Part shown: one piece after another, positions 1 through 64,000 of the stretch | Position numbering within the stretch: the first letter of the stretch is position 1 | How the letters are laid out: every line of letters begins with the position of its first letter | Assembly (NCBI GenBank): GCA_965204535.1 | Contig: OZ241996.1 | Coordinates: forward strand, 352,001-416,000 | Length of the DNA: 64,000 nucleotides | Direction of reading: 5' to 3' | From: a bacterium | GTDB taxonomy: Bacteria > UBA8248 | Translations under genes and position numbers: made by a program | The notes under the pieces: model-generated | Database searches by the model: none | What the model was told of the DNA's origin: nothing | What the model saw: only the letters and a program-made list of their open reading frames with translations

Positions 1-91
1 TCCCGCCCTTGTCGGCGGGGGAGCGCTCCCCTAATATGCGGCGTCCCACTGCGGCCTTCATTTTCTGATCATCGACATAGAGGAACCTTTC

Positions 92-1354
92 ATGGCGGAA
101 CCTGTACGCGGCGAAATCGTCGCCATCGGCACCGAGATGCTCCTCGGCGACCTCATCGACACCAACAGCGCCTTCATCGCAGACCAGCTCAAGTCGATCG
201 GCGTCAACATGTATTTCAAGACCACCGTCGGCGACAATCTCGACAGGATCGCGGGCGTCATCAAACAGGCCCACGAGCGCTCCCAGGTGGTCATCACCAC
301 GGGCGGGCTCGGCCCCACGGTGGACGACCTGACGCGCGAGGCCTGCGCCAAGGTGATGGGCGTCGAACTCGAGTTCCGCCAGGACCTGTACGACTACATC
401 AGCGCCTATTTCAGCCGCCGCGGTTTCCACATGAGCGACAACAACAAAAAGCAGGCCTACATTCCCGCCGGGGCCACGCCCATCGAGAACCCGCGCGGAA
501 CGGCGCCTTGCTTCATGTGCGAGGACGAGCGGGGGGTCATCATCGTGAGCCCGGGCGTGCCGCACGAGATGCGCTACATCATCACACAGTGCGCGGTGCC
601 CATCCTGCAGGAGAAATTTGATTTGGGAGAGGTTATCCGAACAAAAGTTCTCAAGACCTGCGGCCTCGGCGAATCGCGCGTCGACGAGATGATATCGGAG
701 TTGTTCCGAGAATCGGTGAACCCGAGTATCGGCGTGCTCGCCCACCCCGGCCAGGTGGACGTGCGCATCACCGCGCGCGCAAAGGATATCGAAGAGGCGA
801 ACAACATGATTGCGGGTCTCGAGGTCAAGGTGCGCGAGATCCTGGGTTCCGCCGTCTACGCCACCGGGAACGCGACGCTCGAGGAGACGCTGGCGCGCGT
901 GCTTGCCCAGAGCGGCAAGACCATCGCGATTGTGGAGTCGAACACCGGCGGGGCCTTGATCCAGCGGCTGAACGCCTGGCCCGAGCGCGTGCAGTTCTTA
1001 AAGCGCGGCGTCGTCGGATTGCACGCGGAAGAGCTGGCGCGCATGTTCGGGGTGGATGAGGGAGAAGACCCGGAGAGTTTCGCAAAAGCGCTCGCGAGGC
1101 GAATCCGCGAGGAGTCGGACGCAGACTTAGGGTTAGCCGTCTTCGGCCCCAATCCGCCCGAGAACATCGAGCCGGAAAACTCCCGCCGCGCGCCTGCGCT
1201 GGGCGACACCCACATGGCGCTCGACACGGGGAGCGACGCCTTCACCTTCACGGCGAGCTTCGGGGGAAACGAGCAGTTCGTGCAGTCGCGCGCGCCCATC
1301 TACGGGATGGAGCTCGTCCGCCGCGCGGTGCTGGGCCTCGACCCGCTGACGTGA
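92..1354 (+). CDS. cinA: CinA-like competence/damage-inducible protein (molybdopterin-binding-like N-domain plus degenerate PncC-like C-domain)
   Basis: EIVAIGTEMLLG..IDTNS, TVGDN, TTGGLGPTVDDLT, N-x-RGTAP, PGVPHEM motifs; C-domain IVESNTGG. Confidence 0.85.
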   Translation: MAEPVRGEIVAIGTEMLLGDLIDTNSAFIADQLKSIGVNMYFKTTVGDNLDRIAGVIKQAHERSQVVITTGGLGPTVDDLTREACAKVMGVELEFRQDLYDYISAYFSRRGFHMSDNNKKQAYIPAGATPIENPRGTAPCFMCEDERGVIIVSPGVPHEMRYIITQCAVPILQEKFDLGEVIRTKVLKTCGLGESRVDEMISELFRESVNPSIGVLAHPGQVDVRITARAKDIEEANNMIAGLEVKVREILGSAVYATGNATLEETLARVLAQSGKTIAIVESNTGGALIQRLNAWPERVQFLKRGVVGLHAEELARMFGVDEGEDPESFAKALARRIREESDADLGLAVFGPNPPENIEPENSRRAPALGDTHMALDTGSDAFTFTASFGGNEQFVQSRAPIYGMELVRRAVLGLDPLT

Positions 1355-1397
1355 CGCGGGAAGGCCCGCGCATCCCGACGCCCACGCCCGGCCTGCA

Positions 1398-1476
1398 GGG
1401 TTGTTGAGGAAGACATCCTTTCGTGATTCGGAGTATTTTGCCGACCGGGGAGAAAAGAAATTCACTCCCCCCTCAA
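1398..1476. repeat. Degenerate MITE left arm (GGGTTGTTGAGGAAG...) leading into a CACTCCCCCC-TCAA half-palindrome
   Basis: Resembles 13273-13360 and the reverse complement of about 11780-11866. Confidence 0.55.
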
Positions 1477-1478
1477 GA

Positions 1479-1787
1479 GGGGAGTTGAAAAATCCCTCCT
1501 CTCTTGGAGTTGACCACCGTCGTCATTCCAGCGAAAGCCGGAATCCATTTTATGATTTTGCTTTCGTTTTCGCATTTGATTCCGACTCGCGGGAGGGAGC
1601 GCCGCGCCCGAATCCGGAACGGATGAGGCGGATATATATGGCGGCGTCCGTATCTTCCCCAGTCGGGAGAGAGGACGTCAGGGCGAAAGGCCAAAGACAA
1701 AGGCGAAAATGGATTCCGGCTTTCGCCGGAATGACGAACAAAGACGAAGGTCAATCCCAAGCGAAGCGAGGCTTTTTCAACAACCCC
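1479..1787. mobile_element. Non-autonomous MITE with IS1182-like ends, carrying an inverted pair of GTCATTCCGGCGAAAGCCGGAATCC REP-like hairpins
   Basis: GGGGAGTTGAAAAA at 1479-1492 and TTTTTCAACAACCCC at 1773-1787; hairpins at 1521-1547 and 1710-1736. Confidence 0.7.
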
Positions 1788-1994
1788 CTACAGTTCGGAT
1801 TCATGGATATCCGCCAGCTTCATGAGATGCCTCTGCAAGCCGCGCTTGAGCGACGCGTCGCCATGAACCGGCACTGAGATGCGGATATCCGAACCCTGTT
1901 TCGCGTAAATGCGGTGACTGCCGCGGGTGCGCGCCAGTTTCCAGCCCTTCGCTTCCAGTATGCGGCAAAAGCGCTTTCCACTGACAATTTTCAC
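1788..1994 (-). CDS. hicA: HicA-family mRNA interferase toxin (68 aa)
   Basis: SGKRFCRILEAKGW..RTRGSHRIY..SVPVHG..LKRG; GTG start overlaps the hicB stop (GTGA). Confidence 0.9.
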   Translation of the reverse strand: MKIVSGKRFCRILEAKGWKLARTRGSHRIYAKQGSDIRISVPVHGDASLKRGLQRHLMKLADIHESEL

Positions 1995-2194
1995 ACGGCG
2001 ATCTCGACGACCCTGCCCGCGCCCGAAACGTCCACATCCTGGACGTCCACGGAGAGGCATCCCTCGACCGCCTCGTAGAGATTGCTCAACAACTCCTCGA
2101 ACGTATCTCCCTGCGTCGCACACCCGGGGACGGCCGGGACCTCGGCCCAATATCCACCTTCTTCCGCCTCGTGAACGACTACTTTCAGTTTCAC
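1991..2194 (-). CDS. hicB: HicB-family antitoxin (short, 67 aa)
   Basis: VVVHEAEEGGYWAEVPAVPGCATQGDTFEELLSNLYEAVEG; AGGGAGGAGG RBS before the GTG at 2194. Confidence 0.9.
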   Translation of the reverse strand: MKLKVVVHEAEEGGYWAEVPAVPGCATQGDTFEELLSNLYEAVEGCLSVDVQDVDVSGAGRVVEIAV

Positions 2195-2438
2195 AGTTTC
2201 CCTCCTCCCTTCGCTCGACGTTGGGTGAATTCCACCGTTTTCATCTTCAAGGCCCAACTCGCAAGTGCTTATCCGAGCTTATGCTCCGGCTCTCCGCAAT
2301 GTTCACTCAGGAGCCGACGATTCGCGCCTCCGCCTCAGTATATCATATCGCGATTTTCTTCCGGGCGAAGCGCAGGCACGTTTCCGGTGAAGTCCGCCAG
2401 ACCGCAAAGGCTCGGCACGGGGGCCGTCTGAGGGTTTG

Positions 2439-2467
2439 TTGACAGGATCGGCAAGAATATAGATACT
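2439..2467 (+). promoter_or_regulatory. Candidate sigma70 promoter for the UGSC operon
   Basis: TTGACA-N17-GATACT in an AT-rich intergenic stretch; ATCTTAT repeats follow downstream. Confidence 0.5.
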
Positions 2468-2572
2468 CTCAATCATCTTATTATTCCATAACGATCCGGC
2501 ATCTTATCATCTTATCGTGACTTTTGACCGCGCCTGGTGCGATTCCGCTTGGTTTCAGGGGAGGAGTGTTTT

Positions 2573-3130
2573 ATGAGGGAGACTCTGGTGATTCTCGACC
2601 CCTCGGGAATACCCCCTCCGATGGAGAAGGTGCGGCCGGCCGCGCGCCCCGCTCTTCTCGAGGGGGTCCGCTTGGGTCTTCTCGATAACACGAAACCAAA
2701 CTCCGACAAGCTGCTCCGCCGGCTGGAAGAGCGCTTGAGCGGGAAATACCCCATCGGCTCGTTCACGCACTACCGCAAGGGCGGCAGCGCGCTCCCCCTG
2801 GAGGAGGACCTGATCGATCGGATGTCTGCGGAGTGCGACTTCGTGGTGAACGCGGTGCCCGACTGAGGGTCCTGCACGCCGTGGAGTATCCACGACGCGA
2901 TCGAGCTCGAACAGCGCGGGCTCCCCACGCTCACCGTCATCACGGACATGTTCGAGGCCTTCGGGCGCAAGAAGGCGCGGGCCCTGGGTTTTGCGGGTCT
3001 CCCCATCGTCTCGATCCCCCATCCCATCACCGGAATACCGCTCGATACGGTGCACGCCCACGCGGACGGGATACTCGAAAGCGTGGCGGAGTCCCTGACG
3101 CAGACGCCGCCCCCGGTAGACGAAGGATGA
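2573..3130 (+). CDS. UGSC-family selenoprotein (185 aa; UGA at 2864-2866 read as Sec)
   Basis: GGAGGAG RBS; frame continues past GAC-TGA-GGG-TCC-TGC (D-U-G-S-C) as TPWSIHDAIELEQRGLPTLTVITDMF to a stop overlapping the next ATG. Confidence 0.85.
2880..2894 (+). promoter_or_regulatory. Putative bacterial SECIS hairpin
   Basis: CGTGGA-GTA-TCCACG stem-loop with G in the loop, about 19 nt after the UGA. Confidence 0.6.
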
Positions 3131-4182
3131 AGCTGGCATCCACGCGCCACGAGGTGGCCGACTCCCCTCTGGAGTTGCTCGAGTACGTGATGGAACGCGG
3201 CTGGGGGGACGGGCTGCCCGTCATCCCGCCGACTGAGGAGCGGGTGGCGGCCATGGTGGAGGCATCGGGGCGGCCGCCCGAGGAATCCCGCGGTCGCATC
3301 CCCCACCTCTTCGGCGACGCCACGATCGAGAAGATCGCCGTCAACGCCGCCATGGCGGGCTGTAAGCCCGAATACATGCCGGTGCTCGTCACCGCCGTCG
3401 ACGCCATCTTCGACCCCATTTATAACCTGCCGGGCGTTCAGGGGACGACGAACTGCATCGCGCAGCTCATCGTCGTCCACGGCCCCGCCCGGGGTGCGCT
3501 GGGGATCAACTGCAAGGAAAACCTCTTCGGCCAGGGCTGGCGCGCCAACGCCACCATCGGCAGGGCGTTCCGGTTCATCCTTCAGAACATCGGGGGCGCC
3601 AAGCCGGGCGATACCGATCGGAGCACCTTCGGCCACCAGGGCAAGTTCTCGAGTTGCATCGGCGAGAACGAAGAGGCGAGCCCGTGGCCGCCGCTCCACG
3701 TCGAGCGCGATCTCGAGCGCTCGGACAGCGCCGTGACGGTCATCGCCGTCGATCCGCACATCATGGTCAACGACGCGGCCAGCACGGACGGCGAGGGCGT
3801 GCTCCAGTCCATCGCTTCGTCGATGATGCAGGCGGGGAGCAACAACGCGCTCTTCGGCGGGGAGATGGTGGTCGTCCTCGGCCCCGAACACGTCGACATG
3901 CTCGTGCGCGACGGCTGGGACCCGACGCGGATCCGGGCCTTTCTCTACGAGCGGGGAAGGGTGCCGACGTTTCTTTTTGCGCCGGCGAACCTGGAGCGCG
4001 CGCGGGGACGCCGGGACGACCTCATGGCCCAGGAAGACCTCGAGAGCGTTCCCGTCGTAGACGATGAGGAGAGCATCTGCCTGTTCGTGGCGGGCGGACT
4101 CGGGAAGCACAGCCTCGTCATCCCGACTTTCGGAAACACGCACAGCGTCACGCGCAGGATTGATTTTTCCTTCACCGACTGA
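3127..4182 (+). CDS. Conserved uncharacterised partner of UGSC selenoproteins (351 aa)
   Basis: GWGDGLPVIPPTEERV, ATIEKIAVNAAMAGCKPEYMPV, RANATIGRA, ENEEASPW motifs; ATGA overlap with the UGSC gene. Confidence 0.75.
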   Translation: MKLASTRHEVADSPLELLEYVMERGWGDGLPVIPPTEERVAAMVEASGRPPEESRGRIPHLFGDATIEKIAVNAAMAGCKPEYMPVLVTAVDAIFDPIYNLPGVQGTTNCIAQLIVVHGPARGALGINCKENLFGQGWRANATIGRAFRFILQNIGGAKPGDTDRSTFGHQGKFSSCIGENEEASPWPPLHVERDLERSDSAVTVIAVDPHIMVNDAASTDGEGVLQSIASSMMQAGSNNALFGGEMVVVLGPEHVDMLVRDGWDPTRIRAFLYERGRVPTFLFAPANLERARGRRDDLMAQEDLESVPVVDDEESICLFVAGGLGKHSLVIPTFGNTHSVTRRIDFSFTD

Positions 4183-4338
4183 ACGCGGGTCGGACCAAGA
4201 GGAGAACGGATTCCAGGCGCTATCGTATCCAATCATTCCCCTGTCTTATCGGGAGCATTCAACCCAGGAGGCGGTATGACAACGGGGCACAACGCCCCGA
4301 ACCGTAAGTGGTAATCCTTTTTTCTGGAGGGCGGAGCA

Positions 4339-5955
4339 ATGGAACGACGCAAGGTCCGATTCGGTAGCGCCGCTATCTTCTTGGTTCTCGCCGCGGTGCT
4401 CGTACTCACTCACATCCCGGGGTCAGCATGGGCCCAGAAGCGGGGCGGCACGCTGGTGGTCGGCCTGGAAGCCGATCCGGGGCACTTCAACCTGATCGTC
4501 AAACCGGGCACGACGGTCCAGGTGCCGGCCGTGAACATCTACAACAAGCTGATCACGCTCGATTTCGACCTCAACCCGAAGCCGGAACTGGCGAAATCCT
4601 GGGAGGTCAAGGACGGCGGGAAGACGCTCGTCTTCCACCTCCGCAAGGGCGTGAAGTTCCACGACGGCAAGGAGATGACGAGCGAGGACGTGAAGTTCTC
4701 GCTCGAGAAGTGCCTGCCGTACAACCCCCGCTCGCGCGTGTTCTGGAAGCCGGTGGCGGAGAAGGTGGAAGCGCCGGACAAGTACACCATCGTCGTCCGC
4801 CTCAAGAAGCCTTTCGCCCCCTTGCTCACCGTGATGGGGGTGATCTTCGGCGGCCCCGCCATCTACCCCAAGCACCTGTGGAAGGATCACGTGGGCAGCC
4901 GCAAGGCCTTCCTGAACGCTCCGTATAGCAAGAAGCCCGTCGGAACCGGGCCCTTCATGCTCAAGGAATACAAGAAGGGCAGCCACGTACGGCTCGTGCG
5001 CAACCCGAATTACTGGAACGCGCCCAAGCCCTACGCGGATGAGTTGGTCATCCGGTTCGTCTCGGACGCCAACACCCGCCTCATCGCCCTGGAGAAAGGC
5101 GAGATCGACTATCTGCGCGCGGCCCTCATCCCCTGGGATCAGGCCGCCCGTCTCAAGAAGAACCCGAAACTCGTCGTCCTCGACAAGGGGGGAGAAGCGA
5201 CGGGGCAGGTCGAGTTCATGCTCCTGAACATGCGGCGGCCGATCACCGGCAACGTGAAGGTTCGCCAGGCGATCGCGTATGCGCTGGACAAGAACCAGAT
5301 CAGCCAGCTGGCGACCGGGGGCACCGCGAAGGTGGCGGACGGCATCATGCACTCGGCCATGAAGTGGGCGCACAAGGGCAGCTTCGCCCAGTACAAGCAA
5401 GACCTGAAGATGGCGAACAGGCTGCTCGACGAGGCGGGCTACCCGATGAAGGGAGGCAAGCGCTTCAGCCTCACGGTGACCTGGGCCAAGGGCCGAGGCT
5501 TCGAGGGACTGGCGGCCGAGGTGATCAAACAGCAGCTCAAGAAAGTCGGCATCGACATCAAGATCGAGTCCTTCGACCGGGCGGCCACGCTGAAGAAGGT
5601 CTACATCAATCATGATTTCGACATCATGATGCAGTTCTTCACCACCGGGCCCGACCCCAAGATCAGCGTGACGCGGGTCTACGACAGGAACAACATCGGC
5701 TCGGCGAACTTCAACAACGCGCCGTCCTACATCAACGTCGGCGTTCAGCGTCTCCTCGACGCCGAATGGCAGATCCCCGACGTGAAGAAGCGGGGCGCCG
5801 CGTGGCGTCAGATCGTCGATATGGTCGCGGCCGACGCGCCCGTCATCCCGCTGTTCGAGACACCCTTCGTCCACACGCATTCGGCGAAATGGGCGGATGT
5901 GGTCACGCGTCCCTACTGCGCGTATTGCACTCGGGAGGACGCTTACCAGAAGTAG
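4339..5955 (+). CDS. ABC transporter substrate-binding protein, family 5 (Dpp/Opp)
   Basis: Signal peptide; PELAKSW, LRKGVKFHDG, PVGTGPF, VRQAIAYALD. Confidence 0.92.
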   Translation: MERRKVRFGSAAIFLVLAAVLVLTHIPGSAWAQKRGGTLVVGLEADPGHFNLIVKPGTTVQVPAVNIYNKLITLDFDLNPKPELAKSWEVKDGGKTLVFHLRKGVKFHDGKEMTSEDVKFSLEKCLPYNPRSRVFWKPVAEKVEAPDKYTIVVRLKKPFAPLLTVMGVIFGGPAIYPKHLWKDHVGSRKAFLNAPYSKKPVGTGPFMLKEYKKGSHVRLVRNPNYWNAPKPYADELVIRFVSDANTRLIALEKGEIDYLRAALIPWDQAARLKKNPKLVVLDKGGEATGQVEFMLLNMRRPITGNVKVRQAIAYALDKNQISQLATGGTAKVADGIMHSAMKWAHKGSFAQYKQDLKMANRLLDEAGYPMKGGKRFSLTVTWAKGRGFEGLAAEVIKQQLKKVGIDIKIESFDRAATLKKVYINHDFDIMMQFFTTGPDPKISVTRVYDRNNIGSANFNNAPSYINVGVQRLLDAEWQIPDVKKRGAAWRQIVDMVAADAPVIPLFETPFVHTHSAKWADVVTRPYCAYCTREDAYQK

Positions 5956-5986
5956 TCCCGGTATTCGAAACGTGTTTCATGTTTCA

Positions 5987-6012
5987 GGGGCCCCGTCTCC
6001 GGGCGGGGCCCC
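5987..6012 (+). terminator. GC-rich hairpin between SBP and permease genes (mRNA stabiliser or attenuator)
   Basis: GGGGCCCCG...CGGGGCCCC inverted repeat. Confidence 0.5.
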
Positions 6013-6046
6013 GCGGGTTTCCTGACGTCTCACCGAGGGGCGATCC

Positions 6047-7030
6047 ATGGCAGGCGATTATCCGCTTCTGCGTTACAGCGTAAGGCGTATCCTACAGGCC
6101 GTCCCTCTCGTTTTCTGGGTCATCATCATCAACTTCACCATCATCCATCTCGCTCCGGGCGATCCGGCCATTTACCTGGCCAGCGTCACCGAGGCCACGC
6201 CGGAGGCCTACGCGGAACTGCGCAAGGAGTTCGGCCTGGACAAGCCGCTTTACGTCCAGATGGGGATTTACCTCTGGAAGCTGCTTCATCTGGACCTGGG
6301 CTATTCCACCTGGCACAACTCCCCCGTCCTCGGCGTCATCATCGATCGCCTGCCCGCGACCATGCTCCTGATGGCGACGGCCTTCTCCATCGCCAGCCTC
6401 ATGGGGGTGGTTCTCGGCGTCATCGCATCGCGCTATTCCTATTCGGTGGGCGACCACCTGGCGACCCTGGCTTCGCTCGCCGGCTATTCGATGCCCATCT
6501 TCTGGCTGGGCCAGCTTCTCATACTCTTTTTCGCCCTCTATCTGGACTGGCTGCCGAGCCAGGGGATGTACTCGATGCGCGGGGTGGAGCCCGGCTGGCC
6601 TGCGGTCCTCGACGTCCTGAAGCACCTGCTCCTTCCCGCGATCACCTACGCCACCTACCACATGACCCTCGTGTTCCGGATCACGCGGGGCAAGATGCAG
6701 GAGACGCTCGCGCAAGACTTCATCCTGACCGCGAAATCCAAGGGGTTGAACGAACGCCGCGTGCTCTACCGGCACGCCCTGCGCAATGCGCTGCTCCCGG
6801 TGGTCACCGTGATCGGCATCAATTTCGCCTACGTCATGGCGGGTTCGGTGTTCACCGAGACCGTGTTCGGGTGGCCGGGCATGGGCCGGCTGATCTTCGA
6901 ATCCATCACCGCGCGGGACTACCCGATGATTCTGGGGATCTTCCTCGTCGTCTCGATGATGATCATGCTGGCGAACCTCATCACGGACATTCTCTACGCC
7001 ATGATCGACCCGCGCGTGGCGTATAACTAG
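6047..7030 (+). CDS. Peptide/nickel ABC permease (DppB-like)
   Basis: LAPGDPA, GLDKPLYVQ, TAKSKGL..RHALRNAL, ETVFGWPGMG, RDYP. Confidence 0.92.
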   Translation: MAGDYPLLRYSVRRILQAVPLVFWVIIINFTIIHLAPGDPAIYLASVTEATPEAYAELRKEFGLDKPLYVQMGIYLWKLLHLDLGYSTWHNSPVLGVIIDRLPATMLLMATAFSIASLMGVVLGVIASRYSYSVGDHLATLASLAGYSMPIFWLGQLLILFFALYLDWLPSQGMYSMRGVEPGWPAVLDVLKHLLLPAITYATYHMTLVFRITRGKMQETLAQDFILTAKSKGLNERRVLYRHALRNALLPVVTVIGINFAYVMAGSVFTETVFGWPGMGRLIFESITARDYPMILGIFLVVSMMIMLANLITDILYAMIDPRVAYN

Positions 7031-7042
7031 GAACTCAGGCTC

Positions 7043-7942
7043 GTGACGACATCGGCGGATACAATCGAGCATCGAAACTCGAACAGAGGGCTGCAGATAA
7101 GGGCCGTCTGGGGCGCGTTCAGCCAGAACCGCGCGGTGCCCATCGCAGGGTCCATTCTTCTGGTGCTGATTCTGCTCGTTTTGTTCGCGCCCCTTCTGGC
7201 GCCCTATGACCCTTACGCGCTGGGTTCGGGATCGCGGCTGGGCGGGCATAGCTTCCGCAACATCATGGGCGCCGACAACCTCGGGCGCGACGTCTTCAGC
7301 CGCATCCTGTGGGGCGGGCGGGTCTCGATATTCGTCGGTTTCTCGGCGGCCTTCGCCACGACGTTCCTGGGCCTTCTGGTGGGCACGATCTCGGGCTACC
7401 TGGGCGGTTGGGTGGACGATATCCTGATGCGCCTCACCGAGACCTTCATGGTGATCCCGCGCTTCTTCCTCGCCCTTATTATCGTGGCCTTCTTCGGGGC
7501 GAGCATCTGGAACATCATCTTCGCCATCTCCATTTTGACGTGGCCGGTGACGGCCCGCCTCGTCCGCTCGGAATTCCTCACCCTGCGCACGCGGCAGTTC
7601 GTGGACGCCGCGCACGTGATCGGCACGAAGCGCTCGACGATCATCTTTCGCGAGATTCTGCCGAACGCCATCGGGGTCGTGGTCGTGAACGCCTCGCTGC
7701 TGACCGCGCAGGCGATGCTGCTCGAAGCGGGCTTGAGTTACCTGGGTCTGGGAGACCCCAGCCTGGTGACTTGGGGGCGGATGCTGTACGAGGCCCAGCC
7801 CTTTCTGCGACAGGCGTGGTGGATGGCCGTGTATCCCGGTCTGGGCATCTTTCTCTCCGTCCTGACGCTCAATCTGCTGGGAGACGGCCTGAACGACGTG
7901 CTCAATCCCCGCTCCTCCGAGATTCACCGGACCGGCCTATGA
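7043..7942 (+). CDS. Peptide/nickel ABC permease (DppC-like)
   Basis: GADNLGRDVFSRILWGGRVS, ARLVRSE, EILPN, LSYLGLG. Confidence 0.92.
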   Translation: MTTSADTIEHRNSNRGLQIRAVWGAFSQNRAVPIAGSILLVLILLVLFAPLLAPYDPYALGSGSRLGGHSFRNIMGADNLGRDVFSRILWGGRVSIFVGFSAAFATTFLGLLVGTISGYLGGWVDDILMRLTETFMVIPRFFLALIIVAFFGASIWNIIFAISILTWPVTARLVRSEFLTLRTRQFVDAAHVIGTKRSTIIFREILPNAIGVVVVNASLLTAQAMLLEAGLSYLGLGDPSLVTWGRMLYEAQPFLRQAWWMAVYPGLGIFLSVLTLNLLGDGLNDVLNPRSSEIHRTGL

Positions 7943-8922
7943 ACAAGACCGCCGAAAACGGAAACGGCCTCCTGCGGGTCTCAGACCTCAGGACCTACCT
8001 CGACGTGCCCTCCGGCGTGATCAAGGCCGTCGACGGCGTCTCGCTGGAGGTGAACCGCAAAGAAGCCGTTGCGCTGGTCGGGGAGTCGGGTTCGGGGAAA
8101 TCCATGACGGCGCTCACCATCATCCGGCTCCAGCCGGTCGTGGCCCGCATCCTCTCGGGCGAGATACTTCTGAACGACGTGGATCTCCTCACCTTGGACA
8201 CGGCGAGCATGTGCGACCTCCGCGGGACGGAGATCGCCATGGTCTTTCAGGACCCCATGACATATCTGAACCCCGTCATGCGGGCAGGGGCCCAGGTGGC
8301 GGAAGTGGTGCTGGAGCACCAGGAGGTCTCGAAGGGGGAGGCCCGTTCGCAGGTGCTCGACGCGTTCGAGCGCGTCGGCATCCCGTCCCCCCAACGGGTG
8401 TATGACAGCTACCCCCATCAGTTGAGCGGCGGCATGCGCCAGCGGGTGCTCATCGCCATGGCCATCTCGTGCCGCCCCTCCCTGCTCATCGCCGATGAGC
8501 CCACCACGGCGCTCGACGTGACCATCCAGGCGCAGATCATGGACCTGCTCGCCCACCTCCGCGAGGAACTCCAGAACGCCCTGTTCCTGATCACCCACGA
8601 TATCGGCCTCGTGGCGGAGCATTGCGACCGTATCTACATCATGTACGCGGGCCAGATTGTGGAGCACGCCGACACCTTCACCCTGTTCGCCGAACCGAAA
8701 CATCCCTACACGGAGGGCCTCCTGCGTTCGACGCTCAGCCCCGACAAGCGGGTGGAGGTATTCGAAACCATCGAGGGGCAGGTGCCGAACCCGACGGACA
8801 TGCCGTCGGGCTGCCGCTTCCATCCGCGTTGCCCCCACGTCAAGGACATCTGCCGCGAGGAGTCGCCGCCATCTCTCGATTTGGGGGAGGGACGGATGGT
8901 GGCTTGCTGGCTTTATGAGTGA
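7939..8922 (+). CDS. Peptide ABC ATP-binding protein (DppD-like)
   Basis: [39 protein letters not shown]; ATG at 7939 overlaps the previous stop. Confidence 0.92.
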
Positions 8923-9937
8923 GTCCGCCGCGATGAACCAGGCACTCCTGCAAGTGCAAAGGCTGACGAAGTATTTTCCGGTCGACGGGGGGTGGCTCCG
9001 GCCTCCCCGCCACGTGCACGCCGTGGACGACATCAGCTTCTCGCTCAGCGCCGGCGAATCGTTCGCCCTCGTGGGTGAGAGCGGCTGCGGGAAAACGACG
9101 ACGGCCCGCCTGCTGGCGAAGCTGGAAAAACCCGACGATGGGAGCATCCTCTTCGACGAGAAAGAGGTCGCGGAACTGAGCGGGCCCGCCCTCAAGCAGT
9201 ACAACCGCGACGTGCAGATGATCTTTCAGGACCCCTTCGAATCCCTGAACCCCAGGCGCACCGTGCGGGCCATCCTGCGCCAGCCCCTCCTCAATCATGA
9301 CGCGGCCGAGAAAGGGAAGATCGACGAGACCGTCGTCGGGCTCCTGAACCAGGTGGGCATGGAACCGGGCGAAATCTTCATGGACCGCTACCCCCACCAG
9401 CTCAGCGGCGGCCAGCGCCAGCGCATCGGCATCGCTCGCGCGCTCACGCTGAAGCCCCGGCTGGTGATCGCAGACGAGCCGGTCTCCTCGCTCGACATCT
9501 CCATCCGCGCCCAGATACTGAACCTCCTGAAAGCGCTTCAGGCGCAGCACGATCTATCTTATCTCTTCATCACGCACGACCTGGGAGTCGTGCGCTCGGT
9601 CTGCGACAGGGTGGGGGTCATGTACCTGGGCGAGATCGTGGAGCTTGCGGCGGTGGAGTCGCTCTTCACGACCCCCCTGCACCCCTACACGCAGGCGCTG
9701 CTCTCGGCCACGCCGGTGGCGGACCCGGTGAAGGCCAGAAAGCGGCGGCGCATCATCCTCGAGGGAGAGGTTCCCTCCGCCCTCGACCCGCCGACAGGGT
9801 GCCGCTTCCATACGCGATGTCCCTACAGCGAGAAGCGTTGCGTGGAAGAGAAGCCGGTGCTTCGGGAACTCCACCCCGGCCATACGGTGGCCTGTCATTT
9901 CGCGGGCGACGTCGGCGTCGACGCCGCGGCCGATTGA
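8915..9937 (+). CDS. Peptide ABC ATP-binding protein (DppF-like)
   Basis: [36 protein letters not shown]. Confidence 0.92.
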   Translation: MSESAAMNQALLQVQRLTKYFPVDGGWLRPPRHVHAVDDISFSLSAGESFALVGESGCGKTTTARLLAKLEKPDDGSILFDEKEVAELSGPALKQYNRDVQMIFQDPFESLNPRRTVRAILRQPLLNHDAAEKGKIDETVVGLLNQVGMEPGEIFMDRYPHQLSGGQRQRIGIARALTLKPRLVIADEPVSSLDISIRAQILNLLKALQAQHDLSYLFITHDLGVVRSVCDRVGVMYLGEIVELAAVESLFTTPLHPYTQALLSATPVADPVKARKRRRIILEGEVPSALDPPTGCRFHTRCPYSEKRCVEEKPVLRELHPGHTVACHFAGDVGVDAAAD

Positions 9938-10007
9938 TACACGTAGCTGCTGGGCCTTTCTTTGGGGAATTGTATATATGACTCAGCACTGGGATCCCGA
10001 GTTCTGG

Positions 10008-10052
10008 ATTCCGGCAATCCCTCCCTCCTCGGTCGGCATTGATTGCCGGAAT
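10008..10052. repeat. REP-like hairpin variant
   Basis: ATTCCGGCAATC / GATTGCCGGAAT 12-bp perfect stem. Confidence 0.55.
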
Positions 10053-10147
10053 AACGGTGATCAAAACCGACGAGGGGAAGATATCTATCATTCTACTTGG
10101 GGGGATTATTCCCACCATGGAGCATACCAGAATCACTCCCCCCTTGA

Positions 10148-11663
10148 GGGGCTGTTGAAAAACCCCTGGTTTTGTGATCGTATGGATGTATCCCCCCTCG
10201 CCCGAGATGGGAGATTCCCCGATGTTGGACCGCAAGAGGCGCGGGCAGATGGAATTGTTCGTGGCCGGTTCGCTGGAGCAGTTGATTCCCGAAGATTACA
10301 TATTGTTCCGGGTGAACCGCGTACTGGATTTGAGCTGGCTGCGCGAGGAGGTGGCGGAGTGCTATTGCGCGGACAACGGTCGACCGGGGATCGACCCGGA
10401 AGTGGTGGTGCGGTTGATGCTGGCGGGTCTTCTGCTGGGCCACGTTCACGACCGGCATCTGCTTCGCGAGGCGCAGGTGAACCTGGCGATCCGGTGGTTC
10501 ATCGGGTACAGGCTGGACGAGGAGTTGCCGGATCATTCGAGCCTGACGCGTATCCGTCAGCGGTGGGGGGAGGCGCGATTCAAGGAGATATTTCGGCGCA
10601 CGGTTCAGTCTTGCGTGGAGGCGAAGGTGGCGAAGGGAGAAGTGGTTCACATGGACGCGTCTTTGATACGCGCGGACGTGAGCTGGGAGAGTCTGGCGGA
10701 GCGCCACGCGGAGAAGGTGGTGCGGGAGAACGACTCGGAGGATGAGACGGGGAAGAAGGGCGGTGGCGGGGGTTCGGGTCCGGTGAGCCGAACGGACCCC
10801 GACGCGCGCCTGGCGCGCAAGAGCGCTCGGGCGGGGTTCGAGCCGAGCTACAAGCACCACGCGGTGGTGGACGACGAGCGGGGCGTTGTCCTCGACGTAG
10901 AGGTGACGGCGGGGACGTTGAACGAGCGGGAGATGATGGAGCCGCAGTTGGATGCGGTTTGCGAGCTCACGGGTCGCGCGCCCGCGGTGGTGACGGCGGA
11001 TTCGGGCTATGCGTACTCGAAGGTGTACGGCGCATTGGAGCGGCGTGGCGTCGCCGCGCTGATACCGGCGAAGAAGGAGCCTTCCCAGAGCCGTGTTCCG
11101 CTGCAGTTGTTCCGCTACGACGAGCGGCGCAAGGTGGTGAAGTGTCCGGGCGGCAAGACGCTGCGTCCCCGGAAGGAGACGGAGCGGGGGCGCTACTATG
11201 GTTCGAGGACGCGCGATTGCGCGGGCTGCGCGCTGAGGTCGGATTGTCTGCCCAAGTCGCACACGAGCAGGACGGTGCTGATTCCGCACGAGTATCCGGC
11301 GCTGTTGCGCGCGCGCCGTCGCCACGCGCGCCGGGGGGAGGAGGAGGGCCGGCTGTGGCGCCGCCACATGTCGCGTTCGGAGGGCTACCACGGCGAAGCG
11401 AAGAGTCGGCACGGACTGGGGCGGGCGGTGCGCCGGGGCCTTGCGAACATGAGGATCCAGGCCTACCTGACGGCGACTGCGGTGAACCTCAAGCGGCTCG
11501 CCGCCGCTGTTGCGGCGGATATATTCGCTCTGTGGAGGGCCTGCGCCGCCCGGAGACGCCGTCTGCGCGTTCCTCGCGGCCTCACGCGCCGATTGGGCTT
11601 CCTATCCCAAGCCGCGTGAGCCGCCATACCTCCCGCTTCAAAACGGGGTTTTTCAACAGCCCC
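10148..11663 (+). mobile_element. IS1182-family insertion sequence (1516 bp)
   Basis: Perfect 19-bp terminal IRs GGGGCTGTTGAAAAACCCC (10148-10166 and 11645-11663); TTGA target duplication at 10144-10147 and 11664-11667. Confidence 0.93.
10222..11619 (+). CDS. IS1182-family DDE transposase
   Basis: GRPGIDPE, NLAIRWFIG, LPDHSSLTRIR, HMDASLIRA, SRTDPDA, TADSGY, EAKSRHGL, AVNLKRL. Confidence 0.92.
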   Translation: MLDRKRRGQMELFVAGSLEQLIPEDYILFRVNRVLDLSWLREEVAECYCADNGRPGIDPEVVVRLMLAGLLLGHVHDRHLLREAQVNLAIRWFIGYRLDEELPDHSSLTRIRQRWGEARFKEIFRRTVQSCVEAKVAKGEVVHMDASLIRADVSWESLAERHAEKVVRENDSEDETGKKGGGGGSGPVSRTDPDARLARKSARAGFEPSYKHHAVVDDERGVVLDVEVTAGTLNEREMMEPQLDAVCELTGRAPAVVTADSGYAYSKVYGALERRGVAALIPAKKEPSQSRVPLQLFRYDERRKVVKCPGGKTLRPRKETERGRYYGSRTRDCAGCALRSDCLPKSHTSRTVLIPHEYPALLRARRRHARRGEEEGRLWRRHMSRSEGYHGEAKSRHGLGRAVRRGLANMRIQAYLTATAVNLKRLAAAVAADIFALWRACAARRRRLRVPRGLTRRLGFLSQAA

Positions 11664-11866
11664 TTGAGGGGGAGTCGAAGAGGCCGAGCCCTTGGGCGAA
11701 GGCCGATTCGGTGGGGGGACATGCCACTGAAAAAGCTCCCCCCACCGACTCGCCTGCGGGCTACGCCCTTAGCTCGTCGACTCCCCTTCAAGGGGGGAGT
11801 GGTTTTCTCTCTCGTCGGTTGATTACATGCGACAAATCTAGAATTCAGGACTTTTTCAACAACCCC
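11664..11866. repeat. Composite palindromic element and MITE arm right of the IS
   Basis: GGGGGAGTCGA..CGGTGGGGGG..CCCCCACCG..TCGACTCCCCTTCAAGGGGGGAGTG followed by CTTTTTCAACAACCCC (11851-11866); homologous to 13273-13558. Confidence 0.75.
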
Positions 11867-11963
11867 CTCAAGGGGGGAATGAGAAAACCCGAGCACCAGG
11901 GAGTGGTTTTGGAGAAGGAATTTTGAATTCAACCCGCAGATGTAAAAAGGCGGAGGGATTTTC

Positions 11964-13265
11964 ATGAACGACGTTATTGATAAGTTGATTTCACAGGCCC
12001 GGCGAGTCGACGTGGCCGCCCTGCTTCAGGAACTCGTCCGGATTCCCAGCCCCACCGGAGAGGAGGCGGCGGTCCAGAATCTGGTGCAGGAACGATTCGC
12101 AGGCGCCGGTTTGGAGGTGGAGGCGTTCGAGGCGGATTTAGAGGAATTAAGAGCGCATCCGGCGTTCTCGGCCCCTCGCTCATCGCTGGAGAGGGGTTAC
12201 GCGGGGCGGCCGAACGTGATCGGCCGCCTGCGGGGTGCGGGAGGCGGCAGGTCGCTTCTTCTCTTTTGCCACGCCGACACGGTCCCGCCCGGCCCCAGGA
12301 GCGCCTGGACCAAGGATCCCTTCGGCGGCGAGATGGAGGGCAACCGGCTCTATGGCCGGGGCGCAGGAGACGCCAAGTCGGGGCTGGCCGTCATGATCGC
12401 GTGCGCCCGGGCCTTGAAGGACGCCGGAGTTTGCCTCAAGGGGGATCTGACGCTCCTCTCCACCGTCGAGGAGGAAGAAGGCGGCGGCGGGGGCATGCTG
12501 GCGTGCGTTCTGCGCGGCCTTAAGGCGGATGGCGCCGTTTACACGCACATGAAGCCGGGCGGACTCGGCGGCGTGGACATCGGTTCGGGCGGCGACGTGA
12601 GTTTCAGGATCACCGTGCCGGGCCAGGCCGGCCACAAGGGCTCGGCGCACCTTTTCGTGAACGCCATCGAGAAAGCCGAATATATCCACGCAGCACTCAG
12701 GGAGCTGGACGCGCAAAGAGGGGAAGCGGTACGCGAACCGCTGGTGGAAAAACGCTTCGAGATAAGCGGACTCGAACCCCGCACGGTGAACCTCGTGGTG
12801 ACCGTGATCCGCGCGGGCGTGTCCATCGGCCAGCTCCCGGCCGAGTGCGTTCTGGAGGGCGTGGCGGGGGTGGCCCCGAGAGAGAGCCTGGAAGAAGTGA
12901 AAGGGCTCGTGGAAGACCACCTCGCCCGGGCCGCCGGGGCCGACCCGTGGCTTCGCGAGCATCCGCCGCGCCTGGAGTGGACGGAGAGGCGCGCGGAGCC
13001 CTGCCTCACCGACCCCGATCACCCGTTCGTCAAAACGGCGTTGTCGGTAGCCGAACGGGTCACGGGCCGTCCCTGCCAGCGTCAGGCGCTGAACGGGACG
13101 ACGGACATGCGGTTCCCGGTTCTCTACGGCGGCACGCCCACCATCATGTTCGGCGGGGAATGCCCGAGGGGCCACATCCCCGATGAATTCACGTATATCG
13201 ACGAACTGGAGCTCTCCGTCGAGGGGCTGCTCCACCTGATTCTCGAGTGGTGCGGCGCGGCGTGA
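11964..13265 (+). CDS. M20 metallopeptidase / ArgE-DapE-like deacylase
   Basis: LVRIPSPTGEE, HADTVP, LYGRGAGDAKSG, VEEE, GTTDMRF, HIPDE. Confidence 0.88.
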   Translation: MNDVIDKLISQARRVDVAALLQELVRIPSPTGEEAAVQNLVQERFAGAGLEVEAFEADLEELRAHPAFSAPRSSLERGYAGRPNVIGRLRGAGGGRSLLLFCHADTVPPGPRSAWTKDPFGGEMEGNRLYGRGAGDAKSGLAVMIACARALKDAGVCLKGDLTLLSTVEEEEGGGGGMLACVLRGLKADGAVYTHMKPGGLGGVDIGSGGDVSFRITVPGQAGHKGSAHLFVNAIEKAEYIHAALRELDAQRGEAVREPLVEKRFEISGLEPRTVNLVVTVIRAGVSIGQLPAECVLEGVAGVAPRESLEEVKGLVEDHLARAAGADPWLREHPPRLEWTERRAEPCLTDPDHPFVKTALSVAERVTGRPCQRQALNGTTDMRFPVLYGGTPTIMFGGECPRGHIPDEFTYIDELELSVEGLLHLILEWCGAA

Positions 13266-13272
13266 GCGAGGA

Positions 13273-13558
13273 GGGGCTGTTGAAAAAGACCTGATTTTTG
13301 TATTTGTCGTATGAAACTGACCGACGTGAGAGAAAAATCACTCCCCCCTTGAGGGGGAGTCGATGAAGCCGAGCGTTTTTTGCGAAGGCTGAATCGGTGG
13401 GGGGTGAATCGCGTTTTATTGCCATTCCGAATTATACCCCCCACCGAATCGCTTGCGGGCTTACGCCCTTAGCTCTTCGACTCCCCCTCAAGGGGGGAGT
13501 GAACTTCTAAAGCGTGCGCGCAACCAAAATCGCCCCACAAGGCTTTTTCAACAACCCT
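13273..13558. mobile_element. MITE with IS1182-like ends containing an intact ~160-bp composite palindrome (13339-13501)
   Basis: GGGGCTGTTGAAAAAG ... CTTTTTCAACAACCCT; internal CACTCCCCCCTTGAGGGGGAGT and ACTCCCCCTCAAGGGGGGAGTG. Confidence 0.75.
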
Positions 13559-13671
13559 CTTCGGGCAGGATTGTATATAATCATCCGAATAAGGGTTTAC
13601 CGACTTACCCAACGGGAGAAAACGGATGAACGAACAACAGGGGGCGGTGGCTCCGAATTTTACGGCGCTGC
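13543..13671 (+). repeat. Direct repeat copy 1 (MITE end, TATAAT box and first 15 codons of the 15937 gene)
   Basis: Near-identical to 15855-15982. Confidence 0.9.
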
Positions 13672-13802
13672 TCGACAGGATCCACAAGGACATCGGACAG
13701 GATCTATTCCGGACCTTCAGCGCGATAGACGTGGATGAAATCGAGCGGTTTGCGAAGACGCTCGAGACGCTTGGCGGGTGGCTCGACGGACAGGAACGAT
13801 GA
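13626..13802 (+). pseudogene. Chimeric 58-aa ORF: aminotransferase N-terminus fused to an unrelated (possibly MarR-like) C-terminal fragment
   Basis: MNEQQGAVAPNFTAL matches the start of the 15937 protein, then LDRIHKDIGQDLFRTFSAIDVDEIERFAKTLETL; stop overlaps the amidase ATG. Confidence 0.6.
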
Positions 13803-15214
13803 GCGATTTCGCGTTCATGACGGCAATCGAGTTGAAGGACCTGATCGCGCGCGGCGACATCTCGCCGGTCGAACTCGTCGGGTCGTCCCTGGAGCGCATG
13901 GACGGGCTGGAGCCGACGCTCAACTGTTTCGTCCAGACCTCGCCCGACCTCGCCCTCGAAGCGGCGCGGCAGGCCGAAAAGGCCGTCATGTCCGGCGAAG
14001 AGCTCGGACTGCTGCACGGCCTACCCATCTCGGTGAAGGACCTGATCGCCGTGGACGGCCTGAAGCTGACCTTCGGCTCTCGGGCGATGGCGGACAATGT
14101 CGCGGCGGTCGACGCGCCCTCGGTGGACCGGGTGCGGCGGCAGGGCGGCTGCATCGTCGGCAAGTCGACGACCAGCGAGTTCGGCTGCAAGGCGGTCGGC
14201 GACAGCCCGCTGACCGGGGTGACGCCGAACGCCTGGAATCTCGCCAAGACGCCGGGCGGATCGAGCTGCGGCGCCGCGACCAGCGTTGCCGCCGGGGTCA
14301 CACCGTTCGCGCTCGGAACCGACGGCGGCGGGTCCGTCCGCATCCCGAGTTCGCTCAGCGGCCTTTTCGGCATCAAGGCGCAGTTCGCGCGCGTCGGGGT
14401 CTTCCCGGCGGCCGCCACGCCGACGCTCGCCCATGTCGGCCCGCTCACCCGCACCGTGCGCGACGGGGCGCTCCTGCTGAACGCCGTCGCCGGGCACGAC
14501 CGCCGGGATCCCTTCGGCGTCGCGCAGCCCGTGCCCGACTTCCTGGCCGCCTGCGAGCGTCCGGTCGAGGGCATGCGCCTGGCCTGGAGCCCGACGCTCG
14601 GCTACGCGCAGCCGACCGGCGAGGTGGTCCGGATCGTCGAGGAAGCCGTCAGGGTGTTCGAGGATCTCGGCTGCACCGTGGACCTGGTCGAACAGGTCAT
14701 GGAAGAGGATCCGCTCCCCATTTGGATGGCCGAGTTCTACGCCGGCGTCGGAACCCGGCTCAAGGATGTGCTCGCCGACAAGCCGGACCTGCTCGACCCG
14801 GCGGTAGCCGACGTGCTCGCCGGCGCCCTCGATCAGGAACTGGACGAGTATTACGACAAGGTTTTCCGGCGCTACGACTTCCGCGAGAAGATGCGCCTCT
14901 TCTTCGAGGACTACGATCTGCTCCTGACGCCGACGCTTCCCGTCCCGGCTTTCGACGTGAACTGCAACGCGCCGCCTGAGCTGCCCGGCCGCAACATCGT
15001 ATCCTGGGTCTACTACACCTATCCGTTCAACCTGACGGGCCAGCCGGCCGCCTCGGTGCCGGCGGGATGGACCCGGGACGGCCTGCCCGTGGGCATGCAG
15101 ATGGTTTCGAGGATCCTGCACGAGGAAGACATCTTCCGCGCCGCCGCCGCATTCGAGGCCGCCAGACCGTGGGTCGACCGAAGGCCCGATCTGGCCGCAC
15201 CGGCCCAGGGATGA
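13799..15214 (+). CDS. Amidase signature family protein (GatA-like amidase)
   Basis: LHGLPISVKDL, GKSTTSEFG, TPGGSSCG, GTDGGGSVRIPSS, TYPFNLTGQPA. Confidence 0.92.
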   Translation: MSDFAFMTAIELKDLIARGDISPVELVGSSLERMDGLEPTLNCFVQTSPDLALEAARQAEKAVMSGEELGLLHGLPISVKDLIAVDGLKLTFGSRAMADNVAAVDAPSVDRVRRQGGCIVGKSTTSEFGCKAVGDSPLTGVTPNAWNLAKTPGGSSCGAATSVAAGVTPFALGTDGGGSVRIPSSLSGLFGIKAQFARVGVFPAAATPTLAHVGPLTRTVRDGALLLNAVAGHDRRDPFGVAQPVPDFLAACERPVEGMRLAWSPTLGYAQPTGEVVRIVEEAVRVFEDLGCTVDLVEQVMEEDPLPIWMAEFYAGVGTRLKDVLADKPDLLDPAVADVLAGALDQELDEYYDKVFRRYDFREKMRLFFEDYDLLLTPTLPVPAFDVNCNAPPELPGRNIVSWVYYTYPFNLTGQPAASVPAGWTRDGLPVGMQMVSRILHEEDIFRAAAAFEAARPWVDRRPDLAAPAQG

Positions 15215-15215
15215 C

Positions 15216-15400
15216 TCAATTGAGCAACTGTCTCGGCAGCCGCATGGCGATTTCCGGAAATGCCATGATAAGCGCCAGTCCGGTCAGTTGCAGAAGCACG
15301 AACGGAATGATTCCGGTGTGGATCTGCTGGAACTTGACCTGGGGTGAGGCCACGCCCTTCATGTAAAACAGCGCAAATCCGAACGGCGGCGTATCGAAGG
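15216..15400 (-). pseudogene. 3' fragment of a TRAP transporter large permease (DctM)
   Basis: TPPFGFALFYMKGVA..IHTGIIPFVLLQL..FPEIAMRLP is the DctM C-terminus; the remainder of the gene is absent. Confidence 0.8.
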
Positions 15401-15690
15401 GCGAGAGGCTCGCGCCGTGGCGAGAGCAAACACTCATTCATCAATCGCGTTTGGCCTTCGATATGCGGCTTCGCCGCTATTCAGGATGAGGCGGTGCGGT
15501 TTTGATCGTCATTCCGGCGCAAGAATGGATGAAGATTCCATTGTAGCGGACAAGCTCCTGCGCCTGTCCGAGGTCCCACGCTTGTTCCTGCGAAGCGCGA
15601 CCACGGGGATGGACATATCCGATACGAGTGGCCACGATCGAACTTCCCCCTTCGGGAAGTTCGACGCCCCTACTACTGGTGAATGCGGTT

Positions 15691-15870
15691 TTGTTCGTCA
15701 TTCCGGCGAAAGCCGGAATCCAGGGACTTTGCTTTTGGATTTGTCTTTTCGCTTTATCGTTTTTCTTGGTCGACCTGTGATTCGGTATTCCCGTCTGCTC
15801 TGGATTCCGGCTTTCGCCGGAATGACGGCGGTGGACAATTCCGAGCGAAGAGGACTTTTTCAACAACCCC
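15691..15870. mobile_element. Partial MITE (reverse copy of the 1479-1787 type) with inverted REP-like hairpins
   Basis: Hairpins at 15696-15722 and 15801-15827; end CTTTTTCAACAACCCC at 15855-15870. Confidence 0.7.
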
Positions 15871-15982
15871 TTCGGGTAAGATTGTATATAATCATCCGAA
15901 TAAGGGTTTACCGACTTACCCAACGGGGGAAATTCGATGAACGAACAACAGGGGGCGGTTGCTCCTGATTTTACGGCGCTGC
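15855..15982 (+). repeat. Direct repeat copy 2
   Basis: Near-identical to 13543-13671. Confidence 0.9.
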
Positions 15983-17070
15983 GAGACGAGTTTCCCGTCA
16001 CCCGGAGCTGGACCTATCTGGACCTCGCCAACAAGGCGCCCCTTCCCCGGTGCGCCCAGGACGCCATCCCCGATTTCCTGCGGGAGATGAATGAGGGCGG
16101 CGTCCGGGAGGCCTTCTCCAAGGGCCGCGTGGAGGAGATTCGCGCCTCGCTGGCATCGCTCCTGGGCGTCGCGCCGGGGGCGCTCGCGTTCATCAAGAAT
16201 ACGTCGGAGGGATTGAACATCGCCGCGCAGGCGCTCGATCTCAAGGCGGGGGACAACGTCATCCAGGCGGAAATGGACCACCCGAACCAGGTGTACGCAT
16301 GGAAGCGCCTGGAGGAAAACGGCGTCGAGTTGCGGTGGGTGCGAAACGGGGACGGCTACCCTCCGGTAGAGGCGTTCATCGAAGCGATGGACGAGCAAAC
16401 GCGCGTCGTGGCGGTCTCCTATGTGACTTTCGGGACGGGCTGCCGGGTGGACCTGCCCGCCCTGGGCGCGGCCTGCCGCGAGCGCGGGGTCGTCTTGATG
16501 ACGGACGCGATACAGGGGGTCGGGATACTCTCGGCGTCGCTGCCTGTCCTCGGGGCGGACATCGTGGTCTGCGGCGGGCACAAGGGGTTGCTCGGCCTGC
16601 CGGGCACGGGTTTTCTCTATTGCCGCGAAGACCTGATCCCCGGGATGAAGCCCCCTTTCTATGCCCGCGCCAGCATGGTGCCTGAAGCGCGTCCCCGGAT
16701 GGAGGTCGGGCTGGCCCCGGACGCCGGCCGCTTCGAGATCGGGAACCAGAATTACCTGGGCTTGTGGGTGCTCGGCCGCTCGGTCGAGTTCCTTGGCAAG
16801 GTCGGTCTCGAGCATATCGAAGACCGCGTGCGGGGGTTGACGACGTATCTGATGGAGTTGCTGGAGAGGCGGGGCGAGAAGATTCTGACGCCTCGCCCCT
16901 GGGAGGAGCGCGCCGCCATCGTGAGCATCGAGTCACCCGACCCGCCCAAAGCGGCGGCGCAACTTCGCGAGAAGAGAATCATCGCAAGCGCGCGAAACAA
17001 CGCCCTTCGCTTCGCGCCGCATTTCTACAATACCGAAGAAGAACTCGAGCGGGTGGTCGGTCTGCTTTAG
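15937..17070 (+). CDS. Aminotransferase class V PLP-dependent enzyme
   Basis: LRDEFP, YLDLA, KNTSEGLN, DAIQGVG, GGHKGLLG (PLP lysine), RFAPHFYNTEEE. Confidence 0.88.
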   Translation: MNEQQGAVAPDFTALRDEFPVTRSWTYLDLANKAPLPRCAQDAIPDFLREMNEGGVREAFSKGRVEEIRASLASLLGVAPGALAFIKNTSEGLNIAAQALDLKAGDNVIQAEMDHPNQVYAWKRLEENGVELRWVRNGDGYPPVEAFIEAMDEQTRVVAVSYVTFGTGCRVDLPALGAACRERGVVLMTDAIQGVGILSASLPVLGADIVVCGGHKGLLGLPGTGFLYCREDLIPGMKPPFYARASMVPEARPRMEVGLAPDAGRFEIGNQNYLGLWVLGRSVEFLGKVGLEHIEDRVRGLTTYLMELLERRGEKILTPRPWEERAAIVSIESPDPPKAAAQLREKRIIASARNNALRFAPHFYNTEEELERVVGLL

Positions 17071-17186
17071 GGGAATTCCCAAACAATTCGATAAAATCAG
17101 ATAAATTCACGGGGTTTTTCGATAAATTGCCGTAAATTTCCGAGGGGAAATGCGGGGAAATGCGGGGCCGGGATGCGAGCAAATGC
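17071..17186. repeat. AT-rich GATAAA block plus tandem AAATGCGGG units, shared with 38852-39272 and 24037-24054
   Basis: 40/50 ungapped identity of 17071-17120 to 39008-39057 (hand count). Confidence 0.7.
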
Positions 17187-18884
17187 CTACGCTCGCCCGT
17201 AGCGGCGGCGGCGCTTGTTGATGTCCTCGAGCTTGCGCGAGAGCTTCTCCAGCGTGCGGTTGTCGCTCAGGTTCCCTTCGATGTGAATGTGGTAGACGTG
17301 TGTATCGCCCCCGCCTCCGCCGGTTTCTTCCCGTATCGCGTCGCGGATGATGGGCCGCACGCCGCGCTGAAAGAAGTCGATGGATTGCGGGTGGTTCACG
17401 TTCATGATGTGCTCGGGCCCCGCCTCGCCCACGAGCCTGAGGGCCGAGCGCTTGACGAAACGCCCCGCCGCGTCGCCTTCATCGATGAGTACGGGCAACG
17501 CCCCCAAATATGATGAGTAAAGGCTTTGGCCGAAATACCGCTTCACGCCCTCCTGGGGCGAGATGCCCGCCTTCCCGGCCGCCCTTTGGATGAGCTGAAA
17601 CGTGAGGCCCGCTTTTTCCAGCAAAGGGGGGTCCACGCTCATCCGGCCTTCGTAGACCGCCTTGGGAAGCGAGAGGAGCCGTGCTTCATCCGCCACGCCG
17701 GTTTTCTGGAATTTATCGAGCGCGATGTACAGCCCGGCCGCCTGCGCGAGATTCGCGATTCCCCGAGTGAAGGGGGTGGACCTGTCCCGGAAGCCCTTGA
17801 AGCCCAGGAAGGAGAGCACCTGCTTGATGGCGCCGCCCTTGTTGAACAGGACGTCGGTGAGCAGAAAAGCGCCCGCCGCCGGCCCGAAGGCGGCGAGGCC
17901 GGTGGCGCCCGCGAGCGCGGGGACGGCGCCGGCGACGTTGATGGCCAGGTTCGCCCCTGTTTTCAGGGTTTTGGGGCCGCTCAGGAAGTCCAGCGCCGAA
18001 AAAGCGACCCGCAGGGCCGCCGACGCTTTCGTCGCCGCAATCCGCGCGGCCAGCGCGCCGCTCGCCTTTTCGCCCGCGGCGGTGGCCACCGCCGTGCCGC
18101 CGATGCGGTTCGCCGCCTCGAGTTCGGAGACGGACTGGAAAAGGCGCATGAGCCCCGCCTCGCCGCCGATTTTCGCCAGCGGTACGACGAGTTCCGGCCC
18201 CGCCTCGCCGATCACGCCCAGGGTGGGCTTTTTCACCAGACCTCCCTTGGAAAACCCGAATACGCCCAGCAGTCCCTTCCCCAGATCGCCCAGCAGGTTC
18301 AGCCCCAAATCCTGGAGCGCGCCCACCGCGGGCTTGATGAACTGCGTGCTCGCCATCTCGGCGGCGGCGTTTCGAACCATGTTGATGGCGTGGTTCTTGA
18401 GGTCGCTGAACAGGTCCTTGGCGCTGTCGATTTTGCCGGTGAGGACGCCCGAGAAAAACCGGGTGAGCGTCTGCTCGCTCGCCGCGGCGAAGTCGTTCAC
18501 CGCCCTTCCGGCGACCCGGAAAGAGGCGGGCAGGGCGGCGGCTTTCGCCTTGACCTCATCGAGACCCCTCGTGAGCGGGCCGGAGGCGAGCCGGGAGCCG
18601 GCTCGTTCCGCATTCCTCCACAGGGAGTTCATCCCCTCGGCGGCATCAGTGGACGAAGCGCCGACTCTCTGGAGGCGTTCTGAGGACCTCACGAAGGCGC
18701 GGCTCGATTTTTCGAGCGCGCTCCGGGACCCATGCGTTTCGGCCTTGAGTTTTTCCGTAGCGATCCTCGCCCGGCCCGCCGCCTTGGTGAAGCGGTCGAG
18801 CGCTTTCAGGCTGTTCCCGGAGTTCAGGTCGATTTTCTTTATCACCGATATCTTGTGGACGTGCTCCGGCATGGAATCCCTCAT
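17187..18884 (-). CDS. Phage tail tape-measure-like protein
   Basis: Ala/Gly-rich helical sequence; FSKGGLVKKPTLGVIGEAGPELVVPL and a second LVGEAGPE motif typical of tape-measure C-termini. Confidence 0.7.
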   Translation of the reverse strand: MRDSMPEHVHKISVIKKIDLNSGNSLKALDRFTKAAGRARIATEKLKAETHGSRSALEKSSRAFVRSSERLQRVGASSTDAAEGMNSLWRNAERAGSRLASGPLTRGLDEVKAKAAALPASFRVAGRAVNDFAAASEQTLTRFFSGVLTGKIDSAKDLFSDLKNHAINMVRNAAAEMASTQFIKPAVGALQDLGLNLLGDLGKGLLGVFGFSKGGLVKKPTLGVIGEAGPELVVPLAKIGGEAGLMRLFQSVSELEAANRIGGTAVATAAGEKASGALAARIAATKASAALRVAFSALDFLSGPKTLKTGANLAINVAGAVPALAGATGLAAFGPAAGAFLLTDVLFNKGGAIKQVLSFLGFKGFRDRSTPFTRGIANLAQAAGLYIALDKFQKTGVADEARLLSLPKAVYEGRMSVDPPLLEKAGLTFQLIQRAAGKAGISPQEGVKRYFGQSLYSSYLGALPVLIDEGDAAGRFVKRSALRLVGEAGPEHIMNVNHPQSIDFFQRGVRPIIRDAIREETGGGGGDTHVYHIHIEGNLSDNRTLEKLSRKLEDINKRRRRYGRA

Positions 18885-18923
18885 TCATGAACGAGATGCT
18901 GGATGGGATGCGCAACGGGCGCG

Positions 18924-19046
18924 CTAATCCGCCCAGGGGTTGATGAAATGCCACAGGTGGTTCGTGATGAGGCGCGGCTCGATCGCCGCGATGACGCAAA
19001 AGACGGCGGCGGCCGAGAAAAACGCCGCGAGAAGATAAGGAATCAT
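18924..19046 (-). CDS. 40-aa hydrophobic peptide MIPYLLAAFFSAAAVFCVIAAIEPRLITNHLWHFINPWAD
   Basis: ATG overlaps the stop of the upstream gene (ATGA); one TM-like segment; below the ORF-track cutoff. Confidence 0.55.
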   Translation of the reverse strand: MIPYLLAAFFSAAAVFCVIAAIEPRLITNHLWHFINPWAD

Positions 19047-19426
19047 GGTTGACGCTCCTTGTTCAGGCGCTCGTCGAGTCTGGCGAGCGCGGTTTCGACC
19101 TCACGCAGGCGGCGAAGTATTTGCGCGAAGGTTTGCGCGTCCCCGCGCGTTTTTTTCACGGAAATCGCTTTCAGTTCACGGAATTCGAGATCGGCGATTG
19201 TCTTCGCCTCCCGCAACCGGGTTTCCACTTCCTGGAAGCGGACGCGCGCGCCCGCGTTTTTCTCCAAAAGCCAGGGGTGGCCCCGCTCGGCCATGTGGGC
19301 CGCCAGACGCCTTTCCACGTTCACGATATGGTTGTAGAGCGGCGTGTAGGCGGCCACCCCGAGGCCGGCGATGCTCAGGATAGAGAGGAAAATCTGGAGC
19401 CCTTTTCCGTTTCCTTCAGACGCCAT
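19043..19426 (-). CDS. Phage-like membrane-anchored coiled-coil protein
   Basis: N-terminal TM segment (LQIFLSILSIAGLGVAAY), heptad-like C-terminus; coupled to neighbours. Confidence 0.55.
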   Translation of the reverse strand: MASEGNGKGLQIFLSILSIAGLGVAAYTPLYNHIVNVERRLAAHMAERGHPWLLEKNAGARVRFQEVETRLREAKTIADLEFRELKAISVKKTRGDAQTFAQILRRLREVETALARLDERLNKERQP

Positions 19427-20121
19427 CAGCGCACCTTGTCGAAAGAAGAGGCGGCTTCTTCGAGTCTGGAACCCAGGGCCGCCACGCTGGCGGTGACGGC
19501 GGCGTCCCGGGTGTCGCGCACGCTCTCATCATAAATTTTAAGGAGAGAGGCGAGCTTGCCGAGCAGGGCCGTCCTCCGGCTCGTCCACTCATCCACCACG
19601 CTTTGGCCCGTCGCGTAGCGCGCGGGATAGGCGTCTTTTCTGTTTTTGATGAGCGCGAATTCCGGCTTTGCGAGTTTGTTCTCGCCTGAATCCTGCGCCC
19701 AGGCGTCGATGAGCTTGGCTTTTTCCTCGTATTCGGCCAGCTTGCCGCCCAGAGCGCTCACCGGCACGCCCACGATGCGCGCCTTGGCGGCGTTCAGCAA
19801 CAGGTTGAGTTTCTCCTTCGCCTCGTCTCGATGGATATCAGCGATGCCACCGGGCGCGTGCGCGGCATGAGCGGCGAGAATGGCTACGCGCTGCGCGCGG
19901 GTGCTTGAATCGGCCACGTTGATGACCCACGTGTCCTGGCCGGGACCGTGGATTTCGGGACGGGCGGATTCCGTCTCGCCGGGCCCGGGCCGCCAGTCGG
20001 CGTCAGGCGTCATGGTCGTTTTCAGCCGGTGCGCGCTGCCCAGGTAGAGGTGCGCGAGGCCGGCGGTTTCGAGTTCATCTCGAAAATGCGACCCGACGGC
20101 TTTGGTCACTTCGATTTCCAT
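19426..20121 (-). CDS. Hypothetical phage protein (possible tail-fibre assembly factor)
   Basis: Follows the fibre-like gene; RBS present; helical C-half with AEYEEKAK. Confidence 0.5.
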   Translation of the reverse strand: MEIEVTKAVGSHFRDELETAGLAHLYLGSAHRLKTTMTPDADWRPGPGETESARPEIHGPGQDTWVINVADSSTRAQRVAILAAHAAHAPGGIADIHRDEAKEKLNLLLNAAKARIVGVPVSALGGKLAEYEEKAKLIDAWAQDSGENKLAKPEFALIKNRKDAYPARYATGQSVVDEWTSRRTALLGKLASLLKIYDESVRDTRDAAVTASVAALGSRLEEAASSFDKVR

Positions 20122-20130
20122 ATTGGCCTC

Positions 20131-21072
20131 CTAGATCAAGACGACGCTTTGGAAGAGATAGTCGCCGATGTTCAGGATGGTCGAGCCCGCCACGCGAAAG
20201 ACGAACGTGGAGTGAACCTCGGCGAGGGCGCCCCTGTATATTCGTGTGCTCGCAATCGCGAAGTTGTCTTTTTCATTGTTCGACAAGCGAATGATTTCGA
20301 CTTCCGGATAGGCCTGCCCCGTTCCGCCAAACAGTTTGAGGTTCATGTCCAGACCCGCCAGACCCGCGATGCTCGTCGAATTCACCCAGCCTTGTCCGCC
20401 GGCTTCCTGGCGGATGACGTCATGTCCCGGCCACATCAGGATTTCGTGCGTGGCGACGGAGGTCCAGTCGGTGGACAGGGTGGTGGCGAGCGTTCCTTTG
20501 GACTGCGCGGCGTATACCGCCTTGTTCCAGAAACTTCTGACATACACGTCGTTCGAGAGGACGAATTGCGATGAGCCGTCCGTTCTCGCGACCCCGGCGA
20601 GGGTGCGGCTCTTGTCGTGCGTTTTGTGCGCCAGCCCCGTGGCGGCGTCGAACGCCCAGCTTCCCGCGCGATCGAATTCGAGCTTGAGCCCGCCTCCGTC
20701 ATCGTAGACGAAGACCGCATGGGAGCTGTCCGCCTCGAGGTCCGCGTTCGTAATCGTGATGCCCTCCCAGGGCAAATCCTCGTAATAGACGTCTCCCGAC
20801 GCTTCGTCGATGAAGGGCACATGGCGGCCCGCCACGGGATTGGCGACGGCGGGGTAATAAGCCGAGGCCAGCGCCGGCCTGAACGCCAGGGTGGTGGCGT
20901 TCACGTAATCGAGCCTGCCCGCGCATTCGATGGGTTGCCTGTCGGCCCTGATTTTTCCGTCCGGGAACAGGGCGGCGAGGGCCAGGCGGTCGATGACGCG
21001 GGCTTTCGTGGGGTGGTGGCCGCCGATGGCTTCCTCGGTGTAGCGGGCGGACAGATCGGCTCCGATGGGCAT
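20131..21072 (-). CDS. Putative tail fibre / receptor-binding protein
   Basis: Phage-type N-terminus (YTEEAIGGHHPTK), beta-rich body; AGGAG RBS; position after the hub-like gene. Confidence 0.5.
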   Translation of the reverse strand: MPIGADLSARYTEEAIGGHHPTKARVIDRLALAALFPDGKIRADRQPIECAGRLDYVNATTLAFRPALASAYYPAVANPVAGRHVPFIDEASGDVYYEDLPWEGITITNADLEADSSHAVFVYDDGGGLKLEFDRAGSWAFDAATGLAHKTHDKSRTLAGVARTDGSSQFVLSNDVYVRSFWNKAVYAAQSKGTLATTLSTDWTSVATHEILMWPGHDVIRQEAGGQGWVNSTSIAGLAGLDMNLKLFGGTGQAYPEVEIIRLSNNEKDNFAIASTRIYRGALAEVHSTFVFRVAGSTILNIGDYLFQSVVLI

Positions 21073-21083
21073 CGTTTTCTCCT

Positions 21084-22295
21084 TTATGCGTAAGTGGCGG
21101 CGTCGCGCTCGGCGCCCAGGAGCCGGCCGCCTTCGAGTGTTCTGCTCCCGTCCAAAAGAAAGGAGGACGTCAGGAAAAAGCCGGTATCCCGGATTTTGAG
21201 CTCCATGCCCTGCTCACCCAGGTCGTAATTCACCTCGATCACTTCTCCGATTTGATTCACGAGGGGTTCGAGCTTCTCGGAGCGCATCCAGGGCACGCTG
21301 AACGCCACGTAGTCGTCCGGTTCGATTTCGAGCGCTCTCAGGGAGCTGTCCTCGATGGTGAGCATGCGGGTGGGTTCGTGACAGCGCTCCACGATGCGCG
21401 ATTGAACCGTGGCGGCAACGCGCTCGCGCCGGACCCAGTCGAGCCTGAGCGGGCTTTGCGGAGGTCTCCTGACGCCATAGAGCCTTTGGGAGGAAATGTT
21501 CCGGGTGGCGCTCCCGTCGTCGTGTTTGATGTAGCGCGCGCCCGGATAATCCCTCGCATAGAGCACCGGAACCTGATTGACGACGGTGTCGCGCGCCATC
21601 TCCGCCTCGATGCTTGAGTGGCCGAAACGCGGCAGAACCTTTTGGGGTGAAATGGCGGAGGGTTCCTCTCCTGCGATGTGAATTTTCAGGCGGCCGAACG
21701 GGTCGATTTCGTATCGTCCGAGGAAATCGCCCAAAAGCGAGGTGAGGATGTCGGCGGGCGCATGGTCGTCCAGGATGATCCCACCCGCCCGGTAGCCGTA
21801 GGCCTTCGCGCCGACCGCCGCGCGCGAAAGGGCCTGCATGTCGAGGTCCTGCTCGCTGAATCCCCAGACGCTCGTCATGAGGTCATAAACGACCTCGGCG
21901 GGGTTTTCGATGTGTGCGCCGCTGTCGTTTTTCCTGCCCTTGCATACGGCGGTCACGCGCCCCTTCGGCGGGTCTGCGAAAGCGGCCGTGGCGATTGCGC
22001 CCCTGCCCTGGTAGTTCCGGGCGAGTTCCAGAGAGTATCTTCCCGGCTCGATGCGGCCACCGTCGTCGAAAAGCGCGACGGCTCCCGATATCTCATGCGC
22101 GGCCACGCAGTAGACGCCGCCCCCGGCGGGGTCGATTTTCGGAAGCTCGTAAACGCCCGCGTTCTCGCGCGAAGGAACCGTCAAATCCCCGTAGATGATG
22201 GGTAGGCTCTGGTCTTCGAATTCAGGGTCGGCGTACCTCGAAGCGCGCCCTATCGGGAATGCGTCCGAGAGCCGGTCCGTCGTCGGGTCACTCAT
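21084..22295 (-). CDS. Putative tail tip / hub protein
   Basis: SLPIIYGD, IENPAEVVYDL, SSQRLYGVR, LEIEPDDYV segments typical of siphoviral tail-tip proteins. Confidence 0.55.
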   Translation of the reverse strand: MSDPTTDRLSDAFPIGRASRYADPEFEDQSLPIIYGDLTVPSRENAGVYELPKIDPAGGGVYCVAAHEISGAVALFDDGGRIEPGRYSLELARNYQGRGAIATAAFADPPKGRVTAVCKGRKNDSGAHIENPAEVVYDLMTSVWGFSEQDLDMQALSRAAVGAKAYGYRAGGIILDDHAPADILTSLLGDFLGRYEIDPFGRLKIHIAGEEPSAISPQKVLPRFGHSSIEAEMARDTVVNQVPVLYARDYPGARYIKHDDGSATRNISSQRLYGVRRPPQSPLRLDWVRRERVAATVQSRIVERCHEPTRMLTIEDSSLRALEIEPDDYVAFSVPWMRSEKLEPLVNQIGEVIEVNYDLGEQGMELKIRDTGFFLTSSFLLDGSRTLEGGRLLGAERDAATYA

Positions 22296-22829
22296 CTAGT
22301 TGCCCTCGCATTCCATGGAAACCTGGTCGATGCGCTCGGTAATGCGGCGAATGGTGAAGCTCCCGATCGAGAGAACGTCGGATATGTTTTGTCCTGAAAA
22401 CCCGACGCGCACGTCGACCTTTCCGCCAATGAGCGGCTCCGTCGCAAGGATGCGGCTCATGCGCGGGTGGCCGTCCATGTCGGGAGCGTTGTTGACGGCT
22501 ATCGTAAGGCCGGGGAGTTCCTTTTCCCGGAATGCCTCGAGAATGGAGGGACCCTGAAACGCGCCGAGAGAGAATCGCCCGCCGTCCTCTATCCAATCAT
22601 GGACGCCGAGGAGCACTTCCGCTCCCTCTCCCAGCAGAAGGGAACCATCGAGAATTCGCGAGCCGTCGAGGAAATGGATTCTTCCGCCTTGCCCGATCAG
22701 GGAGTCGGGAACCTGCTTTCCGCAGAACACGCGCTTTCCACCGGCGGTGGAGAGATGATAGAGGATGAAGGCGGTTTTCCCCTCGTGCCCGGCGATGTCC
22801 GCGACCGCCTGGTCCGTGACGCGCCTCAT
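22296..22829 (-). CDS. Hypothetical phage tail-module protein
   Basis: Coupled ORF; FLDGSRILDGSLLLG motif; KVDVRVGF..GSFTIRRI. Confidence 0.5.
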   Translation of the reverse strand: MRRVTDQAVADIAGHEGKTAFILYHLSTAGGKRVFCGKQVPDSLIGQGGRIHFLDGSRILDGSLLLGEGAEVLLGVHDWIEDGGRFSLGAFQGPSILEAFREKELPGLTIAVNNAPDMDGHPRMSRILATEPLIGGKVDVRVGFSGQNISDVLSIGSFTIRRITERIDQVSMECEGN

Positions 22830-23905
22830 GCGAGTCTTTCCCTGAGATCGAGTTCGAAGGAGAAGTCGTCCGACCCCGTCTGTCGCGGCAAAAAATCGCC
22901 CGTGAGGTGGGCGAGAATGACCGAGGCGGGGTCGTCGACGTCCAGGTGAACGAAAAACGGCTTGGCCCGCCCGGCGTCGACGTCCTTCACCGCGCGGTAC
23001 ATGGCGAGAAACGCTCCTCGCTGCTCATCCGATATACGCTCGTAGGGAAGGGTGATCCTGCGGCCGCGATTCAAGAGCACCGGACGCTCCGCCATGTTTT
23101 CCGTGCGGCTTGTTTCCTCGAAGGCTTCTTCTCCCACCACGTTTCCGAACCAGAAATGGTCGGCGGGCTCGAAAAAGTCCCCCAGGTAGATTTCCGAGAC
23201 TTCCAGACAGGCATCCTGATCGGCGGCTACGCCTTCGGCCAGAAGACGCCAGTGGCGGTATGAGCGCGGCGTGGTGGCGAAATAGTGGATGAGCGTGTCG
23301 CTGCGCCAGATGGGCCTTTCATCGAGTGCGGGCGCGCGCCAGTCCGCGGACCCGTTCGCCTGAATCCGGAGACTTGCGCCGGGTGGGAAATTGTGGAGGT
23401 GGGCGATGAATACGTCGGGAGATTTTTCCTCACCGAAATCAAGGGCGAGCGACCATGGGTCTTCGGGCGGCGAGGCGCTTCTCATCTTCGTGGCGGGGTC
23501 GAGATCGTAGATTCTTCTTGGAGAAAAAAAGCGATTCGCCGTCGCCTGCCAATGATCGCCCAAGGCGAAAGCGGGTGAACTCGCGCCACTCACGAAGCGG
23601 ACCTTCACGCCCGAGTCCAGGGCGGTATCCGTCAGCGCGGTGGGGATGTTCGAGGCTTCCCAGCCGCCCGCGGGTGTCGATGTCTTGCGCCACCTGAAAC
23701 GGGCGCTTCCCACGTCGCCCGGCGCTTCGATTTCGGCGAAGTAGACTTCCTGGTCCTCTCCGGCGTAGGCGCCCGAGAAGACCATCGAGCCGCCCGCGTT
23801 CGCGACGCGGGGCACGCCCGCGCCGACGAATCCCTTCTCCACGGAAGTGGCGGTGATGAGCGTCTCGTCGTCGATGAGATTTCGATACATGAAGCGGTGT
23901 CCCAT
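22826..23905 (-). CDS. Putative distal-tail-like protein with a carbohydrate-binding-like insert
   Basis: AGGAG RBS before MGHRFMYRN; SYRHWRL..LEVSEIYLG discoidin-like segment; first gene of the operon. Confidence 0.5.
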   Translation of the reverse strand: MGHRFMYRNLIDDETLITATSVEKGFVGAGVPRVANAGGSMVFSGAYAGEDQEVYFAEIEAPGDVGSARFRWRKTSTPAGGWEASNIPTALTDTALDSGVKVRFVSGASSPAFALGDHWQATANRFFSPRRIYDLDPATKMRSASPPEDPWSLALDFGEEKSPDVFIAHLHNFPPGASLRIQANGSADWRAPALDERPIWRSDTLIHYFATTPRSYRHWRLLAEGVAADQDACLEVSEIYLGDFFEPADHFWFGNVVGEEAFEETSRTENMAERPVLLNRGRRITLPYERISDEQRGAFLAMYRAVKDVDAGRAKPFFVHLDVDDPASVILAHLTGDFLPRQTGSDDFSFELDLRERLA

Positions 23906-24036
23906 TCCACTCTCCTGGGCGGGGTGTTCCATGTCGGGAAATTCCCTGGCTCCCGCCTGGGTTTCGGCATCACTCCGGCGCAGGAGGGCGCCGAGGTCAC
24001 CGAATATATGGGAATCGGGGAGGAGCGTTCGCCTCG

Positions 24037-24054
24037 CAAATGCGGGCAAATGCG
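24037..24054 (-). promoter_or_regulatory. Tandem motif CGCATTTGCCCGCATTTG upstream of the tail operon
   Basis: 18/18 identical to 38866-38883. Confidence 0.55.
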
Positions 24055-24267
24055 TGGGAGAGAGCCACAGTTGAGGAAGGCGGGGAATCGTTCTGCAACA
24101 GGTTGGCCCATGAATGCCCGGAGTGTTCTTGTTTTCGGGAGGGATTGCGAAATAGAAATTTGAGAAATCAGGAAAATTTGCTATAGTGATACTTCAACAG
24201 CAAGATGAAGTTTTCTCTTGTACCTGCCAGTTTTGTATGAAGTCCGCCCGATGTTGCGAAAGGACTC

Positions 24268-25752
24268 GTGATGCGCAAGAGGCGCGCGCGTCTCGTCACG
24301 CAATTTATTTCGAAACTAAAATCCACCAGCAGTTCCGCGATGGTCTGCGTGGTCGGCGTATTGCTGGCGCTGGGCATCAGCGTGTTGTTGAGCGGCCGCT
24401 CCGTAGTACATCCCCCTTCCGAATCGTCTGGAAAGAATGCGCCGCGTCCAGATGTGCGCGTCACCGAAAAAGCGCTTGAAGACAAGACGCAGCGGGAAAT
24501 CGCCAAAGCGCCCCGGCATCGGGTGGGCGAGGGGCCGGATGAAAATGCTTTGGAGAAAATCACCCGGGATCAACCAACCAGGAGTTTGCCGAAAGAGGAA
24601 AAACTCACCACGGAAACCGGTAAATTCTCCAAAGCGGACACGGTCATCGGCGTGTTGATGGCGCACGATGTGCCCCGTTCGGTGATTCAGAAAGTCCTGG
24701 ATAGCGTCGGTGAAAAACGTATTTTTTCGCGCATCCGGGCGGGTCGCCGGTATGAAGTGAAAAAAAAAGGCGGCGAACTCCGTGAATTCGTTCTTCAACT
24801 CGACAATAATAGCCGACTCAGAATTTCGCGAGCGCCGAACGGTGCGATGACGGCCTCGAAAGAGGACATACCTTATTCGGTAGACGTCGTTCGTATTCAA
24901 TCCCGCATCCATAGTTCCTTGTATAAAGCCATTGCCAATGGCGGCGGCTCTCCCGTCCTGGTGAACAAGCTCAGCGATATTTTTGCGTTTGTCATTGACT
25001 TTCACAAGGATTTGCAAAGTGGAGACCAGGTGGAGGCCCTGGTCGAGCGAAAGCACTTGAGAGATGAATTCGTTGGTTACGGTAGGATTCTGGCGGCCGA
25101 GTTCATCGTGGGGAAGAGGCGGCACACCGCGGTGTATTTCAAGGGCGGAGGCGGCAGGTATTACAACGTCGAGGGCGAGTCCCTGAGGCGCGCTTTTTTG
25201 CGATCTCCGCTTCGCTATACGCGAATCAGTTCGCGTTTCTCGAAGAGGCGCTTTCACCCCCTGCTCAAGCGCTATCGTCCCCACTTCGGCGTTGACTACG
25301 CTGCGCCCCGTGGGACGCCTGTCCATGCGGTCGCCGATGGCGTCGTCACCTGGGTGGGCCGCAAAAGCCAAGCCGGCAAAACGATCAAACTGCGTCATGG
25401 CGGCGGTTATCGGACCTCCTATCTCCATCTGTATCGATATGCGCGCGGAATTCGCAGGGGCAGGCGGGTCCTCCAGGGCCAGGTGATCGGCTACGTGGGT
25501 TCCACGGGCTTGTCCACGGGTCCTCATCTGGATTACCGGATCACCCGCCGCGGACGGTATTTGAACCCCCTGAAGGCGAAACTCCCCAAAGGCATGCCGC
25601 TTCCCCGCTCGCTGCGTCCGGCCTTCAAAAAGATTCTGGAGGAGCGGCGAACGATGTTTGACAACTTGCCCCTGCTGAAGGACTCTCAGGCTTCGCGCGC
25701 GGTCCCCGGGCCGTTGTTCGCCGTCGTGCGCGGTCGAACGTCAAACCTTTGA
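24268..25752 (+). CDS. M23 peptidoglycan DD-endopeptidase (MepM-like)
   Basis: RISSRF, HFGVDYAAPRGTP, YLHL, STGPHLDY; N-terminal TM segment. Confidence 0.9.
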   Translation: MMRKRRARLVTQFISKLKSTSSSAMVCVVGVLLALGISVLLSGRSVVHPPSESSGKNAPRPDVRVTEKALEDKTQREIAKAPRHRVGEGPDENALEKITRDQPTRSLPKEEKLTTETGKFSKADTVIGVLMAHDVPRSVIQKVLDSVGEKRIFSRIRAGRRYEVKKKGGELREFVLQLDNNSRLRISRAPNGAMTASKEDIPYSVDVVRIQSRIHSSLYKAIANGGGSPVLVNKLSDIFAFVIDFHKDLQSGDQVEALVERKHLRDEFVGYGRILAAEFIVGKRRHTAVYFKGGGGRYYNVEGESLRRAFLRSPLRYTRISSRFSKRRFHPLLKRYRPHFGVDYAAPRGTPVHAVADGVVTWVGRKSQAGKTIKLRHGGGYRTSYLHLYRYARGIRRGRRVLQGQVIGYVGSTGLSTGPHLDYRITRRGRYLNPLKAKLPKGMPLPRSLRPAFKKILEERRTMFDNLPLLKDSQASRAVPGPLFAVVRGRTSNL

Positions 25753-25782
25753 ACCGGAAACCGAACAAGGGAGAAGTTGCTC

Positions 25783-26292
25783 ATGTTGATTCCCTTCGAG
25801 GGAGTGCTGCCCAAAGTTCATGAAACCGCCTGGCTGGCGGAGACCGCCGCCGTCATCGGCGACGTTGAGATCGGCGAGCACAGCAGCGTCTGGTACCACT
25901 GCGTATTGCGCGGTGACCACATGCCCATCCGCGTGGGCAAGCGCACCAACATACAGGACGGCTCCATTCTGCACATCGAAAGCGGCAAATACGACTGCGT
26001 GCTGGGCGACGACATTACCGTGGGCCACATGGCCATCGTGCATGGGTGTCATGTGGGAGACGGCGCCGTCATCGCGATGGGCGCCATCGTGCTCAACAAC
26101 GTGAAGGTGGGCGAGGGCGCCGTCGTCGGAGCGGGCGCCGTCGTGCCCGAGAACAAAGTGATCGATCCCGGGACTCTTTGGCTGGGCGCGCCTGCGAAGT
26201 ATGTTCGCGATCTGAGCGATGAGGAAATAGAGCGTTTCAAGAACGCGGCCGTCTCCTATATGAACAACAAGGAACGCTTTCGAAATTCATGA
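25783..26292 (+). CDS. Gamma carbonic anhydrase family protein
   Basis: VIGDVEIG, VLRGD, TNIQDGSILH, TVGHMAIVHGC. Confidence 0.92.
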   Translation: MLIPFEGVLPKVHETAWLAETAAVIGDVEIGEHSSVWYHCVLRGDHMPIRVGKRTNIQDGSILHIESGKYDCVLGDDITVGHMAIVHGCHVGDGAVIAMGAIVLNNVKVGEGAVVGAGAVVPENKVIDPGTLWLGAPAKYVRDLSDEEIERFKNAAVSYMNNKERFRNS

Positions 26293-26316
26293 CCGCACCG
26301 GAAATCCTCATTTTTC

Positions 26317-27267
26317 ATGTCTGAACAGGCCTGTGCCGAATCCCCGGCCCCGCTTGCCGCGGTGGTGGATTTGGGCACGAACGCAGCCCGCCTGGCGCTC
26401 GCCACGCTCGATGATGCGGGCAGGCTGGAATCGCGGGGACGCTGGCGCGAACTGATTCGCCTGGGCGAGGGGGTCCGCGAAACGGGAGTGCTCTCTGAAA
26501 GCGCCATGGAGAGAGGGCTCGCCTGCCTTTCCCGGTTTGCGCAAATCATAGAAAAGAATCGCGTCGGCCTCACGGACGGCCTCGCGACCAGCGCGCTGCG
26601 TGAGGCGCGAAACGCGGATGTGTTTATCGAGCGCGCCCTGCAACTGGGGGTTTCGATGCGCGTGATTCCGCCCGAGGAGGAAGCGCGCCTGGCGCTGGCG
26701 GGTGTTTTCGCCGATGAGGAGGCCAAGCCCGAGCGCGCGTTGGTGTTCGACGTCGGCGGAGGAAGTCTCGAAGTCATACTCTCCGGGCGTGGCGAGGTTC
26801 GAAAAATGGCGAGCCTTCCCGCCGGCGTGGTGTATCTGACGGAGCGCTATTTGCAGAACATGCCCACGCCGGATGAACAGGTGCAGGCCTGTTCGGAGGC
26901 GGTGGAGGCGATGTTGGCGAATGTTGATTTCGCCGGGGCGGAACTGGCGGAAATCCCCTTTATCGGCTGTGGAGGGGTGGTGGCGTTGGCTTGGTTTTTG
27001 ACGGAAGGCGCGCCGCCGGGCGGGTGCATAGACGGCGTTTCGTTGCCGAACTCTTTTTTCGAAGAATGGGTCAACCGGTTTGCCGGTTTGACTTACGAGG
27101 GAAGGAGAGAGCTTGGGGGCTTCGAACCGGGGCGCGAGGACGTGGCGCTCGCCGGGCTTATCGTCGTGCGCGCGCTGATGCGGTGGGGACGAAAGAAGAC
27201 GTTGGGCGTATCGACCGGCGGTGTTCGCGAGGGAAGGCTTCTGGAACTGCTGCGACCGGGCGGGTAG
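26317..27267 (+). CDS. Ppx/GppA family phosphatase
   Basis: VDLGTN, ATSALREARN, EEARL, DVGGGSLE, GVREG. Confidence 0.88.
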   Translation: MSEQACAESPAPLAAVVDLGTNAARLALATLDDAGRLESRGRWRELIRLGEGVRETGVLSESAMERGLACLSRFAQIIEKNRVGLTDGLATSALREARNADVFIERALQLGVSMRVIPPEEEARLALAGVFADEEAKPERALVFDVGGGSLEVILSGRGEVRKMASLPAGVVYLTERYLQNMPTPDEQVQACSEAVEAMLANVDFAGAELAEIPFIGCGGVVALAWFLTEGAPPGGCIDGVSLPNSFFEEWVNRFAGLTYEGRRELGGFEPGREDVALAGLIVVRALMRWGRKKTLGVSTGGVREGRLLELLRPGG

Positions 27268-27344
27268 ATACGCCGACTCGACGATGAGATGTGCGTAAAT
27301 TCAATCGAATACGGGACATACTTGCCGGATCCCGGCGATGTAAT

Positions 27345-27372
27345 TTGACATGACTCGACACCTCCCTATATT
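27345..27372 (+). promoter_or_regulatory. Candidate sigma70 promoter of the yceD-rpmF-plsX operon
   Basis: TTGACA-N16-TATATT. Confidence 0.5.
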
Positions 27373-27465
27373 TTGAATTCAGGCATCGGGAGGTTTGAAG
27401 CGCGATGCGCCGTGATGATCAAGTCGTACGCCCGTCTGGTCGAGCACCTCCTCCGGGGAAACGAT

Positions 27466-28002
27466 ATGGGGAAAATACTTCAATTTCCTCTCGCCCAGAT
27501 TCCGGATGACGGCCTGGACGTCTCTGTGGATTTGGAGCCGGCTGATTTGGAGGAAGTCTGGTTCCGGGCATCAAGTCTAAAGCTCATCGGCAAGTTGGAG
27601 AGAACAGGCTCTGATGAGGTGAGTTTCCAGGGTCGGTTGAGCGGTCGGTTTTTGCTGGAATGCTCTCTCGGGCTGGCGGAATTTCCTTATCCGTTCAGCG
27701 AGCCTTTGGCCGTCTATTTTTCGCGAATGCCGCAAGAACCCGCTTCAGAAGATGAAGTCGAACTGAAAGAAGAAGATATCGAGGTCGCATACATCGAAAA
27801 TGAAACGGCGGACCTGACGACGCCCGTTCGCGATCAGATCGGGCTGGCGATTCCCATTCAGCCCCGATGTCCTGATAAATGTCTGGGAGAGGCGCCTGAA
27901 ACTTGCCGTAAACTCGATGAGGGAGAATCCGTCGGCGCGGGCGCGGGGTCGGACCCGCGGTGGGGGCCGCTCAAGGGCTGGAAACCGGAGGATACCGCAT
28001 GA
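27466..28002 (+). CDS. yceD: YceD/DUF177 family protein
   Basis: LECSLGL, DLTTPVRDQIGLAIP..C.DKCLG, DPRWGPLK; upstream of rpmF. Confidence 0.85.
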   Translation: MGKILQFPLAQIPDDGLDVSVDLEPADLEEVWFRASSLKLIGKLERTGSDEVSFQGRLSGRFLLECSLGLAEFPYPFSEPLAVYFSRMPQEPASEDEVELKEEDIEVAYIENETADLTTPVRDQIGLAIPIQPRCPDKCLGEAPETCRKLDEGESVGAGAGSDPRWGPLKGWKPEDTA

Positions 28003-28143
28003 ATTTTGTATCCTTCGTGCGTGGTGAATCTGAAATTTGAAATATGTTAGTATGTGAGGATTCTGTTTTCGGGCATGGAGCCGAGAGGACATCGGCGGGA
28101 ATTGCCCGTGTTTAACGTATTATTGTGAGAGGAGTGCGGTGCT

Positions 28144-28329
28144 GTGGGGCTTCCCAAACGTCGGCACTCGCAGACGCGAGGCCGTAAAAGAAGAACACAC
28201 TACAAGGTGGCGAAACCATCGGTTGCGTTTTGCTCGAATTGCAATAGTCCGGTGCTGCCCCACCGGGTGTGCAATGTCTGCGGGTATTACAAGGGGCAAA
28301 AAGTTTTGGATGTGAAGGGACAATACTAA
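28144..28329 (+). CDS. rpmF: 50S ribosomal protein L32 (zinc-ribbon type)
   Basis: PKRRHSQTR..RRTH, CSNC..LPHRVCNVCGYYKG. Confidence 0.95.
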   Translation: MGLPKRRHSQTRGRKRRTHYKVAKPSVAFCSNCNSPVLPHRVCNVCGYYKGQKVLDVKGQY

Positions 28330-28341
28330 CGCCGGATAGAG

Positions 28342-29466
28342 ATGATGAAAATAGCGATAGATGCCATGGGAGGGGACAACGCGCCTTCGGCGATCGTAGA
28401 AGGAGCGTTGGACGCTCACCGCGAAGAGGGTATCGAATCCGTATTGGTGGGTGAGCCGGAGCAAATCGAGGCGGAACTCAAGCGCCTCGGGGCCCCCGGG
28501 GACACCTTCGATATTCGCGCGGCGAGTCAAGTCATCGGCATGGGCGAATCCCCCACGAAATCGGTGAAGTCCAAGCCGGATTCATCCATGCGCATCGCCC
28601 TTCAGTTGGTGAAGGACGATGAAGCGCAGGCGGTGTTCAGCGCGGGCGACACCGGAGGCGCCTTCGCCACGGGTCTGGCCGTTTTGCAGCGGATGCCGGG
28701 GGTGCAACGACCCGCCATTGCCGCCTTGATCCCCACTCTCAAGGGCTTTTCCGTCATGCTGGACGTGGGAGCGAATCTGACCCCGCGGGCGCAGCACCTG
28801 TTCCAGTTCGGCGTTATGGGAGCCGTATATACCGAGGAAGTGTTCAGGAAACCCGCGCCCACGGTGGGTCTGCTGAACGTGGGGGGAGAGGATTCCAAAG
28901 GAACCGACGTGCTCAAGGCGGTCCATGAGATTTTCGTGAAAAGCGATTTGAATTTTGTGGGCAATGTGGAGGGGAGCACGATTTTTCAGGGCGACACGGA
29001 CGTGGTCGTGTGCGACGGGTTCGCGGGAAACGTGGCCTTGAAGGTGAGCGAGAGTCTCAGTGAAATGCTGACGACGCTGCTCAGAGAGGAAATCGTGGGT
29101 TCTGTGCGCAGCAAGATTGGGTATATGTTTTTGCAGAACGGGCTGAAATCCATGCGCCAGAGAACCGATTATTCCGAATACGGAGCGGCGCCGTTGCTGG
29201 GTTTGGGGGGAATTTGCACGATCGGACACGGCCGGAGCAACTCGAAGGCCGTGAAAAACGCCATCCGTACGACGGCGAGTATCGTCAAGGTCGATCTGAA
29301 CGCGAAGATACAAAAAGAAATCGACAAGCATATCTCCATACAGCGCAGCGGAGATGTGGGCTGGCGTTTGTGGAATCAGATACGAACGGGCATTTTCTAC
29401 GAAAAGGTAACGGAGGACGAAAAAAAGAGCGGCGATGAAGAAGATGAAGAAAATTCGTCCTCTTGA
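28342..29466 (+). CDS. plsX: Phosphate acyltransferase PlsX
   Basis: IAIDAMGGDNAP, RPAIA, LDVGAN, DVVVCDGFAGNVALK, GHGRS. Confidence 0.95.
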   Translation: MMKIAIDAMGGDNAPSAIVEGALDAHREEGIESVLVGEPEQIEAELKRLGAPGDTFDIRAASQVIGMGESPTKSVKSKPDSSMRIALQLVKDDEAQAVFSAGDTGGAFATGLAVLQRMPGVQRPAIAALIPTLKGFSVMLDVGANLTPRAQHLFQFGVMGAVYTEEVFRKPAPTVGLLNVGGEDSKGTDVLKAVHEIFVKSDLNFVGNVEGSTIFQGDTDVVVCDGFAGNVALKVSESLSEMLTTLLREEIVGSVRSKIGYMFLQNGLKSMRQRTDYSEYGAAPLLGLGGICTIGHGRSNSKAVKNAIRTTASIVKVDLNAKIQKEIDKHISIQRSGDVGWRLWNQIRTGIFYEKVTEDEKKSGDEEDEENSSS

Positions 29467-29533
29467 TATCTGAGCCTGTTTTCGACTACGATCACATTTG
29501 AGCAGTCATCTCGCCCGAATAGGGAATCAAACC

Positions 29534-30523
29534 GTGACCCACTCCGTCATCCTGGGGACGGGTTCATACGTCCCTGAAAGAGTTCTCTCGAACGCCGATC
29601 TGGAAAAGATGGTCGACACCAGCGACCAATGGATTCGCGAGAGAACGGGAATCAGCGAGCGGCGTGTGGCGAGGGCTGACGAAGCGACTTCCCACTTATC
29701 GCTTCATGCCGCCAATCAGGCGCTCGAAGCAGCGGGGGTGAGCGCTGAGGAAATCGACCTCATCATCGTAACCACTCTCACGCCGGACACGATGTGCCCG
29801 GCCGCGGCTTGCTGGCTTCAGTCGCATATCGGCGCGCACAGGGCCGCGGCGTTCGACTTGAACGCGGCGTGCACGGGTTTCGTCTACGGCCTTCAGGCGG
29901 CGGATGCCTATATTCGTTCGGGCATGATGAAGAAGGTGCTCCTGGTTTCCGCCGACGTGATGACGCGGATGACCAATTGGGAGGACAGGGGTACCTGCGT
30001 TTTGTGGGGCGATGGAGCGGGCGCCGTCGTTGTGGGGGCGTCGGAGAATGGCAGAAGAGGTGTGGTGGATTCGAGAGTTTACAGCGACGGCAATGGCGGG
30101 GAGCTGATTCTGGTGCCGGGAGGCGGTTCGCGGTTCGCCCCGATCACGGCGGACGACGTGCACAACAAAGAGCATTTATTGCAGATGAAGGGGCAGGAGA
30201 CGTTCAAGACGGCCGTGCGTTATTTCTTGGGAGCCTGCAAGGAAACGCTGGAGCGAAGCGGCCTTACCTTGGATGACATCGATGTGTTTATCCCGCATCA
30301 GGCGAATCTGCGGATTATCGAAGCCGTGGCGAAACGGCTCGAATTGTCGATGGACAAGGTAGTCATCACGATTAACAAATATGGCAATATGTCCGCGGCC
30401 ACCATCCCGGTTGCTCTGGATGAATCGGTGAGGGAGGGGAAAATTCGAAGCGGAGATAATGTGCTCATGGCTGCTTTCGGCGGAGGCCTCACTTGGGGTG
30501 CGGCTTTGGTCGAATGGAATTGA
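29534..30523 (+). CDS. fabH: Beta-ketoacyl-ACP synthase III
   Basis: GTGSYVP, DLNAACTGF, PHQANLRI, YGNMSAA, FGGGLTWG. Confidence 0.95.
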   Translation: MTHSVILGTGSYVPERVLSNADLEKMVDTSDQWIRERTGISERRVARADEATSHLSLHAANQALEAAGVSAEEIDLIIVTTLTPDTMCPAAACWLQSHIGAHRAAAFDLNAACTGFVYGLQAADAYIRSGMMKKVLLVSADVMTRMTNWEDRGTCVLWGDGAGAVVVGASENGRRGVVDSRVYSDGNGGELILVPGGGSRFAPITADDVHNKEHLLQMKGQETFKTAVRYFLGACKETLERSGLTLDDIDVFIPHQANLRIIEAVAKRLELSMDKVVITINKYGNMSAATIPVALDESVREGKIRSGDNVLMAAFGGGLTWGAALVEWN

Positions 30524-30628
30524 TGATATGAACGTCCGGAATGATTTCGCTTCATCCCCCGCCCTGTTTTTCTCGCGAGCATAATAGATTCAAGCTTTGC
30601 CGTTCATGCCATAGGTAAGGGTTGCTAG

Positions 30629-31567
30629 ATGGCCGTGAAAATTGCGTTTTTGTTTCCAGGACAAGGTTCGCAGTACGTCGGCATGGGCAAACAATTCTAT
30701 GATGAGTATCCATTCGCTCGGGAAGCCTATGAACGGGCGAGTGATATTCTGGGATGGAACCTCGCCAGGCTCAGCTTTGAAGGCCCCAAGTCGGAGTTGA
30801 CGCTCACCTGTCACACCCAGCCCGCCATTCTCGTTCATAGCCATATCGCATGCACCCTGTTGTGTGAGCGCGGCTTCAGGCCTTCTCTCGCCCTGGGCCA
30901 CAGCTTGGGGGAATACTCCGCTCTTATGGCGGCCGGGGCCTTCGATTTTCAGAAGGGTGTCGAGTTGGTGAAGAAAAGGGGCCGCTTCATGCACGAGGCC
31001 GTCCCGGCGGGCGGCGGCGCCATGGCGGCCTTGCTCGGCATCGAGAGAGAGGCGGCCGAAGCCATATGCGGGGAAGTGGAAGGCGTGGTGGAGGTTGCAA
31101 ATTATAATGCCCCCGGCCAATATGTCTTGTCGGGAGACAAGGATGCGGTAGAATCCGCCGCTCGTTTGGCGACGGACAAAGGAGCCAGGAAGGCGGTGAT
31201 GCTTCCGGTAGGAGCGCCCTTCCATTGCTCCTTGCTGAGTGAAGCTGCGGAGCGGATGAGTGAGGTGCTCGATGGAGCGGAGATAGGCGATCCTTCCATC
31301 CCCGTCTACGCGAACGTGACCGCTCGACCCGTTCGGGAGGGAAAACAGGCAAGAGAGTTGCTCAAACGGCAGATTCGCTCCGCCGTGCGCTGGGAAGACG
31401 CCGTGCGGGCGGCAGGTGAGGAAAAACCCGATGTGATGGTCGAACTGGGCCCCGGGAAAGTGCTCTCAGGATTGAACAGGCGGATATTGAGGGATATACC
31501 GGTGCACAATGTGGAAGATACACAGAGTCTGGAGAAAGCAGTTTCGGCCTTGGGAGAGTTCAACTGA
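30629..31567 (+). CDS. fabD: Malonyl-CoA:ACP transacylase
   Basis: FPGQGSQ, GHSLGEY, APFHC, ELGPGKVL. Confidence 0.95.
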   Translation: MAVKIAFLFPGQGSQYVGMGKQFYDEYPFAREAYERASDILGWNLARLSFEGPKSELTLTCHTQPAILVHSHIACTLLCERGFRPSLALGHSLGEYSALMAAGAFDFQKGVELVKKRGRFMHEAVPAGGGAMAALLGIEREAAEAICGEVEGVVEVANYNAPGQYVLSGDKDAVESAARLATDKGARKAVMLPVGAPFHCSLLSEAAERMSEVLDGAEIGDPSIPVYANVTARPVREGKQARELLKRQIRSAVRWEDAVRAAGEEKPDVMVELGPGKVLSGLNRRILRDIPVHNVEDTQSLEKAVSALGEFN

Positions 31568-31738
31568 ATTTCATCCCCGTGTATGATGGTTGATGAGGAC
31601 ATTGAGCGGAAAAGAAAAAAGCAAGTCATCGAATTCGGATGAACGCCCCGCAGATGTGTAAATGCGTATCGGGTCTGGGTTCTTGTCGAAAGGACGACCC
31701 GGTACCGGTTTGACAGAAGGATTTTCGGAGGAATCGGC

Positions 31739-31981
31739 GTGACAGATGAAATCAAAGCACAAATCAAAGAAATCATTGTGGAACAGTTGAGCGTGGAGCC
31801 TGAAAAGGTGGTGCCGGAAGCTTCGTTTACCGATGATCTGGGAGCGGACTCGCTGGATACCGTAGAGCTCGTCATGGCGTTTGAGGAGAAATTCGGTATC
31901 GAAATACCTGATGAAGAAGCGGAAAAAATCTCCACGGTTCAGGATGCGTACGACTATATCGGCAAGGTGCCTGGAGATTAG
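31739..31981 (+). CDS. acpP: Acyl carrier protein
   Basis: [20 protein letters not shown]. Confidence 0.96.
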
Positions 31982-32017
31982 AGAAACCCCGTTGGTCTGC
32001 AAATCTGAAGAGGAAGC

Positions 32018-33295
32018 ATGAATAATCAAGATTTGGTGAAGTCGGATGTTCGGGTCGTCGTCACCGGGCTCGGATTGCTTACGCCGCTGGGCTTGTCGGT
32101 GGAGGAAAACTGGGAAGCCTTGATGCAGGGCCGCTCGGGCATCGGAAAAGTGTCGCGCTTTTCTCCGGATCGGATCGCCTCGCGGATTTGCGGCGAAATA
32201 AAAGGTTTCGAGCCCGAAAATTATATTTCCCGCAAAGAACTCAAGAAGATGGATACTTTCATCCAGTACGCTCTTGCGGCCTCTCAAATGGCCTTCGATG
32301 ATGCTGGACTGGAAGCGCCGGACGAGGAAACGGCGCCGCGATACGGCACCATCATCGGTGTGGGTTTGGGCGGTTTGCCCGCCATCGAGGCCAACAAGGA
32401 ATTAATACAAACCAGAGAGCCGACGCGCATCAGTCCCTTCTTCATCCCCATGTTGGTGGGGAACTTGGCCGCCGGCCAGATTTCGATACGCTGGGGACTG
32501 AAGGGGCCGAACATTTGCACGACCACGGCGTGCGCATCCGGGAATCACGCCATCGGGGACGCGATGAAGTGCATTCAGCGCGGCCTGGTGGATGTCATGG
32601 TGGCCGGTGGCAGTGAGTCTTGTATCACGGAGTTGGCCATGGCGGGATTTTGCGCGATGCGAGCGCTCAGCACGCGTAACGACGACCCCGAGGGGGCGAG
32701 TCGCCCTTTTGATACGGGCAGGGATGGATTCGTGATGGCGGAGGGGGCGGGCGTCATGATCTTGGAGCGCTATGAGCGCGCCGTGGCGCGGGGCGCGAAG
32801 ATTTACGCCGAACTCAGTGGTTATGGCCTCACTTCCGACGCCCATCACATCACCTCTCCGGACCCCGGCGGTGACGGGGCGGCCCGCTGCATGGACATGG
32901 CGCTGAATGATGCGGGACTCAAGCCCGAGGAGGTGGATTACATCAACGCGCATGGCACATCCACCGGTGCGGGAGACAGACTCGAAACGACAGCCATCAA
33001 AAGAACATTCGGCGAGCATGCCTACAAACTGAGTGTCAGTTCCACGAAATCCATGACCGGACATCTTCTGGGTGCGGCGGGAGGCGTGGAATCGGTTTAC
33101 ACCATCCTGGCGCTCAAGAACCAGTGTATTCCTCCCACGATTAACCTGGACACTCCAGATCCGGAATGCGACCTCGACTATGTGCCCAACTCTGCCCGGA
33201 AAGCGGACATCGGCTGTGCCATCACAAACTCGTTCGGCTTCGGGGGAACCAACGCGTCGCTCTTATTCAGGAAAGCGGAAAGCAACGCAGCTTAG
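32018..33295 (+). CDS. fabF: Beta-ketoacyl-ACP synthase II
   Basis: RVVVTGLG, TACASGNHAIG, NAHGTST, STKSMTGHLLGA, NSFGFGG. Confidence 0.95.
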   Translation: MNNQDLVKSDVRVVVTGLGLLTPLGLSVEENWEALMQGRSGIGKVSRFSPDRIASRICGEIKGFEPENYISRKELKKMDTFIQYALAASQMAFDDAGLEAPDEETAPRYGTIIGVGLGGLPAIEANKELIQTREPTRISPFFIPMLVGNLAAGQISIRWGLKGPNICTTTACASGNHAIGDAMKCIQRGLVDVMVAGGSESCITELAMAGFCAMRALSTRNDDPEGASRPFDTGRDGFVMAEGAGVMILERYERAVARGAKIYAELSGYGLTSDAHHITSPDPGGDGAARCMDMALNDAGLKPEEVDYINAHGTSTGAGDRLETTAIKRTFGEHAYKLSVSSTKSMTGHLLGAAGGVESVYTILALKNQCIPPTINLDTPDPECDLDYVPNSARKADIGCAITNSFGFGGTNASLLFRKAESNAA

Positions 33296-33359
33296 CAAGA
33301 GAGGCTCCCCCATCCACAGAAACGGGAAAGTCTCCGGTTTCGGTGCCAGGGGTGTTACC

Positions 33360-34046
33360 TTGGCCGAAATCGAAGCCGAGATCGGTTATTCGTTTTCGAA
33401 CAGGGAACTTCTCGTCCGGGCCCTGACGCACCGCTCTTTTTCGCAAGAAAGTTCAATTCCCACTCTGGATAATGAGCGGCTGGAATTTTTGGGCGATGCC
33501 GTCTTGCAACTTATCGTGACGGAAAAGCTCTGGAAGGATTTTCCGACGGATGATGAGGGTGTTTTGACCCATATGCGTTCAGAACGGGTGAATGGCCGCT
33601 CTTTGGCGGGAATTTTCAGGCGCCGGGGGTTGGGCAATTTCCTTCGTTTGGGTAAGGGGGAGGAGAAAACGGGTGGCCGGCAAAAGCCCTCCATCCAGGC
33701 GGGAGCAGTCGAGGCGCTGGTCGGCGCCATATATCTCGATGCCGGTTACACCCGTTGCGTTCAGTGGGCGGAATCATGGTTCTGGGCTGCGGGCTTGAAT
33801 GAAAAAGATGTCCTGTCCCAGGATTTCAAGAGCCAACTCCAGCGATTGGCTCAAAGAAATGGAAATAAGCCCCCCGGTTATCGTCTGGTTCGAGAGAGTG
33901 GTCCCGAGCACGAAAAAGAATTCGAAGTGGAAGTCCGCCTTGGTCGGAAGGTGCTGGGACGGGGGCAGGGCACGACCAAAAAGGCGGCCGAGCAAGTAGC
34001 TGCGAAAGAAGCGGTTCATAAGATTGAGGAAGCCTGGCAACCGTGA
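33360..34046 (+). CDS. rnc: Ribonuclease III
   Basis: ALTHRS, NERLEFLGDAVL, EALVGAIYLD, C-terminal dsRBD; start approximate. Confidence 0.93.
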   Translation: MAEIEAEIGYSFSNRELLVRALTHRSFSQESSIPTLDNERLEFLGDAVLQLIVTEKLWKDFPTDDEGVLTHMRSERVNGRSLAGIFRRRGLGNFLRLGKGEEKTGGRQKPSIQAGAVEALVGAIYLDAGYTRCVQWAESWFWAAGLNEKDVLSQDFKSQLQRLAQRNGNKPPGYRLVRESGPEHEKEFEVEVRLGRKVLGRGQGTTKKAAEQVAAKEAVHKIEEAWQP

Positions 34047-34176
34047 GTTTCCGGAATGCGATATTTTGCTTTACGAATGCAGGGGAATTCTGGTAAGTTA
34101 TTGATTCCTGCCGCCCTGGTAGTGTCCTACACCGCCCCCTGATAATGAAAGTTCATCCGCCCGCCGAGGTGTTGAA

Positions 34177-37100
34177 TTGCGATTCCAACGCTTGGAGATG
34201 CAGGGGTTCAAGTCTTTCGTTGAAAAGACCGTAATCGAAATTGGCGAGGGCCTTACGGCTGTGGTCGGGCCCAACGGGTGCGGCAAAAGCAATGTGTGTG
34301 ACGCCGTCAGGTGGGTTCTGGGTGAGCAGGCTCCCAAGAACATGCGCTCGAAGAAGATGGAGGATGTCATCTTCAACGGCAGCGCCGAGCGCAAACAGCA
34401 CGGGATGTCCGAGGTCTCGCTTACCGTCACCGATCTCAAGGGCGTGGTGACCTCTCCCGCGTTCAGGGATTTTGACGAGGTGGTGGTCACCCGCCGCCTG
34501 TATCGCTCGGGAGAAAGTGAATATCTCATCAATCGCAATCCTTGCCGCCTCAAGGACATCGTCGATTTGTTTCTCGATACCGGTGTTTCTCTCGATACTT
34601 TCTCCATCGTGGAGCAGGGCAAGATAGAAACCCTCGTGAACGCGAGACCCATGGACAGGCGCGTTCTGATTGAAGAAGCCGCCGGCATCATGAAATACAA
34701 GAGCAGGCGAAACGAAGCGTTGCGCAAACTGGAGCTTGCGCAGGCGAATCTGCTCCGTGTGGCCGACATCATGCGCGAGAAGGAATCCCGTCTCCGCTCC
34801 TTGCGACGCCAGGCGAGAAAGGCGACTTTTCATAAGGAATATCAAACCGAGGTTGCCGATCTTTCTCAAAGAATCATGGCGCTCGACTACCTGAAACATG
34901 TGGAAAAACTTGTTCCGGCGGAAAAAGCGTATGCTCGCGTCAAAGAAGAAGAGCAAACGGTGTCGGCGAAATTGTCTTCTCTCGAAGCCGAAAGGGAGAG
35001 CGGGCGTATTTTGCTGAGGGAGCGTTCAGAGGCTTTGGTGGAATCCCGCCAACGTGCGACGAAGTTGGAGGGGAGCCTGGAGCGTCTGGAGACTCGAATC
35101 GAGATGCTGAAGAACCATCTCGCGGAACTCGACGTGGACGATGAGCGCCGCGCGGAGGAAATCCGGACGCTCGACGTTGAAATCGCGGCCTTTGAAAATG
35201 AAAGAGTCGAGCTTGCCGCAACCCTCGAGATGCTCACGGAACAATCGCGCGTTGCGCGCCAGGAATATGACGTCAGCGCGGCGGAGTTGGCCGCCGTTCG
35301 CGAGAACCTGAAAGAATTCGAACGGGCGCTTGATGAGGCCAGGCGCGCCCAAGAGGAGGAAAGAGAGCGCTTGAGCGCGGCGCGTCAGCAAATCGCCTCG
35401 GTGGAATCGAGGCGCGAAGGACTGGCTGAATCCATGGAAAAAACCGGCGACGAGATCAAGGAGGTCAAGCGCCAACTCGAATCGACCCGAACCGACGCAG
35501 GTGGTGCGAGAAGCCGGCTGGAATCGCTGGTTGCATCTGAAGGCCAGGCGAAACTGGAACTTGAGCAGGCCATGTCTGAGTGTGCGCGGACTTCCGAGTT
35601 GGCGGCCCGCCATGAAGAATCCGTGGCTGGTGCGAAAGAATCGTTGATGGAGGCGCGCTCCGCCCTCTCCGCCTTGGAGGGTGTTTTGGGTTCCGGGGAG
35701 AGCGGAATCTCGGATGCGGAAGCGTTCAGAGCTTGTGGTGCTCAAGTTCTGGCGTCTTTCTCCGAAGTCATTCGTGTAGATCCGAAATTCGAAAAAGCCA
35801 TCGAAACCGCCCTTGGGGACAAGTTGTTGGGCGTGGTCGTGAATACCCCCGGCGACGCGGTGGACGCGGTTCGCGCGCTGATGGGTTCGGAAGCCGGGCG
35901 AGGTGTAGCCCTGCCGATTGGAGTCGATGCCCAGCCGGGCGCCGTCGTCCCGTTGGGAGAGGGCGTTCTGGGCGCGGCGACGGATTTTGTTCGTTGTGAC
36001 ATGCGTTATCGCCATCTCGCTCAGTCGCTGCTCGGCAATGTTGTCGTGGTGGAAGACATCGATGCCGCGCAGGCGGCATGGTGCAACGGGCCCCAAGGCA
36101 TCGTTTGCGTGACTTTGAATGGAGAAATTATCCATGCGAATGGTGTGGTGGAAGGCGGTTTGACCCGGAACGAGGGCCTTTTGGAGCGTTCGAGAAGGTG
36201 TGAGGAAATGCGCCTGAAGGTTGAGCATTTTGAGGCGCAACTTCGTGAATTGGAGCCGATTTCCCGGAAATTGAGCGGGCAACTCGCGAAAGCGGAGCAA
36301 AGAAGCCGCCATGCGACCGAGGCGTATCAGCGGGCTGAGGTGATGCGCGTGGAGGCGGAGGGAGCCCTCCGGGCAGCGGAAGGCAGGCACGAAGAGTTGA
36401 ATACACGGCTGGCCACGCTCGAAGCTGCGCAAAAGCAAATACGCGATGAGCAGACGCGTCTCATGGAGGCTCTCCAAACGGTCAAGGACGAAAGCCTTGG
36501 TTTGGAAGAAACAATTCGGGAATTCAGCTTGCGTATCCACGAAATCGAGAAAAAGGTGAGCGGCGCCGGCCTGCGGTACTCGGAGGTGGAAGCGCGTGTG
36601 ACGGACAAGAAAGTCGCCTTGACGGAAATCAACGGGCAGGTGGCCGGCGGCCAGGCCGAAGTCCAGCGGATAGAAGACGGGATATCCCAGAATGCGGCTC
36701 GCAAGACTCGCAGGGAAGAAGAGCAGCGCGAATCGAGAGAAAAAAGAGAGCGTCTTCAGGAGAGCGTTGCGCAGAGCGAAGAGGGAATACTCGCTCTTCA
36801 GGATGAAAAAGCGGATGTTACAGCCGAATTGGCGGAGCGTGATCGCGTTTTACAGGAGATGCAATCGCGCGATGAGGAACTGGCGGATTCGATTCGCGAT
36901 ATGAAAACCAGAGCCTCTCTTCTGAGCGATGAAGTTCGAGCGGCGGCGGAGCGGCGGACGACGCTTCGCGTGCAACGGGAAACTATGAAGGAATCCGCCG
37001 AAGCGGAATATCAGGTGAATCTCGAGGAGACGGCGGAGAACTGGCGGGAAGAACTTCCCCGGTACCAAGAGATTGTGAATCGCCTGGAGATGCTGAACCA

Positions 37101-37764
37101 AAGGCTTTGCAAGATGGGTGAGGTGAACCCTCTGGCCGCGCAGGAATACGATGAAATCAACCAGGAATATGTGTTTTTGCAGGAACAACAGCAGGATCTC
37201 GAAAACTCCATCGCCGACCTCCACGCTACGATCGAGAAGTTGAACAAGACGACGAAATCCCGCTTCCTGGCGGCGTTCGAGGAGGTGGGTAGCGCCTTTT
37301 CGGACATTTTCGGACGTCTTTTCCAGGGAGGGGAGGCGCGCATGTTCCTGCTTGATCCGGATGACCCGCTGGAGACGGGCGTCGACATCGAGGTGAGACC
37401 ACCGGGCAAGCGTCCTTCGAACATCATGCTCCTCTCCGCCGGGGAGAAAGCGCTCACCGCCATTTCTCTTTTGTTCGCGGTCTTCAGCGTCCGGCCGAGT
37501 CCGTTTTGTATCCTCGACGAGGTGGACGCCACCCTCGATGACGCCAACGTCGGACGTTTTCGCGAAGTACTGGCCGAACTCGAGGATAGAAGCCAGTTCA
37601 TCATCATCACCCATAACAAAAAGACCATGTCGTACGCGAATCACCTCTACGGCGTTACGCAAAGAGAAAAAGGCGTTTCAGAAATCGTCTCGGTAAAGTT
37701 GAGCCGCGAGGATGAGAGGGTAAACGGCGTAGGAGAAGCGGTGCTGGAAACGAGTGTGTCGTAG
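34177..37764 (+). CDS. smc: Chromosome segregation protein SMC
   Basis: GFKSF, VGPNGCGKSN, coiled coils with hinge, LSAGEKAL, ILDEVDA. Confidence 0.95.
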   Translation: MRFQRLEMQGFKSFVEKTVIEIGEGLTAVVGPNGCGKSNVCDAVRWVLGEQAPKNMRSKKMEDVIFNGSAERKQHGMSEVSLTVTDLKGVVTSPAFRDFDEVVVTRRLYRSGESEYLINRNPCRLKDIVDLFLDTGVSLDTFSIVEQGKIETLVNARPMDRRVLIEEAAGIMKYKSRRNEALRKLELAQANLLRVADIMREKESRLRSLRRQARKATFHKEYQTEVADLSQRIMALDYLKHVEKLVPAEKAYARVKEEEQTVSAKLSSLEAERESGRILLRERSEALVESRQRATKLEGSLERLETRIEMLKNHLAELDVDDERRAEEIRTLDVEIAAFENERVELAATLEMLTEQSRVARQEYDVSAAELAAVRENLKEFERALDEARRAQEEERERLSAARQQIASVESRREGLAESMEKTGDEIKEVKRQLESTRTDAGGARSRLESLVASEGQAKLELEQAMSECARTSELAARHEESVAGAKESLMEARSALSALEGVLGSGESGISDAEAFRACGAQVLASFSEVIRVDPKFEKAIETALGDKLLGVVVNTPGDAVDAVRALMGSEAGRGVALPIGVDAQPGAVVPLGEGVLGAATDFVRCDMRYRHLAQSLLGNVVVVEDIDAAQAAWCNGPQGIVCVTLNGEIIHANGVVEGGLTRNEGLLERSRRCEEMRLKVEHFEAQLRELEPISRKLSGQLAKAEQRSRHATEAYQRAEVMRVEAEGALRAAEGRHEELNTRLATLEAAQKQIRDEQTRLMEALQTVKDESLGLEETIREFSLRIHEIEKKVSGAGLRYSEVEARVTDKKVALTEINGQVAGGQAEVQRIEDGISQNAARKTRREEEQRESREKRERLQESVAQSEEGILALQDEKADVTAELAERDRVLQEMQSRDEELADSIRDMKTRASLLSDEVRAAAERRTTLRVQRETMKESAEAEYQVNLEETAENWREELPRYQEIVNRLEMLNQRLCKMGEVNPLAAQEYDEINQEYVFLQEQQQDLENSIADLHATIEKLNKTTKSRFLAAFEEVGSAFSDIFGRLFQGGEARMFLLDPDDPLETGVDIEVRPPGKRPSNIMLLSAGEKALTAISLLFAVFSVRPSPFCILDEVDATLDDANVGRFREVLAELEDRSQFIIITHNKKTMSYANHLYGVTQREKGVSEIVSVKLSREDERVNGVGEAVLETSVS

Positions 37765-37803
37765 CATCGTCCCGTACATTCACGAAAGGTCTCGTTGAAG
37801 ATG

Positions 37804-37837
37804 ACCCCGGCGCACTGTCGCCGGGGTTCGTTTGTTT
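37804..37837 (+). terminator. Intrinsic-terminator-like hairpin between smc and ftsY
   Basis: ACCCCGGCG-N6-CGCCGGGGT followed by a T-rich tract. Confidence 0.5.
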
Positions 37838-37862
37838 GGCGCAGGTCGAGGAAAGCCCTTTG

Positions 37863-38819
37863 ATGTCTGGTTCCGGGCAGCAGAAAAATTCAGAGAGAGA
37901 TAGCGGCGCAAAAGGCTGGTTCGGCAGATTGCGTGACGGCCTCTCGAAGACGAGAGGTGGTTTTCTCGCGCAAGTGAAGGGTTTGGTCGCGGGACGCATC
38001 GATGAGGATACGCTCGAGGAGTTGGAAGAAGTTCTCTACATGGCGGATTTGGGTCCCTCTCTCGTCGAGTCGCTGCTGGGGAAATTGAAAGCGGGGCAGG
38101 GCGCGGGGTCGGACCCGCAGACGCGCGTTCAGGAAATCATGCGCTCTTGTCTTGAAAACCCTGAATCCCCGCCTGCGTTTGCGCCGAAGGAGCCTGCGGC
38201 GGACGAGCCCAGAATCATTTTTCTGGTGGGCGTCAACGGCGTGGGCAAGACGACGACGGCCGGCAAGCTCGCATCGCGGTATTCCGCCGAAAAACTTAAA
38301 GTTATGCTCGCGGCGGGGGATACGTTCCGGGCCGCAGCCGGTGAGCAGTTGACGGCATGGGCCGAGCGGAGCGGATGCGAAATCATCCGCCACAAAGAGG
38401 GAGCGGATTCGTCCGCCGTGGTGTACGACGCCGTTCAGGCGGCGAAGGCGCGCGGCGCCGATGTGTTGCTCGTGGATACGGCGGGGCGCTTGCACACGAA
38501 ACACAATCTCATGGAGGAACTCAAAAAGCTCAGGCGCGTCACGGGGCGCCTCGTTGACACGGCGCCCCATGAGGTGCTGCTCGTATTGGACGCGACATCC
38601 GGGCAGAACGTCCTCTCCCAGGTGCGGGAATTCGCCCCGGCCCTGGGCGTGACGGGCCTGGTGCTCACCAAGCTCGACGGCACGGCCAAGGGCGGCGTGG
38701 CGCTGGGCGCCACTTACGAGAGCGGCATACCGATAAGGTACGTCGGCGTGGGTGAGGCGGCGGAAGACCTCATCGATTTCGACGCGGATGCCTTCATCGA
38801 GGCGATCTTCGGCGGGTAG
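37863..38819 (+). CDS. ftsY: SRP receptor FtsY
   Basis: GVNGVGKTTT, DTFRAAA, DTAGRLH, TKLDGTAKGG. Confidence 0.95.
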   Translation: MSGSGQQKNSERDSGAKGWFGRLRDGLSKTRGGFLAQVKGLVAGRIDEDTLEELEEVLYMADLGPSLVESLLGKLKAGQGAGSDPQTRVQEIMRSCLENPESPPAFAPKEPAADEPRIIFLVGVNGVGKTTTAGKLASRYSAEKLKVMLAAGDTFRAAAGEQLTAWAERSGCEIIRHKEGADSSAVVYDAVQAAKARGADVLLVDTAGRLHTKHNLMEELKKLRRVTGRLVDTAPHEVLLVLDATSGQNVLSQVREFAPALGVTGLVLTKLDGTAKGGVALGATYESGIPIRYVGVGEAAEDLIDFDADAFIEAIFGG

Positions 38820-38851
38820 CGCCTCCGAACGCCCGCCCGGGGGATTATCAT

Positions 38852-39272
38852 CCCCGCAAATCCCCCGCATTTGCCCGCATTTGGCGTTACCGGGCTTGGA
38901 CCCGTGCGGGGCAGAATCGGGCGCGCGAACGGGAGGAGTTCCGATGGACCTGGGCAGGAAGGATTTGGAAAAAGCAAAGCGAACGGACCCGGCGTTTTCC
39001 GCGCGATGGGAATTCCTGAAAAATACGATAAATATCGATAAATTGACGGGGTTTTCCTGTAAATTTCTGACTATGCAAATGACTGTAATCAAAAGGGTTA
39101 TCATATAAATCTTAGCGCCGCGCACTCAGATCCGGCGGTGAAAAAAGTTTTTCAGGCGCCACCGCATTTGCCCGCAACTGCCCGCATCTGCGCGCCGAAC
39201 GAGCCGGTCGGCTTCCCGAGCATACCGGAGTCCGCTCAATCCGCGCAGGCGGGGAATGCGGGACAAATACGC
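38852..39272. repeat. Cluster of CCCGCATTTG-type tandem units plus the GATAAA block
   Basis: Units at 38852-38883 and 39162-39190, inverted degenerate units at 39249-39272; block at 39008-39067. Confidence 0.7.
38944..39108 (+). CDS. Small 54-aa ORF with strong RBS (possible phage gene remnant)
   Basis: GGGAGGAG-N5-ATG; MDLGRKDLEKAKRTDPAFSARWEFLKNT... Confidence 0.35.
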   Translation: MDLGRKDLEKAKRTDPAFSARWEFLKNTINIDKLTGFSCKFLTMQMTVIKRVII

Positions 39273-39322
39273 GCCTCGCATGATGCGGGTGGGGCGGTCG
39301 TTTTTCGGGATGCGCCGGCGCG

Positions 39323-42300
39323 TCAGGCGTCGCCGACGACGACGAGGAGGTCCTTGGTGTCGACCGTGGTGCCGACCGGCGCGACGACCTTCTCGATAAC
39401 GCCGCCGCGTTCGGCGCGGATGACGGTTTCCATCTTCATCGCCTCGATCGCCACCAGCACGTCGCCCTCATCGACCGCCTCGCCCTCATGGAAGAACACC
39501 TTGGTCACCATCCCCGGCATCGGCGCGCCGAGGTGGCCGGGGTCGCCTTCCTCGGCCTTGGGCAGCGCCGTGGCTGCCGCGGCGGCGCTGCGGTCGGCGA
39601 TGCGCACCGTCCGGGGCTGCCCGTTCAGCTCGAAGAAGACCGTGCATTCGCCCTTGCTGTCGGTCTCGCTGCGCGCGAGATAGCGGATGAACAGGGTGCG
39701 CCCGCGCTCGATGTCGACGGCGACCTCCTCGCCCGGCTCCATGCCGTAGAAATACACCGGCGTGGGCAGAACGCTGACGTCGCCGTATTGGCGCCGCGCG
39801 GCCGCGTAGTCGGTGAAAACCTGCGGGTACATGAGCCAGGAGGCGAACTCGGCGTCGCTGATCGGGCGCCGGGCGTCCTTTTCGGCCTCCTCGCGGGAGG
39901 CCTCGAGATCGGCGTCGGGCAGCACCGAACCGGGCCGCACGGTGATCGGCTCTCTGTCTTTGAGTATCTTCTCCTGCAGGGCGCGCGGGAAGCCGCCGTG
40001 CGGCTGCCCCAGTTCGCCCGCGAACAGCGAGACCACCGATTCGGGGAAGGCGATCTCGCGCTCGGGGTCGGCCACGTCCTCGGGCGTCAACCCGCCCGTC
40101 ACCATCATCAGCGCCATGTCGCCGACCACCTTCGAAGACGGCGTGACCTTCACGATGTCGCCGAACATCCGGTTGACCTCGGCGAAGGCCCGCGAGACCT
40201 CCGGCCAGCGCTGGTTGTCGATGCCCAGCGCGCGCGCCTGCTCGCGCAGGTTGGTGTACTGGCCGCCCGGGATTCCGTGGTTGTAGACGTCCGACGTGCC
40301 CGCGCGGAACTCGCTCTCGAAGGCGCGGTATTGGTTGCGCACCTGCTCCCAGTAGGTGGACATCGTCATCACCGTATCGGCGTCGATTCCGGGGTCGCGC
40401 TCGGAGTGGCGCAAGGCCGCGGTGATCGAGCCGAAGCTCGGCTGCGATGTGAGCCCGCTCATCGAATCCATCGCCGCATCCACCGCGTCGACCCCGGCCT
40501 CGGCGGCGGCGAGCACGCTGGCCGCTGAAATCCCGCTGGTGTCGTGGGTGTGGAAGTGGATGGGGATGCCGATCTCCCCCTTTAAGGTCTCGACGAGGAG
40601 TCGGGCCGCCGCGGGCTTGCACAGGCCCGCCATGTCCTTGAGCCCCAGGATGTGGGCGCCCGCGTCCTCGAGCTCGCGGGCGAGCGCGACGTAGTATTTG
40701 AGGTCGTACTTGGTGAGGCCCGGGTCGGTGATGTCGCCGGTGTAGCAGATCGCCGCCTCGCAGAGCTTGCCGGTCTCCAGCACGGCGTCCATCGCCGGGC
40801 GCATGTTCTCGACCCAGTTGAGCGAATCGAAGATGCGGAAGATGTCGACCCCGTTCTCGGCCGACTGCTGTACGAAATAGCGCACCACGTTGTCGGGATA
40901 GGTGGTGTAGCCGACGCCGTTCGACGCGCGCAGCAGCATCTGGGTCAGGAGGTTGGGCATCGCGGCGCGCAGCCGCTCCAGCCACGCCCAGGGGCATTCG
41001 TTCAGAAAGCGCATCGCCACGTCGAAGGTCGCGCCGCCCCAGCATTCGACCGAGAAAAGCTGCGGCAGCAGCCGCGCATAGGCCGGCGCGACCGCGATGA
41101 GGTCGTAGCTCCGGACCCGCGTCGCCAGCAAGGATTGGTGCGCGTCCCGGAACGTGGTGTCGGTCATCAGCACCCGATCCTGATCGAGCATCCACCGGGC
41201 GAAAGCCTCAGGGCCGAGCTCATCGAGCAACTGGCGCGAACCGTCCGGAATATCGACGCCGACCGCTTCGGGCGCGCTCGGAATCAGGCGCGTCGGCGGT
41301 TCGGGCCGTCCCTCGACGGCGGCGTTGCCGTTCACGATCACCTCTCCCAGATAGCGCAGCAGCCGGGTCGCGCGGTCGCGTCTGTAGGCGAAGGTGAACA
41401 GCTCGGGCGTCTCGTCGACGAAGCGCGTCGTGCAGGCGCCCTCGAGGAACTGCGGATGACCGATGACGTTCTCCAGAAAGGCGAGATTGGTGGCGACGCC
41501 GCGGATGCGGAATTCGACAATCGCCCGCCTCATCCGCCGGATCGCCTCTTCGAACGTCGGCGCCCAGGCTGTCACCTTCTCGAGCAGCGAGTCGTAATAC
41601 GGCGTGATCCGCGCGCCCGAATAGGCGGTGCCGCCGTCCAGCCGCACGCCGAACCCGGTGGCGCCGCGGTAGGCGGTGAGCACGCCGTAATCGGGGATGA
41701 AATTGTTCTCTGGGTCCTCGGTGGTCACCCGGCATTGCATGGCGTGGCCGTTCACCCGAATCTCGTCCTGGTTCGGGATGCCGCTCTCGGGCGCGCCGAT
41801 GGCAGCTCCGCCTGCGATGCGGATCTGCGCCTGCACGAGGTCGACGCCGGTCACCACCTCGGTGACCGTGTGCTCGACCTGGATGCGGGGATTGACTTCG
41901 ATGAAGTGGAACGAGCCCGTGTCGTCGTCGACCAGGAACTCGACGGTGCCGGCGTTGTTGTAGCCCACCGCGCGGCCGATCTTGAGTGCGCTCTCGTGGA
42001 TCGCCGAGCGAGTCGCCGCATCGAGATAGTGCGCCGGCGCTTGCTCGACGATCTTCTGGTTGCGCCGCTGCACCGAGCAGTCCCGCTCGTGAAGGTGCAC
42101 CAGATTGCCGTGATTGTCGCCGAGAATCTGGACCTCGACGTGGCGCGCGCGGCGAATCAGTTTTTCGAGATAGACCTCGTCGTTGCCGAACGCCGCCAGG
42201 CACTCGCGCCGCGCGGCCTCGACCTCGTCGGCGAACTCGGCTTCGCTCTCGATCGTGCGCATGCCGCGTCCGCCGCCGCCCCAGCTCGCCTTGAGCATGA

Positions 42301-42790
42301 CGGGGAAACCGACTTCGCGGGCGAGGCGCGCGGCCTCCTCGGGGTCGCGGGGGAGCGGGCCGGTCGCCGGAACCACCGGAACGCCCGCCGACACCGCAAG
42401 CTCGCGCGCCGCCACCTTGTTGCCGAGTGCGCGCAGGATATCGGGACTCGGGCCGACGAAGGCGACGCCCGCGTTCGCGCAGGCCTCGGCGAAGTCGGGG
42501 TTTTCGGCCATGAAACCGTAGCCGGGGTGGATTGCGTCGGCGGCGTTCTCGCGCGCGACGCGTATCACCTCCTCGATGCTGAGATAGGCCTCGATCGGGC
42601 CCATCCCCCGGCCCACCAGGTAGGCCTCATCCGCCTTGAAGCGGTGCAGGGCGAAGCGGTCTTCTTGTGAATAGATAGCGATCGTCTCGATCCCGAGCTC
42701 GACCGAGGCGCGAAACACGCGGATGGCGATTTCGCTCCGGTTGGCGACCAGGATCCGTCGGAAATTGGTTTGCGGCTGGTTAATCATCAC
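39323..42790 (-). CDS. pyc: Pyruvate carboxylase
   Basis: ILVANRSEIAIR, GGGGRGMR, TDTTFRDAHQSL, HTHDTSG, biotin site EAMKME. Confidence 0.96.
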   Translation of the reverse strand: MMINQPQTNFRRILVANRSEIAIRVFRASVELGIETIAIYSQEDRFALHRFKADEAYLVGRGMGPIEAYLSIEEVIRVARENAADAIHPGYGFMAENPDFAEACANAGVAFVGPSPDILRALGNKVAARELAVSAGVPVVPATGPLPRDPEEAARLAREVGFPVMLKASWGGGGRGMRTIESEAEFADEVEAARRECLAAFGNDEVYLEKLIRRARHVEVQILGDNHGNLVHLHERDCSVQRRNQKIVEQAPAHYLDAATRSAIHESALKIGRAVGYNNAGTVEFLVDDDTGSFHFIEVNPRIQVEHTVTEVVTGVDLVQAQIRIAGGAAIGAPESGIPNQDEIRVNGHAMQCRVTTEDPENNFIPDYGVLTAYRGATGFGVRLDGGTAYSGARITPYYDSLLEKVTAWAPTFEEAIRRMRRAIVEFRIRGVATNLAFLENVIGHPQFLEGACTTRFVDETPELFTFAYRRDRATRLLRYLGEVIVNGNAAVEGRPEPPTRLIPSAPEAVGVDIPDGSRQLLDELGPEAFARWMLDQDRVLMTDTTFRDAHQSLLATRVRSYDLIAVAPAYARLLPQLFSVECWGGATFDVAMRFLNECPWAWLERLRAAMPNLLTQMLLRASNGVGYTTYPDNVVRYFVQQSAENGVDIFRIFDSLNWVENMRPAMDAVLETGKLCEAAICYTGDITDPGLTKYDLKYYVALARELEDAGAHILGLKDMAGLCKPAAARLLVETLKGEIGIPIHFHTHDTSGISAASVLAAAEAGVDAVDAAMDSMSGLTSQPSFGSITAALRHSERDPGIDADTVMTMSTYWEQVRNQYRAFESEFRAGTSDVYNHGIPGGQYTNLREQARALGIDNQRWPEVSRAFAEVNRMFGDIVKVTPSSKVVGDMALMMVTGGLTPEDVADPEREIAFPESVVSLFAGELGQPHGGFPRALQEKILKDREPITVRPGSVLPDADLEASREEAEKDARRPISDAEFASWLMYPQVFTDYAAARRQYGDVSVLPTPVYFYGMEPGEEVAVDIERGRTLFIRYLARSETDSKGECTVFFELNGQPRTVRIADRSAAAAATALPKAEEGDPGHLGAPMPGMVTKVFFHEGEAVDEGDVLVAIEAMKMETVIRAERGGVIEKVVAPVGTTVDTKDLLVVVGDA

Positions 42791-42869
42791 GCTCCTCGTG
42801 CGTTCTCGCGGAACTTCCGTCCACAGGGTGAAAGGCCATGTCGTCGATATGTTTCAATTTTCATGATAC

Positions 42870-42888
42870 GGGGTTGTTGAAAAACCCC
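42870..42888. repeat. Solitary IS1182-like terminal IR
   Basis: GGGGTTGTTGAAAAACCCC, 18/19 match to the IS IR, followed by a short MITE-like subterminal stretch. Confidence 0.7.
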
Positions 42889-42929
42889 CTTCTCACTCGG
42901 AATTCACACCCCACCGGCGCGTCTGCGTC

Positions 42930-45218
42930 TTAACCGCCGCTCAGTATCGCCGGGAGGCGGGATTTTCGGGCGCAAGGCTCCGAAGGTTCCGTCCCCTCCA
43001 CGAAGGCTTCCGTTATCGGCTCCCCCTCGCACCAGGCCGAGGGCAGTTGACCGGAGCGCGAATCCACCTGCACCAGGGTGATGCCCGGCGGCGGTTCGGG
43101 AGTGCGAACTTCCGATTCCCTGCCTTCGAGCCAGCCTTTCATCGCCTCGACCCAGATGGGCAAGGCCGCGCCTCCGCCCGAAGCCCGGTAGCCCATGTGC
43201 TTGTTGTCGTCACGGCCCACCCATACGCCCAGCACGAGGTCTTCGGAGAAGCCGATGAACCATGCGTCGCGGTACTCGTTCGTGGTGCCTGTTTTCCCGG
43301 CGAGAAACGCGCCGATCTTCTTGGCCTTTTTTCCCGTCCCGTTCGTGATGACGCCGCGCAGCAGCATTTTCATTTGATAGGCCGTCTCGGGCGCGATGGC
43401 GAGGTGCGTCGTGGGAACGTTCTCCTCCAGCACCCGGTTTCTCCCGTCGGTGACTTTCGTGATCTCGTAGGGCCGCGCATACACGCCCCGCGCCGCGAAC
43501 GGAATGTAGGAAGCCGTGAACTGGTATGGCGTCACCTCGATGGAGCCGAGCGCGAGCGAAAGATACGGGTTCATTTTCGAGCGGATGCCGAGTCGATGCG
43601 CGAACGTGATCGCCTTTTGCGGGCCCATCTGGTCGAGAAGCTTGATGGTGGCCAGGTTGAGGGACGACTCCAGGGCTCTTCTCATGGTGACGGGGCCGTA
43701 GAACTTGTTGGTGTAGTTTCTGGGTTTCCAGTCCTTGCGCGTCCCCGGCATCCGGCGGACGAAGGGGGTATCCATGAGAATGTGCGTGGGCGCGTAGCCC
43801 TGGGACAGGGCCGTCCCCATGACGATGGGCTTGAAAGCCGAACCCGGCTGGCGCCGCGCCTGCGTGGCGCGGTTGAACGGGAAGCGGCGGAAGTTGGTTC
43901 CACCCGTCAGGGCGCGGAGCGCTCCGCTCCTGGCGTCGAACGCGATGACGGCGCCTTGCACGGTCTCCTGCCATTCCAGAAAGAGTTTTTTCGCGGCGCG
44001 ATCCACCTTGACCACGCGCCCCAGAAGCAGGTCGCCTTCCCGGAGCCTTTTGGGGTCGATGTGTCCGGGCACGGGCATCTCCGCCTCGTAATCCCCGATG
44101 ATTCCGCTCACCATGTTGCCCGCGATGTCCAGAATGTGGAACTGGAATCCATTCCCCAATCGCGGCGGCCTCTTGATTTCCTCTCCGGGACTCTTGAATC
44201 CGCGTCTCTTGTTAATCTTCTCGATCCCGTTCAAGAGCGCTTCGTGAGCAATCTTCTGCAAGTCGATATCGACCGTCGTATGGATTTGAAGACCGCTTTT
44301 GTAGAGGGATTGCCCGAATCTGCGGCTCAGGCCCAAGCGTGTTTTTTCGATGAAGTAGGCGGCCTCCGGTACGATATTGGCTACCCGGGGGATCACTTCG
44401 ACCGGCGCTTCGCGGGCGGATTTCGCCTGCTCTTCGGTGATGAAGCCCGAAGCACGCATTCTCTTGATGACCAGGTTGCGTCGATTCAGCGCTTTCTCGG
44501 GATTGGTTTTGGGATTGAATCGCGTGGGCGCCTTGGGCAGCCCCGCAATCATGGCGGATTCGGCCAGGGTGAGTTGAGCGACCGTTTTTCCGAAATAGAT
44601 CCGGGCCGCCGCCTGCACCCCGTACGCCCCGCTGCCGAGATATATTTGATTCATGTAGAATTCGAGTATTTCATCCTTCGTGAAGCGCCGCTCGATCTCC
44701 AGGGCCAGGAGGGCTTCCCGGATTTTCCGCTTGAGTTTTCTCTCGGGCGTCAGGAAGAGGACTTTCGCCAACTGCTGGGTAATGGTGCTGCCGCCCTGCA
44801 CGAATTGGCCCGCGCTCAGGTTTTTGATGAACGCCCGGAAAATATCGGGATAGCTGACGCCCGGGTGGTCATAGAAGCGGCTGTCTTCTATCGCCAGGAA
44901 CGCCTGGCGCAGCGTGGTGGGGATTTGCCTCAAAGGGATGGGCTTTCTTCTCTCTTGGTACAGTTCCGCGAGCAATTCGCCTCCGCGGGCGTAAATGCGC
45001 GTGATGGTGTTGGGTTTGTAGTTGTGGAGACGCTCGAGTTCGGGAAAATCGTATAGATAGGTGAAGCTCGCGCCGACACCCATGCCGCATACAATAGCCA
45101 AGGCGCATAGTATCAGCAGGGTTGTTTTTCCGCGTCCGGAACGGGGCAACAACGGGGCGATCCTCTTGGGGAAGGCGAATTTTCGAAGCGTCTCTCCGCA
45201 TTTTGCGGAGATCATCAA
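42930..45218 (-). CDS. Penicillin-binding protein 1A (class A PBP)
   Basis: EDSRFYDH, QGGSTITQQLAK, RKIRE, RQPGSAFKP, SLN, GKTGTTN; start uncertain. Confidence 0.93.
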   Translation of the reverse strand: MMISAKCGETLRKFAFPKRIAPLLPRSGRGKTTLLILCALAIVCGMGVGASFTYLYDFPELERLHNYKPNTITRIYARGGELLAELYQERRKPIPLRQIPTTLRQAFLAIEDSRFYDHPGVSYPDIFRAFIKNLSAGQFVQGGSTITQQLAKVLFLTPERKLKRKIREALLALEIERRFTKDEILEFYMNQIYLGSGAYGVQAAARIYFGKTVAQLTLAESAMIAGLPKAPTRFNPKTNPEKALNRRNLVIKRMRASGFITEEQAKSAREAPVEVIPRVANIVPEAAYFIEKTRLGLSRRFGQSLYKSGLQIHTTVDIDLQKIAHEALLNGIEKINKRRGFKSPGEEIKRPPRLGNGFQFHILDIAGNMVSGIIGDYEAEMPVPGHIDPKRLREGDLLLGRVVKVDRAAKKLFLEWQETVQGAVIAFDARSGALRALTGGTNFRRFPFNRATQARRQPGSAFKPIVMGTALSQGYAPTHILMDTPFVRRMPGTRKDWKPRNYTNKFYGPVTMRRALESSLNLATIKLLDQMGPQKAITFAHRLGIRSKMNPYLSLALGSIEVTPYQFTASYIPFAARGVYARPYEITKVTDGRNRVLEENVPTTHLAIAPETAYQMKMLLRGVITNGTGKKAKKIGAFLAGKTGTTNEYRDAWFIGFSEDLVLGVWVGRDDNKHMGYRASGGGAALPIWVEAMKGWLEGRESEVRTPEPPPGITLVQVDSRSGQLPSAWCEGEPITEAFVEGTEPSEPCARKSRLPAILSGG

Positions 45219-45357
45219 TTATAAGTTTGCCGTGCCGTTTTCGCAATATCCGAAAAAAGCGATCGCTCGTTGACAAGGACAGGCGGGGTCGACATAAAGG
45301 GATACGCAAATCGTGTTTGTATCCCGTCGCCCACTTGTCTCAAGGGGAGCGCATAGG

Positions 45358-45885
45358 GTGTTCGAACAATCGCGTGTTTTGGTGCTCAATCAGACGTATG
45401 AGCCGATAAACGTCTGCAACGCTCGTCGTGCGATCCGCATGATGATCAACGGAAAAGCGGATACAGTGGAAACGAACGGCCTGCTCGTCCGCAGCGAGGC
45501 GATGGAGTTTCACCTGCCCGCCGTCATACGGCTGAGAACGTATGTTTACGTCCCGCGGCGAAGCCAGGTTCCGTTCAGCAAAAAGAACGTGATGCGCCGC
45601 GACGAGAATACCTGTCAGTATTGCGGGGCGAAAGGCGGGTATTTGACGGTGGATCACGTTTTGCCGCGCTCGCGCGGCGGCCGTTCCACGTGGGAGAACG
45701 TGGTTTGCAGTTGCCGGAAATGCAATGCGAAAAAAGGGGACCGCACGCCGGACGAGGCCAGACTGAAACTGAAAAAGCAGCCCCATAAACCGAAATCCTT
45801 CATATTCCATCACCTGAATTATCGGTTTCCCCGTGCAGTGCAGCAAGTATGGGAAAAATACCTTCAACCCACGCCTCTCGCCTGA
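45358..45885 (+). CDS. HNH endonuclease family protein
   Basis: VLVLNQTYEP, RDENTCQYCG, TVDHVLPRSRGG..WENVVCSC..CNAKKG. Confidence 0.9.
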   Translation: MFEQSRVLVLNQTYEPINVCNARRAIRMMINGKADTVETNGLLVRSEAMEFHLPAVIRLRTYVYVPRRSQVPFSKKNVMRRDENTCQYCGAKGGYLTVDHVLPRSRGGRSTWENVVCSCRKCNAKKGDRTPDEARLKLKKQPHKPKSFIFHHLNYRFPRAVQQVWEKYLQPTPLA

Positions 45886-45974
45886 CCCGCAAGGTTTATT
45901 GGTCTTCCTTTATCCGCTAAAATTTCATCCGCTCGTTGTTTCGAGACGCCTGACTCGGGAGCAGAGGACCCTTC

Positions 45975-47980
<2,006 letters not shown>

Positions 47981-47984
<4 letters not shown>

Positions 47985-49894
47985 GCGATTCCGTCCTTTC
48001 CCCAAGCTCCGTTTCCGTGGAAGAGGACCGCTCGTTTTTGAAATCCTTGCCCGAAAAACCGGGGATTTACATTTTCAGGAACCGCGCGGGGGACGTGCTC
48101 TACGTCGGCAAGGCCTTGCGCCTGAGAAGCCGGGTGCGCAGCTACTTCGCCAAGAGGACCGGCCGAGGCCCCTGGATTCAGAAGATGGTGGAGGAATCCT
48201 CCACGCTAGAGCACATCGTGACGGCCAATGAAATCGAGGCGCTCATCCTGGAGAGCAACTATGTCAAGAAGCACAAGCCCCGCCACAACGTCCTTTTGCG
48301 CGACGACAAGCATTTTCCCTACATGAAGCTGAGCACGGGTGAGGACTACCCGCGCCTGAGCATCGTCCGCCGCCCCGCGGGAGACGGCGATTCCTACCTG
48401 GGACCCTTCCCCTCGGCGAGCAGCCTGCGGCGCACGATCCGCTTCTTGCAGAAGACGTTTCACATCAGGCCCTGCACGGGTGGGCTTGAGGACAAGACGG
48501 CGAAGCGGTGCATCTATTTCCAGATGGGCCAGTGCCTGGGGCCCTGCGACGATCTTCAAAGCAAAGATGCGTACAGGGGCGGCGTCGACGACGCGCTTGA
48601 TTTCCTCAAGGGGAAGAACCAGGAACTGGTTCGGAGGCTCAGGAAGCAGATGAAGGAATACTCCGAAGATTTGCAATACGAGGCCGCCGCGAAGGTGCGG
48701 GATCAGATACAGGGCATCGAGCACGTCACCGAGCGGCAGACCATGCTTTCGGTGAAGGGGGGCGATCAGGACGTGCTCGGCTGCCACCGCGAGGAAGAGA
48801 AGGCGACGTTCCGCCTGTTTTTCATCAGGGGCGGCAGGCTGCTGGGCGACCAGGGGTTCCAGGTGGCCGCCCGCGAAGGCGTTCCCGACGGAGAGGTCGT
48901 CTCCGCGTTCGTGAAGCAGTATTACGGGGACAAGACGTTTTTCCCCGATGAAGTGCTCCTGCCCTCCGCCGTGGGCGACGCTTCGCTCATCGGGGAGTGG
49001 CTGTCCGGAAAGCGGGGCAAAAAGGTGTCCGTTTTTCATCCCCGCCGGGGAAACAAGCGCCGGCTGGTGGAGATGGCGAGCGAAAACGCATCGCACGCCC
49101 GGGAGCAGGAAAACGCCTTGCTCAGCAAGGAGCAGCAGACGCTCGAGGAAATCCGCCGGGCGCTGGGACTCGAAGAGTTGCCGGTGCGGATTGAGGCGTT
49201 CGACGTGTCGAACCTGCAGGGGAGCAATATCGTCGGCGCGAGCGTCATGTTCCAGGACGGGCGCCCGCTCAAGGACGGCTACCGCCGCTACAAGATCAGA
49301 AGCGTGGCGGAATCGCCGGATGATTATTCCTCCATGCGCGAGATCGTGTTCAGGCGTCTGGAGCGTCTGGTGAACGAGGGAGGCGAGATGCCCGACCTTC
49401 TGCTGATAGACGGCGGGAAGGGGCAGCTCTCATCGGCCGCTTCGGCTTTGGAAGAACTCGGGCTTGCGGATGTGGCGCTCTGCGCGATCGCGAAGGGCAG
49501 GAGTTCCGAGAACCCCGAAGCGCAGGACGTGGTTTTCCTGCCGGGCCAGTCGGACCCCGTTCAATTGAAAGAGGGAAGCGCGCCCAAGCTCATGCTCCAG
49601 AAAATCCGCGACGAGGTGCACCGCTTCGTCCTGACGTTCCACCGGACGCGCCGCAGGCGCACCGGGATCAGGAGCGGCCTCGATGACGTGCCGGGTCTCG
49701 GCCCCAAGCGCAGGCGTGCGCTCCTGAGAACCTTCGGGAGCCTGCGGGGCGTTCTGGAGGCGAGCGATCTCAAGCTCCTCGAAGTGGAGGGCATCACGCC
49801 GAACCTCGTCGCCGCCTTGCGGGAAAAACTCGGAGGCGAGGGCGCGTTGGTCGAAGAACCCGGGAAGAGTGCTCCCCGGAGGAGCGAATCTTGA
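47981..49894 (+). CDS. uvrC: Excinuclease ABC subunit C
   Basis: [39 protein letters not shown], HhH tail. Confidence 0.95.
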
Positions 49895-51426
49895 AAGCGA
49901 AAGACATCGGCTATTCCATATTCTCGGGCCTTTTGGTGGCGTCCCTGTTCCCGCCGTTTCGCTTCGAGATGCTGGCCTGGATCGCGCTCGTTCCCCTTTT
50001 ATGGGTGCTCGAAGGGAAGAAACCGCACGAAGCGTTCACCCTGGGGCTGGTGAGCGGTCTGGTTTCCTTCGGGATCATCATCTGGTGGGTCAAGATTTCC
50101 ATGGCCACCTACGGGGGGCTTCCGGCGTCGCTCGCATGGCTGATCACCGCCGTCCTCGCGCTCTATCTGGCGCTCTACCCGGCGCTGTTCGCATTTTGCA
50201 TGGTGCGCATCCATGCGGGCGGCTCCGTTCTCACTTTCCTCCTCGCGCCGCCGCTGTGGGTCTCCCTGGAGCTTTTGCGCGCCTATTTCATGACCGGCTT
50301 CCCGTGGGCGCTGCTGGGATACAGTCAGTACCGTCATCTGCATATCATCCAAATCGCCGATCTGGCGGGCGTATACGGCGTGTCGTTCTTCATCGTGTTC
50401 GTGAACGCGGCGATCTGGCATTTCTTCCGTTTTCCCCGGAAAGCGCCCTTCGCCCTCGTCATCAGCGTCTCGCTCGCCGCGGCGTTCGTGTGGGGCTATG
50501 GATACCTGCGGCTCCATGAGGTGCCGCTTGAGACGCGAGGCGAGTCGCGCGCGATGGGCATCGTACAAGGCAACGTCGATCAGTCCGTGAAATGGTCTCC
50601 CAAGTGGCGGAAGGGTATTCTCGAGAAGATGGGAAGGCTGACGAAGGATTTGAGAGGGCGTTTCCCGGAAGATGAATCGACCGCTCCCCCCCTCATCGTC
50701 TGGCCGGAGGCGGCGGCGCCCCTTGTTTACGGAAGACACGCATCCGAACAAAAGTATCTCCGCGACATCGCGAAGGACGCGAACTCCCACTTGCTCTTCG
50801 GCGTCCTCGGGAGGCGTGAGGTGAAACAAGGCCCCAAATTGACGAATTCGGCCTATCTCTTAAACCCGGAGGGCACCGAATCCGGCCGCTACGACAAGAT
50901 GCACCTGCTGCCCTTCGGCGAATATGTCCCGCTTGGCAAGTTACTGTTTTTCGTGAAAAAACTCGTGCCGGTCATCGGCGCGTTCAGACCCGGGGATCGG
51001 CCCGAGATATTCGACGCCGCGCAGGGGAAATTTGGCGTCTTGATTTGTTTCGAGGTGATTTTCCCCCGCGTGGTGCGGCGGATGAAAGATGCGCAGTTTC
51101 TCGTCAACATCACGAACGATGCGTGGTTCGGAAAGACGGCGGCTTCCGAGCAGCATCTCTCGATGGTGGCGTTTCGGGCGGTGGAATTCCGGATGCCGAT
51201 CGTCCGCTCGGCCAACACGGGAATCAGCGCGCTCATCGACCCCACCGGAGCGATTCGGGTCAGAAGCCCCCTGTTTGAGGAGTGGGTGCACGCCGATGTC
51301 ATATCGCTGAAAAAAGATCGTCCCAGCTTATACGCCCGGGTGGGGGATATGTTCGCCTATATCTGTGTTTTCTTCTCCTTGGCGGCGGTTTTGTTGTTTC
51401 GCTCCAGACGGGGCTCTCGGATGTGA
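49891..51426 (+). CDS. lnt: Apolipoprotein N-acyltransferase
   Basis: GFPWALLGY, VWPE, YDKMHLLPFGEY, ICFE, TNDAWFG, RSANTGIS. Confidence 0.95.
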   Translation: MKAKDIGYSIFSGLLVASLFPPFRFEMLAWIALVPLLWVLEGKKPHEAFTLGLVSGLVSFGIIIWWVKISMATYGGLPASLAWLITAVLALYLALYPALFAFCMVRIHAGGSVLTFLLAPPLWVSLELLRAYFMTGFPWALLGYSQYRHLHIIQIADLAGVYGVSFFIVFVNAAIWHFFRFPRKAPFALVISVSLAAAFVWGYGYLRLHEVPLETRGESRAMGIVQGNVDQSVKWSPKWRKGILEKMGRLTKDLRGRFPEDESTAPPLIVWPEAAAPLVYGRHASEQKYLRDIAKDANSHLLFGVLGRREVKQGPKLTNSAYLLNPEGTESGRYDKMHLLPFGEYVPLGKLLFFVKKLVPVIGAFRPGDRPEIFDAAQGKFGVLICFEVIFPRVVRRMKDAQFLVNITNDAWFGKTAASEQHLSMVAFRAVEFRMPIVRSANTGISALIDPTGAIRVRSPLFEEWVHADVISLKKDRPSLYARVGDMFAYICVFFSLAAVLLFRSRRGSRM

Positions 51427-51503
51427 TATGATGACTGGAACCGCCCGGTTGGACTCCGTGCCGAGGGGTCATGAAGTTCGAATTCGAAAGATTGGAGATG
51501 TAG

Positions 51504-52626
51504 ATGGAAGAGTTATGCAGGAAATGTGAGCAACTGGAGGCGCGCCTCCTTGAACTGCGAGGGCGGCTTTGACCTCGATCGATTGGAGGCGGAGTGCGCC
51601 AGGCTCGATAAAATCGCCGGTGAAGAGGATTTCTGGAACGACCCCGAAGCCGCCCAGAACACGCTGAGAAAGCGCGCTTCGCTTGAAAAGACGATCCGCA
51701 ACTGGGAAAACCTCAGCGGGAGACTCAACGAGCAGAAAGAGCTTCTCCAGCTTCTCCAGATGGAAGAAACGTCCGAATCGGAACTCCTGAGCGATATCGA
51801 AAAAGCGCTTTCCTCCCTTTTCCGGGAGATCGAACGCCTGGAGTTCCACCTGGTCATGGATTCCGAGGAGGACAGGGCCAACGCCATTTTCTCCGTGAAC
51901 GCAGGCGCAGGCGGCGTGGAGAGCCAGGATTGGGCCGAAATGCTCTTGCGCATGTACACGAGATGGGCGGAGGAGAAGGGGTATCAGGCGCGCCTCGTTT
52001 CCATACTCGGAGGGGAGGAGGCGGGCATCAAGAACGCTACCCTGATCATCCAGGGGGATTATGCTTACGGGTATCTTCGGGCGGAAGTCGGCGTGCATCG
52101 TCTCATCAGGATTTCACCTTTCGACGCCAGCGCGAAGAGGCACACCTCTTTCGCTTCCGTGGACGTCGTTCCCGAAGTGTCGGATGACGTGGAAGTCGAA
52201 ATAGACGAGAACGATTTGCGGGTCGACGTGTTCAGGAGTTCGGGCGCCGGCGGTCAGCACGTGAACACCACGGACTCCGCGGTGCGGATTACGCACTTGC
52301 CCACGGGCATCGTGGTCTCATGCCAGAACGAGAGAAGCCAGCACAAGAATCGCGCGACGGCCATGAAGCTGCTGCGCGGCCAGTTGTACGAGATGGAGAA
52401 AAGAAAGCGCGACGAGGAGAAAGAGGCGCAACACGCCATGAAAAAGACCATCGGGTTCGGGAGCCAGATTCGTTCTTACACCCTGCACCCCTACCGGATG
52501 GTGAAGGATCATCGAACGGACGTGGAGCGCTCGGACGTGAACGCCGTATTGGACGGGAATATCGACGCGTTCATTGACGCCTATCTCCTCTCGTTGATAC
52601 AGGAGAAGGCGGACACGCGCGATTAA
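51504..52626 (+). CDS. prfB: Peptide chain release factor 2, programmed +1 frameshift at CTT-TGA-C (51567-51573)
   Basis: ATG at 51504 (MEELCRK...), internal SD-like GAGGG before CTTTGAC; SPF and GGQ motifs in the +1 frame. Confidence 0.95.
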
Positions 52627-52664
52627 TCGCCGCCGGTCGAGGCGAATGGGGAAATCACGGTTTT

Positions 52665-54236
52665 ATGAACGCAGAAAGAGAGCATGGGAGGAACGCCCCC
52701 GTGGCGGATGAAGCGGCATCGTCGCCGGATGAGCGGGACGATGAAAACATATTGACCCAGCAGCGGAGGAAGAAGCTCGAGGGGATTCGGGCGTCGGGCG
52801 CCAACCCCTTCGTGAACCGGTTTTCGACGACGCACCAAATCGGCGTCATCGTCGGGGAATTTCGTGATGTGCCGGCGGATGGCTTCGATGAAGCGAAAGA
52901 GGCGAATTTTTCCGTTGCGGGAAGAATCATCGCCAAGCGGGTGCAGGGGAAAGTCGCCTTTATCGATCTGCGGGACGGTACGGGACAGATCCAGCTGTTC
53001 ATCCGGATGAATGAGATCGGCGAGGAGGCATTTCAATCCGCCAGGGATATCGACATCGGCGATATCGTCGGCGCGGAGGGCGGGGTGTTCCGAACGAGGA
53101 TGGGCGAACTCTCCATCTGGGTCCGCCGGATGAGCCTCCTGACGAAAAGCTTGCGTCCCCTGCCTGAAAAGTGGCATGGCCTGAGAAACGTGGAGGCCCG
53201 CTACAGGCAGCGGTATGTGGACTTGATCGCAAACCCCGAGGTGGTCGAAGTATTCCGGGTGCGCACCCGGATGATTCAGTCGATACGCCGCTTTCTGGAC
53301 GATTTGAATTTTATCGAGGTCGAGACCCCGATGATGCAGACCATCGCGGGCGGGGCGACGGCGAGACCGTTCACGACCTACCACAATACCCTGGAAATGC
53401 CCTTGTTTCTCCGCGTGGCGCCCGAACTTTACCTCAAGCGCCTGGTTGTCGGTGGAATGGATCGTGTCTACGAAATCAACCGCAATTTCAGGAATGAAGG
53501 CATATCCACGCAGCACAACCCCGAATTCACCATGCTGGAATTCTATATGGCGTATGCGGACTACAACGACTTGATGGAATTGACGGAAAAGATGCTGGCC
53601 TCGCTGGCCCGGGAGATTTTGGGGGATGACGTGTTGAAATACGGGGACGAGGAAATCTCGTTTCAGCCGCCCTGGGCGCGGTATAAATGGCGTCATTCCA
53701 TCGTCGAGGTGGGCGGAGCGCCGGACGATGTATTGGAGGATCAGGAAAAAGCCCGCCTTTTCGCGAGAAAAACCGCGGAACCCAAGGGGTATCCCATTCC
53801 GGATGATATGAGCCACGCGCACGTCCTGGAGTACCTGTTCGAGGAGTTGGTGGAGCCGAAGCTCAGGCAGCCCACTTTCGTCTATGATTTCCCAAAAGCC
53901 CTTTCACCGCTGTCCAAGAGCAGGGAAGACGACCCGGATATCGTAGAGCGGTTTGAACTCATCATTGCCGGGCGCGAGATCGCCAACGCCTACACGGAGT
54001 TGAACGATCCTGACGATCAGCGGGCGCGCTTCGAGCAACAGGAAGCGAAAAGAGAAGCCGGCGATGAGGAAGCCCATGAGATAGACTGGGATTACCTGAC
54101 GGCACTGGAATACGGCCTGCCGCCTACGGCCGGCGAGGGGATCGGGATCGACAGGCTCGCAATGCTGCTGACGAATACGCATTCGATTCGTGACGTCATC
54201 CTTTTCCCCCTGTTGCGCAAACACCAGGACGGATGA
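52665..54236 (+). CDS. lysS: Lysine--tRNA ligase (class II)
   Basis: [40 protein letters not shown]. Confidence 0.97.
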
Positions 54237-55498
54237 TGTCTTTTTCCACGGAACTGTTCATCGGCTTCAGGCATTTGCGCTCGCGGAGCAAACTCGCCTT
54301 TGTCTCGCTCACGACCTGGATATCCGTGCTGGGCATCGCGCTGGGCGTCGCCACCCTCATCGTCGTTGTGGGAGTGATGACCGGGTTTCAGCGGGAATTC
54401 CGCGACAAGATACTGGGCACGCAGAGTCATATCGTCATCACGAGATCGGGCGCTAAATTGATGCGCAAATGGGAGGACGTCCTGGAAAAGGCACGCAAGC
54501 ATGAGGGCGTGGTGGCGGCGAGTCCGTTCGTGTATGGCCAGGCGATGTTCTCGTTCAAGAACCGTGTGCTGGGCGCGGTGGTGCGCGGGATTGTTCCGGA
54601 CCGGGAAATCGACGTGACGGACATCAGGAAATACTTGAAGGACGGTTCGCTGAACAAGATTCTGGGGAAAACCAGCGCGGGCAAGCCGGGCATTATCATA
54701 GGGGCCGAACTCGCGAAAAACCTCTTCCTCAAAGAGGGCGACACGGTGACGATGGTCAGCCCCGTGGGGGTGGTTACGCCCATGGGTCTGGTGCCCCGAA
54801 CGAAAAAATTCCAGATAGTGGGCATCTTCCGCAGCGGCTTTTATCAGTACGATGCCGGACTCTCGTTCGTCTCGATGAAAGAGAGCCAGGCATTCTTCGG
54901 GTTCGGCAAATCCGTGACGGGGGTGCATTTGCGCGTGAAGGACATTTTCTCGGCGGAGCGCATTTCCCGCAAGATTCAGGGCGCGCTCTCGGGGACGTAT
55001 TCTTCCCGCTCCTGGCAGGAAATGAACCGCAACCTGTTTTCCGCGCTGAAAACGGAAAAAACCACGCTCACCATCCTTCTCCTCCTCGTCGTCGTCGTGG
55101 CCGCCTTCAACATCATCGGCTCGCTCGTCATGGTGGTGATGGAGAAGGGGCGCGAAATCGCAATCCTGAAGTCGATGGGGGCTACAAGCGGCGCCATTTT
55201 GAGGATATTTTTCGTGCAAGGCGCTTTTATCGGTCTGGTAGGGGCTGTTTTGGGCACCGGTGGTGGCCTCGTTCTGGGATGGAATCTCCATGTGGTGGAG
55301 GATTTTTTAGAGCGCGTCTTTGGTCTGGACATACTGCCTCCCAGCGTTTACCATATAGAGAAATTACCGGTGCAGATGACGCCTTTTGATGTCTCTGTTA
55401 CGGCAGTGGTTGCTTTTATTATCTGTTTGGCGGCGACACTTTATCCAGCGTGGCGGGCTTCTCGCGTCGATCCGGTAGAAAATCTCCGTTATGGTTGA
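54233..55498 (+). CDS. Lipoprotein-releasing ABC permease LolC/E
   Basis: [46 protein letters not shown]. Confidence 0.92.
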
Positions 55499-56225
55499 TT
55501 CGGGCACATTGGAGATGAGCGAATCTGCAGCACCAGAAGAGGTGTCGACGCAGGTCATCGTCACAAAGGGACTGGAAAAATCATACGCCATGGGCAGCGG
55601 CGAAGTGATGGCTCTGAGCGGAGTCGATCTCGAAGTTGCGCATGGCGAGATGGTGGCCGTCATGGGAGTCTCCGGAGCGGGGAAAACCACCTTGCTCCAT
55701 CTTTTGGGAGCGCTCGACAGGCCGACGAAAGGCGAAGTGATTCTGGAGGGAAAAAGCCTGTATGAGCGTTCCGAGGTCGAGTTGGCTCGACTGCGAAATC
55801 AGCATGTGGGCTTTGTATTCCAGTTTCATCATCTGTTGCCGGAGTTTTCCGGGCTGGAAAATGTTATGATACCCGGGCTGCTCCGCGGCGACCGGAAAAA
55901 AGAGGTGGAGGAGCAGGCGAAGGAATTGTTAAGCCGGATGGGCCTGGCCGACAGGTGGAATCATCGGCCTGGAGAACTTTCCGGGGGGGAGCAGCAAAGG
56001 GTTGCTATTGCACGCGCGTTAATTAACAATCCTTCTGTGGTACTCGCGGATGAACCAACGGGGAATCTGGATTCGTCAACCGCGGGAACGATATTTGAAT
56101 TGCTTCGAGAGATTAACGAGAGAAGCAGGCAAACGATTCTGGTGGCGACGCACAATGCTTCGATGGCGGAGAAAATGGATCGTGTGATCGCCGTGGTGGA
56201 TGGGAAAATAGCTCAAAAAAAGTAA
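55491..56225 (+). CDS. lolD: Lipoprotein-releasing ABC ATPase
   Basis: GVSGAGKT, GFVFQFHHLLPEF, LSGGEQQR, ADEPTGNLD. Confidence 0.92.
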   Translation: MVDSGTLEMSESAAPEEVSTQVIVTKGLEKSYAMGSGEVMALSGVDLEVAHGEMVAVMGVSGAGKTTLLHLLGALDRPTKGEVILEGKSLYERSEVELARLRNQHVGFVFQFHHLLPEFSGLENVMIPGLLRGDRKKEVEEQAKELLSRMGLADRWNHRPGELSGGEQQRVAIARALINNPSVVLADEPTGNLDSSTAGTIFELLREINERSRQTILVATHNASMAEKMDRVIAVVDGKIAQKK

Positions 56226-56235
56226 GGAGGGCCGT

Positions 56236-58680
56236 ATGTTCAAGCGATTCACCGAGCGCGCCCGAAAAGTCATTATCCTCGCCAGAGAAGAGGCTGAGCA
56301 CTATCGACACGAATACCTGGGCACCGAACATGTCTTGCTTGGCGTGCTGAAGGATGGGGGCGGGATCGCCATAGCCGTTTTGCAGAAGCTGGGTGTCGAC
56401 CCCAAACAGCTTCGGCTGGAGCTTGAACGTAATTTGCCCAAGAGTTTGAGCGGCCCCGTGGAAGGGGACATCCCGTTCACCCCGAAAGCGAAGAAAGTGC
56501 TTGAGTACGCCGTCGAAGAGGCCCGTCTGATGGGCCACAACTATATCGGCACCGAGCATCTGTTGTTGGGTATTGTCCGCGAGAAAGATGGATTGGCTGC
56601 GAAAATCCTGGCCAGTTTCGGCGTCAAGCTCCAGCAGACGCGGGAGCAGACCATCAACCTCTTGAGGGAGCCGGTGGCTGCGCGTTCTCGCGAGAAGAGC
56701 AAGACGCCCGCGCTCGATGAATTCGGGCGCGACCTCACGGAGTTTGCCGAGGAGGGGAAACTCGACCCGGTCATCGGGCGGGAGCAGGAAATAGAGCGCG
56801 TTATCCAGATTCTCGCGCGACGGACGAAAAACAATCCCGTCCTGATCGGCGAGCCCGGCGTCGGGAAAACGGCGATTGTCGAGGGCTTGGCTCAATCGAT
56901 TATCTCGAAGGAAGTTCCCCAGATTTTGTACAACAAGCGCGTGGTTCAGCTTGATCTGGGTGCTTTGGTCGCAGGGACGAAATACCGCGGACAATTCGAG
57001 GCGCGCCTGAAAGCCATCATGAAGGAGATCACGCAAAGCCAGGATGTGATTATCTTCATCGATGAACTGCATACCCTGGTGGGCGCGGGCGCGGCGGAAG
57101 GCTCCATTGATGCTTCGAACATGCTGAAACCTGCGCTCAGCCGCGGAGAAGTTCAGTGCATCGGCGCCACCACACTGGATGAATATCGAAAATATATCGA
57201 GAAAAACGGCGCTTTGGAGCGGCGCTTCCAAACCGTGATGGTGGACCCGCCGTCGGTGGATGACACGGTCAGCATTTTGAAGGGCCTCAGGGACAAATAT
57301 GAGAAACACCACCGCGCGCAGTTGACGGACGATGCACTGGTCTCCGCCGTTCGCCTGTCGTCCCAGTACGTGTCGGATCGCTTCCTGCCGGACAAAGCGA
57401 TAGACGTCATCGATGAGGCGTGCAGCAAGGTTCGCCTCGAGAAAGAAACGTTCCCCACCAACATCCGGGATCTTCAGCGCCAGATTGAAGATACGGTTCG
57501 CACCAAGAAAGACATGATCGAAAAGCAAGATTTTGAAAAGGCCGTCGAGTTGCGCGACCAGGAGGAGCAGGACAGAAGCAGGCTCGACGAGTTGAAGGCG
57601 GAGTGGGAAGCGGAGCAAACCGATGAGGAGCCGTATGTCACCGAAGATGATGTGGCTTACGTCGTCAGCCGGATGACCGGGATTCCGCTGCAGCGCATCG
57701 GAGAAGTAGAGAACGAGCGTCTTCTCCGGATGGAAGAGGAGTTGAACAGCCACATCATCGGGCAGGAAGAAGCCACGCGCGCCCTGACGAAGGCGGTTCG
57801 CCGGGCGCGTGCCGGCCTGAAAGGGCCGAAGCGCCCGATCGGCAGCTTCTTGTTCCTGGGTCCCACGGGCGTGGGCAAGACCGAAATGGCCAGAATGCTC
57901 GCCCAGTTCATGTTCGGCGACCCGAACGCCCTCATTCGCATCGACATGAGTGAATACATGGAGAGATTCAACGTCTCCCGCCTCACCGGAGCACCTCCTG
58001 GATATGTCGGCTATGAGGAGGGAGGACAACTCACCGAGCGTGTTCGCAGAAAGCCTTACTCCGTCGTGCTCCTCGATGAAATCGAGAAGGCGCATCCCGA
58101 TGTCTACCACGTTTTGCTCCAGGTGATGGACGACGGTTTGCTCACCGACAGCTATGGCCGCAATATCGACTTCAAGAATACCGTCATCATCATGACTTCG
58201 AATCTGGCGGCCCGATCCATCGAGAAAGGGACATCCCTCGGCTTCCAGAAGGTGGACACGGGCCTCGGCTTCGACAAGATGAGGGACAGCATTCGCGATG
58301 AACTGAAGCGCACCTTCAATCCTGAGTTTCTGAACCGGATTGATGATGTCATCATCTTCCGGCCGTTGACCCACGAGGACATCCTGAAAATCGTGGATAT
58401 CGAAATCTCCAAGGTCAATGAGACGCTGAATGAAAAGGAAATGACGATTGAACTGAGCGACGAGGCCAAAGACTGGATTGCCAGACAAGGGTTCGAACCG
58501 GCCTATGGGGCAAGGCCTCTGCGCCGCATCATCCAAAAGCACATCGAAGACACCCTCAGCGAAGAAGTTTTGCACGGTAAATTCCAGGACGGGGGAACGA
58601 TCCTGGCGAAGCTGGCTGGGGATGAATTGGTATTCGAACTGAAAGAAGACACGGAAGTGCTCAGTGTCCAGGACCTATAG
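56236..58680 (+). CDS. clpC: ATP-dependent Clp protease ATPase ClpC
   Basis: [10 protein letters not shown], two Clp-N repeats, [11 protein letters not shown]-like middle domain, [11 protein letters not shown] ClpP-binding loop. Confidence 0.93.
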
Positions 58681-58732
58681 TTTCACTGCAAAATTGAAAC
58701 TTGTTTCCCCTTTTTTCTCGGGGGGTGGTCTT

Positions 58733-61048
58733 ATGCGTTGTGCGGCGAAGGTGTTGGCCTGCGCCGTGGTGGCCGTCGTGTTGCTTATTGCCGCTCCGCA
58801 TGAGGCGAAGGGGCAGTCGGACTCACCGGCCATCACGATACGGGCCATTGAAGTCAAGGGGAATCGCCGGGTCGACCGTTCCACCGTTCTTTTCTATGTC
58901 CGGCTGAAAGAGGGGCAAAACTACACCAACGTAGAATTGGTCAAGCAAATCCGCGCGGATGTCCGGGCCATATACAAACTGGGATTCTTCCGGGATGTGA
59001 GGGTTCAAGTGGAGTCTCTGGAAGGCGGGCTCCGCGTGATATATCAACTCAGCGAAAAGCCCACGATCAACCAGATCGAAATCATCGGAAACAGCAACCT
59101 GGACCTCGAGAAAATCCGCGAGCGCATGACGGTGAAGGTTCAGACCATCGTCAACGAATCCATCCTGAAAGAAAGTGTCCGTAATGTACGAAAACTCTAT
59201 CAGGAAAGCGGCTATTATTTCGCGCGCGTAGAAGCGGTTCTCAAGGAAAGCGGCCCGAATACGGTGGCCGTCACCCTGGTGATCGACGAGGGGGAAAGCG
59301 TCAGCATCGGCTCGATCAATTTCGAAGGCAACGAGAACGTCTCCAAAAGAGAATTGTTCAAGGTCATGGAAACCAGCGAGAAGGGTTTTTTCTCTTTCCT
59401 GACGAGTTCGGGGATATTCAACGAAGATGAACTGCAGAGGGACCTGGTGCGGATTCGCTTGCTGTACGAGAGCCGCGGCTACGCCAAGGTTCAGGTCAGC
59501 CAGCCCGTCATTCGCGAGGACCGGGGGAGGAACCGCATCGATATAACGATTCCCGTCCGCGAAGGCTTCCGGTACAGAGTCGCCAAAATCGAGGTTCGCG
59601 GCGGGGAGGACGTCATCCCCGTAGAAGAGATTCGGCGGAAAATGCTTGTTTTCGTCGGCGATATTTTCAACAAAACCCGCCTGCTCGCCGACGTGCGCAA
59701 GATAACGAATCAATTCTCCAACCGAGGCTATACGTTCGCGGACGTGAACAGTTTCACGAAAGCGGACGATAAGAAGAAAACGGTCGACATCACGGTGCGA
59801 ATCAACAAGGGGCGAAGGGTATACATCGGAAAGGTGGCGGTAAAAGGCAATACCCGCACTCGCGAGAACGTGATTCGCCGCAACGTTCGCGTTATCGAGG
59901 GGTCTCTGTACAGCGCGAGGGGACTGGAGTTGACGCGTCAGCGTCTGAGACGCAAGAACTATTTCGAAACGGTGAAGGTCGTTGAAAAACGGCGTCCCGG
60001 CAACGATGAAATCCTCGATATCGAAATCGAGGTGAAGGAGAAACCGACCGGCTCCATAACGGGCGGCCTCGGCGTCAATAGCGACGAGGGCCTTTACGGG
60101 CAAGGCGAATTGAGAGAAGCGAATTTGTTCGGCAAGGGTCTGGTTGGCTCCCTGTTCACCAGAATTTCTTCCGATCGCTTTGATTTGGTTGCGGAATACT
60201 TCGACCCCAGTTTCCGGGACTCCGGCTATTCGCTTGGGGGAAGTCTCTTTTTCGTCGATCAGGAGTACAGTACTTTCGACAACGAAAGGCAGGGCGCCCG
60301 GATAACGGTCGGCAAGGAATTTCAGGAGTTTTTGAGGGGTTTCCTCTCCTATGAGATCGCGGAATCGGAAATCAGCAATGTTTCCGCCAATGCGATATCC
60401 ACGATTCTCGCGCAGGAAGGGGAAACTTTCCTCGAAAGCAGCATCATTCCGAGGCTGGTCTACGATAGCCTGAACAGACCCATTTTCCCGACGGACGGCA
60501 CTTACTGGAGCATCGCCTCCACGATTTCTTCATCGGCGTTGGGTGGAAACGTCGACGTTCTCACCGCAGAAGCGGAATTCAGGCAATATCATAACATCGG
60601 GGAGCGTTTCCGAATCCGCCTTTTGCGGGATTTGGTCTTGAGTTTGCGGGGCAATGTTCGCTTCGCCGAAGCGCTCGATGGCGAAGCGCCCGCGTTCCGT
60701 CGTTTGTACGCCACGAGAAGGTACACCGTTCGAGGATTCACTTCCGACGACCTGGGGCCGAAGGATTCGCAGGGCGAAGCCATAGGCGGATTCTCCGCCG
60801 CTCTCGGCTCCGTTGAATTGACGCATCCTTTCATCGGCCCGACGCAGGTCGCGGTTTTCTTTGATATGGGAAACATCTGGGATGAGGATAATGCCTTCGA
60901 TTTCGGGGAATTGAGGTACGGCGCCGGAATCGGCTTGCGCATCGTGACGCCGATCGGCCCCATGCGGCTCGATATCGGATACAAGCTGGACAGAAAAGAC
61001 AACGAGCGCAGAAGGGAAGCGCATTTGGGAATCGGGGCCGCGTTCTAG
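58733..61048 (+). CDS. bamA: Outer membrane protein assembly factor BamA
   Basis: POTRA repeats, GNTRTRENVIRR, VRGF, TPIGPMRLD, C-terminal Phe. Confidence 0.93.
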   Translation: MRCAAKVLACAVVAVVLLIAAPHEAKGQSDSPAITIRAIEVKGNRRVDRSTVLFYVRLKEGQNYTNVELVKQIRADVRAIYKLGFFRDVRVQVESLEGGLRVIYQLSEKPTINQIEIIGNSNLDLEKIRERMTVKVQTIVNESILKESVRNVRKLYQESGYYFARVEAVLKESGPNTVAVTLVIDEGESVSIGSINFEGNENVSKRELFKVMETSEKGFFSFLTSSGIFNEDELQRDLVRIRLLYESRGYAKVQVSQPVIREDRGRNRIDITIPVREGFRYRVAKIEVRGGEDVIPVEEIRRKMLVFVGDIFNKTRLLADVRKITNQFSNRGYTFADVNSFTKADDKKKTVDITVRINKGRRVYIGKVAVKGNTRTRENVIRRNVRVIEGSLYSARGLELTRQRLRRKNYFETVKVVEKRRPGNDEILDIEIEVKEKPTGSITGGLGVNSDEGLYGQGELREANLFGKGLVGSLFTRISSDRFDLVAEYFDPSFRDSGYSLGGSLFFVDQEYSTFDNERQGARITVGKEFQEFLRGFLSYEIAESEISNVSANAISTILAQEGETFLESSIIPRLVYDSLNRPIFPTDGTYWSIASTISSSALGGNVDVLTAEAEFRQYHNIGERFRIRLLRDLVLSLRGNVRFAEALDGEAPAFRRLYATRRYTVRGFTSDDLGPKDSQGEAIGGFSAALGSVELTHPFIGPTQVAVFFDMGNIWDEDNAFDFGELRYGAGIGLRIVTPIGPMRLDIGYKLDRKDNERRREAHLGIGAAF

Positions 61049-61071
61049 GATCGCGCGCGCCGATTTCGACT

Positions 61072-61662
61072 TTGATGAGGAGGATGTCTGAAGTGAGGCG
61101 GTATGGCCCATCTGTTTTGATCCTTTCAATGCTTCTCGCCTTCGGCTATGCGGGTCATGCGGAATCGGCGGGTGTGAAATACGGCGTCGTCAATATTCAG
61201 CGCGTATTGCGGGTTTCGAAAGGCGGCCGGGCCGCGAGTTCGTCTTTGGAGAGGGAGAGAAACAGGCTTCAAAGCGCGATTCGGAAAAGGCGCGACGAAT
61301 TGAGCATACTTGCGAACAAGGTGCGGGATTTGCAGGTGGAGATCGAGCAGAAAAGCGGGGTTTGGCGCCAGGAGGAAAAAGAGCGCAAGGCGTTCGACTT
61401 GCGTTCCCAAAGAAGGGAACTCGCACGTGAGCAGGACAATTTGAGGCGACTGGTGCGAGAGAGCGAACGAGACCTGCAAGACCGCCGAAGAATAGCCACC
61501 GAGAAGGTTTTGAAAGAAGTTCGCGTGATCGTTGAGGACATCGGAAAAAACGAAGGTTATGACGTCGTCGTAGACAATGCCTCAGGCGGTGTTTTGTTCG
61601 TCAACCCGAAAGTGGATCTTACGGAGAGGGTGATCAAGCTATACGACCAGAAGAAGAAATAA
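61072..61662 (+). CDS. skp: Skp/OmpH periplasmic chaperone
   Basis: Signal peptide, GVVNIQRVL, coiled coil, VDLTERVIK; position after bamA. Confidence 0.88.
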
Positions 61663-61663
61663 A

Positions 61664-62671
61664 ATGCTTCTCGCGGACATCGCTAATCTGCTTGGCGGGG
61701 AATTGATCGGTGACGGGAGCGTGGATATACACGACGTGGCCGAGTATGAAAGGGCTTCGCCGAAAGATTTGAGCTACGTGGAGTCGGCGAAAAAACTGAG
61801 TGCGCATTCTGACGCAGGCGCTCTCATCGTTCCTCAGGGGCTGGAAACCAACCGCCCCTCGATTTCAACCAAAAACCCCCGATTGTCTTTCGCCCGCGCG
61901 GTTTCACTGTTCCGGCCACCCCGGAAATTCCAGCCGGGAATTGATGCCCAGGCCAGTATCTCCGATACGGCCCGCATCGGAGACGGCGCATATGTCGGGC
62001 CATTTGCATCTCTAGCCGGCGGTGCAGCGGTAGGCGATGGTTCCTATATCGGGGCGGGTGTGCATGTCGGCGAGAACGTGAGCATAGGTTCCGGGTGTTT
62101 CATACACCCGAATTGTGTTTTGTATGCGGAAGTGGAAATCGGGGCGAGGGTCATTCTTCATGCGGGAGTCGTCGTCGGGGCGGACGGGTTTGGATACATT
62201 CCCGATGAGGGGGGCCGTATTTTCAAGTACCCGCAGACCGGGAGGGTCGTCATTGAAGAGGACGTGGAAATCGGGGCGAACACCACGATAGATCGCGCTA
62301 CGTTGAGGGAAACGAGAATCGGACGCGGCACGAAAATCGACAACCTAGTGCAAATTGCGCACAACGTCGTGATTGGGGAGGATTGCATATTAGCGAGCCA
62401 GGTGGGCATCTCAGGCAGTGTGAGAATCGGCCGGGGCGTCATGATGGGCGGCCGTGTCGGGGTGGTGGATCATGTCGAAATCGGTGACGGCGCGAAAATC
62501 GGAGCTGATACCGGTGTGCTGAAGAGCCTGGAGGGCGGGAAAGTGTATATGCACAACCCGGCCACGGAAGTTCGCGATGCGCGCAGGCGAATTGCGGTAT
62601 TGAGGAATTTGCCGAGGCTTTCGGATAGAGTGAATCAACTCGAAAGAAAGATCGGCGAACTGGAATCATGA
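61664..62671 (+). CDS. lpxD: UDP-3-O-acyl-glucosamine N-acyltransferase
   Basis: [31 protein letters not shown]. Confidence 0.95.
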
Positions 62672-63105
62672 TTGATAGCCAGCGGATACAGGAATTAATC
62701 CCGCACAGGGATCCGTTTCTTTTCGTCGATCAGGTGACCTCACTCAATGCGGAAGAAAAATCTGTCGTAGCCCGGAAAACGATTTCGATTGATGAACCTT
62801 TCTTCAGGGGTCATTTCCCCGGTAATCCCATCATGCCAGGAGTTTTGATCATCGAGGCGTTGGCGCAGACCGGTTTGATTTGCCTGTTCGAGTTGAAAAT
62901 GGTCGAACCCGATGCCGATTTTTTCTTCACCGGCATCGAGCAGGTGAAATTCAGGCGTCCCGTCGTTCCCGGTGATTTGCTGGAGTTGCACGCAAAACTC
63001 CTGAAAAACAGAAGGACTTTGTGGAAGTTTGAAGGGCGGGCATTTGCAGGGGGTCAGATAGCCGCCGAAGGTGTTTTCTCCGCTTACGCCGTCCCCCGGT
63101 CCTGA
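62668..63105 (+). CDS. fabZ: 3-hydroxyacyl-ACP dehydratase
   Basis: [33 protein letters not shown]. Confidence 0.95.
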
Positions 63106-63111
63106 TAAACA

Positions 63112-63894
63112 TTGAACGATATAGCTCCCACTTCCCATATCCATCCGGAAGCACATCTCGGGCAGGGTTTGAAAATCGGCCCGGGCGCTTTTGTGGGCCC
63201 AAACGTGATTCTTCGGGACGGCTGCGAAATCGGACAAAACGCAACCATTCAGGGACCTGCCGTCGTAGGGGAGGGGTGCCGGATTTTTCCGAATGCCGTC
63301 ATCGGTTTGGAAGCGCAGGTTGTTGATTTGCAGTCGGATTCGGGAGGGGTTGAAATCGGGGCGGGTACGACTATCCGCGAAACGGCGACCATCCATCGTT
63401 CGATGCACCAGGGTCAAAATACAGTAATCGGCCGAAAATGCTACATCATGGTCGGAGCGCATGTAGGCCATGACTGCCGTGTCGGCGACGAGGTGATCCT
63501 GGTGAACCATTGCTCCCTGGGAGGTCATGCGGAAGTGGGGGACAATAGCTTCATCTCCAACTTCATCGGCGTTCATCAGCGTATGCGAATCGGGGAAGGG
63601 GTGATTCTGGTGGGTCCCATTGCGGTGAGGAAAGATGTGCCTCCTTTCGTCAAGATGGCGGGTGCTCCTTTTCGTGTGGTCGGACTGAATGTGGTCGGTT
63701 TGCGCAGAAGGGGCGTTTCGGCCGAAGTGAGAGCGGAAATCAAGCGTGCATATGGAATCCTTTTCAACGGGCCGGGTACGATGGCGCAAAAAATAGAGGA
63801 AATAGAAGCGCAGGCGCCGTTAGGAGCGGAAATTCAATCCGTGGTAGAATTCGTGCGGAATTCGAAGAATGGCATCTACCAAGGCCGCGTGTAA
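63112..63894 (+). CDS. lpxA: Acyl-ACP--UDP-N-acetylglucosamine acyltransferase
   Basis: Hexapeptide repeats, IRETATIHR, HVGHDC, DVPPF, GLNVVGLRR. Confidence 0.92.
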   Translation: MNDIAPTSHIHPEAHLGQGLKIGPGAFVGPNVILRDGCEIGQNATIQGPAVVGEGCRIFPNAVIGLEAQVVDLQSDSGGVEIGAGTTIRETATIHRSMHQGQNTVIGRKCYIMVGAHVGHDCRVGDEVILVNHCSLGGHAEVGDNSFISNFIGVHQRMRIGEGVILVGPIAVRKDVPPFVKMAGAPFRVVGLNVVGLRRRGVSAEVRAEIKRAYGILFNGPGTMAQKIEEIEAQAPLGAEIQSVVEFVRNSKNGIYQGRV

Positions 63895-63923
63895 GTGTAA
63901 GTTTTTTACGAGGTTAAGAGCCC

Positions 63924-64000
63924 ATGCTGGATTCTCTACGAGTTGGCGTCGTCGGCGTCGGCCACATGGGTAGTTATCATGTGGCTGCACTCTCCGAGCT
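63924..64000 (+). CDS. Gfo/Idh/MocA oxidoreductase, N-terminus only (truncated by window edge)
   Basis: MLDSLRVGVVGVGHMGSYH Rossmann motif. Confidence 0.7.
   Translation, partial: MLDSLRVGVVGVGHMGSYHVAALSE

Follow-up and report, generated by a model that had tools for sequence, protein, structure and literature searches.

Gene Organization of the Locus

The window, that is, the whole 64,000-nucleotide stretch of DNA analysed here, carries a gene of the UGSC selenoprotein family that is directly followed by a gene for an unnamed protein, hereafter called the partner, and by the genes of an ABC importer (Table 1). The preliminary description had joined two open reading frames (2537-2866 and 2948-3130) into one gene, and it was right to do so: the translation of 2537-3130 is a single frame with one internal stop (...NAVPD-stop-GSCTPWSIHDAIELEQRGLPTLTV...), the sole internal TGA being that of Table 1. 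The ATG at 2573 is likely the start codon, judging from the sequence, and around the predicted selenocysteine (Sec) the read-through protein reads NAVPD-U-GSCTPWSIHDAIELEQRGLPT, with the motif D-U-G-S-C. The overlap of the read-through stop with the next ATG, which had also been noticed, is indeed present (ATGA; final TGA at 3128-3130, partner ATG at 3127). The partner gene that begins in this overlap was absent from that description and is the main point of the present analysis. Two promoter-type sites were found in the region versus 1.6 expected by chance; the site listed lies 105 nt 5′ of the ATG, a position that fits.

Table 1. Positions in the window of the genes and signals discussed in the text.
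Feature	Position	Strand	Details or evidence
UGSC-family selenoprotein gene	2573..3130	+	185 aa, Sec98, Cys101; PF24696, NF041046, model pLDDT 96
In-frame TGA, predicted selenocysteine	2864..2866	+	read-through frame, paralogues, Cys homologues
Ribosome-binding site GGAGGAG	2560..2566	+	sequence
Sigma-70-like promoter candidate, TTGACA-17-GATACT	2439..2467	+	10/12 matches; weak
Bacterial SECIS hairpin	2880..2894	+	6-bp stem, GUA loop; pairing and loop G conserved in 58 Sec genes
Unnamed 351-aa partner ("Unknown_1")	3127..4182	+	DGLP, QxTT, RANATIGR motifs; start overlaps UGSC stop
Family-5 solute-binding protein of ABC importer	4339..5955	+	PF00496; 156 nt after partner; possibly same operon
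Transposase-like gene	10174-11619	+	between ABC importer and M20 peptidase; near-identical copies in L002, L007, L010
CinA-family gene	92-1354	+	profile match

On the minus strand, two small genes at 1788-2257, divergent from the UGSC gene, presumably encode a pair resembling the HicA/HicB toxin-antitoxin system. We take the importer to be of the dipeptide type and to continue at 6047..9937 (plus strand) with two permeases (6047-7030 and 7043-7942) and two ATPases (from about 7939 and about 8915), assignments that we presume from familiar motifs. A family-5 ABC importer downstream of the partner is also found in the two closest loci; on its 3′ side the window holds the transposase-like gene, then an M20 peptidase and an amidase.

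The UGSC Family and Its Reading Frame

The UGSC family was found computationally (Zhang and Gladyshev; PMC1976440, PMC2398784) and also appears in the available text of PMC9312934 and PMC13188914; in the available text of these four sources it is abundant in aquatic metagenomes and termed thioredoxin (Trx)-like. In the accessible part of PMC2398784 it holds fifth place by number among the 51 selenoprotein families of the GOS table, with 255 sequences, and is the most frequent selenoprotein family in non-marine samples. A 2026 review still describes it, in its available text, as uncharacterised and Trx-like (PMC13188914), in keeping with the earlier statement that UGSC is a predicted family without established function (PMC1976440, PMC2398784, PMC9312934, PMC13188914). 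The main text of BSepDB does not contain the term "UGSC".

The window gene, with its UGSC motif and SECIS, belongs to this family, as had been proposed: over the whole model, the joined protein passes the cut-offs of both PF24696 (174.5 bits, cut-off 25) and NF041046 (144.5 bits, cut-off 125). The gene halves match successive parts of the NF041046 profile (2-68 and 70-147) and score only 45.4 and 78.1 bits; since neither half passes that cut-off alone and the joined protein does, the continuity of the frame goes beyond chance. The word "hidden" in the preliminary description overstated the novelty of the gene, curated Pfam and NCBIfam models of the family being at hand. Taken alone, the window gene is unexceptional within a known family, and a UGSC/Unknown_1 fusion was already published in 2008.

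Predicted Selenocysteine Insertion at the In-Frame UGA

The genome contains a tRNA-Sec gene (selC), together with selA, selB and selD, each over its family cut-off; its selD itself carries a TGA. The Sec machinery for which the preliminary description had advised a search is thus complete, and the Cys homologues that it had likewise proposed to look for are plentiful: among 1367 related proteins (E <= 0.001), Cys occupies the UGA column in 144 of the 150 representatives listed, 103 of the 150 having a CGSC motif. All eight UGSC genes of the genome hold one TGA each, as do 150 of 150 matches listed in a search of the phylum (89 further matches exist), and a contig that spans the whole stretch lists no difference at the codon, this contig possibly being the source of the same DNA. 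Because of these paralogues, phylum matches and covering contig, the TGA is not an assembly slip. In the UGSC-bearing partner loci described below, the Sec position is TGA in 61 of 68 and Cys in 7 of 68.

A hairpin with a 6-bp stem and a GTA loop, 14-28 nt 3′ of the TGA, had been pointed out, and it is found there (CGTGGA 2880-2885, loop GTA 2886-2888, TCCACG 2889-2894). The bacterial SECIS rules given in the available text of PMC13188914 comprise a loop of 3-9 nt with G in one of its first two places, a stem of 4-16 bp, a distance of 16-37 nt from the UGA and an MFE <= -7.5; the window hairpin lies within all of them (3-nt GUA loop, 6 bp, loop 19 nt from the codon, -10.6 to -13.7 kcal/mol). 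This fit, together with conservation, upholds the SECIS-like character ascribed to it. A stem of at least six pairs with a loop G occurs in 86 of 86 Sec genes, in one of seven Cys genes and at 12% of 6000 random TGA sites. Because one paralogue contributes 28 close orthologues to the 86, the comparison was also made for the 58 genes left without loci L011-L040: five core pairs are kept in 57-58 of them, the loop begins with G in 58/58, and one stem pair alternates between G-C (35) and C-G (23). Three of the stem positions are paired in none of the seven Cys genes. Sec genes thus retain the hairpin, whereas it is lost from Cys genes; part of the stem conservation may come from the protein, as the stem overlaps conserved codons. 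The folding energy of the 44-nt stretch is not significant (z = 0.00, with 89 of 200 shuffles folding equally well), and because this energy is ordinary and 12% of random TGA sites give such a stem, the case for the SECIS rests on its conservation.

Insertion of Sec at this UGA is, on the sequence evidence, nearly certain. That the TGA is instead a true stop or a sequencing error, leaving two small proteins or a pseudogene, would agree with the unremarkable hairpin energy and with the split products recorded by gene callers; it is extremely improbable in view of the joined protein that passes NF041046, the TGA in every paralogue and listed phylum match, the Cys homologues and a stem kept in Sec genes and broken in Cys genes. 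A word-index search with the read-through UGSC protein gave no match, most likely because Sec genes are stored there as halves. RNA runs contained only 5-8% of the words; the contigs compared, from four of 12 runs, are mostly relatives less than 95% identical and are therefore uninformative on transcription of this copy and on habitat.

The Partner and Its Linkage to UGSC

The window partner corresponds to Unknown_1, shown fused to UGSC in Fig. S1A of PMC2398784, by way of its AVNxxMAGCxPEYMP segment, as far as the accessible part of that source goes. The window copy matches no Pfam or NCBIfam model, four stray weak hits being seen among 96 members, and 6087 relatives were found among 7994 candidates scored. 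Only two cysteines are conserved, C79 in 85/96 and C177 in 90/96 sequences. The window partner departs from the consensus at several conserved His/Asn sites (N109, H118, I212, A217), which is in keeping with paralogue-specific substrates as far as sequence can suggest. The genome holds 15 partner copies versus eight UGSC genes, one copy being fused behind a UGSC domain, and in the genus partners outnumber UGSC about two to one.

Linkage was counted in the best 80 of 593 partner loci, drawn from 11 of the 64 parts of the collection and including one partner (L042) 96% identical to that of the window. UGSC is present in 68 of the 80, in 66 cases within 700 nt on the same strand. The 12 loci that lack it comprise ten from Poribacteria, one short contig and one redoxin fusion, and all five genomes of such loci that were tested have UGSC elsewhere. 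Both families co-occur in the same 43 of 51 phylum genomes, which are kin and not independent. For each of the eight UGSC genes of the genome a partner lies adjacent or no more than about 2.7 kb away, one of the eight being fused, and seven partner genes there have no UGSC as immediate neighbour. Pairing of UGSC with the partner is thus near-obligate. Fusion points the same way, since the partner is fused in 23 of the 150 UGSC representatives listed; among 88 long partner proteins, many of them close kin, 23 end in a thioredoxin-reductase (TrxR) domain, with CxxC in 23/23. A redoxin-partner fusion occurs in L117, whose genome also keeps UGSC. In the available text of the UGSC literature the Unknown_1 fusion is treated as occasional, whereas the association seen here is near-obligate, with 8 UGSC and 15 partner copies in the expanded pair. 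We also would like to point out an array of four tandem partner paralogues (L003, G000:C2:2311655-2315837) that lies about 2.7 kb upstream of one UGSC gene.

Neighbouring genes are mixed. Counts in 91 regions, made with a crude ORF caller and including many regions from kin, gave CoA-transferases in 14, TrxB-like proteins in 14 (none among 11 own-genome regions), amidases in 13 and TPP enzymes in 12; across these regions, with 24 representatives scanned, no consistent pathway emerged and no substrate was indicated.

Predicted Structures and Complex

The UGSC model (pLDDT 96) consists of five strands and five helices that alternate (strand-helix x5), with Sec just before helix 3. Its structure matches are receiver, periplasmic-binding, flavodoxin-like and Rossmann-like domains, none of which stands out (best Z 11.0, rmsd 3.0, 138 aligned), and thioredoxin is absent among the top 50 listed. 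The fold is predicted to be doubly wound and, judging from the matches listed, is probably not that of thioredoxin, in contrast to the Trx-like grouping in the available text of PMC2398784 and PMC13188914. A sequence search of solved structures gave no match under E 0.01, and an ESM Atlas search gave unnamed or UGSC-tagged clusters only. The second Cys of the UxxC motif is Ser in 11 of the 150 representatives listed and in one own-genome paralogue.

The partner model (pLDDT 96) has no clear structure match. The best among 48,161 chains reached Z 5.0 (rmsd 3.1, 79 aligned), and the matching rows lie mostly in residues 135-339. Such a Z is no proof of a new fold, and the comparison hardly covers the N-terminal part. 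A sequence search of solved structures found nothing under E 0.01, and no internal repeat was detected at four splits (probability <0.5%). A weak, wide fold likeness to the alpha subunit of class I (Fe-S) fumarate hydratase is predicted (Foldseek E 1e-4; Z 4.5, rmsd 5.2, 187 aligned); with TM-scores of 0.23-0.28 and 8-10% identity, it says nothing on function.

The complex was folded for the natural Cys pair of a Variovorax locus (L120), a homologue pair of the window copy. It scored 0.84, versus 0.00 for the best of three controls; in calibration, 116 of 157 solved complexes and 2 of 215 mismatched pairs attain this mark, counts that hold only approximately when own alignments are used. The runs share at least 77% of contacts, and the partner pLDDT is at least 85. 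The predicted interface includes UGSC Cys102-Ser104, that is, the Sec position, and partner N104-T112; in window numbering, it joins the N-terminal D-P arm and C-G-S loop of UGSC to partner residues N100-T108 and 150-165. Conservation of the partner is not higher in the interface columns (0.60) than elsewhere (0.63), and neither C79 nor C177 is among the confident interface residues, unlisted residues being uncertain. The model supports a predicted binding of UGSC to the partner at the catalytic loop.

Relation to GrdB and PrdB

The preliminary description had likened the UxxC segment of the window protein to the selenoprotein B subunits GrdB and PrdB. This stands in so far as a remote homology, with Sec in register, extends over some 90 columns; it does not stand as membership of the GrdB/PrdB family, because the query alone matches no GrdB/PrdB model. 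Four true family members of the same genome served for comparison. HHalign aligned UGSC 86-175 to the GrdB/PrdB Sec region with 92.2%, and with 32 sequences the value rose to 95.2% (E 2.7e-8, score 58.5, 90 columns; best of 30 block-shuffled controls 36.3). TIGR01917 is matched at E <= 0.01, though only weakly, by 30 of 127 UGSC members (best E 2.6e-5), the window protein not being among them, and the latter matches none of PF07355, TIGR01918 and TIGR04483 at E <= 0.1. A whole-genome search with the UGSC profile placed GrdB as the fourth non-UGSC hit (E 1.5), and the reverse search placed UGSC copies second and fourth (E 0.12 and 1.6), all below significance. Among solved structures, a sequence search with the PrdB profile returned no relative of GrdB/PrdB under E 0.01.

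Sec is in register with that of GrdB/GrdF/GrdH (glycine/sarcosine/betaine reductase selenoprotein B) and of PrdB (D-proline reductase), and the motifs LE-x-x-G-[IVL]-[PA]-T-V and [HY]-P are common to both groups, in an aligned stretch that opens with the helix preceding Sec and closes with the last helix. In both, a small Sec subunit is paired with a larger one. The N-terminal half of UGSC, in contrast, is unaligned, so that only the Sec-bearing half is covered, and the pyruvoyl proprotein GrdE/PrdA found with GrdB/PrdB was seen at none of the UGSC loci. The partner was considered as such a proprotein and rejected, since 0 of 96 partner sequences match PF09338 and HHalign to the GrdE of the genome gives 0.3%. 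As the partner is unrelated to GrdE/PrdA, the known route of substrate activation is missing. UGSC thus likely descends, as its sequence suggests, from the same Sec module as GrdB/PrdB, and is neither GrdB nor PrdB. In the available text of PMC10838667, a GrdB-type Sec attacks a polarised carbon-heteroatom bond to form a selenoether, and GrdB-type variants without pyruvoyl and without CxxC are reported.

The genome also has a cluster of the glycine/sarcosine-reductase type (G000:C2:69900-76200) with a GrdB-type selenoprotein, a GrdE-type proprotein and GrdA with a TGA, as well as a gene that is presumably GrdC. Its only PF09338 gene is at C2:73129, and the single GrdE and GrdA sit with the true GrdB on C2. 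Three PrdB-like selenoproteins below the TIGR04483 cut-off (L122-L124; C2:2666022, C2:2200642, C2:1608364) have no PrdA-type gene nearby, and similar genes exist in 23 of 26 phylum genomes.

Proposed Function

We consider it somewhat probable that UGSC and its partner form a two-subunit selenol reductase fed by thioredoxin. The GUA-loop hairpin would be recognised by SelB, which would place Sec98 where helix 3 of the doubly wound domain begins; both the N-terminal arm and the loop bearing Sec would dock on the partner beside its conserved N-x-x-G-x-Q-x-T-T loop, as in the predicted complex. By analogy with GrdB/PrdB, we infer a catalysis in which the partner would bind and polarise a small organic substrate, and the selenolate would attack it and break a bond to a heteroatom. 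Cys101 would resolve the adduct to a selenenylsulfide, and the electron path would run through the thioredoxin/thioredoxin-reductase system, which would re-reduce it with NADPH. The partner paralogues would set the substrate, in the case of the window copy likely a solute imported by the downstream ABC importer; the context of importer, M20 peptidase and amidase hints weakly at an imported amino-acid or amide derivative. Carbon-heteroatom cleavage as the specific reaction, suggested by the same analogy, is possible and rather doubtful. Against a two-subunit reductase speak the Ser in place of the second Cys in some members, the lack of TrxB-like neighbours among the own-genome regions, the missing GrdE/PrdA route of substrate activation, the remoteness of the GrdB/PrdB kinship, the average conservation of the partner interface columns and the seven partner genes without an adjacent UGSC.

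A wider proposal, which we offer as tentative, would see UGSC and its partner as an undescribed and widespread third branch of the selenoprotein-B reductases. It would combine the GrdB/PrdB Sec module with a subunit without close solved fold that replaces the pyruvoyl proprotein; fed by thioredoxin reductase, its paralogues would form a toolkit for the reductive cleavage of dissolved organics in aquatic and soil bacteria.

The chemistry could instead belong to the partner, with UGSC as a dedicated electron donor, similar to thioredoxin or GrdA, that re-reduces or activates its catalytic thiol. The two well-conserved cysteines of the partner, the redoxin or TrxR domains that certain organisms have fused to it and its roughly twofold excess over UGSC in the genus would suit such a donor, which we nevertheless judge unlikely: neither cysteine is among the confident interface residues (with unlisted residues uncertain), the kinship of UGSC is with the substrate-attacking GrdB/PrdB module, and the genome with the redoxin fusion keeps UGSC too. 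The likeness of the partner to the fumarate hydratase alpha subunit, the widest that its model has, would rather point to a lyase, transferase or hydratase-like activity without redox chemistry, or to handling of sulfur, selenium or metal clusters, the UxxC motif serving as covalent carrier or ligand. A NifU-like domain fused to UGSC in 3 of the 150 representatives listed, one partner named as rhodanese-fused and the CoA-transferases in 14 of the 91 regions agree with this, but the low TM-scores, a Z under the chance range of the tool, the presence of only two conserved cysteines in the partner and TrxR fusions that point to electron input make it quite improbable.

The literature assumption of a stand-alone antioxidant oxidoreductase of thioredoxin fold, to which the neighbouring gene would be incidental, draws on the UxxC motif and on the placement of UGSC with Trx-like proteins in the available text of PMC2398784 and PMC13188914. 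The predicted five-strand, five-helix doubly wound domain, with no thioredoxin in its top 50 matches, and the linkage, fusion and predicted binding of the partner make it very improbable.

Implications and Divergent Family Members

The literature search brought to light no earlier record of near-obligate pairing, of a doubly wound fold, of kinship with GrdB/PrdB or of TrxR fusions; a 2025 study of selenoprotein neighbourhoods by Haft and Tolstoy may bear on their novelty. A defined partner, a predicted Sec-loop interface and an electron source, along with homologues that naturally carry only Cys or are fused, make the function of UGSC assayable. Gene callers cut UGSC genes at the UGA, and the family and its fusions are consequently under-counted.

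Several family members have unusual architectures. P0176, P0252 and P0253 are Cys-UGSC proteins in which the fused NifU-like domain is C-terminal and carries CxxC, two of the three matching TIGR02000. In P0301, P0305, L117:5236-7086 and L080, the domain that precedes the partner is either an amidohydrolase or a CxxC-bearing redoxin, the latter being followed by a PGC[GA]S motif. A CG[IL]C motif marks the divergent UGSC-partner fusions P0315-P0359; these come from Bacteroidales where named, and one of them is labelled T9SS-sorted and is therefore possibly exported.

Follow-up and report, generated by a model that had tools for sequence, protein, structure and literature searches.

A probable gene-transfer-agent-like gene set of Mu-like phage ancestry in sponge-associated Nitrospinota-like bacteria

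Introduction

Gene transfer agents (GTAs) are classed as viriforms, among them RcGTA, BaGTA, BhGTA, Dd1 and VTA, and the accessible part of PMC9662315 describes them as caudoviricete-derived particles that carry mostly random host DNA, are endogenised and vertically inherited, do not fully package their own genome, and deliver DNA. According to the accessible part of PMC11841831, few GTA lineages are known, current screens recover RcGTA-like elements only, and known GTA small terminases are without a DNA-binding domain. In Salmonella, chromosomal sites that resemble the P22 pac site attract the small terminase and bias packaging, and the available portion of PMC11260489 suggests that these sites could be under selection. 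Our literature search, which covered main texts and few subscription papers, found no GTA report for the UBA8248/Nitrospinota-like lineage, nothing that combined sponge symbiont, GTA and Nitrospin, nothing on Microcystis phage Mae-JY22, and nothing relevant on a split terminase; the host taxon names do not occur in the text of PMC13626063.

Mae-JY22 (PP438414.1) is the closest cultured phage to the genes described here and carries a DDE transposase, an AAA ATPase, Gam, Mu gp27 and Mu F. We describe, from sponge-associated Nitrospinota-like bacteria, a set of tail, head, packaging and lysis genes (the kit) that, judged from its genes, probably encodes a GTA-like particle domesticated from a Mu-like transposable phage.

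Results

Layout of the tail-tip module

The tail module lies within the window, the 64-kb stretch of DNA that was analysed, which has the following features.

38866..39049, repeat on plus strand and AT box on minus strand: second dispersed cassette in the window
24003..24054, minus strand: promoter-like element upstream of ORF A, with a tandem 10-bp repeat at 24038-24054
22826..23905, minus strand: ORF A, 359 aa, likely Dit with an inserted CBM32/F5-8-type sugar-binding domain
22296..22829, minus strand: ORF B, 177 aa, likely N-terminal part of the baseplate hub
21084..22295, minus strand: ORF C, 403 aa, predicted siphophage baseplate hub or tip protein
20131..21072, minus strand: ORF D, 313 aa, likely tail fibre or receptor-binding protein
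19426..20121, minus strand: ORF E, 231 aa, likely fibre assembly chaperone
19043..19426, minus strand: ORF F, 127 aa, N-terminal hydrophobic helix and coiled coil
18924..19046, minus strand: ORF G, 40-aa membrane peptide
17187..18872, minus strand: ORF H, 561 aa, tape measure protein
17070..17164, minus strand: dispersed intergenic cassette, with a tandem repeat at 17148-17164 and a phased AT-rich box (core 17099-17112)

Each of the eight ORFs has one stop and a GC3 of 0.73-0.84, and neighbouring ORFs overlap by 1-4 nt or are separated by gaps of 0-51 nt, which confirmed the original prediction of eight co-oriented, overlapping or abutting ORFs without a frameshift. The host-like high GC that it had described was borne out (0.62-0.65 in the module and 0.60-0.61 in the genome), as was the absence of an att-like repeat, since a direct-repeat search found none around the module. 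Ribosome-binding sites had also been reported; SD-like sequences are clear at four ORFs, and the other four abut their neighbours or are coupled through overlap. The window contained no tRNA and no Rfam match. A conserved repeat motif, missed in the original prediction, flanks the module on both sides (24038-24054 and 17148-17164).

Tail genes and tape measure position

None of the eight ORFs matched Pfam above the cut-off, and PHROGs returned the tape measure and weak matches only. The structure comparison that had been proposed as a check recovered tail folds for ORFs C and A. The ORF C model (AlphaFold pLDDT 92) folds like a siphophage baseplate hub of the T5 pb3 type, with Foldseek matches to the tail tips of T5 (pb3 hub; E 1.7e-11), Chi (1.9e-10), JBD30 (9.5e-10) and lambda (3.5e-8); tblastn of ORF C against the phage collection gave no match, and at least 101 of its 108 homologues are without a PHROG match. 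ORF A (pLDDT 80.8) is likely the distal tail protein (Dit), interrupted by a sugar-binding domain. Its model aligned at middling VIA Z scores with the T5 Dit pb9 (Z 7.2, rmsd 2.4 over 96) and with CBM32 (Z 8.8, rmsd 3.8 over 118), and tail proteins were among its viral-library matches (best E 6e-10); a Foldseek search of the PDB returned nothing at E<=0.001. ORF B likely represents the N-terminal part of the hub as a separate gene. Its ESM Atlas matches (0.93-0.97) fall in mostly viral clusters, with PF09931 at 13% in one set, and many relatives of ORF C have about 170 extra aa before the match, which may be a B-C fusion.

ORF D likely encodes the tail fibre or receptor-binding protein, given its place after the hub and a shared N-terminal anchor. 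The N-terminus is common to the same-position gene in relatives, the body varies between genera, and the same-position gene of one relative matches tail-fibre PHROGs; ORF D itself had no direct match to a Pfam or PHROG family. ORF E is likely a fibre assembly chaperone, based on its place after the fibre and a weak ESM Atlas lead (0.91-0.92) to XkdW/HI1402-type clusters. ORF F may have a lysis-accessory or assembly role, an uncertain assignment; it weakly matches a PHROG of unknown function and could not be aligned to the gp25-like gene that other genera carry. ORF G is present in 19 congeners at 65-92% identity. ORF H matches tape-measure PHROGs (best E 2.4e-7), and an in-frame ATG at 18884 would lengthen it by 4 aa. 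The original prediction had named neutral dN/dS among the findings that would refute it, whereas dN/dS of the eight genes is 0.16-0.27 (ORFs A to H: 0.23, 0.17, 0.24, 0.21, 0.27, 0.16, a noisy median of 0.20, and 0.24).

The terminal position of the tape measure gene, also part of the original prediction, is real and is fixed in 19 of the 20 kit-bearing congeners; the contig of the 20th stops within the fibre gene, hence the count of 19. In other genera, the ORF H homologues lie between the tail chaperone and the Dit and hub genes. Thus, placement of the tape measure last is a rearrangement in one genus and not a feature of the particle. We considered whether a tandem duplication had relocated the tape measure gene and left the flanking repeat copies as its trace, and this reading was weakened by the 75 copies of the motif genome-wide.

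Head, packaging and lysis genes on a second contig

The statement that no head, tube or integrase accompanies the tail genes holds for the window, but head, tube, terminase and lysis genes are present on contig C2, where the suggested search for complementary modules found them. The head module was located through relatives after direct profile searches failed. Genome searches with PF03237, PF04860 and PF05065 missed it, and PF07471 found nothing, whereas PF11985 found the small terminase. A weak PF03237 match appears to sit in a mutase-like metabolic gene, and two SLT genes of the strain studied here (G000) were rejected as endolysin candidates because their surroundings are non-phage.

The C2 genes follow a Mu-like order: lysozyme (PF00959), holin (PF11351), small terminase (PF11985/phrog_426, Mu gp27), large terminase, portal (phrog_10963), protease-capsid (PF25209), neck and tube (PF18906). 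The large terminase is encoded by two genes, a GpA ATPase (PF05876) and a nuclease half, each of which matches phrog_675, and the Walker A/B and nuclease motifs are kept in 19-24 sequences. The 191-aa small terminase aligned to positions 13-164 of 173 in PF11985 and 2-175 of 184 in phrog_426, and its N-terminus probably binds DNA. The lysozyme E-D-T triad is intact in 15 of 15 sequences; this gene was found in the genus alone (18/22 congeners compared to 0/28 others).

The kit is divided between two regions of the chromosome, each at a fixed site, and host genes on the opposite strand are interspersed with it. Tail and head loci are separated by 0.26 Mb to over 1 Mb in near-complete congeners, a span that would exceed the capacity of any known siphophage head. 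No transposase, Gam or Mu F gene was found in the G000 genome, which is 95.7% complete, by searches that included the Gam and Mu F families. None of 13 JY22 early, packaging and lysis genes matched in G000 at E<0.01, and the early genes of JY22 and of a Mu-like prophage in G039 gave no tblastn match; a PF09299 search also gave no match, but its control was unmatched too.

Distribution, selection and inheritance

The hub, capsid, terminase ATPase, tube, tape measure and small terminase genes are each present in 20 of the 22 congeners, and the same two congeners, G009 and G010, which are on separate host branches, lack all six. The portal is counted in 21, the extra one being a 28-aa stub in G010, which retains kit stubs at three places. 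The cluster is therefore not strain-specific; strain specificity was another finding that the original prediction had listed as counting against it. In the family as a whole, kit markers occur in 28-33 of 41 genomes, and genus g5 has the kit in none of four. A headless F-type tailocin made from tail genes alone, which had been offered as an option, would fit the non-contractile set (tube, tape measure, hub and fibre) with its lysis cassette. We rule it out, with a residual probability close to nil, because capsid, portal and both terminase genes accompany the tail in 20/22 congeners and are equally constrained.

Median pairwise dN/dS is 0.13-0.43 for 17 structural genes and 0.12-0.45 for the lysis, small-terminase and regulator genes, resembling host genes (neighbours, 0.08-0.27) at dS of 0.3-0.6; values below 1 reflect selection on the proteins and say nothing about what use they serve. 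Across genera, capsid, portal and hub identity follows that of dacA/cofE (rho 0.89-0.95), and congeners of g2 and g9 cluster together in the kit-gene comparison. Within the genus, patristic distances correlate (r 0.90-0.96), and some supported nodes of the tail-tip tree disagree with the host trees. These comparisons indicate that the kit is inherited with its host and held by selection.

A recent IS interrupts the tube gene of G000, which implies that tails would not form in this strain. Frameshifts or stops occur in G015, G006, G007, G018, G004 and G029, some of which may be long-read errors; in G015, ORFs A and E and the portal are broken and the lysis genes are missing. The broken tube gene, the two losses, the absence from g5 and these lesions imply that the kit is dispensable. 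The same lesions, and the occurrence in the class of Mu-like prophages with homologous genes (G039), would suit a slowly decaying or still self-propagating prophage. We consider this very improbable, given the host-like dN/dS at appreciable dS, the fixed site and co-divergence across genera, the interleaved host genes, and the failure of searches to find a transposase, Gam or Mu F; moreover, no close relative was found in viral contigs (none for the portal; terminase at 23-28%). The conservation, complementary modules, dN/dS and folds instead support the original prediction that the locus is part of a domesticated particle whose genes are split across the genome.

Promoter-like repeat and dispersed cassettes

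Upstream of ORF A, a -10-like hexamer lies 29 nt downstream of the tandem 10-bp repeat, and an alignment of 19 upstream regions shows that this element is conserved. It also stands in front of four other kit operons (lysis, small-terminase, large-terminase and capsid), which makes five with the tail, and it is probably a promoter; a sigma-70 scan of the minus strand detected no site ahead of ORF A.

In G000, the repeat motif occurs at 75 chromosomal sites that are mostly intergenic and evenly spaced. Intergenic copies number 35-106 per genome and track the presence of the kit, being nearly absent from kit-less genomes; the kit-bearing congeners G015 and G019 have only 3-4. We regard the dispersed cassettes as candidate packaging-start sites. 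At 53 AT-box loci of G000, neither GC skew (difference -0.003, null sd 0.005) nor gene-strand bias (0.02, sd 0.06) showed an imprint in a crude test that took orientation from one 14-mer.

Discussion

We propose that the kit, which belongs to an uncultured lineage, is a complete, selected, family-wide GTA candidate whose viral ancestor differs from that of RcGTA-like agents. Its inheritance with the host and retention by selection point to a likely host-run gene-transfer particle. The ancestor would be a Mu-like transposable siphophage, and transposable phage packaging already operates on chromosomal DNA. One activator, for which a 126-aa gene at C2:955921 is a candidate, would turn on all operons; the small terminase and two-chain large terminase would initiate packaging of chromosomal DNA, with the repeat/AT-box cassettes as the probable sites; and the holin and lysozyme would lyse the producer and free a particle with a short tail, which would bind kin cells through its fibre and the sugar-binding domain of its Dit and deliver pieces of host chromosome to relatives. 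In G000, the IS in the tube gene would prevent tail formation. A stronger reading, which we hold only tentatively, is that a GTA arose independently from a transposable phage, and that the host split the large terminase into motor and nuclease proteins and set out about 60 promoter-coupled cassettes at even spacing for tiled packaging of the whole genome, so that one activator would both build the particle and open the packaging sites.

Two other uses of such a particle are consistent with parts of the data. The gain could be the killing or inhibition of competitors, with head DNA as filler, as in PBSX-like particles. The complete kit, lysis genes and purifying selection fit this equally, and the fibre body differs between genera. 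By contrast, no sheath gene was found among the kit genes examined, the fibre and Dit are conserved within the genus (dN/dS 0.21-0.23), unlike an arms-race weapon, and the chromosome-wide kit-linked sites suggest that the DNA matters; we judge killing unlikely. Slightly less likely still is a role other than exchange, such as programmed lysis or DNA release, phage decoys or sponge contact. The conserved lysis genes, the sugar-binding fold of Dit and the sponge-metagenome label on 11 of 20 listed sequencing runs that contain the stretch agree with such roles, whereas the kit predates the genus, its one site recurs in relatives apparently from groundwater and seawater, and constraint extends to all of the packaging and tail genes, beyond what lysis alone requires. 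For the preferred gene-transfer reading, the 20 carriers, two independent losses and one fresh IS knockout form a natural experiment on GTA maintenance, free relatives of the kit show the ancestral state, and the candidate cassettes give a predicted map of packaging starts.

Comparison with known systems

Like known GTAs, the kit is of caudoviricete head-tail origin by homology and predicted folds, fully endogenised over several loci, vertically inherited, equipped with its own holin and endolysin, and without replication genes among those found. It differs in its apparently separate origin from a Mu-like transposable siphophage, in a gpA-type large terminase split into two genes, and in chromosome-wide candidate start sites. 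Its small terminase is near full-length Mu gp27, a trait not shared with GTA small terminases, so that packaging may be site-directed rather than random; together with the dispersed sites, this suggests biased packaging. Compared to the RcGTA family (Rhodogtaviriformidae), the kit's family matches are to a Mu-like capsid and gpA terminase, and only the name of the holin family cites GTAs. F-type tailocins are defined by having no head or packaging genes, whereas the kit has capsid, portal and terminases. Mu-like transposable prophages have a transposase, MuB-type ATPase, Gam and a contiguous genome, whereas searches of G000 with JY22 and G039 early genes and with the Gam family found no match and the kit lies in two regions. 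The tip resembles those of T5 pb3 and lambda gpJ type in its hub (ORF C) and Dit (ORF A) folds, but at 403 aa the hub is short and its N-terminal part is likely encoded separately, and the Dit has a CBM32-like insert.

JY22 is homologous to the kit over portal, capsid, adaptor, neck, terminator and tube at 27-39% identity (portal 39%, capsid 32%). JY22 and the Mu-like prophages in G039, L246 and L247 have their genes arranged as in the kit (lysis, gp26-like, gp27, terminase, portal, protease-capsid, neck, tube, chaperone, tape measure), but JY22 and the G039 prophage retain transposition genes, Gam and Mu F and have another terminase type, and L246 retains a transposition ATPase and Gam. The L246 and L247 terminases are 38-44% like that of the kit, but are single chains of 563-570 aa. 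Finally, the dispersed sites resemble the P22 pac-like sites, as far as the available portion of PMC11260489 describes them, in being conserved motifs of the host chromosome with, here, a candidate packaging role; the Salmonella chromosome has nine such sites, used by a free phage, whereas the kit is linked to 35-106 intergenic copies per genome of a motif common to its own putative promoters.

Tail-tip genes in the window

The source genome (G000; 4.56 Mb, 95.7% complete) is in two contigs, C1 and C2, the window being C1:352001-416000, and "sponge metagenome" is the label of 11 of the 20 sequencing runs listed with the stretch. Sequence analysis of the window bore out the original prediction of eight intact, co-oriented, tightly packed ORFs (A to H; 17187..23905, minus strand) with host-like GC. 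The proposed Foldseek search placed ORF C (403 aa; model from 108 homologues, pLDDT 92) in the tail hub fold, with matches to the siphophage hubs of T5 (tail tip, E 1.7e-11), Chi (1.9e-10), JBD30 (9.5e-10) and lambda (tip, 3.5e-8). In the predicted structure of ORF A (359 aa; pLDDT 81), the termini resembled the tube/Dit fold (T5 pb9; Z 7.2, rmsd 2.4, 96 aligned) and an insert resembled a CBM32-type domain (Z 8.8, rmsd 3.8, 118 aligned), both at middling Z; Foldseek gave no significant match of ORF A to the PDB. ORF H matched tape-measure PHROGs (E 2.4e-7). ORFs B, D and E were assigned from position and weaker evidence, and the membrane proteins F and G have uncertain roles.

Upstream of the module are:
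M23 peptidase gene (Pfam match)
gamma-carbonic-anhydrase-like gene and Ppx-like gene (labels by reading of the sequence)

This flank is kept across the genus. In most congeners (genomes of the same genus) a gene that we take to be cinA-like stands after the module, and in two module-less congeners the M23 gene directly adjoins it. A tRNA search of the window found none and, as predicted, a repeat search found no att-like repeat. A further IS transposase gene of the window (10174-11619; 481 aa) is 5.5 kb away from the module and shares 90% identity with a transposase close to that module in the related genome G011. The window also contains a REP-like repeat (15495-15827) that includes a 28-bp inverted repeat without mismatch (15696-15723 / 15800-15827).

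Head, packaging and lysis genes on C2

The absence of head and tube genes near the module held within the window but not for the genome, since head, terminase, portal and tube genes sit on C2. Queries from relatives in other genera located there the complementary terminase-portal-capsid and tube cluster that the original prediction had proposed seeking. These genes, which with the module we call the kit, lie on a single strand throughout, in Mu-like order:

C2:955658-956301, two small genes (87 aa and 126 aa), candidate regulators
C2, next, membrane gene (53 aa)
C2, next, DUF1508 gene
C2:958196-958609, lysozyme
C2, next, 3-TM holin
C2, between holin and small terminase, gp26-like gene
C2:960221-960796, Mu-gp27 small terminase
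C2:976837-977895, terminase ATPase
C2:977892-978539, terminase nuclease
C2, after the nuclease to 997970, in this order: portal, protease-capsid fusion, adaptor, neck, terminator, tube, tail chaperone

Interleaved opposite-strand host genes (17-kDa lipoprotein, amtB, diadenylate cyclase, cofE) stand in unchanged order in the streamlined genus g5, where the kit is absent. A coding-like stretch conserved across the genus between the capsid and adaptor genes (L056:12246-12664) is probably a small head gene in place of two decoration-like genes of other genera. Nitrogen-assimilation genes are interspersed with the kit: its start adjoins the genes for a LysR regulator and glutamate synthase, and its terminase lies divergently to amtB (L058:7004-8838; L151:1-10290). 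The kit may be linked to nitrogen status. Directly upstream of the terminase, a presumably yajQ-like gene is intact in relative G013 and seemingly degraded in G000 (L058:8579-8830; L068:217-702).

The G000 tube gene is broken by a 1783-bp IS (DUF772 and DDE transposase; C2:995208-996990, L056:15208-16990), which we take to be IS1182-like, with a 6-bp target duplication and 13 other copies at 99.8-100% identity (14 in all). In sequencing runs X1, X2 and X4, possibly from the source sample, contigs extend out of the flanking sequence into the IS; in run X3, from another study, one contig bridges the empty insertion site. The tube is full-length in all 20 kit-bearing congeners, and G000 is probably a fresh loss-of-function case.

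Joint loss, selection and inheritance

The phylum search set comprised 51 genomes: 41 from the family, including the 22 congeners, and 9 others. Six markers (hub, capsid, terminase ATPase, tube, tape measure, small terminase) were each found in 20/22 congeners and were absent from the same two, G009 and G010; lysozyme was found in 18/22. Because these two form separate host-tree branches, each lacking all six markers, and G010 keeps stubs of portal, small terminase and DUF1508, we conclude that all loci are lost once the kit dies.

Median dN/dS was calculated by the Nei-Gojobori method from genome pairs with dS 0.05-1, and genes were dropped if a single alignment piece covered <90% (<85% for the lysis/small-terminase region). 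The eight window genes gave 0.16-0.27 (18-21 genomes), the genes for head, packaging and tube 0.13-0.43 (6-21 genomes), and the region of lysis genes and small terminase 0.12-0.45 (8-15 of 16); five host neighbors gave 0.08-0.27. The terminase retains its Walker and nuclease motifs and the lysozyme its triad. Over three to five genera, capsid, portal and hub track dacA and cofE in pairwise identity (rho 0.89-0.95), with rho 0.75 for portal versus amtB (8 genomes). Among 10 congeners, the head tree has 5-6 of 7 splits in common with host trees, and two host trees agree with each other at 5 of 7; the tail-tip tree has 3-4 of 7, with conflict at some supported nodes. The kit is real, ancient and under selection, and almost certainly domesticated. 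The proposed synteny and dN/dS comparison, together with the C2 modules and joint loss, sustains the prediction of one module of a domesticated, genomically split particle.

Relocation of the tail tip

The tape measure does stand last, a position fixed in 19/20 kit-bearing congeners. It lies ahead of A-B-C in G030, G034, G025 and G024 and ahead of B-C in G035, and the tail tip is directly behind tube and neck genes in three genomes (G034, G035, G029). Because other genera have these orders, the window module was relocated from a formerly contiguous cluster, and its genes were reordered, in the genus ancestor.

In several congeners, but not in G000, ORF G is separated from the tape measure by a lipoprotein-like gene or by two or three in tandem (182-217 aa; L028:10795-12582, L029:11052-12821, L023:10626-11279), possibly encoding entry-exclusion or immunity proteins. 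In other genera, a short membrane gene alternates with a 5' fragment of the tape-measure gene, repeated like a cassette array ahead of the full gene (L032:13290-16926, L034:2048-3433, L038:14849-15507). The order-level relative G038 combines the same A-B-C tail tip with a head of another kind, in which scaffold and capsid are separate and portal and terminase also differ (L128:9292-13351, L048:17048-19945, L037), reflecting either module shuffling or a second domestication.

A shared upstream element

Upstream-region alignments revealed one motif ahead of ORF A, the lysis genes, gp26/small terminase, terminase ATPase and capsid, in which a tandem 10-bp repeat is followed ~29 nt on by a -10-like hexamer. 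The strict pattern including the hexamer, derived from those operons, has 5 sites, 4 of them at kit operons. The tandem repeat alone has 75 copies in G000, versus 0 in two 1.5-Mb Markov simulations; 72/75 are intergenic (simple gene caller), many facing no gene. A phased AT-rich box lies <=600 nt downstream of 40/75. A crude test on 53 AT-box loci of G000 showed no directional imprint on GC skew (difference -0.003, null sd 0.005) or on gene strand (0.02, sd 0.06). Repeat loci have a mean spacing of 69-80 kb and are spaced more evenly than random placement would give (CV 0.67-0.74); P is 0.11 and 0.03 for the G000 contigs, 0.017 for G007 and 0.0004 for G002. The repeat count is 35-106 in 18/20 kit-bearing congeners but just 3 and 4 in the other two, G015 and G019; it is 1 and 3 in the two kit-less congeners and 0-12 in other genera. 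Copies of the exact AT box number 46-73 in 14 congeners, while three congeners have 7-15 and five have 0-3. We regard the dispersed repeat/AT-box sites as candidate packaging starts, by analogy with the pac-like sites in the host chromosome described for P22 (PMC11260489). Alternatively, they could be kit-controlled promoters of non-coding RNAs or a selfish repeat.

Five motif copies lie 180-360 nt upstream of a tandem integrase-like gene pair in integrative elements that are multi-copy and also carry a relaxase-like gene; these labels come from reading of the sequence (L250:1366-8779, L251, L252, L253, L254; G000 C2:345866, C1:183449, C2:1499218, C2:2356744, C2:2956503). These elements may exploit the kit activator or its packaging sites.

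Viral origin

Among cultured phages, the portal had a match only in Microcystis phage Mae-JY22, six proteins of which match the kit in the same order at 27-39% identity; G039, of the same class, has a prophage of this kind. Mae-JY22 carries DDE transposase, AAA ATPase, Gam, Mu gp27 and Mu F, whereas homology and family searches of G000 found none of transposase, MuB-type ATPase, Gam or Mu F for the kit, and a Mu-like prophage was rejected on that basis. The kit terminase is of the lambda-gpA type, unlike that of Mae-JY22 and the G039 prophage. Two metagenome contigs with Mu-like genes (L246, L247) encode the lambda-gpA type as one chain (563-570 aa). At all family loci inspected (one junction masked), the ATPase gene has its own stop, which lies before the start of the nuclease gene or overlaps it, with 100-350 nt between the genes in one genus. 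Because the single chain occurs in those contigs and two genes in all these family loci, the split is derived and old.

Comparison with known systems

A headless F-type tailocin, also entertained in the original prediction, was rejected because capsid, portal and terminase genes are present and constrained; capsid and terminase ATPase occur in 20/22 congeners. Our literature search found no GTA or particle report for the lineage. Among the six GTA features set out in PMC9662315, three are found in the kit and two are experimental in nature. The remaining one is that a GTA cannot package its own genome in full; in congeners the tail and head loci lie 0.26 Mb to over 1 Mb apart. The small terminase of the kit is near full-length, unlike those of the known GTAs (PMC11841831). 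A multilocus GTA genome has a precedent in RcGTA, as reported in PMC5026251. We favor, as the likely identity of the kit, a GTA of independent, transposable-phage origin.
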